Below are positions 1 to 64,000 of a stretch of 64,000 nt of DNA, piece by piece (the first letter of the stretch is position 1; every line of letters begins with the position of its first letter). The position numbers were made by a program, and so were the translations under genes. The notes below the pieces were generated by a model. That model ran no database searches. It had not been told where the DNA came from and saw only the letters and a list, made by a program, of their open reading frames with translations. Origin of the DNA: Clostridia bacterium (lineage in GTDB: Bacteria > Bacillota > Clostridia > TANB77 > CAG-508); the NCBI GenBank assembly GCA_045593405.1, contig JAZNWN010000015.1:8395-72394 (forward strand). The letters are read 5' to 3'.

Positions 1-557
1 TTTTTCATAGTCTCTATAAAATTTAAATCTAATTTTTCAAAACTATTAAATGGTGGATAATGCATACATACTATTATTTCTTTGTCTGCACCATATTTTT
101 CTATTCCACTTTTCAAAGACATTTCTAACCTTTGGTTTTCTCTTTTTATTATTTTTTCTGCTTTTTCTTCTTGCTCTGACCAGCCTCTTGTTCCTACTAT
201 TATTTTGTTTTCATAAAAATAACTATTATTATATATAAAATCTATGTTTTCAAAATTATTCTCTTTTATATATTTTCTCATCTTTGTAATAGTAGTCCAC
301 CAATAGTCATGATTTCCTTTTAATAATATTTTTTTACCTGGAAGGTTATTTAAATACTCAAAATCTTTGTATGTATCTTCTAAATACATTGCCCATGAAA
401 AATCTCCTGGCATTAATACAATGTCGTCTTCTTTTACTTTTTCTTGCCAGTCTTTTTTTATTTTTTCTTCATGATTATTCCAATTCTCGCCAAATATGTT
501 CATTGGCTTGTTTTCGCCAAATGATAAATGTAGGTCTGAAATTGCATATATTGCCAT
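1..557 (-). CDS. metallophosphoesterase (calcineurin-like) family protein; C-terminus runs past the window start
   Basis: Minus-strand translation from the ATG at 555-557 gives MAIYAISDLHLSF...GNHDYWW...CMHYPPF, the phosphoesterase metal-binding motifs. A GGAGG RBS lies upstream. This ORF is not in the supplied track because it is open at the window edge. Confidence 0.7.
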   Translation of the reverse strand, partial: MAIYAISDLHLSFGENKPMNIFGENWNNHEEKIKKDWQEKVKEDDIVLMPGDFSWAMYLEDTYKDFEYLNNLPGKKILLKGNHDYWWTTITKMRKYIKENNFENIDFIYNNSYFYENKIIVGTRGWSEQEEKAEKIIKRENQRLEMSLKSGIEKYGADKEIIVCMHYPPFNSFEKLDLNFIETMK

Positions 558-558
558 A

Positions 559-1572
559 TTAACCTCCAATTTTTAAATTTGGTATTGCATTTAGTTTTAA
601 GTCAGATGTTTTTCCTTCCATATAATTATAATAGCCTGCTGATGCTATCATTGCTGCATTGTCTGTACATAGTTTTAATTCTGGGAAATACACTTCTATT
701 TTGTGTCTTTTTCCTAATTCTTCAAACTTCTGTCTTATATATGAATTTGCTGATACTCCTCCTGCCAATACTACTTTGTTTATTTTTTCCTTATTATTTT
801 TATTTATCTGTTTTATTGCATTTATTGTGTTATGTGTAAGCATTTCTGTGGCAACTTTTTCAAAGCTCGCACATAAATCTGCTTTATTTATATTTGGATC
901 TTTATGGTTTAAGTTTATTACTGCTGTTTTTATTCCACTAAAGCTAAAATCCAAATTATCTATATTTGCTTTTGGTAATTCTATAGATGGTTCTCCCTCT
1001 TTTGCAAGCTTGTCTACTTTTGGTCCTCCTGGATATCCTAACCCTACTACTCTTGCAACTTTATCAAATGCTTCACCAATTGCATCATCTCTAGTTCTTC
1101 CTATTATTTCAAAATCACAATAATCTTTAACATGTACTAAATGAGTATGACCTCCTGATATTATTAAACATAAAAATGGCGGTTTTAAATCCTCATATGT
1201 TATATAATTTGCTGCAATATGCCCTTCTATATGGTTCACTCCTACTAGTGGTTTATTTAACGCATATGCTAGTCCTTTTGCATAAGATACTCCAACAAGT
1301 AATGCACCAACTAGTCCTGGTCCATATGTACATGCTATTACATCTATATCTTTAAAAGTTTTTCCAGCTTTTTTTAAAGCCTCTTTTGTCACTTGATTTA
1401 TAACTTCTGTGTGACATCTTGAGGCAATTTCTGGTACAACTCCTCCATATAGAGTGTGTATGTCTATTTGTGAATTTATTATGTTTGATAGAACAAGTCT
1501 TCCGTTTACTACTACTGATACTGATGTTTCGTCACAGCTTGATTCTATCCCTAAAACAACTATATCTTTCAT
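559..1572 (-). CDS. tsaD: tRNA N6-adenosine threonylcarbamoyltransferase TsaD
   Basis: The 337-aa ORF begins [18 protein letters not shown] and carries the Kae1/Gcp family His/Asp metal site. It is full length. Confidence 0.95.
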
Positions 1573-1761
1573 TTTAACTCCTATTTACTTTTGCATAACG
1601 CTCAATCTCGTCGGTGTTTATATTTTTTAATTCGCTCATTTCTTCCCTCCGGCGCTGTAACAAGACTTCGTCTTTAACAGCCCACGGCGGTCCCCACGAG
1701 GAAATTCGCTTTTAAAAATATATAAACCCTTGCGTTGAGCTGTTTTGTACATAAATTATAA

Positions 1762-2538
1762 CTAAATAAAAATAGATACCAACTTAAATGCAAGCCAAGT
1801 TATTCCGGTAAATACTCCTGAAAATATTGGTGACAACAAGCTTGATAGCAAGCCTGTAATCCAAAGTATTAAAAATCCTATGTAAAATAGTCTCTCATTT
1901 TTATAAAACCATTGTTTTGCATTAAAGCTTAAAAAATGCATTAATACTTTTGAACCATCTAGTGGTGGTAATGGTATTAAATTAAATACTCCTAATCCTA
2001 TATTTATAGAGATTATTTGTATTATTACAGTATATAATATAGAAAGTGTACTACTACTCAAACCTGATAATACATCTGTTGCAACAAATAAAGCATAATA
2101 AATAATCGCAAAAATAAATGCTAAAACAAAGTTTGCTATTGGCCCTGCTGCTGCAACTATTGCTTCTGCTTTTGAAATAGAATATTTTCCATCAAAATTT
2201 CTAGAATCAATTTGCACAGGTTTTCCCCATCCAAATCCTGCAACTAAAAGAAGAACTATTCCAATTGGATCTATATGACTTATTGGATTTAGGTTAAGCC
2301 TCCCTTGTATTTTAGGAGTATCATCTCCTAATTTAAATGCAGCTAAAGCATGCGCATATTCATGGAATGTCATTGCAATTATTACTCCTGGTATACTTAA
2401 CAATATTCCTAGAAGTCCTCCTGTTCCTAGTGAACTAATCCATGCAACTAACATTATTACAATTACTATTATAATTGCTTTTCTATCAAAACCAAAATTA
2501 AACATATAGCCTCCTTTGTAATCATCTTTAATGTTCAA
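1762..2538 (-). CDS. peptidase M50 family (site-2 protease-like) membrane metalloprotease
   Basis: A HEYAHAL HExxH motif sits inside a polytopic membrane protein of 258 aa. Confidence 0.8.
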   Translation of the reverse strand: MNIKDDYKGGYMFNFGFDRKAIIIVIVIMLVAWISSLGTGGLLGILLSIPGVIIAMTFHEYAHALAAFKLGDDTPKIQGRLNLNPISHIDPIGIVLLLVAGFGWGKPVQIDSRNFDGKYSISKAEAIVAAAGPIANFVLAFIFAIIYYALFVATDVLSGLSSSTLSILYTVIIQIISINIGLGVFNLIPLPPLDGSKVLMHFLSFNAKQWFYKNERLFYIGFLILWITGLLSSLLSPIFSGVFTGITWLAFKLVSIFI

Positions 2539-2977
2539 GAATTATCCCTGCCACTAAAATAGTAAATCCTATTATTCCCATAATGCCTGTAATAATAATC
2601 GGTGTTAAATAATGCATTATTTTATATTGATTTTTGGAAGTATATTTTTCGTCAATGACTCTTTCTGTTTTTTCTGTATATTGTATTTTTACCTTTTTGG
2701 AAGCATTGTTTGGATTCATTCCACAATTCAGAAATTCCTTCCTTATTGTTTTTCCAGAATATTCATTATAATATTCCAAAATTGGTGTATATGTTTTAGG
2801 ATTTTCTACTGTTCCTAATCCAAAACTCTTAAATCCCATAAAAATTGCTTCTGTTTCTTTATATTCTCCTTTAAATGCAACTATCATCCTTAAATTTGAA
2901 AGCATATACATAATAAAAATCAATAATGCTATACCACATATTACAATAATTAGAGTTCCTATTATTGTTAAGATCAT
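2528..2977 (-). CDS. hypothetical membrane protein (DUF3592-like topology)
   Basis: The 149-aa ORF has N- and C-terminal transmembrane helices. It overlaps the downstream ORF by 11 nt. Confidence 0.55.
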   Translation of the reverse strand: MILTIIGTLIIVICGIALLIFIMYMLSNLRMIVAFKGEYKETEAIFMGFKSFGLGTVENPKTYTPILEYYNEYSGKTIRKEFLNCGMNPNNASKKVKIQYTEKTERVIDEKYTSKNQYKIMHYLTPIIITGIMGIIGFTILVAGIILEH

Positions 2978-2994
2978 TATTCTTTCTCCTTATA

Positions 2995-3113
2995 TTTTAA
3001 ATATTATTACGCAAGTGGCTTCATTGACCATTTTTGAAATTTTCTAAAACCTTTCATTTTCAATTATTTCAAATGTTTTTTAGTACTTACTGAATGCAAT
3101 TTGAATGCTACTA
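2995..3113. repeat. lysS 3'-end/flank duplicate (copy 3)
   Basis: CGCAAGTGGCTTCATTG is the reverse complement of the lysS last codons (M K P L A). It is followed by the ACCATTTTTG...AAAACCTTTCATTT segment and the GAATGCAATTTGAATGCTAC motif. Confidence 0.65.
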
Positions 3114-3144
3114 GATTGAATTCATTAATACTCATTAGAATTTA

Positions 3145-3549
3145 TTAATTATTATTTTTTATACTATTAAATTTTCTTTTTAGTATTTTATAATATATTA
3201 TTTTATAGATAATAGCTAGCACATAGATTGGCAAGCCCATTATTATTAATACTACACCCTCTAGTCCACCAATATTACCTAAAGCAAATATTACATCTAT
3301 TAAAAAATATATAACTAAAATATCCATTATGTACGTAATATATAAAAACCAATTTGCAATACTTGTAGAAATTTTTAAACCATCTTTTTTTCTAAAATAA
3401 AGTATGTATGTAAATTGATATATACATGAAAGTATAAATACTAAAAATATAATATCTGCCCATGCTCTTGCTGTTATATATGGTCTTGCTATTAAAACTA
3501 ATAAATAATTAATAAAAGATATTTTATTAATCAAATCATATTTACTCAT
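3145..3549 (-). CDS. hypothetical polytopic membrane protein
   Basis: The 134-aa ORF has about four transmembrane segments. An AGGAG RBS lies upstream. The gene sits inside the lysS-flank repeat array. Confidence 0.5.
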   Translation of the reverse strand: MSKYDLINKISFINYLLVLIARPYITARAWADIIFLVFILSCIYQFTYILYFRKKDGLKISTSIANWFLYITYIMDILVIYFLIDVIFALGNIGGLEGVVLIIMGLPIYVLAIIYKIIYYKILKRKFNSIKNNN

Positions 3550-3600
3550 ATTTTTCTCCTATTTTTGAATGCTACCAATATAAATTTCATGAAAGCTTAT

Positions 3601-3807
3601 TAACTTTTTACTATTTGTTAAATTATTGGACAATTACTCACTCTTCTTTATCTAAGTGTTTTACAAGCTTTTACTCATTATTTAATTTTATAAAATGTTC
3701 TCACGCAAGTGGCTTCATTGACCATTTTTGCATTTCTCTAAAACCTTTCATTTCCAATAGTTTTAAGTACTTTCCAGTGCTCTGTGAATGCAATTTGAAT
3801 GCTACCA
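3601..3807. repeat. lysS 3'-end/flank duplicate (copy 2)
   Basis: About 120 nt are colinear with 5211-5337 (TAACTTTTT...TTATAAAATGTTCTCACGCAAGTGGCTTCATTG). The ACCATTTTTG segment and GAATGCAATTTGAATGCTACCA motif follow. Confidence 0.7.
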
Positions 3808-3845
3808 AATTGTTTTCATTAAGAGTTATTATAACATATAAATTT

Positions 3846-5132
3846 TTATAATTCCATTTCACTATCTATCTGTTTATCTAATTCATATAATTCTTGAAAA
3901 GCACTTCCATTTATATCATTTCTATTTCTTACAACTGGTATACTTAAATGCATAAAACTATCTGCTTCTCCTGGATAGCTTTTTATACTACCCATTGGAT
4001 AATGTTGTAACAATCTTCTAAAAGTTAGAAACAATCTTTCTGTTTTTATTTCACTTATTAAATCTTCTTTTCCGAAACTTCTTTCAAAATAATATTTTTC
4101 TCTTTTATATTGTTCTGGATATTTTGTTATTTTATCTTCAGTCCAATACTCTTCAAATTCTGATAATATTTTTTTATTTCTTTTTGTATGATATTCATAA
4201 TCAAGAACATATAAGCTTGGAACTTCTATTTCAGTAACACCTTCTTTGTGTAATAAGTTAACAAATATGCTTAATGCTAATAAATTTTTAGGTTCGACTT
4301 GATAGGTATCTTCATCTGCTATTCCTTCATTTGCCTTATACTTTTTTCTATCCATTTTTTTATCTAGTTCAGTTTTGTTATAACTATCACTTTTATCTTG
4401 AATTGAACCTATAGAGCAGATTTTTTTACCATCTTTTTCATAAATTCCATATCTTATAACAGGAAAATCATAATGTGGTCTATTAAACAATTCTTTATTA
4501 TCGTAATAATTTTTATCATAAACTTTAATTTCAATTTCACTTGAATTCTCATCCCAAGTTCTTGCTATACCATTTTTCACACAAAGTACGTTATTATCTA
4601 AAAACTCTATCTGACCTAACCAAGTTTCTTCATTGTATTTTTCAAATGTAGTATCATTTACCATCTCTACTTGTTTTCTCAAAAATTCTTCCGGATTATT
4701 AAAATCATCCGGTGTAGCCCTTAACCATATTTGTTCAAAGAAATTATTTTTTTCATATCTAGTAAATCCTGACATTCCTGTTCTTGAAAAGTACAACTCT
4801 ATTTGTTTTTCATAGAGCTGTCTTAGCAGCTCAAAGAACTGTCTGTAATCATTTACTATCATAACAGGAGTTTCAAGATTTCCTTCACTTTTTTGTTTTA
4901 TTGTTTGCAATATTTTTTGAGATTTTTCTTTATAAAAATCATATTTATCAGAATAGCTTTTTAAAATGCTTTCTATGAATTGTATTGCTTCATCTTCTCT
5001 AAAGTCAAATTTAAAGTTCGGTAAATCTTCACTAAACAATAACTTATACAATGTATCTGTTGTAAATTCTCTTGCTACATTTTCAAAAGTTGGCATCCAA
5101 CTTTCTGCCACCGTTCCTTTATATGCTTCCAT
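3846..5132 (-). CDS. hypothetical protein (428 aa, no recognisable domain)
   Basis: A long, clean ORF with host-like codon usage. It is bracketed by duplicated copies of the lysS 3' flank. Confidence 0.6.
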   Translation of the reverse strand: MEAYKGTVAESWMPTFENVAREFTTDTLYKLLFSEDLPNFKFDFREDEAIQFIESILKSYSDKYDFYKEKSQKILQTIKQKSEGNLETPVMIVNDYRQFFELLRQLYEKQIELYFSRTGMSGFTRYEKNNFFEQIWLRATPDDFNNPEEFLRKQVEMVNDTTFEKYNEETWLGQIEFLDNNVLCVKNGIARTWDENSSEIEIKVYDKNYYDNKELFNRPHYDFPVIRYGIYEKDGKKICSIGSIQDKSDSYNKTELDKKMDRKKYKANEGIADEDTYQVEPKNLLALSIFVNLLHKEGVTEIEVPSLYVLDYEYHTKRNKKILSEFEEYWTEDKITKYPEQYKREKYYFERSFGKEDLISEIKTERLFLTFRRLLQHYPMGSIKSYPGEADSFMHLSIPVVRNRNDINGSAFQELYELDKQIDSEMEL

Positions 5133-5315
5133 ACTTACTCCTATTTTATTAGTATTTCCATTTATTAAATGAATGCAATTTGAATGCTACCAGCTAAATT
5201 TTATTAAAATTCATTAACTTTTTGTATATTTGTCAAATTTTTTAATAATGTCTCATTCATTACTATTTGAGCGCTTTGCAAGCTTTTATGCTTTGTTAAA
5301 ATTTATAAAATGTTC

Positions 5316-6809
5316 TCACGCAAGTGGCTTCATTGTTGGGAAGAATAATATGTCCCTAATTGAAGCGCTATCTGTTAATAGCATTATTAATCTATCTAGA
5401 CCTATTCCCAATCCTCCTGTTGGTGGCATACCATATTCTAATGCTCTAACAAAATCGTCGTCCATATCATTTGCTTCTTCATTTCCAGCTGCTTTTTGTT
5501 TTGCTTGTTCTAAAAATCTTTCATATTGATCTATTGGGTCATTTAATTCTGAATATGCATTTCCATATTCACGTCCACCAATAAACACTTCAAATCTTTC
5601 TACTAGTCTTGGGTCTGATGGTTTTCTTTTTGTTAATGGTGATACTTCTACTGGATAATCTATTATAAATGTTGGTTGAACCAATGTTTCTTCTACTTTT
5701 TCTTCAAAAACAAGATTTATTACATTTCCTCTTTCTAATGTTCCTTCTATTTCTATTCCTAAATTTCTAGCTGCATCAGACGCTTCTTCGTCTGTATTAA
5801 TTTCGTTAAAATCTACTCCTGTTACTTCTTTAATAGCATCTATCATAGGAAGTCTTCTCCATCCTGGTGTTAAATCAATTGGTGTTCCTTGATATGTAAT
5901 TTTAGTTGTTCCCAAAACTTTCTGTGCTACTGTTGATATTATTTCTTCTGTAATATCCATCATATCGTTATAATCTTCATATGCTGCATATAATTCTATG
6001 TTTGTAAATTCCGGATTATGTTTTATAGATATTCCTTCATTTCTAAACATTCTTCCTAATTCATAAACTTTATCAAATCCACCAACTATTAATCTTTTTA
6101 GGTATAATTCGTTTGCTATTCTTAAATACATGTCCATATCTAATGTGTTGTGGTGTGTTATAAAAGGTCTTGCTGCTGCCCCACCTGCTATTGTATTTAA
6201 TATTGGTGTTTCTACTTCAACATATCCTTTATTATCTAATACATTTTTTATTTCTTTTATAATTTTACTTCTAATAAGAAATGTATCTTTTACTTCTGGA
6301 TTCATTATTAAATCTACATATCTTTGTCTATATCTTAATTCTGTATCTTTTAATCCATGGAATTTTTCTGGTAATGGTCTCAAAGATTTTGTAAGTAATA
6401 CCATTTCTTTTGCATGAACTGATATTTCTCCAGTCTTTGTTTTAAATACAAATCCTGTTATTCCTACTATATCTCCAATATCATATGTTTTAAATTCTTT
6501 ATAGCTTTCTTCTCCTAAATCATTTAAACTTACATAACTTTGAATTTTTCCTTGCATATCTTGTAAATGGCAGAAAGATGCTTTTCCCATTACTCTTTTT
6601 GCCATAATTCTTCCTGCTATTGTTACATCTTTTCCTTCTAATTCTTCATAGTTATCTTTTATTTGCTGGCTATTATGTGTTCTATTATATTTTGTAATTT
6701 TGAAAGGATCTTTTCCTTGTTTTCGTAATTCCTCCAATTTTTCTTTTCTTATTGTTATTAAATGATTTTCATCTAACATTTGTTCATTGTTGTTATTATT
6801 TTGTTCCAT
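5316..6809 (-). CDS. lysS: lysine--tRNA ligase (class II)
   Basis: The 497-aa protein carries the [15 protein letters not shown] class II motif 3 and an N-terminal OB anticodon-binding domain. Confidence 0.97.
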
Positions 6810-6895
6810 AATATCAATCTCCCTTCAATTTTATTGAAATATTATATAATATTTTTTGCCAAAAGTAAACTAGAATTTATAAATTATTGCAAATG

Positions 6896-6924
6896 TTGTA
6901 GGGCGCAATCATGCGCCCCTACAA
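6896..6924. repeat. REP-like GC-rich palindromic element
   Basis: TTGTAGGGCGCA-ATCAT-GCGCCCCTACAA. Confidence 0.75.
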
Positions 6925-6931
6925 CATACAT

Positions 6932-7726
6932 TTATCTGTTAATCATTGCCTTTACTGCGCCTATTGCCGTGCCATATTCAGCATTTTGAGGTATTGTGAA
7001 TTTTATATTATGTAATTTTTCTATTTTATCAAAAACTTTTCTTGCATATGGTATGTTTACAGTTTGACCTATTGCAATTATATTTATTATATTTGAGCCT
7101 TTTGCCCCAAGTGCTGCCATAACTCCTATTGTCTCAAATATCATATTCATTATGCCTAATATTATATCATGATTTGTTGCTTTTTCATTTAATTTTCCAA
7201 AATTTGCAGCTGTTGTATCTTTAGGTAAAGTTTTTATTTCTTCAGTTGTAACATCTTGTATAGTTAAATCTACATTTTTTAAGGTTCCTGTTAATTCTGC
7301 TTTTTTTATATCTTCAAAATTTATTCTTTGATTTATTTTTTTGCATAAATTTATTAGAGTACCTCCACCTATTCCAGTTCCACCTAAGTGAGTAATTACT
7401 CCATTTTCATTTTTAATAAATGCAGTTCCTGTCCCCACGCTTGCTACAATAAATTTTCCTTCTCCAACACTTCCAATAGCAATAAACTCTGGTACTTTCA
7501 CTACTTCTTTATTAAAAAACTTGTCTGCCATGTTATTTGCCCCTACACCTGTAACTGCAATTTTATCTATATTCTCTAAATTAATATTTTTTTTATTTAT
7601 AAACTGTTCCAGCGCTCTTTCTGGTATGTCTTTTTTTAATATCATTTTATTTTTTATATTTATTTTTTTATCTACTTCTATTATTTTTATATTTGATGTC
7701 CCTATATCTATTCCTATGTAGTTCAT
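6932..7726 (-). CDS. coaW: type II pantothenate kinase-like (CoaW-like) ASKHA-fold kinase
   Basis: The N-terminus reads MNYIGIDIGTSNIK. The motifs SVGTGTA, GGTGIGGG and TTAANFGK match those of staphylococcal CoaW. Confidence 0.6.
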   Translation of the reverse strand: MNYIGIDIGTSNIKIIEVDKKINIKNKMILKKDIPERALEQFINKKNINLENIDKIAVTGVGANNMADKFFNKEVVKVPEFIAIGSVGEGKFIVASVGTGTAFIKNENGVITHLGGTGIGGGTLINLCKKINQRINFEDIKKAELTGTLKNVDLTIQDVTTEEIKTLPKDTTAANFGKLNEKATNHDIILGIMNMIFETIGVMAALGAKGSNIINIIAIGQTVNIPYARKVFDKIEKLHNIKFTIPQNAEYGTAIGAVKAMINR

Positions 7727-7883
7727 ATTAAAATACCTCCAATATTTTTATTTTATTAAATATGGAGGTATATGTCAACATCTATTATTTAATTAAACTA
7801 TTGAATTCTCATTAAAATGCGCCTTTATAAAACTTTATTTGGATTCCACCTCACAAATCACACCTCTCACCTCATAAACTTTT

Positions 7884-8816
7884 TTATATTGTTTGAATTT
7901 CTTTCATTAAATTTTTATATTTTATATAAAATACATCTGAATCCTTTTCGTCTAATGAGTTTGCAAGTTCATTTAATAATACATATATTTTATTTGTTTT
8001 TTCTGTTTTGTCTTTTATATAATCTATATCACTAATTATTTCAGAATATACTTGTACTGCTTGAGTCAAATTATCATCTATTTCACCATTTTCTATATCT
8101 TCAGCTAATATATATGCATTTATTATATGACTTTGTGTTTGTCTTAATTTCTGCATATTTTTATCTGCATTTATTTCTTCTAGAAATTCTGGTATATTTG
8201 AATACAAATCTGCAAGTAAAATTAAACTTTGACTTTTATCTTCATTTTTTATGGCAATCATGGATCTATTAAGTTTATTACTAAAGTCTAATATTATGTC
8301 ATTTTTCACATCTAAAGCATATAAGTCTAGTATAATTATAGCCCAACTTTCTTCTAGTAATTCTATATCTTTTTTTATCCCAGTCCAATCTATATCGTTT
8401 CTATCTTTATCAAGTTCTGCATCAATTACCATTGTAGTTGTATTTACTGCATCTGTACTCTCTCCCTCTTGTTCTTGTTTTTCTCCTGCTTCTTTTGTAT
8501 CGCTTGATCCACCGCTTCCTCCTTCACTTGAATTTCCACCTTGTCCATTTGAAGTTTGGCTTCCTTCCCCAGCTTGCGATTGTTGTCCTTCATCACTTAA
8601 TTTCACTTGTTGTGATATAACTGAATAATTTTCAAAAGATATATTGTTTAATCCATTTAACAATTCCAAAGTTTCTACATTTATATAATCTAACTCTGAA
8701 ATCACTTTTGTTTTTAACTCTTCATCTTTATTTTCTGTGCATCCTGTAAAGAAAAATAATGTACAAATCAAAATAATCAAAATTACTATTTTTTTGTATT
8801 TTTTCAAGAAAATCAC
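7884..8816 (-). CDS. lipoprotein with Gly/Ser/Glu-rich low-complexity linker
   Basis: A signal peptide is followed by the lipobox LFFFTGC. The central region is GSQTSNGQGGNSSEGGSGGSS. Confidence 0.6.
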   Translation of the reverse strand: MIFLKKYKKIVILIILICTLFFFTGCTENKDEELKTKVISELDYINVETLELLNGLNNISFENYSVISQQVKLSDEGQQSQAGEGSQTSNGQGGNSSEGGSGGSSDTKEAGEKQEQEGESTDAVNTTTMVIDAELDKDRNDIDWTGIKKDIELLEESWAIIILDLYALDVKNDIILDFSNKLNRSMIAIKNEDKSQSLILLADLYSNIPEFLEEINADKNMQKLRQTQSHIINAYILAEDIENGEIDDNLTQAVQVYSEIISDIDYIKDKTEKTNKIYVLLNELANSLDEKDSDVFYIKYKNLMKEIQTI

Positions 8817-8986
8817 CTGTTGATAGTTTTCCCTAAAAAATACCTTTTATTCTTTTACATATTGTATTTTAGTTTTGCAAATAATAAAAATAATAATTTA
8901 GATGAATTTCAGCCTACCTTTTGTATATTTTAAAATTATTATATTGTCATCTAAATTATTATTTACTTAAATTAATGGAGATTTTT

Positions 8987-9268
8987 ATGAGTGCTATTGC
9001 TACAATTTATAGTGAAAAACCTAATGAGATAAAAAATTTTATTGATAAATTTTATAATGATAATATTAATGTTGAAAATAATTTAGAGCATAAAATAGTA
9101 TTTGAAAACCCTATTCAGCTTTCAGATATAATTAGCGCTTTTATAGATAATAATGATAAATTTAAAATCCACATGTGGATTAGTTTTGACAAGGATTTTT
9201 TTATAAATGTTACTGAATATAATGCAGACAAAATAATAAGGTACCTTTTTGAAAGATACCCGTACTAG
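8987..9268 (+). CDS. hypothetical protein
   Basis: A GGAG RBS lies 7 nt before the ATG at 8987 (MSAIATIYSEKP...). The ORF in the supplied track starts earlier, but that start has no RBS. Confidence 0.4.
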   Translation: MSAIATIYSEKPNEIKNFIDKFYNDNINVENNLEHKIVFENPIQLSDIISAFIDNNDKFKIHMWISFDKDFFINVTEYNADKIIRYLFERYPY

Positions 9269-9323
9269 TTAGTGAAGAGTTAATAGTGAAAACTTTCATT
9301 CATTATTCACTCTTCACCATTCA

Positions 9324-9749
9324 CTATTCATTATTCACTGGTTCCTCTTCTTCTTTGTCTTTTTCTTCATTTATAGGAACCATTTCTGGTTCTACAACTT
9401 CAACATCCTCTAGTTTTTGTCCACATTTTGAACAAAATGCTGCTTCTTTTTCTATCTCAGCATAACATTGTGGACATTGTCTTTTATTGTTTAATTTTAA
9501 AATTTCTTTTCTTGCATTTTCTATTTCTTTTGATAAAGCATCTATTTTTCCACATTGTTCTTGCAATTCTTCTTTAATAGAAATATCTTCTTCTCTTACA
9601 TGTTTCTCATATACTTTCTTACCTATTTCTTCATATATATCGCTTATTTTATTTTTATTGTCATTAATTTTTAGTTTTAGCTTTGTTTCCTTTGTTATTT
9701 TACTTGTTGCTTCTGATGTTTTCTTTCCAATTTCATTAAAAAATCCCAT
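9324..9749 (-). CDS. zinc-ribbon domain protein
   Basis: The C-terminus carries the paired CxxC motif CPQCYAEIEKEAAFCSKCGQKL. The N-terminal part is a Lys/Glu-rich coiled-coil-like region. Confidence 0.55.
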   Translation of the reverse strand: MGFFNEIGKKTSEATSKITKETKLKLKINDNKNKISDIYEEIGKKVYEKHVREEDISIKEELQEQCGKIDALSKEIENARKEILKLNNKRQCPQCYAEIEKEAAFCSKCGQKLEDVEVVEPEMVPINEEKDKEEEEPVNNE

Positions 9750-9825
9750 TTTATTTCACCTCTATTATTATATTCTTTACAATTTATATTTGATTTATTC
9801 TAAATTTTCAACTAAGTGAGGTCTT

Positions 9826-38373: not shown

Positions 38374-39594
38374 ATGAAATTTAAATACATTTTTCTTATT
38401 TTAATTTTATTATTGAGTTTGTTTTGTTTATCTGGATGTTATGATGCACGTGGAATAGAAACTTTAGCATATGCAGTTGCTCTTGGAATTGATAAAAGTA
38501 GTGATGATACTATTCATCTAACACTTCAGTTCGCTGTTCCTACATCATCAGATTCTTCTTCATCTAGTTCACAATCTAGCTCTTCTACTATTATTGATGT
38601 TGACTGTTCTTCTATTGATTCAGGAATTAGCTTAATTAATAGCTATATTAGCAAAAAAGTCAATCTTTCACATTGTAAAGCAATTGTTATTTCTGAAACC
38701 TTAGCCTATGAAGGAATATCAGATTATATTTACACTTTAGTTAATAATGTGGAAGCTAGACCTGACTGTTATGTTATTATAAGTAGATGTGATGCATATT
38801 ATTTTTTGTCTAATTCTACTCCTACTTTAGAGTCTGTTCCTGCTAGATATTACGAATTAATATTAAATTCTAACGAATATACTGGATTTACTGAATCAAT
38901 AAAACTTGTTGATTTTTATAAAAGCATTTTAAGTAGTACTTCTCAACCTGTAGCAATTTTGGGAGGAGTAAATACTAAAGAAACTCAATTAACAGCATCA
39001 GAAGCCTCTACTCTAGACGGAAGCTATAAAGCAGACCAAACACCTATCGAAACTGAAAATAGTATTGAAAACATGGGGCTTGCAGTTTTTGTCCAAGACA
39101 AGCTAGTTGGTGAATTAGATAATGTTGAAACCATGTGCCATATGATAGTTTCTTCTGAACTTGAAAATGCAACTGTAACTGTTCAAAACCCTTATGATCA
39201 TAATAGCAAAATTTCTGTATATATTCACCTATCTAAAGATACAAAAAATAATGTAAAGCTTGTAAATGGATATCCTTATGTAACTTGTAATGTTTTCGTA
39301 GGAGGTTATGTTTTGAGCTTAGAAGATACATTAAATTTATCTGACCAAGAGACTTTAAACACAATTAATGAAACAGTAAGTTTATATTTAGAAAATTATA
39401 TTAATTCCTACCTTTATAAAACAGCTAAAGATTTTAAATCTGATATTGATGATTTTGGAAGATATCTTTTGTCTAGCTATTTAACTTTGGACGAATGGAA
39501 TTCTGCAGATTGGCTAAATAATTATCAAAATTCTTTTTTTGATGTAAATGTTGAAACTAATATTGTTAGTGGATACTTATTCAGTAAATTTTAG
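38374..39594 (+). CDS. spore germination lipoprotein, GerAC family
   Basis: Signal peptide with lipobox LFCLSGC. This is the third gene of the gerA-type operon. Confidence 0.8.
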   Translation: MKFKYIFLILILLLSLFCLSGCYDARGIETLAYAVALGIDKSSDDTIHLTLQFAVPTSSDSSSSSSQSSSSTIIDVDCSSIDSGISLINSYISKKVNLSHCKAIVISETLAYEGISDYIYTLVNNVEARPDCYVIISRCDAYYFLSNSTPTLESVPARYYELILNSNEYTGFTESIKLVDFYKSILSSTSQPVAILGGVNTKETQLTASEASTLDGSYKADQTPIETENSIENMGLAVFVQDKLVGELDNVETMCHMIVSSELENATVTVQNPYDHNSKISVYIHLSKDTKNNVKLVNGYPYVTCNVFVGGYVLSLEDTLNLSDQETLNTINETVSLYLENYINSYLYKTAKDFKSDIDDFGRYLLSSYLTLDEWNSADWLNNYQNSFFDVNVETNIVSGYLFSKF

Positions 39595-39778
39595 GAGGCA
39601 TATATGAAATATTTAATTTTAGTTTTATCTATTTTTATCTCTATTAAAACTGTTAGTTATGGTATTTATGAAATAAAAAAAAATAGCAACTTATCACGGT
39701 GGTATTGCCGTAATAATAATTGCTATTGTTAGTTTTATTTATCCTAATATTATAATTTATATAAATGGTTCTTAATTC

Positions 39779-40030
39779 TTATAACATATATACTATTCCT
39801 AATACTACAGTAAGTATTATAAATACAATTCCTAAAATTATAGTCCATTTTTTTAGTTTTCCTTCTTTTGTTCTACCTTTATTTTTTTCATAAAAGCTAC
39901 CACCTTGTGAGCCTCCAACTATTGCACTTGACGCACCTTCATCTTGGCTATTTTGCATTAATGCAATTACGATTAGCACTAAACATACTATAACATAAAC
40001 TATTATTAACAATGTTTTTAATATTCCCAT
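39779..40030 (-). CDS. secG: preprotein translocase subunit SecG
   Basis: From the M at 40030 (GGAGG RBS) the product is MGILKTLLIIVYVIVCLVLIVIALMQNSQDEGASSAIVGGSQGG.... Two transmembrane helices flank a Gly-rich loop, which is typical of SecG. Confidence 0.75.
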   Translation of the reverse strand: MGILKTLLIIVYVIVCLVLIVIALMQNSQDEGASSAIVGGSQGGSFYEKNKGRTKEGKLKKWTIILGIVFIILTVVLGIVYML

Positions 40031-40147
40031 TATTGTTCCTCCATTTCTGTTTGACTTAAATATTTTAGCACAAGTAAATGTAAATTGCAAGATATAAATT
40101 GGGAATTTTGTTACAGTTTAGTAAATATCTAAAATTTATAGATTATA

Positions 40148-40226
40148 TGTAAGGGTCAGCCTTGGTCGACCCTTAATTTTAAATTTTCTTAATTTATTCA
40201 GGCAGAGCAAGCCCTGCCCCCTACAA
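40148..40226. repeat. REP-like element pair
   Basis: TGTAAGGGTCAGCC-TTG-GTCGACCCTTAA, and later GGCAGAGCAAGCCCTGCCCCCTACAA. Confidence 0.6.
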
Positions 40227-40267
40227 TTTTTATCCTTAAATAATCATTTGCTTAATTTTCTCTTTTA

Positions 40268-41140
40268 TTGTATAATATTTCCATGAGAAAATTAATTGTT
40301 GATAAAAAATATAATAATAAGAAACTTACTAATTTTTTACTAGATAATTTTAATGGTTTATCTACGAATACTCTTTACAAAGCACTTCGTAAGAAGGATA
40401 TTTTGATAAATGACATTAGAGTTAAAGATAATGTTACATTAAATACTGGAGATAATGTTACAATTTATATTACTGATAACTATCTTTTTAAACAAGTTCA
40501 TTTGGATATTGTTTTTGAAGATGATAATATTTTAGTCGTTAATAAGCCTTCTGGTATTGAGGTTGTTGATGAAAATTATTCTGGTGAAACATTAACTAAA
40601 TTACTTAAAAAAAACGCAATTAATCCTATCTTCCCTTGTCATAGGTTAGATAGAAATACATCTGGTCTTGTTTTATTTGCTAAAAATGAAAGTGTGTTAA
40701 ATATTTTACTTGATAAATTTAAGAATAAAGAAATTAGTAAATTCTATAAATGCAAAGTTTATAGCATACCTAAAAAAACTTCTGCTACACTTGAAGCATA
40801 CCTTTTTAAAGATAATAAGAAATCTTACGTTTATATTTATGATGAACCTAAAACTGGCACAGTAAAAATTATTACATCATATAAAGTTTTAAAAACAGAT
40901 TTAAAACAAAATACTGCTACACTAGAAGTTGAACTTCACACAGGAAAAACTCACCAAATACGCGCACATCTTGCCCATATTGGTCATCCAATTATTGGTG
41001 ATGGCAAGTACGGAAAAAATGAGATTAATAAAAAGTTTAAAAAAACTACTCAAGAACTTTTTGCTTATAAATTAATTTTTAATTTTAAAACAGATGCAGG
41101 GATTTTAAATTATTTGAATGGAAAAGAAATAATTTTGTAA
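40268..41140 (+). CDS. RluA-family 23S/tRNA pseudouridine synthase with S4-like N-terminal domain
   Basis: HRLDRNTSGLVLFAK and the HQIRAH motif are present. Confidence 0.9.
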   Translation: MYNISMRKLIVDKKYNNKKLTNFLLDNFNGLSTNTLYKALRKKDILINDIRVKDNVTLNTGDNVTIYITDNYLFKQVHLDIVFEDDNILVVNKPSGIEVVDENYSGETLTKLLKKNAINPIFPCHRLDRNTSGLVLFAKNESVLNILLDKFKNKEISKFYKCKVYSIPKKTSATLEAYLFKDNKKSYVYIYDEPKTGTVKIITSYKVLKTDLKQNTATLEVELHTGKTHQIRAHLAHIGHPIIGDGKYGKNEINKKFKKTTQELFAYKLIFNFKTDAGILNYLNGKEIIL

Positions 41141-41170
41141 TTTGTATATAAATGCTTCTAAGATTTTGTA

Positions 41171-41228
41171 AAAGAGCCCCTTTAATAAGGGGGCTGTCAC
41201 CGCCCAGGTGACTGGGGGTTCTTTTTTT
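41171..41228 (+). terminator. tandem hairpin rho-independent terminator after the rluA-family gene
   Basis: AGCCCC-loop-GGGGGCT is followed by CCCAG-GTGA-CTGGG and then TTCTTTTTTTT. Confidence 0.6.
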
Positions 41229-41326
41229 TATGTCTTAAGAACCCTCCGTCAGCCATCGGCTGCCACCTCCCTTGTTAAAGGAGGTTTCTTGCATATCCTT
41301 CGTAGCATTCTTTTTTAATTAATTCA

Positions 41327-42313
41327 CTATAATCTTCTTATCAATTTATCGTGTACATTTTCAAAAAATATCTTTCGTATTTCGTGTTCAGAAAAAACAT
41401 TTTCTAATAATAACTTTTCTATTCTATGTTTTACCTCTTCTTGTTTAAACACATTCATGTTTTGGTAAATTTCTGGCTGTATTTTATAATAGCTCATATC
41501 GTCTGTTGCAACTGCAATATTATTTACATCTCCAAATAGTCTTTTTAAGTAGTTTATATGATTTACATATGCTATTTCATAATCTGAATTATTATAACTA
41601 CTGCAAAAATCTTTTACAGAAACAACTCCAACTATTCCATCTAATTTTTTTATTTCTAATAGCTGTCTATCTGTTAAGTTCCTAGGCACATTACAATATC
41701 TTTTGCTATTTGAGTGTGATGCAAATACAATGGGGTCTAAACCTTTTTGTTTTAGCTCATTACATTTATATATAATATCGTAAAAAGTTTTCTCATTTGC
41801 ATGTGATAAATCTATTGCAATTTTTTTATTAACTAATTTTTCTACAAGCTGTTCTCCTAAGCTAGTCAATCCTTCTGTGTTTTCCCCTCTTAACCCCGCT
41901 CCAAATTTGTTTTTATTATTCCAAACTATTCCTGTAGTTCTTAACCCTAAATTATATAATATATCAATATCATTTATATCTTTTAAATAATCTAGTCCTT
42001 CTATTCCAATTAAGTATTTAATGCGGTATGGGATTAGCCTATATCTTCTAATTAGAGAATTTACAATTTTTAAATTTTGAATAATATCAATTTCACTTGG
42101 TTGTATACTTAGTTCATCATACATTTCTTTTTCAGACATGTAAAATAAATTAAAAATACCACCTGTAATATTATTATTAAATATTTTTCTGCAATGAGAA
42201 ATTACTGGTCTCAAATCTCTTCTATTCATATAAATATATGTAAGTAAATCGTAATGACAATCAAACATAAAATCACCATTGATAGTATATGATAATGGAA
42301 TAAAAATGTTCAT
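41327..42313 (-). CDS. membrane dipeptidase (peptidase M19 family)
   Basis: The GLRTTGIVWNNKNKFGAG...IDLSHANEKTF blocks are typical of the renal-dipeptidase family. Confidence 0.8.
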   Translation of the reverse strand: MNIFIPLSYTINGDFMFDCHYDLLTYIYMNRRDLRPVISHCRKIFNNNITGGIFNLFYMSEKEMYDELSIQPSEIDIIQNLKIVNSLIRRYRLIPYRIKYLIGIEGLDYLKDINDIDILYNLGLRTTGIVWNNKNKFGAGLRGENTEGLTSLGEQLVEKLVNKKIAIDLSHANEKTFYDIIYKCNELKQKGLDPIVFASHSNSKRYCNVPRNLTDRQLLEIKKLDGIVGVVSVKDFCSSYNNSDYEIAYVNHINYLKRLFGDVNNIAVATDDMSYYKIQPEIYQNMNVFKQEEVKHRIEKLLLENVFSEHEIRKIFFENVHDKLIRRL

Positions 42314-42404
42314 ATAACTTTAACTTATTATATTTATAATTTGCTCTAAACTGCTATAAAATTTGCATATTTTTGCAAATTATGGTATACTTATAAGTAA
42401 TATA

Positions 42405-42702
42405 AGGCGGAAGTCTTATTGTTAGCATATCCCAAAAAATAATTTTAAAGGAGAAAGAAAAAAATGGCAGACTACATTTGTAAAGCATCCCCCTTCAAGG
42501 CAAGCAGTTGTGACGGTAATTGCAGCCGTTGCTCATCAGCACACAAAAATGCTTATGCACCTTCTGCCCCTCGAGCAGAAGACACAACTATGATTCCTTC
42601 CTATTACTGGCCCTTCACCACAAATGAGGACCGCAAATCCGGAAGGGTCCAGACCTTCTAAGCCATTCCTCCCGCTAGATAAAAGCGGGAGGGTTTTCTT
42701 TA
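42405..42702 (+). other. GC-rich structured element of about 290 nt (candidate ncRNA), or a 65-aa Cys-rich ORF (42464-42661) with atypical GC-rich codons
   Basis: A TTGCAA-N17-TATACT promoter-like box lies near 42375-42403. Several nested stems are present, for example CTTCTGC...GCAGAAG and CTGG(CCCTTC...GAAGGG)TCCAG. It ends in the terminator CTCCCGC-TAGATAAAA-GCGGGAG followed by a T-run. A strong AAAGGAG RBS precedes the ATG at 42464. Confidence 0.35.
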
Positions 42703-42824
42703 ATTTATTATTAATTTTAATTGCCTTAGTGGATAATTAATATTTAAAAATGAATAGTGAATAATACCAAATGTGCTCCTTTCTAAATTGAGCTCATTAT
42801 TCACTGCAACGAAGTCGCACATTT

Positions 42825-42945
42825 TGGCTGGGGTGGGAGGTCCGGCAAGCCGCGTCAGAAAAAATGTCCAGTGGACATTTTTTACCTGCGTTTCGGCAGG
42901 CCTTAACCTGCTCGAAACTTGGCAACTTCCTTTTCGAATCCTCCC
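42825..42945 (-). repeat. tRNA-3'-linked repeat element, copy D (next to tRNA-Gln; long form with extra hairpin)
   Basis: TGGCTGGGGTGGGAGG is shared with tRNA-Gln. The core follows, then the extra hairpin GTTTCGGCAGG-CCTTAA-CCTGCTCGAAAC and the right end CTTCCTTTTCGAATCCTCCC. Confidence 0.7.
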
Positions 42946-42990
42946 TTTTAGTATAATATAAAAAAACCATCTTTTGATGGTTTTTTATTC

Positions 42991-43066
42991 TGGCTGGGGT
43001 GGGAGGATTCGAACCGCCGAAATGCCAGAGTCAAAGTCTGGTGCCTTACCACTTGGCTACACCCCA
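42991..43066 (-). tRNA. tRNA-Gln (anticodon TTG)
   Basis: Reverse complement reads TGGGGTGTAGCCAAGTGGTAAGGCACCAGACTTTGACTCTGG... with an encoded CCA. Confidence 0.85.
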
Positions 43067-43089
43067 ATAATTAGTTTTATATGTGTTTG

Positions 43090-43167
43090 TGGGGTGGAAG
43101 ATGGGACTCGAACCCACGGCCTCTAGTGCCACAAACTAGCGCTCTAACCAGCTGAGCTACACCCACC
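43090..43167 (-). tRNA. tRNA-His (anticodon GTG) with encoded G-1
   Basis: Reverse complement reads GGTGGGTGTAGCTCAGCTGGTTAGAGCGCTAGTTTGTGGCACTAG.... The acceptor stem has one mismatch, and CCA is encoded. Confidence 0.75.
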
Positions 43168-43262
43168 ATTTGTTTACAAACGCATATAATATTTTAAATA
43201 AATTTTTATATTTTGTCAATACCTATTTAAAAAAAAGTTCGAGAAGTCGAATTTTTTTAAAT

Positions 43263-44354
43263 TTATACATTAAACTTAAATAACACGATATCCCCATCTT
43301 GCATTATATATTCTTTTCCTTCTTGGCGTACTAGCCCTTTTTCTCTTGCATTTACCATTGAACCTTCGCGTATTAAATCTTCAAAAGATACTATTTCTGC
43401 TTTTATAAAACCTCTTTGTATATCTGTATGTATTTTTCCAGCAGCTTCTGGTGCTTTTGTTCCTTTTTTTATTGTCCATGCTCTTACTTCTGGTTCTCCA
43501 GCCGTCAAAAATGACATTAGTCCTAGTAAATCATAGCTTTCTTTTACTACTCTATCTAGTCCAGATTCTTCTAATCCTAATGCTTCTAGCATTTCTTTTT
43601 TATCTTCATCTTCTAAAGTTGATAATTCCTCTTCTATTTTTGCACAAAGTGGTATACATTTTGTTTTTTCTTGATTTGCAAGTTCTACTACTTTTTTTAC
43701 ATTCTCATCATTTTGGCTATCCGCAAGTTGATCTTCAGATACGTTTGCAATATATATAATTGGTTTACTTGTTAGTAGGAATAAATCTTTTAAATATTCT
43801 TTTTCTTCGTCTGATATTTCTACTGTTCTTGCAGATTTCCCATTATCTAAAGCTTCTTTTAATCTTGACAAAGCATTTATTTCTATTTGATATTTTTTAT
43901 CTGATTTTAACATTTTATTTGCTTTGTCTAGTCTTTTTTCTACTGTTTCTATGTCTGCAAATATCAACTCTAAATTGATTGTTTCTATATCTCTTAGTGG
44001 ATTTATATTTCCATCTACATGAACTATATTTGAGTTTTCAAAACATCTTACTACCTCTACAATTGCATCTACTTCTCTTATATGTGATAAGAACTTATTT
44101 CCTAATCCTTCGCCTTTACTTGCACCTTTCACTAATCCTGCAATATCAACAAATTCTATAACTGCATGTGTTGTTTTTTGAGGATTATACATTTTTGTAA
44201 GTTCATCTAGTCTTTCATCTGGTACAGGTACTATTCCTACATTTGGTTCTATTGTACAAAACGGATAGTTTGCACATTCTGCACCTGCTTTTGTTATAGC
44301 ATTAAACATTGTGCTTTTTCCTACATTTGGAAGTCCTACTATTCCTATTTTCAT
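43263..44354 (-). CDS. ychF: ribosome-binding ATPase YchF
   Basis: The N-terminus reads MKIGIVGLPNVGKSTMFNAIT. The TGS C-terminal domain is present. The protein is 363 aa. Confidence 0.95.
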   Translation of the reverse strand: MKIGIVGLPNVGKSTMFNAITKAGAECANYPFCTIEPNVGIVPVPDERLDELTKMYNPQKTTHAVIEFVDIAGLVKGASKGEGLGNKFLSHIREVDAIVEVVRCFENSNIVHVDGNINPLRDIETINLELIFADIETVEKRLDKANKMLKSDKKYQIEINALSRLKEALDNGKSARTVEISDEEKEYLKDLFLLTSKPIIYIANVSEDQLADSQNDENVKKVVELANQEKTKCIPLCAKIEEELSTLEDEDKKEMLEALGLEESGLDRVVKESYDLLGLMSFLTAGEPEVRAWTIKKGTKAPEAAGKIHTDIQRGFIKAEIVSFEDLIREGSMVNAREKGLVRQEGKEYIMQDGDIVLFKFNV

Positions 44355-44377
44355 TTTTATTCTCCTTTATTTATAAT

Positions 44378-44455
44378 TGCAGGTCGCCCAAGGGTGCGAC
44401 CCCTACATTTTTTATATCATTATTGACGGGCAGGGATGGAACCCTGCCCCCTACA
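44378..44455. repeat. REP-like element pair
   Basis: GGTCGCCCAAGGGTGCGACCCCTACA, and later GGGCAGGG-ATGGAA-CCCTGCCCCCTACA. Confidence 0.7.
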
Positions 44456-44460
44456 GATAA

Positions 44461-45768
44461 TTATTTCATCATTTCTATAATTTCTTCTACTGTTTTTTGT
44501 TCTTGGTCTCCTGTTTCCATATTTTTTAGTGTTAACCTTCCTGTTTTTATTTCGTCTTCTCCTATTACAATTACATATGGAATTCTCAATTTATCTGCAT
44601 ATTTAAATTTTGCTTTTATTTTTTTATTATCAAAATATATTTCTGTGTTTATTCTTGCTCTTCTTAATTTGCTTGCAACTTCAATTGATGGTTTTAAATC
44701 CTCTACCATTGAAATTATCAATATATCTGATATTGAGCTTTTATTTGCTTTTATTAATCCTAAATCATCTAATACAAAGAATAGTCTTGTAAGTCCTATA
44801 GACATTCCTACTCCTGGAAGTTGTTTGTCCGTATAGAATCCAGCCAAGTCATTATATCTTCCACCTGAGCATACACTTCCTATAGATTTATATTCATCTA
44901 AGAATGTTTCATAAACAGTTCCTGTGTAATAGTCTAATCCCCTTGCAATACTTAAATCTAGCATAAAATAATCATCTGGAACACCAAATACTCTTATATA
45001 TTTTACTACTTCTTTTAATTCTTCTAATCCTTTTATAAATGTTTCATTCTCTACATTTAATTTTGATAATGCATCTATTTTTTCATCTGTTGTTCCATTT
45101 ATTTTTATAAAATTTAAAATAAATTCAGCTTTTTCTTTTGATATACTTAATTCCTCTAGTTCTTCCTTTACTTTTTCTTCTCCTGCTTTTTCTATTTTGT
45201 CAATCGCTCTCATTATGTCTTGACTTATTTCTTTTGCATTTATGTATTCAAATATTCCATTTAATATTTTTCTGTTATTAATTCTTATTGTGAATTTCCC
45301 TAATCCTAATTCGTTAAATACATCATAAATAATACTTGGGATTTCTGCATCATTTATTATATTTAACTCTCCATCCCCAATTATATCTATATCACATTGG
45401 TAAAATTCTCTATATCTTCCTTTTTGTGCACGTTCTCCTCTATATACTTTTCCAATTTGATATCTTCTAAAAGGGAAACTAAGTTGTCCTTGATATTCTG
45501 CTACATATTTTGCAAGTGGAACTGTTAAGTCAAATCTTAAAGTTAATTCATTATCTCCTTTTGTAAATGAATATACTTGTTTCTCTGTTTCTCCACCAGC
45601 TTTTGCAAGTAGTACTTTTGAGCTTTCAATTACTGGCGTATCTATTGGTAAAAATCCATATTTCTCATATGTTTTTTGTATTTTTTCCTTCATTTGATTA
45701 AATAGTATTTGCTTATCTGGCATTAATTCCATAAATCCAGGCAAGGTTCTTGGTTCGATTTTATTCAC
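44461..45768 (-). CDS. hisS: histidine--tRNA ligase
   Basis: Class II motifs include RYQIGKVYRGERAQKGRYREFYQ. The C-terminal anticodon-binding domain is present. Confidence 0.9.
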   Translation of the reverse strand: MNKIEPRTLPGFMELMPDKQILFNQMKEKIQKTYEKYGFLPIDTPVIESSKVLLAKAGGETEKQVYSFTKGDNELTLRFDLTVPLAKYVAEYQGQLSFPFRRYQIGKVYRGERAQKGRYREFYQCDIDIIGDGELNIINDAEIPSIIYDVFNELGLGKFTIRINNRKILNGIFEYINAKEISQDIMRAIDKIEKAGEEKVKEELEELSISKEKAEFILNFIKINGTTDEKIDALSKLNVENETFIKGLEELKEVVKYIRVFGVPDDYFMLDLSIARGLDYYTGTVYETFLDEYKSIGSVCSGGRYNDLAGFYTDKQLPGVGMSIGLTRLFFVLDDLGLIKANKSSISDILIISMVEDLKPSIEVASKLRRARINTEIYFDNKKIKAKFKYADKLRIPYVIVIGEDEIKTGRLTLKNMETGDQEQKTVEEIIEMMK

Positions 45769-45801
45769 GTGTGTTCCCTCCTTTATGTTATTTCCTTTAA
45801 T

Positions 45802-45871
45802 TGTGTAGTGGTCGGTCTTGATCGACCCGCAAATTACATTTATTCGGGCTGGTCAAGACCAGCCCCTACAA
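45802..45871. repeat. REP-like element pair
   Basis: GTGGTCGGTCTTGATCGACCCGC, and later GGGCTGGTC-AA-GACCAGCCCCTACAA. Confidence 0.65.
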
Positions 45872-47839
45872 TTATTCTATCGTTATCTCTGTTTGTGTAT
45901 TTAAATTAAACTCTGTTGTTCTTTTTGTACTTCCATCTATTATAACCTTTACAACAACAGTTCCCCTTCCAGTTGTTGTAAGTTTAACGCTTGTGTTGTC
46001 CTTACTTACAGTTTTAGATTCTATTTGTTCTCCATCTACTGTTACTTTTAATCCTACTGTTCCTGGTTCCTTTGTTACAGTTTCCCCTTCTTCATTTTCT
46101 TCTGTTTCTGGTGTATAGCCTACTATTGATGCTACATTTATATTTATTGTTCCTGTTTTCAATTCACTATAAGTATTTATTGTAATTGAAATCTCTGTAT
46201 CCTTGTCTACCATGCTTTTTGGAGATACTGTTTGAGAAACTACTCCAGGACCTTTGCTAGAGTCATTTATTGTACTTGTGCTTTTCCATTTTAGTTTTGC
46301 GTCTGTTAATGCTTTTTTTGCAGTTTCTTCTGTCATTCCTGTCAAATCTGGTACTTCTACTTGTTCTATACCTAAACTTACTTTTATTTTTATTGTACTG
46401 CCTTTAAGAATTTCTTCTCCTTCTGCGACATCTTGTTCTATTACATAATCTTTTTCTATTTCATCACTATTTTCCTCTTCTACTTCTGCTACTAATCCTA
46501 AACCTTTTAATTCATTAATTGCCTCATCTCTTTTTTTGCCAACTACTTTTGTTACAGTTACCAATTCTTGACCCTTACTTATAACTACTTTTACTTTCGA
46601 ACCTTCTTTTACGGTATAATTCTCTTGGTAAATTGGATCTTGACTTATAATTTTTCCTGTTTCTATTTCAACATGAAAATCTTCCTCTGTTTCTAAAACT
46701 AGTCCTGCTGCTTCAGCTGCAACATTTGCCTCATCTAGTGTCATTCCTGCAAAATTTGGGAGTGCCACATCTTTTACTCTTCCAAGACTTAAAGCAAATA
46801 ATGTTATACACATTGTAACTACAAACACAAATATAAAAGATGCAATTATCGCAATCCATTTTTGTATTGGATGTTTTTCAAAATGTTTTTTAATTTTAGC
46901 TATTTTTCCTTCTTTTTCTCTTGAATGTTTTTCTTTTTTATTATCATAATCTAATGAAATTCTTTTTGTTGCAAATTCATCTACTTCAGGAATAGGCCTT
47001 ACAAATGAACCCATTTCATCCTTTAGGCACATTTCTAAATCTTTAATCATTTCTGATGCAGACTCATACCTCATAGTTGGCTCCTTTTGCATTGCTTTTA
47101 ATATTATTTTATTTAACTTTACTGGTATTTGTTTATTAAAAACAATTGGTTCAACAGGTTCTTCTTGCATATGTTTTAATGCAACAGAAACTGGTGTATC
47201 TGCATCAAAAGGTACCTTTCCTGTTACCATTTCATACATTACAACTCCTAATGAGTAAAGATCAGATTTTGCATCTGTATGTCCGCCTTTTGCATGTTCT
47301 GGTGAAAAATAATGTACAGATCCTGTTGTTACGCCAAATGCTGTAATTGTTGAGTTTGATACTGCTTTTGCAATTCCAAAGTCTGTTACTTTTGCAACAC
47401 CTTCTTCTGTAATTATAATATTGTGTGGTTTTATATCTCTATGAACTATATTATTTTTATGAGCTTTTTCTAAGCCTCTTCCAATTTGAACAGCTAAATC
47501 TACTGCCCACTTCCAAGCTAATGCCCCATCTTCTACTATAATCTCTTTTAATGTTTTTCCTTTTACAAGCTCCATTACTATATAGTATAAATTCCCTTCA
47601 TGTCCTACATCATATACAGATACTATATTTGGATGTGTTAAACTTGCTGCTGACTGAGCTTCTACATTAAATCTTTTTATAAATTCGTTATCTGTTGTAA
47701 ATTCATCTCTTAATATTTTTACAGCTACTTCTCTTTTTAGTACATGGCATTTAGCTCTGTATACTGTTGCCATTCCACCTGTACCAATTTTTTCTATTAT
47801 TTCGTACCTATTACCAAGAATTTTCCCTTGTAAATTCAT
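45872..47839 (-). CDS. prkC: Ser/Thr protein kinase with PASTA repeats (PrkC-like)
   Basis: The kinase domain (GTGGMATVYRA...HRDIKPHN...DFGIA) is followed by a transmembrane helix and extracellular PASTA repeats. Confidence 0.9.
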   Translation of the reverse strand: MNLQGKILGNRYEIIEKIGTGGMATVYRAKCHVLKREVAVKILRDEFTTDNEFIKRFNVEAQSAASLTHPNIVSVYDVGHEGNLYYIVMELVKGKTLKEIIVEDGALAWKWAVDLAVQIGRGLEKAHKNNIVHRDIKPHNIIITEEGVAKVTDFGIAKAVSNSTITAFGVTTGSVHYFSPEHAKGGHTDAKSDLYSLGVVMYEMVTGKVPFDADTPVSVALKHMQEEPVEPIVFNKQIPVKLNKIILKAMQKEPTMRYESASEMIKDLEMCLKDEMGSFVRPIPEVDEFATKRISLDYDNKKEKHSREKEGKIAKIKKHFEKHPIQKWIAIIASFIFVFVVTMCITLFALSLGRVKDVALPNFAGMTLDEANVAAEAAGLVLETEEDFHVEIETGKIISQDPIYQENYTVKEGSKVKVVISKGQELVTVTKVVGKKRDEAINELKGLGLVAEVEEENSDEIEKDYVIEQDVAEGEEILKGSTIKIKVSLGIEQVEVPDLTGMTEETAKKALTDAKLKWKSTSTINDSSKGPGVVSQTVSPKSMVDKDTEISITINTYSELKTGTININVASIVGYTPETEENEEGETVTKEPGTVGLKVTVDGEQIESKTVSKDNTSVKLTTTGRGTVVVKVIIDGSTKRTTEFNLNTQTEITIE

Positions 47840-47857
47840 ATTTTAAACCTCCAAAAT

Positions 47858-48580
47858 CTAATTTTTTATTATGATAAGAGTTATATTATCTAGTCCTCCA
47901 TTAAGATTCGCTTCATTTACTAGTTTATCAGCCGCTTCATTTATATTACTACTTATTATATTATGTATCTGTTCTTCTGATACCATATTTGTCAAACCAT
48001 CTGAACAAATCAAAACCACATCATCTTTTAAAAACTTTTTATAAAAAACATTGACTTCTAAATCCGTTTCACATCCCAAAGCTTTAACTAACATGTTTTT
48101 CTTAGGATGGTTTTTAGCTTCTTCTTTTGTTATTGTTCCGTCTTCTACTAGTTTTTGTACATAGCTATCATCTTTTGTTAGTTTTCTAATTATTCCTTGT
48201 CTTAATCTATATACTCTACTATCACCAACGTGCCCGATAAACATTTTATCTTTATATATTAAACAAATTTCTAAAGTTGTTCCCATTTGCTCTAATTCGG
48301 GCTTCTCTTGCGCTTTTTTATGAACTTGTTGATTGGCATATTCCATAGCATTTTTTATTATATCTAATATTTCTTCTTTTTTATATTCTAGATTTTTATC
48401 AAAATGTTCTGTAATGTAGTCTTTTGCTGAAAGTGTTGCAAGTTTACTTGCTATTTCTCCTCCAGCATAGCCTCCCATTCCATCTGCTAATATATTTATA
48501 CATCCATCATCACTTATATAATAATAGTCTTGATTCTTTTTTCTCTCTTTCCCAATATCTGTCTTCCCATAGTTTAACAT
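47858..48580 (-). CDS. stp: PP2C-family Ser/Thr phosphatase (Stp/PrpC-like)
   Basis: The PPM motifs ADGMGGYAGGEIAS, GTTLE and CSDGL are present. The probable start MLNYGKTDIGKER at 48580 follows a GAGGTG RBS. The ORF in the track extends upstream to 48613. Confidence 0.85.
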   Translation of the reverse strand: MLNYGKTDIGKERKKNQDYYYISDDGCINILADGMGGYAGGEIASKLATLSAKDYITEHFDKNLEYKKEEILDIIKNAMEYANQQVHKKAQEKPELEQMGTTLEICLIYKDKMFIGHVGDSRVYRLRQGIIRKLTKDDSYVQKLVEDGTITKEEAKNHPKKNMLVKALGCETDLEVNVFYKKFLKDDVVLICSDGLTNMVSEEQIHNIISSNINEAADKLVNEANLNGGLDNITLIIIKN

Positions 48581-49608
48581 TTTTTCACCTCTTTTTTCCT
48601 TAGTTGCCCACATGCTGCATCTATATCTGAACCTAATTCTCTTCTAATTGTTGCAACTATTCCATGACTATTTAAGTAATCTCTAAACTTCATTATATTT
48701 TCATTTGTACTTTTATTATATTTACCATTATCTATTTTATTTATTGGTATTAAGTTTACATGGCAAAGCATTCCTTTTAATAATTTTACTAAATCTCTTG
48801 CATCTTCTAAATTATCATTATTTTCTTTTGCCAAAGCATATTCAAAAGATATTCTTCTATTAGTTTTTTCTATATAATATTTACATGCTTTAATCAATTC
48901 TTCTATGTGATACACATTATTTATTGGCATCATTTCACTTCTTTTTTCATTTGAAGCACTATGAAGTGAAATTGATAATGTGCATTGCATATCTTTATCT
49001 GCTAGCTCATATATTTTAGGAACAATTCCGCTTGTTGATATACTTATATGTCTTGCTCCTATATTAATTCCTTTTTGGCTATTTAATAATGAAATTGCTT
49101 TTAAAACATTTTCAAAATTGTCTAGTGGTTCTCCTATTCCCATAAAAACCACATTTGATATTTTAACTCCAACATCTCTTTCAATAGCTTGTAATTGTTC
49201 CACAATTTCCCCTGCTTCTAAATTTCTTGCAAATTTTACTCCTGTTGATGCGCAGAATTTACATCCCATTTTACATCCAATTTGAGATGACACACAAATT
49301 GTATACCCATGTTTATATTGCATAAGAACAGATTCTATTGCATTTCCATCTAAAACGTCAAAAAGATATTTTTTTGTTCCATCTTTAGATTCTTGTTTTG
49401 TAATTATTTTAAAAATATGCAAATCATAGTTTTCTTTTAATCTCTCTCTTAAAGTCAATGGTAAATTTGCCATATCATCAAAACTTGTGACATTTTCTTT
49501 ATATATCCAATTGAAAATTTGCTCTGCTCTATATTTCTTTTCTCCTAGATTTTCTACTATTTTTTGTAATTCCTCTAAATTGTAATTTTTTATATTATTT
49601 TTTAGCAT
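48574..49608 (-). CDS. rlmN: 23S rRNA/tRNA m2A methyltransferase RlmN (radical SAM)
   Basis: The radical-SAM cluster motif is CVSSQIGCKMGCKFCAS. The protein is 344 aa. Confidence 0.9.
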   Translation of the reverse strand: MLKNNIKNYNLEELQKIVENLGEKKYRAEQIFNWIYKENVTSFDDMANLPLTLRERLKENYDLHIFKIITKQESKDGTKKYLFDVLDGNAIESVLMQYKHGYTICVSSQIGCKMGCKFCASTGVKFARNLEAGEIVEQLQAIERDVGVKISNVVFMGIGEPLDNFENVLKAISLLNSQKGINIGARHISISTSGIVPKIYELADKDMQCTLSISLHSASNEKRSEMMPINNVYHIEELIKACKYYIEKTNRRISFEYALAKENNDNLEDARDLVKLLKGMLCHVNLIPINKIDNGKYNKSTNENIMKFRDYLNSHGIVATIRRELGSDIDAACGQLRKKEVKKC

Positions 49609-49765
49609 AAAACTTCCTTCTATTCTAATTTTACGTTTATTATTTTATCACAATAGGCTTCTTATTACAAGAAAATTTATAAAAATAGTGAATAATACAA
49701 ATGCGCTATTTTCACATCTATATTATTCACTATCATCCCTTTTCTGTGACTGTTAAGTCTAACAT

Positions 49766-49841
49766 TGGAGCTTCCTGTCAGATTTGAACTGACGACCTAT
49801 TGATTACTAATCAATTGCTCTACCAGCTGAGCTAAGGAAGC
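49766..49841 (-). tRNA. tRNA-Thr with unusual anticodon AGT
   Basis: Reverse complement reads GCTTCCTTAGCTCAGCTGGTAGAGCAATTGATTAGTAATCAATAGGTCGTCAGTTCAAATCTGACAGGAAGCTCCA. The cloverleaf is clean, and the anticodon loop TTAGTAA gives positions 34-36 as AGT. Confidence 0.7.
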
Positions 49842-49847
49842 AAGTTA

Positions 49848-49878
49848 TTAGGGCAAGGATGGAGCCTTGCCCCTACAA
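49848..49878. repeat. REP-like element
   Basis: TTAGGGCAAGG-ATGGAG-CCTTGCCCCTACAA. Confidence 0.75.
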
Positions 49879-49909
49879 ATTCATAATTATATATTTTGTA
49901 TAATTAAAA

Positions 49910-50548
49910 TCAATCTTCTGTCATTATATTTTTACTAGCTTTTTTTCTTATTCTTTGTATTGCATTATCTACAGATTTAACTGGTGCCTCTAGTTTTTCA
50001 GCTATACTTACATAGCTTTCTCCTCTAGCATATCTTGTTAATACTTGTTTTTCAAAGGTACTTAAATTTTTATCTATTCTTGTTTCTATGTTTTTATAAT
50101 ATTCTTTTTTAGTAATGGTTTCCAGCGGATCCTCTAATACTTGCATATCCAATTTTTCTAATAATTCACTATCTGAATCATCATCATATGCACTGGCATT
50201 TAGTGATATAGATGAATTTAATGGCATGTGTTTTTGTCTGTTAGAAGTTTTTATTGCTGTAATTAACTGTCTTTCTATACATAAATTGGCAAACGATTTA
50301 AAGGAATTCTCTTTACTTAAATCAAAGCTTTTTATTGCCTTGTAAAGACCAATCATTCCTTCTTGAATAATATCTTCTTTTTCCGCACCAATTATAAAGT
50401 ATTTGTTAACTTTCATATCTACTAAATCTTTATATCTATTTAACAAATATTCTAGTGCATCCTTATCCCCATCTTTAGCAATTTGTGCCAACTCTTCATC
50501 TGTTTTATTTAAGCCGTCTTTTAATGAGAATGTTGTTTGTAATACCAT
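49910..50548 (-). CDS. sigH: RNA polymerase sporulation sigma factor SigH
   Basis: The region YFIIGAEKEDIIQEGMIGLYKAIKSFD...FANLCIERQLITAIKT aligns closely with Bacillus SigH. The protein is 212 aa. Confidence 0.85.
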   Translation of the reverse strand: MVLQTTFSLKDGLNKTDEELAQIAKDGDKDALEYLLNRYKDLVDMKVNKYFIIGAEKEDIIQEGMIGLYKAIKSFDLSKENSFKSFANLCIERQLITAIKTSNRQKHMPLNSSISLNASAYDDDSDSELLEKLDMQVLEDPLETITKKEYYKNIETRIDKNLSTFEKQVLTRYARGESYVSIAEKLEAPVKSVDNAIQRIRKKASKNIMTED

Positions 50549-50923
50549 ATTCCTTCTTTTGCCTCCGCTTTTTGTTCTTATTTTTTATTATTATATTAAT
50601 TAAGTCCTTTGGTGTCAAGAGTTTTAGCAAATTTTTATTTTTTTATCATAATGAAAAGGAACATTTAATCTATTATCAAATGCTCCTTTTCTAATTAACC
50701 TCTTCCATATATCCTCCTTTTTCCTAAAATTTCATTACTTAATGAGTTTTGAAGAGTTATTTATATAATCAACTAGATTGTTACATCTAACATATGCTAG
50801 TTGTAAGTATATTATAGCATACTTTACATAATATGTCAAGAATCTCCCTTTTGAGTGTTATTAAAATAATAATTTGTGTGTTTTGTGTTTGGAATTTTGT
50901 ATTTGGAAAATATATTATAAAAA

Positions 50924-51000
50924 TGTAGGGGCAGGGTTCCACCCCTGCCCCTACATCAATATTTTTTTGAGCGGGCGGAGATGGAACTCCGCCCCTACAA
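50924..51000. repeat. REP-like element pair
   Basis: TGTAGGGGCAGGG-TTCCAC-CCCTGCCCCTACA, and later GCGGGCGGAG-ATGGAA-CTCCGCCCCTACAA. Confidence 0.75.
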
Positions 51001-51235
51001 ATTACGCCGTAGGTTTTTACCCTACAAACTATTATTTATCTGTATCCTCCCTTTTAGTCATTTCACTCATATCCTTTGCATGCTTTTTTTGTATGTCTAA
51101 TGGCAACCATTGATAAAATGAACACACAAACTCTCCATATTTAGTTGTGTTTTGATTTTTATTTTCTTCCATAAAAAAAGCCCCCTTATAATATTTTATT
51201 TTTATAATGAGCTTTTTTATATTATTTTATTCATT

Positions 51236-51880
51236 TTAACTTAATTTTCTAAATACCCCTGCTACTTTTCCTAGTATTTTACAATTTGGTACTATTATTG
51301 GATCCATTGTGCTGTTTTCTGGTTGTAATCTTATATGGTCTTTTTCTTTATAGAATGTTTTTACTGTTGCTTCTTCTCCTATTAATGCTACTACTATTTC
51401 TCCATTTCTTGCTATATCTTGTTTCTTTACTAGAATATAGTCTCCATCTAAGATTCCCGCTTCTATCATGCTCTCTCCTCTAACTACTAACATAAAACTT
51501 TCGCTATTTCCTACAAAATCTATTGGTAGAGGGAAAGTATCTGTTATATTTTCTACTGCAAGTATTGGTTCTCCTGCTGTAATTTTTCCTATTACTGGTA
51601 CTTCCGCAAGTTCTCTTCCATTATATATTGGTTTTGGCTCTTCTTGTTTTCCACCTTTTAATAATTTTAATGTTCTACCTTTTTGATCTTCTTTTGATAT
51701 ATAACCTTTTTCTTTTAGTTTTGCTATATAAGTATGAACAGTTGCTGTAGAACTTAGTCCAACTGCTTTTCCAATTTCTCTTACTGATGGCGGATATCCT
51801 TTATCATTTATTTGTTTTTCTATAAATCTTAGTATTGCCTTTTCTCTTTTATTTAGTTCATCTGCACCTTTTTTTCTCAT
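51236..51880 (-). CDS. lexA: LexA repressor
   Basis: An N-terminal winged helix-turn-helix is followed by the S24 peptidase domain with the Ser/Lys dyad (GESM...VKKQ). A putative TTGACA-N17-TAATAT promoter lies upstream. Confidence 0.9.
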   Translation of the reverse strand: MRKKGADELNKREKAILRFIEKQINDKGYPPSVREIGKAVGLSSTATVHTYIAKLKEKGYISKEDQKGRTLKLLKGGKQEEPKPIYNGRELAEVPVIGKITAGEPILAVENITDTFPLPIDFVGNSESFMLVVRGESMIEAGILDGDYILVKKQDIARNGEIVVALIGEEATVKTFYKEKDHIRLQPENSTMDPIIVPNCKILGKVAGVFRKLS

Positions 51881-52103
51881 TTTATAACCACTCCCGAAAT
51901 TTTATTTGCCTATATATTATCACAAGTTGTTTTGTTTGTCAAACAAAAGTTTTATTTTTTTAATCTCTTATAGTTTTTTATATATAATAAAAATGTAGGA
52001 GTTAGCTCTTTATGGCAGCCGGCAAATCATTAAAAGCATTCTTTTCTTTCGGGCGCCTAAGATTGCTCCCCCTACCTTATTCACAATTAATATAAAATAC
52101 AAA

Positions 52104-54376
<2,273 letters not shown>

Positions 54377-54627
54377 GGGTTACCTCCTCATTTTATTTTT
54401 ATGCTTTATTTATATTTATAAAACACTGTCTTTTATTATACATTATTTTTGTTTTTTTTACAATACAAATGTTTGAAGAAATTGGAAATCGATTTGACTT
54501 TTTATGTAAATAATTGTATAATTTTTATGAAGTATTTCTTTTGAAGTACACTACCATATTACACTTCAGTAATTTGGTATTAACCTTTAGCAGATTTTTC
54601 TGCTATACAATCTTAGGAGGATTTTAT

Positions 54628-54801
54628 ATGCATCCTTATATGAACTGTGATACATGTGACCCCAAAACAAAAGAAGCATGTAACTATCCCGATACTGGCA
54701 TCTGCGCCAAAGAGGCCACTTTGCCTCCTGCAGTTTGCCCTATGTTTGAGGTTCCTACTAATAGTAACAATGTTGCTGCTAAAGTAGTTGCGCCTCCTTA
54801 A
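54628..54801 (+). CDS. small Cys-rich protein (57 aa)
   Basis: A strong AGGAGG RBS lies 7 nt before the ATG. The product is MHPYMNCDTCDPKTKEACNYPDTGICAKEATLPPAVCP.... A GC-rich terminator hairpin (GGCCTCCC...GGGAGGC, then a T-run) follows directly. Confidence 0.5.
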   Translation: MHPYMNCDTCDPKTKEACNYPDTGICAKEATLPPAVCPMFEVPTNSNNVAAKVVAPP

Positions 54802-54836
54802 AAAGGCCTCCCTTTAGGGAGGCTTTTTTAGTTAAC

Positions 54837-54960
54837 TCTGGTGACCCGTACGGGAATCGGCAAGCCGCGTCAGAAAAAATGTCCACTGGACATTTTTTGC
54901 CTTCGTTTCGGCAGGCCTTAACCTGCTCGAAACTTGGCATCTTCCTTTTCGATTCCCTTC
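54837..54960 (-). repeat. tRNA-3'-linked repeat element, copy E (next to tRNA-Glu; long form)
   Basis: TCTGGTGACCCGTACGGGAATCG is shared with tRNA-Glu. The core and the GTTTCGGCAGGCCTTAACCTGCTCGAAAC hairpin follow, then the right end CTTCCTTTTCGATTCCCTTC. Confidence 0.7.
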
Positions 54961-55002
54961 ATTAACTTAATATAAAAAAGCTACCTTCAGTAGCTTTTTT
55001 TC

Positions 55003-55077
55003 TGGTGACCCGTACGGGAATCGAACCCATGATTCCACCTTGAGAGGGTGGCGTCTTAACCGCTTGACCAACGGGCC
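55003..55077 (-). tRNA. tRNA-Glu with anticodon CTC
   Basis: Reverse complement reads GGCCCGTTGGTCAAGCGGTTAAGACGCCACCCTCTCAAGGTGGAATCATGGGTTCGATTCCCGTACGGGTCACCA. It is close to Bacillus tRNA-Glu, but the anticodon loop reads CTCTCAA. Confidence 0.75.
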
Positions 55078-55106
55078 ATAATTATATTTATTATTTCTAT
55101 TTTTTT

Positions 55107-55183
55107 GTGACCCTCACGTATGGTATCGAAGCACGACTTCCACCGTGAGAGGGTAAACGTCTTAACCGCTTGACCAACAGGCC
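55107..55183 (-). pseudogene. degenerate tRNA-Glu-like copy (acceptor stem cannot pair, no CCA)
   Basis: The 5' half is GGCCTGTTGGTCAAGCGGTTAAGACG with a CTC anticodon arm, like the neighbouring tRNA-Glu. The 3' half ...GTGCTTCGATACCATACGTGAGGGTCACA does not complement the 5' acceptor strand. Confidence 0.4.
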
Positions 55184-55280
55184 ATTTATTTTTTGATGTG
55201 TGAAGTGGGATGTAAGAAGTGTGCTTTTTAGAAATCACTTCAAAAACTATTCCTAAATTCGCACTTCAAATTTCTATATA

Positions 55281-55661
55281 TTAACTATTCATCAATGTCA
55301 TATCAAGTATTTCGTTTAGTCTTTCTTGTTGATTGCTTAAATATAAATACCCTATTAAACCCTCAAATGCTGTGGAATACATGTAGTCTGTTGGGTCTGC
55401 ATTTTTTGCCACATGATGATTTTGTGTGTTTCTTGCACGTCTTACTATTTCTTGTTCTTTTTCAGTTAACTTATTATATATTTTTTGTAAAATTTCTGAT
55501 TGTGATTTTGCTTTAACATAATTAATTGCTTTAATATGTAATTTATGTGGTTTTAAATTTGTAGTTTCTACTAAATGTGTTCTTATATATACTTCATAAA
55601 TACTATCTCCAACATAAGCCCATGTTAGAGGTGACATTGCTTCTACTTTACTTATTTCCAT
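55281..55661 (-). CDS. mrnC: mini-ribonuclease 3 (Mini-III)
   Basis: The 126-aa protein has an RNase III-like catalytic motif (LTWAYVGDSIYE). Confidence 0.85.
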   Translation of the reverse strand: MEISKVEAMSPLTWAYVGDSIYEVYIRTHLVETTNLKPHKLHIKAINYVKAKSQSEILQKIYNKLTEKEQEIVRRARNTQNHHVAKNADPTDYMYSTAFEGLIGYLYLSNQQERLNEILDMTLMNS

Positions 55662-56547
55662 TTACTTGCTCCAATGTTATTCTTCCTATTCTTCCAGTTC
55701 TGAAATCATTAAGTATTATGTTTGATACTTTTTCATAGTCAATTTCTCCACCAGAAATAATAGCGCCTCTTTTTCTAGCAATTATATTTGTTAATTCTAT
55801 AATTTTGTCTGTTTCTTCTTTTGTTATTATACTATTTTGATCTTCTTCTGTCAATTTATATTTTAATATTATTTCATCTTTATAATTTGTATATAAAAAT
55901 TTAAGTAATTGGTATGCTACATCTGTTTTTGGCATTACTTCGTCTTTTATTGAACCTACATATGCTAAGTTTAAAGCTACTTTTTCATCTTCGAATTTTG
56001 GCCATAAAACTCCTGGTGTATCTAGAAGTTCTATGTTCTGCCCTATTCTTACCCATTGTTTTTGTTTTGTAACACCTGGTCTATTTCCTACTTCTGCAGT
56101 TTTTTTATTTACTAGTCTGTTTATTAAAGATGATTTTCCTACGTTTGGTATGCCTATTATCATTATTCTAATATTTCTTTTTGTTCTACCTCTAACTGCT
56201 GCTTTTTCCAGCTCTTCTTGCATAAGTTTTTGAACAATTTTCAAAACTTCTTTTGTTCCTTTTCCAATATTAGAGTCTGTAGGTAGTGCAACTATATTAT
56301 TTTGTTTAAAATAACTAATCCATTTTTGATTTTGTTTTTCATCCGCCAAATCACTTTTATTTAATAATACTATTTTCTTTTTATTTCTAGTTATATTTTG
56401 AATGTCCGGATTTTGGCTAGAAACAGGAATTCTAGCATCTAATATTTCTATTACTACATCTATTAACCTTAAATCCTCTATCATTTGTTTTTTTGTTTTA
56501 AGCATATGACCTGGATACCAGTTGATATTTGTTTTATTATCGCTCAC
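55648..56547 (-). CDS. rbgA: ribosome biogenesis GTPase A (YlqF/RbgA)
   Basis: The N-terminus reads NINWYPGHMLKTKK. The circularly permuted G domain contains GIPNVGKSSLINRL. Confidence 0.9.
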   Translation of the reverse strand: MSDNKTNINWYPGHMLKTKKQMIEDLRLIDVVIEILDARIPVSSQNPDIQNITRNKKKIVLLNKSDLADEKQNQKWISYFKQNNIVALPTDSNIGKGTKEVLKIVQKLMQEELEKAAVRGRTKRNIRIMIIGIPNVGKSSLINRLVNKKTAEVGNRPGVTKQKQWVRIGQNIELLDTPGVLWPKFEDEKVALNLAYVGSIKDEVMPKTDVAYQLLKFLYTNYKDEIILKYKLTEEDQNSIITKEETDKIIELTNIIARKRGAIISGGEIDYEKVSNIILNDFRTGRIGRITLEQVNGNK

Positions 56548-56626
56548 ATTATCACTTCCTTACTAGAAACTTTATCTAATATTTTTTGCATTAAACACAA
56601 ATAGTTTTACTTTTGCCGCTTATCTT

Positions 56627-57091
56627 TTAAAATTTATATTGGTTTTTATCTGCTCTTTCATCATATTTTCTATCAAATTGTTCATTTTGATAAAACCAAT
56701 CTGTTTTTTTAGTTTTAGTTGTTGTTTTTTTACTACTTTGGCTCATTCCAACATCAATAAAAATAATAAATGGTATTAATACTCCAATAACAGATAATAA
56801 AATATTTAAGTAATCTACTGTAACCATCTCTCCTGCATTTTGTAATATATTATATAGGTATACACCAAAATATCCAATATGAGATATTAAATATATTAAT
56901 GCCCCTATTAAACTTCTTTTAAAAATTAATATAATACATACTAAAGTTACAAAAGCCAAAATAATTTCTACTTGCATATTTAATGGTTCTATAATAAATT
57001 CTATCCCCATACTTGCAGTAAAAGCAACTGCTACTCTAATTATCCAAAATATTATAGCAAATAAAGATATTAACATACTAAACATTGACAT
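56627..57091 (-). CDS. hypothetical membrane protein
   Basis: The 154-aa ORF has four predicted transmembrane helices and a basic C-terminal tail. Confidence 0.5.
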   Translation of the reverse strand: MSMFSMLISLFAIIFWIIRVAVAFTASMGIEFIIEPLNMQVEIILAFVTLVCIILIFKRSLIGALIYLISHIGYFGVYLYNILQNAGEMVTVDYLNILLSVIGVLIPFIIFIDVGMSQSSKKTTTKTKKTDWFYQNEQFDRKYDERADKNQYKF

Positions 57092-57115
57092 ATAAATTCC
57101 TCCTAATTTTCTTTA

Positions 57116-57180
57116 GTAGGGGCGCATGATTGCGCCCTTGGAAAAAATGTGATTCCGGGCGCAATCATGCGCCCCTACAA
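57116..57180. repeat. REP-like element pair
   Basis: AGTAGGGGCGCA-TGAT-TGCGCCC, and later CCGGGCGCA-ATCAT-GCGCCCCTACAA. Confidence 0.75.
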
Positions 57181-58032
57181 AATTACATCTCTTTTTAATA
57201 AATTGTCTTTTATTAATCCTAGTCCTATAAATTGATTATTGTTATATATTGTGTATATATCATCTGGTTCTTTAAAAGTCAATCTAACTCCATTTAAAAA
57301 TAATTCTTTTTTTCTATCATTTAAATTTATTTTTTGTTTATCTTTGAATATTTTTTCTATACTAATAATTTTTTCTTTTACAATTGCAATATTCTCTTTC
57401 ACTTCATTTATTGTTACTGCATTTTCTATTTTAAAGTTATTTACTTCAGTTCTTATAAGCTCTTTCATATACCCTATGGTCCCAAGTTTTAGAGCAATAT
57501 CTTCGCACAAAGTTCTTATATATGTTCCTTTTGAGCAAGTAACTTCAAATGTTATTTCTTTGTCTTCTAATTTTATTAAATTTATATCATAAATTTCTAT
57601 ATTTCTTGGTTCTATATCAACAACTTGTCCACTTCTTGCATATTCATATGCTTTTTTTCCGTTTATCTTTATTGCTGAATAATTTGGTGGAATTTGTTTT
57701 TGTTTACCTATAAATATTTTCAAAACTTTCTTTACTTGCTCGTAAGAAACTCCTTGGAAATTTAAATCTTTATTAGTTATAATCCCGTCTGCGTCTCCTG
57801 TATCTGTTTTTTCGCCAAGTTTCATAGTGGCAATATATGTTTTATCATGTTCTATCAAGTATTTAGAAATTTTTGTTGCTGTTCCTATAAGTATTGGTAA
57901 TACTCCTGTTGCATTTGGATCTAAAGTTCCTGTATGACCAATCTTTTTTGTATTTAATGTTTTTCTTAGAACATTTATCACATCATGTGATGTAAAACCT
58001 TTTGGTTTATTTATGATTAATACTCCATCCAT
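57175..58032 (-). CDS. truB: tRNA pseudouridine(55) synthase TruB
   Basis: The N-terminus reads MDGVLIINKPKGFTSHDVINVLRK...GHTGTLDP. The protein is 285 aa. Confidence 0.95.
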   Translation of the reverse strand: MDGVLIINKPKGFTSHDVINVLRKTLNTKKIGHTGTLDPNATGVLPILIGTATKISKYLIEHDKTYIATMKLGEKTDTGDADGIITNKDLNFQGVSYEQVKKVLKIFIGKQKQIPPNYSAIKINGKKAYEYARSGQVVDIEPRNIEIYDINLIKLEDKEITFEVTCSKGTYIRTLCEDIALKLGTIGYMKELIRTEVNNFKIENAVTINEVKENIAIVKEKIISIEKIFKDKQKINLNDRKKELFLNGVRLTFKEPDDIYTIYNNNQFIGLGLIKDNLLKRDVIL

Positions 58033-58179
58033 AATAATTCTCTTTTCTAATTAAAACTACAAATTCGCCGATGGAAAAGAATTAAATTTTGGCAAGGAAA
58101 ACTTTATTTAAAAACAAGGGCACATATATTGTGTATGTAACCGCGTTTTAAATGAAATCTAACACAGCCAAAATTGTAA

Positions 58180-59145
58180 TTATTTTTCAACTCTTAGATA
58201 TTTTTTGCATTCGTCTACGATTCTTTGTTTTGCTTCTTCTAGTGGCAATTTAATATTTCCTCCTGCTGCTCTTATATGTCCTCCACCATTAAACATTAAG
58301 CATATATCTGCAACATTTATATAATCATTTGATCTTAAAGAAATTTTATATCCATCTTTTTCTTTATTTTCTCTTAAAAAAATTGATACTTCAACTCCTT
58401 CAACATCTCTTCCCATTTCCACAATTCCCTCATGGCTATCTAATTCAGCATTTAATTTTTCTTCATCATCTCTTGTAATATATGTAAATGCAATCTTACC
58501 GTCTTCTAAAAACTCTAGTCTGTTCATTGCTATCTTTCTAAGTTCAAATCTATTTTTAGAAATAACTTGTAATACTCTTTTATATATACTTGAAACATTT
58601 ACTCCTTTATTTAATAGCTGGGCAACAAATTCGAATGTTTCTGCAGATACTCCTTGGTATTTAAATCCTCCTGTGTCTGTTATTATTCCTGTAAGCAAAC
58701 AAGTCCCTATTTCCTTTGTTATTTCTATTCCTAAGTTTTCTAATATAGTTATTAAAATTTGTGCACATGCTGGTGCTGCAGGATTTACAAAGTTATAATC
58801 CGCAAACATTGTATTTATTCCATGGTGATCTATTTCTATTCTAGAATTTGCATTTTCAAAATACTCTGTATATCCATTTAATCTTTTCATGTCTCCACAA
58901 TCTAACGCTATTGCTAAATCATAAATTGTTTTTGTTCCTTGAGTTTTTATTTCATTTGCACCTGGAAGAAAATCAAAAACAGTTGAATTATTAGCCATTA
59001 CTACTTCAACCTCTTTCCCAAGCTGCTTTAATCCATTATACATTGCTAAACTACTTCCAATAGCATCTCCATCTGGCATTTCATGAGTTAATATAATTAT
59101 GCTTTCAGCATTATATATTTCTTCTTTTATATTATCTATTGTCAT
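58180..59145 (-). CDS. nrnA: bifunctional oligoribonuclease / pAp phosphatase NrnA (DHH-DHHA1)
   Basis: DHH motif HEMPDGDAIGS and DHHA1 C-terminus (GGGH). The gene sits between rbfA and truB. Confidence 0.85.
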   Translation of the reverse strand: MTIDNIKEEIYNAESIIILTHEMPDGDAIGSSLAMYNGLKQLGKEVEVVMANNSTVFDFLPGANEIKTQGTKTIYDLAIALDCGDMKRLNGYTEYFENANSRIEIDHHGINTMFADYNFVNPAAPACAQILITILENLGIEITKEIGTCLLTGIITDTGGFKYQGVSAETFEFVAQLLNKGVNVSSIYKRVLQVISKNRFELRKIAMNRLEFLEDGKIAFTYITRDDEEKLNAELDSHEGIVEMGRDVEGVEVSIFLRENKEKDGYKISLRSNDYINVADICLMFNGGGHIRAAGGNIKLPLEEAKQRIVDECKKYLRVEK

Positions 59146-59173
59146 AGAAGTTTCTCTCCATTCTCTTATAATT

Positions 59174-59554
59174 TTACTCTTCGCTTTCTGGTTTCATGTC
59201 TTTCATGATGTCTTTTAATATATTGTCTATCCTTTCTCCATATACCATAGAATCGTCTAATTCAAAAACTAATTCTGGTGTTATTCTTAAATTAATTTTT
59301 TCAGCCACTCTACTTCTTATAAAGCCTGATGCTGCTTTTAAACCTGCTAGTGTTTGTTTTATATTTCTAGAATTAATTATACTTATAGAAATTTTAGCAT
59401 ATCTTAAGTCTGGTGTTACCTTTACTTTAGTTATACTAATCAATCCTGTAACATTAGAATTTTTTACTTCATAGTTAATTATATTACTAACTTCTCTTTT
59501 TAATTCCTCATTAATTCTAGCTAAACGGTTACTACCATTATTATTTTTTTGCAT
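59174..59554 (-). CDS. rbfA: ribosome-binding factor A
   Basis: The 126-aa protein lies in the nusA-infB-rbfA operon context. Confidence 0.85.
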   Translation of the reverse strand: MQKNNNGSNRLARINEELKREVSNIINYEVKNSNVTGLISITKVKVTPDLRYAKISISIINSRNIKQTLAGLKAASGFIRSRVAEKINLRITPELVFELDDSMVYGERIDNILKDIMKDMKPESEE

Positions 59555-59573
59555 TGTGTTCTCCTTTATTTAT

Positions 59574-64000: not shown

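Follow-up and report, generated by a model that had tools for sequence, protein, structure and literature searches.

The organization of positions 3009–5335 of the 64-kb window (the whole stretch of DNA that was analysed) suggests that this region probably consists of two integrase-less integrative elements, which would have inserted as a tandem pair at the lysS 3′ end in the manner of cis-mobilizable elements (CIMEs), using an integrase supplied in trans. This kind of hitch-hiking element and this kind of insertion site are both already known; what is unusual here is their very regular, cassette-like form. We compared the window with the loci around lysS of 80 Clostridia MAG species, whose LysS proteins are 70–89% identical to that of the window. 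The sequences used for comparison all come from metagenome assemblies.

On the gene strand, the features follow the order lysS-core, left arm, gene, right arm, core, left arm, gene, right arm and core. The lysS gene itself (lysyl-tRNA synthetase, 497 aa, from the ORF list; 5316–6809) is on the minus strand, as are all the window features described below. Both elements are bounded by an 18-nt core made of the last lysS codons. Each consists of a left arm (a 125-nt spacer and then a motif), one cargo gene co-directional with lysS and a right arm (the motif and then a 64-nt spacer). Between the cores, element 1, with a 428-aa gene, measures 1,597 bp, and element 2, with a 134-aa gene, measures 676 bp. 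Right arm, core and left arm together form an attP-like site of ∼250 bp, and on each arm GCATTCA occurs twice as a direct repeat, 11 nt apart. The order of the repeats along the array is attL, attP-like junction and attR, and the last codons and the TGA stop of lysS would now come from the left end of element 1.

The core (CAATGAAGCCACTTGCGT on the gene strand) was found in three exact copies, with none expected by chance: copy 1 at 5318–5335 (the attL core), copy 2 at 3703–3720 (the attP-like junction between the elements, with right-arm sequence on its left and left-arm sequence on its right) and copy 3 at 3009–3026 (attR; 3006–3026 with its TAA stop). On the plus strand, CGCAAGTGGCTTCATTG has exact copies at 5319–5335, 3704–3720 and 3010–3026. 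No further core copy with two or fewer mismatches was detected in the 64-kb window, and shuffles gave an expectation of zero. The 23-nt motif TGAATGCAATTTGAATGCTACCA is exact at 5170–5192 and 3785–3807 and has one mismatch at 3091–3113, none being expected by chance. With a half motif, TTTGAATGCTACCA, at 3564–3577, this makes three and a half copies, and the 64-kb window holds no others.

The repeats reported in the first-pass annotation were all present, exactly or within a few bases of where they had been placed, and they withstood pairwise alignment as two long direct repeats of 157 nt each (3564–3720 versus 5179–5335, 73% identity; 2999–3155 versus 3693–3849, 80%). The annotation had also described the end of lysS and its flank as triplicated. 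This is true of the 18-nt core; the downstream flank is only duplicated. Nor is every copy followed by the conserved segment, as had been thought: the third copy is followed by a TAA stop and the ribosome-binding site of a 149-aa gene, and the sequence downstream of it diverges from both left arms. This third core is the putative displaced original end of lysS, with chromosomal sequence beyond it.

In element 1, the left arm (5170–5317; alignments, nhmmer E = 9e-43) comprises the motif TGGTAGCATTCAAATTGCATTCA (5170–5192) and the spacer that sets it 125 nt from the core. Its cargo (3846–5132) encodes a protein with a GNAT-like fold domain, from an uncharacterised family. The right arm (3721–3845; nhmmer E = 7e-32) has a conserved block, the motif (3785–3807) and the 64-nt spacer (3721–3784) between motif and core. 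In element 2, the left arm (3564–3702; 73% identical to 5179–5335, nhmmer E = 1e-29) has the 125-nt spacer and the half motif (3564–3577), truncated beside the ribosome-binding site of the 134-aa gene. The cargo ORF (3145–3549) encodes a hydrophobic orphan protein with hydrophobic stretches at residues 24–52 and 64–120, having no family match and no homologue among the 80 related loci. The right arm (3027–3144; repeats and nhmmer), again composed of the conserved block, the motif (3091–3113, 1 mismatch) and the 64-nt spacer, is 80% identical to that of element 1. It is 85% identical to the right arm of L080, compared to 74% for the lysS DNA over the aligned stretch.

Neither cargo ORF matched integrase, relaxase, coupling-protein or VirB4 families in Pfam, PADLOC or PHROG. 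Each window element has a single cargo ORF, and therefore lacks the integrase and the conjugation or mobilisation genes of its own that characterize an ICE or an IME. Terminal inverted repeats pairing the element ends, as expected of a transposon or MITE, were absent from the repeat search; the elements are bounded by directly repeated copies of the target gene end. These structures suggest that mobile elements can shrink to one gene yet keep a complete-looking attachment site.

Three genes had earlier been regarded as framed like cassettes. As the third core is followed by a different sequence, only the 428-aa and 134-aa genes are bracketed by repeats, and the gene for the 149-aa membrane protein (2528–2977) lies outside the last core. 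We found no nhmmer arm matches between 2400 and 3000, and no homologue of this protein in the 80 loci. A hydropathy scan gave a TM-soluble-TM layout, and the suggested resemblance to DUF3592 was not borne out (no Pfam DUF3592 match at E ≤ 0.01). The 149-aa gene is accessory, yet it is not a bounded cassette. Beyond it lies an M50-family peptidase gene (1762–2505; Pfam Peptidase_M50). Of the 80 loci, 61 have this gene downstream of lysS, and in L001, L002, L003 and L083 it directly follows attR or lysS. It is a conserved chromosomal neighbour that marks the far side of the hotspot.

Among these 61 species, the gap between lysS and the M50 gene varies from 20 nt to 7.5 kb. An insert of >400 nt is present in 42 of them, with hardly any gene recurring: the gaps contain 114 ORFs, which fall into ∼80 unrelated clusters, 87% of the ORFs sharing the direction of lysS. 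Seven species have a gap of 20–76 nt, which leaves no room for arms (empty site). The variable hotspot proposed in the first-pass annotation is upheld by these data, and, across a large group of uncultured gut Clostridia, the junction of lysS and the M50 peptidase gene is a major hotspot of integration.

In L003, L080, L083, L047, L050, L012 and L070 (uncultured Clostridia, LysS 70–89% identical), the same arms enclose unrelated cargo. The armed cassettes contain a 140-aa gene in L083, a 125-aa membrane gene in L080 (where LysS is only 70% identical), a 781-aa gene in L047, a HipA-like gene in L012 and a Fic gene in L050. L003 has one cassette with a homologue of the 428-aa protein and a second with a YhcG nuclease and a SLOG protein. 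Tandem arrays of the same logic occur in the independent assemblies L003, L050 and L063. Displaced and active lysS ends diverge immediately right of ATGAA(A/G)CC; the attR of L003 encodes MKPNN-stop, which is the natural lysS end of the sister species L002 (L001, MKLLQ-stop). The att order of the array, the same arms around unrelated cargo and the displaced lysS ends all support the earlier proposal of serial site-specific insertion at the 3′ end of lysS.

At the nucleotide level, lysS of the window is 72% identical to that of L094 and the 428-aa gene 84%; with respect to L003, the values are 86% for lysS and 91% for the cassette with its arms. We counted these identity contrasts as support for horizontal movement, which they would suggest; of a mobilisation in cis they are the sole sign, and an indirect one. 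The 428-aa gene also follows lysS without recognizable arms in L094, L064 and L052. Single-gene units of this kind offer an interspecies route for orphan genes, Fic/HipA-type toxins and small membrane proteins, and arm profiles can delimit small mobile elements that are overlooked by integrase-based island finders.

The distance from motif to core is exactly 64 nt in all eight right arms in which both were located. In the left arms, the core-to-motif distance is 125 nt in five, 126 nt in one and 115 nt in one. Pairwise identity is 97–98% in the motif compared to 72–80% in the adjacent spacers, and there are at least three motif variants (GCATTCA, GCTGTAA and a GCATT(A/G) form in L047). In five cassettes, the cargo starts 14–56 nt after the left motif and stops 31–112 nt before the right one. 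GAATGC-N5-GAATGC had been put forward as a possible shared promoter or operator. In such a reading, the motif would mainly serve to co-regulate the accessory genes, as a transcription-factor operator or a promoter, and the repeats would be regulatory modules. Indeed, the motif lies 14–113 nt upstream of all three gene starts, a direct repeat with an 11-nt period is also typical of operators, and upstream of the left motif, at ∼45 nt, there is a conserved TTGACA/TTGATA-like hexamer. However, a promoter scan showed no excess (26 promoter-like sites versus 22.5 ± 4.8 in shuffles), and the next real gene after the motif variant in the attL arm of conjugative-type elements is hundreds of bases off. 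Because the motif is found on both sides of each cargo gene, at a distance fixed to the core and not to the gene starts, is conserved far above the surrounding DNA and has a variant in the conjugative-type attL, promoter or operator is unlikely to be its main role, and we consider the regulatory explanation of the repeats quite improbable. The motif fits a putative recombinase (arm-type) binding site better than a promoter or operator. The conserved 23-nt motif and its exact spacing would then predict the DNA-binding specificity of an integrase or excisionase.

We propose that a tyrosine integrase recognising the conserved end of lysS would have inserted both elements, with strand exchange inside C(A/T)ATGAA(A/G)CC. 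An integrase or excisionase may bind the motif as an arm-type site, and the element would supply a replacement lysS end. The integrase could be provided in trans by an integrative conjugative element (ICE) using the same site. The cassettes would then move like CIMEs, where the ICE integrates alongside and the composite excises and is transferred.

A homologous left arm was found after lysS in L032 (also in L084 and L085) and in L057 (nhmmer E = 1e-29 and 3e-20). It has a variant motif, GTAGCTGTAAAAT(T/A)GC(A/T)GTAA, at the equivalent place, and this variant also flanks cassette 1 of L003. Behind the arm, L032 and L084 encode, with conjugation (type IV secretion) functions among them, ParA, ParB, a SpaA adhesin, PrgI, VirB4, a sortase and a CHAP hydrolase; L057, where the locus ends sooner, encodes ParA, ParB and a SpaA adhesin. 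The L032/L084 element may itself be decayed, because no relaxase or coupling protein was found in the 20 kb read and the element then runs into chromosomal-looking genes. Both conjugative-type elements carry the GCTGTAA variant, and an ICE with the GCATTCA form was not found. The cassettes contain no recombinase gene, and there was no tyrosine recombinase among the 20 window ORFs of 277–435 aa. A tblastn search of the 80 loci with two tyrosine integrases detected no such gene next to lysS; the only match, in L036, ∼8 kb upstream of lysS, was judged unrelated. None of the right arms was found with an integrase beside it, and the right end of an ICE inserted at lysS was not recovered either. It is probable that the two cassettes are now stranded. 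A related ICE family at another site has a 317-aa integrase (Phage_int_SAM_3 and Phage_integrase) at its right end.

A different origin would be a dedicated cassette-capture system analogous to integrons, in which the cassettes are an evolved class and not decayed ICEs, each with an attP of ∼250 bp and moved singly by a recombinase whose gene lies elsewhere, in the chromosome or in some other element. The very regular packaging across unrelated cargo in five cassettes, the lack of ICE gene remnants inside the cassettes, the common direction of lysS and the bulk of the gap ORFs, and the multiple motif variants, suggestive of co-evolving specificities, are in accordance with this. However, a recombinase gene adjoins lysS in none of the 80 loci, the arms are common to conjugative-type elements, the junction lacks the folding of an integron attC, and CIMEs of 1.2 kb as well as gene-less microCIMEs have already been described (PMC7563491). 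We therefore regard such a system as rather unlikely. The broader idea that the lysS end in this Clostridia clade works as a platform for integron-like capture that is based on lambda-type att sites, where minimal cassettes are self-standing hitch-hikers exchanged singly by trans integrases, with genes loaded between motif copies, is doubtful to a similar degree. If true, it would imply that gut species share a rapidly changing pool of orphan, toxin-like and membrane genes, with several arm-motif specificities (GCATTCA, GCTGTAA and GCATT(A/G)).

Direct repeats could in principle also stem from unequal crossing-over, and L026 has three tandem copies of the lysS end plus 98 nt with no gene. An origin of the array in local duplication and homologous recombination of the sequence beyond lysS, in which genes came in by illegitimate recombination and no site-specific recombinase took part, is nevertheless already disfavoured, and we consider it very improbable. 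The right arm is absent at the empty sites (gaps of 20–76 nt), and therefore is not a duplicated native flank. Moreover, the same arms occur at 70% LysS identity, with arm identity above that of the flanking genes, the displaced lysS ends differ at one exact position, right of ATGAA(A/G)CC, and the 64-nt spacing is invariant. An assembly artefact, in which the assembler merged or strung together reads from a population whose cassettes are alternatives at a single site, has in its favour that related sequences come from uncultured organisms and that 150-nt repeats can mislead short-read assemblers. It is hardly credible, as the left arms (73% identical) and the right arms (80%) are too different for chaining, and independent assemblies contain tandem arrays.

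The two integrase-less elements at lysS resemble a phage lambda-type attP with arm-type integrase sites (Ross and Landy 1982, cited in PMC4111918) as a sequence pattern: the putative site is ∼250 bp long, its short core is common with attB and corresponds to the lysS end, and repeated non-core motifs (GCATTCA pairs 64 nt and 125 nt from the core) stand at fixed distances on both arms. Unlike in lambda, both window arms have one direct-repeat pair in the same orientation, and the cognate integrase was not found. With integron cassettes they share serial, co-oriented, promoter-less and mostly single-gene units of diverse and mostly unknown function, as well as a recombinase that is not self-encoded. 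However, there is no intI, attI or Pc platform at lysS, insertion is inside the end of an essential gene, and the recombination site is ∼250 bp with arms. The 291-nt junction folded no better than shuffled sequences (–19.8 versus –20.5 kcal/mol, z = 0.2), giving no attC-like fold. In Tycheposon and other tRNA-gene island arrays, tandem cargo-only units are split by partial target-gene ends near elements encoding tyrosine recombinases. The tandem cargo-only units are alike in the window, whereas the target is protein-coding and the host and recombinase family are different.

Streptococcal ICEs with tyrosine integrases target the last 13–17 bp of lysS (PMC4701971). The gene, the position, the direct repeats at or near the lysS end and the preserved lysS frame are common to both systems. 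The window elements, however, have no conjugation or recombination genes, and the L032/L057 elements are members of a family from gut Clostridia that has ParA, ParB, SpaA, PrgI, VirB4, sortase and CHAP genes. The closest likeness is to CIMEs, which are att-flanked, are defined by the absence of recombination and conjugation genes and often form tandem arrays at housekeeping-gene 3′ ends; in streptococci they occur beside ICESt1/ICESt3 and at the rpsI, rpmG, fda and tRNA-Lys sites, with sizes down to 1.2 kb, and gene-less microCIMEs measure 130–220 bp (PMC7563491). The window elements similarly have att direct repeats (three exact 18-nt cores) at the 3′ end of a housekeeping gene, a left arm homologous to the L032/L057 conjugative-type arm, cargo genes and a tandem arrangement, and they carry no integrase, relaxase, coupling-protein or VirB4 genes. 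CIMEs are deletion derivatives of ICEs or IMEs; the window cassettes share arms with conjugative-type elements, but no ICE remnants were found in them. The array extends the knowledge of streptococcal CIMEs and lysS-targeting ICEs without introducing a new principle. It differs in its host, an uncultured low-GC gut Clostridia lineage, in being CIME + CIME with no ICE or IME partner, and in its uniformly single-gene cassettes with tightly packed arms. Element 2, with its 676 bp between cores, is smaller than the cargo-carrying CIMEs described.

All genes of the lysS-M50 region lie on the minus strand, and we observed the following repeats among them. The 18-nt core (CAATGAAGCCACTTGCGT on the gene strand) is present in three exact minus-strand copies, at 5318-5335, where it forms the last codons of lysS, at 3703-3720 and at 3009-3026. 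A fourth copy was absent from the 64-kb window at ≤2 mismatches, and shuffled sequences are expected to hold none. The 23-nt motif (TGGTAGCATTCAAATTGCATTCA, with its repeat pair GCATTCA-N4-GCATTCA) was found on the minus strand at 5192-5170, 3807-3785 and 3113-3091 (one mismatch), together with a half copy at 3577-3564, and has no other copy in the 64-kb window. Two pairs of 157-nt direct repeats were aligned, 3564-3720 with 5179-5335 (73% identity) and 2999-3155 with 3693-3849 (80% identity). These coordinates and alignments bear out the repeats at the lysS end that were described in the first-pass annotation, a sequence-only note by a model. Its claim that the lysS end was triplicated along with the downstream flank is correct for the core, which occurs three times, and not for the flank, which occurs twice.

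Read along the gene strand, lysS ending in core 1 is followed by a left arm (125-nt spacer and motif), the 428-aa gene, a right arm (motif and 64-nt spacer) and core 2. Then come a second left arm (125-nt spacer and half motif), the 134-aa gene, a second right arm (motif and 64-nt spacer), core 3 with a TAA stop, a ribosome-binding site, the 149-aa gene, the M50 peptidase gene and tsaD. Element 1, with the 428-aa gene, covers 3721-5317 (1,597 bp), and element 2, with the 134-aa gene, covers 3027-3702 (676 bp). Adding one core to each gives the repeat periods, 1,615 and 694 nt. An attP-like junction of ∼250 bp (right arm, core, left arm) occupies 3564-3845. From its sequence, the array shows the succession of attL, attP-like junction and attR that would be expected for two elements with the same att site integrated successively at one target. 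The current lysS TGA stop and what follows it belong to the left arm of element 1; the lysS end that was there originally, now displaced, is the core at 3009-3026 and its TAA stop. An empty attB would read as the lysS core running into AATAATATTTAAAATATAAGGAG. The 149-aa gene is outside the last core and an arm-profile search found no arm sequences around it; therefore, it is not part of a bounded cassette and the earlier count of three cassettes fails.

In the attP-like junction (3693-3727), the core stands between the halves of an imperfect inverted repeat, AAATGGTC ... GAACATTT. These could be core-type recombinase sites, for which the 19-nt gap is long. In five related loci (L032, L057, L045, L050 and L063), GAACATT likewise comes after the lysS stop in the arm. 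Among the encoded proteins, the 134-aa protein is a hydrophobic orphan, and the 149-aa protein has hydrophobic N- and C-terminal stretches with a soluble middle and no family match. The 428-aa protein has a GNAT-like fold. Its assignment as an ERCC4 nuclease was rejected, as the match (E = 0.0096 only) was below the Pfam cut-off and a fold search gave no support.

A LysS search yielded 80 species-level loci, all from MAGs of uncultured gut Clostridia and 70–89% identical to the LysS of the window. The M50 peptidase gene was downstream of lysS in 61 of these, at a gap between 20 nt and 7.5 kb. In seven species the gap is only 20–76 nt, so that the site is empty, and in 42 it exceeds 400 nt. The gaps contain 114 ORFs in ∼80 unrelated clusters, 87% of them co-directional with lysS; the Pfam families listed for them include Fic (14), HipA_C (5), HD (5), SLOG, YhcG nuclease and others, and no integrase. 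The window captures a single state of a strongly variable hotspot, as the earlier annotation had proposed. The cross-genome comparison for gain or loss of cassettes that it called for, with its empty sites and unrelated cargo, excluded a fixed duplication.

In cassette-bearing loci, a second lysS end that is unlike the active one was observed at the far side of the cassette. In L003, the attR ATGAAACCAAACAATTAA (MKPNN-stop) is the natural lysS end of its empty-site sister species, L002, and the active lysS ends with MKPLS-stop followed by arm sequence. Remnants reading MKPLA-stop are present in L080 and L083. Throughout, whatever lies left of C(A/T)ATGAA goes with the left partner, and whatever lies right of ATGAA(A/G)CC goes with the right partner. 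This segregation places the presumptive strand exchange within the ∼10-nt segment from C(A/T)ATGAA to ATGAA(A/G)CC. L001, the nearest relative (LysS 89%), has a different one-gene insert at this point, a DUF3841 gene in opposite orientation (11491-12400) that lies between the active lysS end and a displaced MKLLQ-stop and has no recognisable arms.

The same arms were also found around other cargo. Exact copies of the 23-nt motif surround a 125-aa membrane gene in L080, a 140-aa gene in L083, and a homologue of the 428-aa gene in four loci (L003, L081, L082 and L093). The right arm of L080 is 85% identical to that of element 2, despite only 70% identity of LysS; a relationship between the 125-aa cargo of L080 and the 134-aa protein was rejected on comparison. 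Using nhmmer profiles built from the left and right arms, we detected diverged arms in L047 (781-aa cargo), L012 (HipA-like), L050 (140-aa plus Fic), L063 and L070. L003 is a mixed tandem, in which cassette 1 has a variant of the motif, GCTGTAA-N4-GCTGTAA, and cassette 2 has GCATTCA repeats. The displaced ends and the other cargo within the same arms uphold the proposal of insertion at the lysS end. The 428-aa gene also follows lysS without recognisable arms in L094, L064 and L052. On the reverse strand of L082 (∼780–920), a 5′ fragment of the 428-aa gene precedes the motif and a 184-aa gene comes immediately after it, which suggests that cargo swap or rearrangement is possible at the motif.

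DNA identities between the window and L094 are 72% for lysS, 69% for tsaD and 84% for the 428-aa gene. Relative to L003, they are 86% for lysS, 73% for M50 and 91% for the whole cassette with its non-coding arms. The cassette exceeds in similarity even the highly conserved housekeeping genes beside it, which argues for its spread by horizontal transfer.

We then considered the role of the motif, which the first-pass annotation had taken for a shared promoter or operator. In each of the eight right arms in which motif and core could both be placed, they are exactly 64 nt apart, even in L003, which has a different spacer sequence, and in a GCTGTAA-type arm. In left arms the core-to-motif distance is 125 nt in five, 126 nt in L080, 115 nt in L081 and 134 nt in two conjugative-type arms. 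Pairwise identity is 97–98% for the motif versus 72–80% for the adjacent spacers, and at least three motif variants exist. The distance to the start codon varies, being 14–56 nt in five cassettes and 113 nt for the 149-aa gene. Enrichment of promoters or terminators was ruled out by the scans (26 promoter-like sites versus 22.5 expected; 0 terminators). Arm-type integrase sites in lambda-type attP are direct repeats in both arms with fixed phasing to the crossover; Ross and Landy (1982, listed in PMC4111918) reportedly described them. By analogy, the phasing of the motif, its presence in both arms and its 11-nt-period direct repeat match such sites. A promoter or operator would be the weaker reading, because the phasing to the crossover is fixed, the start-codon distances are not, and promoter-like sites are not in excess. 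The earlier interpretation stands in part: insertion and a hotspot are borne out, the count of three cassettes is not, and a promoter role is unlikely to be the main one of the motif.

A homologous left arm follows lysS in L032 (CAOSZT010000001.1; E = 1e-29; also in L084 and L085) and in L057 (CAKNIZ010000001.1, 250 kb; E = 3e-20), as seen by nhmmer and alignment, with the GCTGTAA variant at the equivalent position of the L032 and L057 arms. Behind this arm, L032 and L084 encode ParA, ParB, a SpaA-type adhesin, PrgI, a VirB4-type ATPase, a sortase and a CHAP hydrolase; L057, where the locus ends sooner, encodes ParA, ParB and a SpaA adhesin. The M50 gene was not within 10 kb in L032 or L057. 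These are ICEs or decayed ICEs that share both the site and the type of arm with the window cassettes. L014, which has left-arm-like sequence, was rejected as an ICE; it carries metabolic genes instead. We walked along the L032 element via exact VirB4 look-up. Neither a right arm nor an integrase was present within the 20 kb covered; past CHAP the genes look chromosomal, and the last gene of the locus is a widespread chromosomal gene by homologue search. VirB4 relatives at 88–91% identity belong to ICEs at other sites, one type having a tyrosine integrase 4 kb after VirB4, and ICE-family relatives at other sites terminate in a 317-aa tyrosine integrase. In L096 and L097 (18017-19870), ICEs of this VirB4 family at another site, a reverse transcriptase adjoins a bAvd-like gene, the signature of a diversity-generating retroelement.

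The window cassettes contain no integrase, and Pfam found no recombinase among 20 window ORFs of integrase size. Searching all loci by tblastn with two tyrosine integrases gave none beside lysS; the sole match, ∼8 kb upstream of lysS in L036, looks unrelated. Neither the right end of a lysS-inserted ICE nor an ICE with GCATTCA-type arms was seen among the examined loci. Scans of viral contigs for the motif, the variant and two patterns of the arms yielded nothing or chance matches discounted by the arm profiles; plasmid and phage collections gave no real match to the junction DNA or the 428-aa protein, and exact look-ups of LysS, the 428-aa and the 149-aa proteins gave no identical protein on record.

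Among known systems, the best match is the cis-mobilizable element (CIME). CIMEs are att-flanked, lack recombination and conjugation genes, move by accretion with an ICE, are often arrayed in tandem where housekeeping genes end (3′), and measure 1.2–13 kb, besides gene-less microCIMEs of 130–220 bp (PMC7563491). In streptococci, ICE tyrosine integrases are documented to target the lysS 3′ end, where the direct repeats measure 13–17 bp (PMC4701971). The integron analogy fails on defining features: the window junction has no attC-like fold (folding z = 0.2) and the adjacent integrase of integrons is absent beside the window cassettes. New here are the host lineage, cassettes that are very small, tightly packed and uniformly single-gene, and an arm motif that is sharply defined, exactly spaced and present in at least three variants.

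Several minor observations were made around lysS. In L026 (11444-11700), the lysS 3′ end plus ∼98 nt is present in three tandem copies with no gene between, resembling the gene-less microCIMEs described in streptococci. The lysS frame extends ∼150–220 codons beyond the usual MKP end in L034, L036, L043, L068 and L062, which would be a LysS C-terminal extension exactly at the hotspot position. A small conserved ORF, MKEE(L/M)SDFLK.AY.Y..VKD.KEAFEEYP..., directly follows lysS in two species (L024, 2991-3245; L094, 7827-7967), and in L024 reads into a pseudo-lysS end (...SMKPLA-stop).

No RNA family matched Rfam at E ≤ 1 across 1500-7000 of the window. The 190-nt M50-tsaD spacer (1573-1765) is GC-richer (∼36%) and forms a long imperfect hairpin (−51.2 kcal/mol, z = −3.9) with no Rfam match; it may be a structured RNA or a palindromic insertion. 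Three copies of a GC-rich palindrome, GTAGGGGCGCATGATTGCGCCCTAC, are present in the window (6898-6922, 57116-57140 and 57154-57178) versus 0 expected, and resemble a dispersed REP-like element. L001 has a similar sequence behind its M50 gene, and its tsaD ORF is broken into parts of 204 aa and 143 aa.

Follow-up and report, generated by a model that had tools for sequence, protein, structure and literature searches.

A GC-rich island beside tRNA-Gln in an AT-rich Clostridia genome very probably holds a gene for a small soluble cysteine-rich protein

In a window of 64,000 nt from the genome of a Clostridia bacterium (contig JAZNWN010000015.1), a short GC-rich island lies between a dipeptidase ORF (41327-42313, minus strand) on its left and the genes for tRNA-Gln and tRNA-His, also on the minus strand, on its right. 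The GC content of the island is 0.48-0.50 overall against 0.29 for the whole window; measured over 200 nt, it is 0.405-0.50 across 42400-42699, compared to a window mean of 0.286 (sd 0.052). An initial annotation, made from the letters alone, had singled out the island as a candidate structured RNA that also encodes a Cys-rich ORF, and its description of the setting holds: the island is real, it lies between the opposite-strand dipeptidase gene and the tRNA-Gln/His cluster, and it carries a 65-aa ORF with an AAAGGAG ribosome-binding site, a strong 3' terminator and a codon usage unlike that of its neighbors. The features of the locus are as follows:

42362..42391, plus strand: sigma-70-type promoter with an extended -10 element (promoter scan)
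42402..42419, plus strand: 5'-proximal stem-loop AUAAGGC-GGAA-GUCUUAU, a few nt past the predicted transcription start
42447..42453, plus strand: Shine-Dalgarno (SD) sequence AAAGGAG, 10 nt 5' of the ATG
42464..42661, plus strand: CDS of 65 codons, ATG at 42464, product MADYICKASPFKASSCDGNCSRCSSAHKNAYAPSAPRAEDTTMIPSYYWPFTTNEDRKSGRVQTF, hydrophilic, pI 8.4 (homologues P0003-P0007, dN/dS, open frame, GC3)
42667..42700, plus strand: intrinsic terminator UCCUCCCGC-loop-GCGGGAGGG followed by a U-run, beginning 6 nt past the stop codon (terminator scan)
42703..42823, no strand assigned: AT-rich spacer with the inverted repeat AGTGAATAAT...ATTATTCACT, loop of about 30 nt; context, outside the small gene
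42824..42941, minus strand: tRNA-linked repeat that repeats 16 nt of the tRNA-Gln 3' end; context, outside the small gene
42991-43066, minus strand: tRNA-Gln
43090-43166, minus strand: tRNA-His

The island does have a promoter of its own, as first proposed, and only the reading of it as TTGCAA-N17-TATACT has to be given up: the TTGCAA at 42373 is just 7 nt from the -10 element and was thus misread. The hexamers are TTTGCA-N18-TATACT, or alternatively TTGCAT-N17-TATACT, and the TG at 42383-42384 (-15/-14) makes this a near-consensus extended -10 promoter; the same architecture is found at the same distance in five of five homologous loci (TTTACT/TTCACT/TTGCAA-17-TGnTATAAT). The stem-loop that follows is kept in all six sequences of the family, where one of its pairs (19:26 of alignment A4) is GU in three, GC in two and AU in one, and it is probably a 5' hairpin that stabilizes the mRNA. 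Translation signals are conserved as well: an SD sequence lies 8-11 nt 5' of the ATG in every sequence, as AAAGGAG in five of the six and as TAGGAGA in the remaining one (L089/L090). At the other end of the transcript, the terminator stem (42667-42693; 10 bp, seven of them GC pairs, then the T-run) is present in six of six loci, and four of its pairs retain pairing despite changes on both sides, e.g., ACCCUC/GAGGGU in L083. The promoter, the 5' hairpin, and the SD-ATG and stop-terminator spacings are constant in six loci whose flanks are unrelated.

The borders of the island show further features of their own. As called, the dipeptidase ORF starts at 42313 (328 aa), but an alignment with a syntenic relative (L003) suggests a start at 42268, at a Met 15 codons downstream (MFDCHYDLL...), which would widen the intergenic region. 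Between the end of this ORF and a pseudouridine-synthase-like ORF lies a GC-rich stretch of 187 bp (41141-41328, GC about 0.39) with several hairpins. It is absent from L003 and 75% similar to L009 7103-7263, a segment that immediately follows ychF in that locus, and could represent a further small element, mobile or structured. The AGTGAATAAT...ATTATTCACT element of the spacer, which here follows tRNA-Gln and separates the repeat from the small gene, occurs a second time in the window downstream of tRNA-Thr (about 49685-49745), and positions 42726-42780 are 87% identical to L083 6577-6630, which is downstream of tRNA-Thr in that genome.

Homologues and the reading frame

How widespread is the 65-aa protein? 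An exhaustive HMMER search (phmmer) against 1.84e9 cluster representatives returned P0003 (E 8e-20, 67% identity) and P0004 (E 5e-17), and a profile search built from these three sequences added P0005-P0007. The five distinct homologues, 58-67% identical to the window protein, come from other low-GC Clostridia assemblies (contigs L082-L092, locus GC 0.22-0.39), so that the family has six distinct sequences among about 15 billion proteins. They were recovered at the protein level only, and by exhaustive HMMER only: a word-indexed search of 5.8 billion proteins with the single sequence gave no homologue, blastn of the island against 80 ychF-syntenic loci gave no match, and phage and plasmid collections gave AT-rich noise only. 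Peptide-pattern scans of IMG/VR and JGI metagenomes, with the single sequence and with the profile, yielded no confirmed match, a weak negative because these scans missed JGI contigs later retrieved by exact look-up. In the protein collection, the 241-kb source contig is represented by YchF, the dipeptidase, HisS and a second small ORF discussed below, whereas the 65-aa product is absent; the ORF was missed in the source annotation. A literature search found no description of the protein family or of the tRNA-linked repeat.

Alignments of the window sequence with its five homologues, by codon and as transcripts, bear directly on what the island encodes. The mean pairwise difference at codon positions 1, 2 and 3 is 0.25, 0.22 and 0.42: third positions vary most, a protein-like pattern which argues that the island is protein-coding and against the RNA gene that had been put first. 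Nei-Gojobori dN/dS is 0.15-0.64 (median about 0.28) in 14 of the 15 pairs, with dS saturated in the one remaining pair, and dS between family members is 0.5-2. All gaps are whole codons, keeping indels in frame; frame 0 is free of stops in six of six sequences, while each other frame has 1-8 stops, and a frame would stay open by chance in one composition-matched shuffle with a probability of 0.057. Twenty-one columns are invariant, among them C6, C16, C20 and C23. As judged from these alignments, the protein sequence is under purifying selection across six diverged homologues.

We therefore consider it very probable, on comparative sequence evidence, that a small soluble cysteine-rich protein is encoded here by a monocistronic gene standing on its own, and that the island is not an RNA gene; the third-position pattern, the open frame and the in-frame indels agree with the option of a small Cys-rich peptide gene that the initial annotation had listed last. 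The family is new and uncharacterized, but the kind of gene is otherwise ordinary. In AT-rich genomes, intergenic regions high in GC are a known source of both ncRNAs and small ORFs (PMC6429828). The 'sORF' category of GC-IGRs (Stav et al. 2019, PMC6429828) matches the present case: a long intergenic region in a genome of low GC contains a GC-rich island which, when homologues are compared, turns out to consist of an RBS and an ORF, with the terminator stem as the only clearly conserved structure. Unlike the members of this category, the window family is not among the named motifs as far as these can be checked, and its excess of GC at third codon positions persists at near-saturated synonymous sites.

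The cassette and the tRNA-linked repeat

The distribution of the cassette, i.e., the gene with its promoter and terminator, was followed in relatives fetched through YchF. In the closest, L001 (YchF 95%), tRNA-Gln is followed by a plain terminator, and neither the repeat nor the cassette is present; in L003 (93%), the repeat is present, but about 47 bp replace window positions 42296-42823 and the cassette is absent; in L083 (85%), both are present, in the same order as in the window and at the same tRNA-Gln/ychF position. The horizontal acquisition first suggested is only partly borne out: the distribution is patchy and tRNA-adjacent, but it does not reflect a recent arrival, as the window and L083 share 78% DNA identity over 42357-43069, a divergence similar to that of ychF and the flank.

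At every locus with a visible downstream flank, the cassette converges on a tRNA 3' end, that of tRNA-Gln in the window and L083 and that of tRNA-Trp in L082, L088 and L092, which suggests that it has moved between tRNA-downstream sites over evolutionary time. Could it be the cargo of, or a leftover from, a small mobile element with tRNA genes as its integration sites? In L092, the cassette lies between a presumed tRNA-Trp (the contig ends as the tRNA begins) and a 47-nt copy of its 3' half, a layout resembling attL/attR; in L088, the cassette terminator runs directly into the right half of the tRNA-linked repeat; and in the window and L083, the cassette adjoins this repeat, which duplicates a tRNA end. 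However, no integrase, transposase or recombinase was seen in or beside any copy of the cassette; in the window and L083, the 16-nt tRNA-Gln duplicate leaves the cassette outside, and the flanks show no second copy of tRNA-Gln; the equal divergence of cassette and flank implies long residence; and no match was confirmed in the IMG/VR, phage and plasmid collections. On balance, mobile cargo is unlikely as an account of the cassette, and it would be compatible with the protein gene as to the encoded product.

The repeat itself forms a family with five copies in the window, each following a tRNA operon, just past the terminator of the operon's final tRNA (Leu, Tyr, Phe, Gln and Glu). Near the last copy lies a second GC-rich small gene (54494-54830), which converges on tRNA-Glu and abuts the repeat. 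The coordinates are:

24341-24440, 30561-30635, 34860-34935, 42824-42941 and 54828-54957 (plus-strand coordinates), read in the tRNA sense on the minus strand: tRNA-linked repeat copies
L003 7370-7471 and L083 1974-2095: tRNA-linked repeat in relatives
54628-54801, plus strand: ORF2, 57-aa Cys-rich product MHPYMNCDTCDPKTKEACNYPDTGICAKEATLPPAVCPMFEVPTNSNNVAAKVVAPP, called in NCBI as P0001
55003-55077, minus strand: intact tRNA-Glu
55107-55185, minus strand: degenerate tRNA-Glu-like copy just upstream of the intact gene, uncalled by ARAGORN and Rfam

Every copy of the repeat duplicates 12-22 nt of the 3' end of its own tRNA, from the T-loop or T-stem to the CCA, and its other end is an inverted T-loop piece, GGAWTCGAA. 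Common to the copies are an invariant GACGCGGCTYGC block and a bidirectional-terminator hairpin in which three pairs show compensatory changes; long and short forms exist, and in L003, near-identical terminators stand on either side of the element. The repeat has no match in Rfam, and its invariant motif has none in IMG/VR. Minus-strand ORFs that run through the repeat were rejected as coding because the long and short copies place them in different frames. An integrase scar, a miniature integrative element and a long target duplication are all candidates for its origin.

ORF2 has signals of its own, a TTGACT-17-TATAAT promoter, an AGGAGG site and a terminator, and a GC3 of 0.33. In its homologue P0002 (L081), all five Cys within the shared first 41 codons are kept, with seven synonymous and nine non-synonymous codon changes over these codons by hand count. 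Homology between the 65-aa protein and ORF2 was rejected (hhalign probability 0.4%).

Two GC-rich insertions in relatives are absent from the window: L083 2230-2335, between tRNA-Gln and tRNA-His, with the 5' end of tRNA-Gln repeated inside it, and L001 1960-2140, between ychF and tRNA-His. They are further signs of a highly plastic tRNA neighborhood.

GC-rich synonymous sites and RNA structure

If the island is a plain protein gene, why are its synonymous sites so rich in GC? The CAI of the window gene is 0.278 against 0.72 +/- 0.05 for reference genes, and its GC3 is 0.48 against 0.13, which bears out the unusual codon choice remarked on at the outset; from host codon usage, the expected GC3 is 0.156 (z = 8.5). 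The excess is a family trait: GC3 is 0.33-0.55 in the family and 0.07-0.18 in the hosts, and every homologue has 2-5 times the host level at a dS of about 1. High expression was rejected as its cause, since GC3 is 0.10-0.15 in PFL, infB and nusA and 0.07-0.21 in all other genes of the window. With synonymous sites near saturation and the window and L083 genes positionally orthologous, the excess is judged to be maintained and not a relic of recent transfer. Here the protein-gene explanation reaches its limit, as it leaves the high GC3 unexplained.

A dual-function RNA, translated and at the same time acting as a structured regulatory or unusually stable transcript, would account for the GC-rich synonymous sites through selection on RNA structure. 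The native CDS folds more stably than its synonymous-codon shuffles in six of six members (z -0.9 to -2.9; -2.1 to -2.9 in four of them), and RNAalifold would join the segments that code for CDGNCS and TIVPS in a long-range helix (90.7% of cells paired, four pairs with two-sided changes), a result equaled by 0-14 of 500 shuffles. Yet the consensus energy is better than that of column-shuffled alignments by a narrow margin (z -1.6 and -1.8), with 14-24 of 300 equaling or bettering it, the covariation term for the six transcripts is just -0.27 kcal/mol, with clear support for the 5' hairpin and the terminator only, and Rfam offers no match. Moreover, the paired segments encode the most conserved residues of the protein, so their conservation may be protein-driven, and six related sequences give little statistical power to a shuffle control that over-calls. 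Taken together, these comparisons faintly suggest selection for mRNA structure or stability at the GC-rich CDS; the proposal that the island is a structured RNA which also encodes the ORF thus survives in a weak form, as a distinctly improbable reading.

SR1P of Bacillus, a Cys-rich protein, is the natural comparison for such a transcript. In Bacillus subtilis, it is the 39-aa product of SR1, a dual-function sRNA, and binds GapA (PMC10730256). Like SR1, the window gene would give a free-standing transcript of roughly 200-300 nt with its own promoter and terminator and a small protein product. It has no sequence similarity to SR1/SR1P and no Rfam SR1 match, and the proteins of the window family, at 61-65 aa, exceed SR1P in length and differ from it in their Cys pattern.

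A non-coding structured RNA with a fortuitous ORF, be it 6S-like, raiA-like or of a new class, was the leading idea of the initial annotation and could appeal to the high GC of the island in an AT-rich genome, to its separate promoter and terminator, and to a whole-transcript fold z of -2.7 (terminator included). But the minus strand folds equally well (z = -2.6), and an Rfam scan, the check proposed along with this idea, identified nothing of the kind: Rfam 15 at the gathering score finds tRNAs only in the whole window, no 6S or raiA, and at E<=10, matches in 42200-43000 are noise, on the terminator and on AT-rich DNA. The three helices on which the idea was built can be drawn in the window sequence but find no backing in the homologues: 74.7% of their cells are paired, a value equaled by 81-295 of 500 shuffles, and there is no covariation. 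The third, nested helix is inconsistent as drawn, because CCCTTC/GAAGGG and GGACC/GGTCC overlap at 42642-42650 and both cannot form; it can be folded as CUGGCCCUUC with GAAGGG(U)CCAG. Protein-like substitutions, a frame kept through in-frame indels and a conserved SD and ATG all speak for translation, and the closest syntenic relatives, L001 and L003, lack the island, which would be odd for a housekeeping RNA. Neither the 6S-like nor the raiA-like assignment finds support, and a non-coding RNA of any class is very improbable.

The protein and its possible role

The preferred reading, a gene for a small cysteine-rich protein, raises the question of what this protein does. The six members are 61-65 aa long and hydrophilic (GRAVY -0.4 to -0.8), with a pI of 8.4-9.3 in five of six, and share the invariant pattern C-x9-C-x3-C-x2-C; no segment hydrophobic enough for a signal peptide or a membrane span was seen. 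Pfam, NCBIfam, PHROGs and PDB sequence profiles and a Foldseek comparison to PDB give no match and the family is tiny, so whatever function we assign to it we purely infer. In an AlphaFold2 model built from the six-sequence alignment, residues 41-65 form a strand-helix-helix-strand module with pLDDT 83-87, while the Cys-rich half is at about 50; the low value might fit a half that folds around a metal ion lacking from the model. The neighbors differ from context to context (the dipeptidase, an unknown 187-aa protein, a peptidase M23, Ger proteins, an unknown 193-aa protein), and no protein-coding neighbor is shared, which marks a stand-alone gene and not a part of an operon or a RiPP cluster. 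A RiPP or bacteriocin precursor, which a short Cys-rich ORF with its own promoter could bring to mind, is hardly tenable with no conserved adjacent maturase, transporter or immunity gene, no leader or double-glycine motif, and conservation over the full length, the folded C-terminal module included.

CsfB/Gin, Fin and similar small Zn-binding regulators of Firmicutes are about 50-75 aa long and have four Cys in paired CxxC motifs, and Pfam has models for CsfB/Gin and Fin. The window protein is likewise a soluble four-Cys product of a free-standing gene in the setting of spore-forming Firmicutes, and one of its homologues adjoins GerAB/GerAC-like genes. It differs in its Cys spacing (C-x9-C-x3-C-x2-C) and in having no Pfam match, and unlike in sporulation-specific regulators, its promoter looks sigma-A type. 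In five of the six members, the CDGNCSxC segment bears a weak local resemblance to the Cys cluster of PF12669, a FeoB-associated Cys-rich membrane protein and the best Pfam hit (E 0.13-0.48); membership was rejected, at 11.2 bits against a 27-bit cutoff and with no hydrophobic segment and no feoB neighbor.

By analogy with other small Gram-positive proteins (PMC10730256), among which SR1P provides a working model for a small cytosolic protein that acts through a larger one (PMC10730256), the family may comprise metal-binding cytoplasmic proteins that act on a partner. The four invariant Cys of the poorly ordered N-terminal half would bind a metal center, either Zn or an Fe-S cluster; the C-terminal strand-helix-helix-strand module (41-65) would contact a partner macromolecule; and the protein would be a small cytoplasmic modulator, much as other small Gram-positive proteins bind larger ones. 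The strong promoter, the 5' hairpin and a GC-enriched, somewhat over-structured CDS would provide an abundant, long-lived mRNA. Metal binding, partner contact and an abundant, long-lived mRNA can be put forward together only tentatively. More speculative still, the GC-enriched Cys-rich genes of the window, i.e., the 65-aa gene and ORF2, could have been captured as cassettes by a so far undescribed miniature element, one that copies the 3' end of the operon-last tRNA, has five copies in the 64 kb and encloses the cassette in L088; alternatively or in addition, the transcript could be a dual-function RNA selected for structure. To these readings we attach a low probability.

The gene set of an uncultured lineage of gut Clostridia gains a conserved small protein that had gone uncalled, and the locus provides a worked example that, in an AT-rich genome, a promoter and a terminator around a GC-rich island do not by themselves make it a structured RNA. 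A GC3 excess at near-saturated synonymous divergence is unusual, and it offers a possible handle on selection for mRNA stability or structure in extremely AT-rich bacteria. The repeats that duplicate tRNA ends may indicate an unrecognized process which shapes the regions downstream of tRNA genes; if element capture or dual-function RNAs were to prove true, the tRNA-downstream regions of reduced gut Clostridia would be a new kind of platform for integration or expression.
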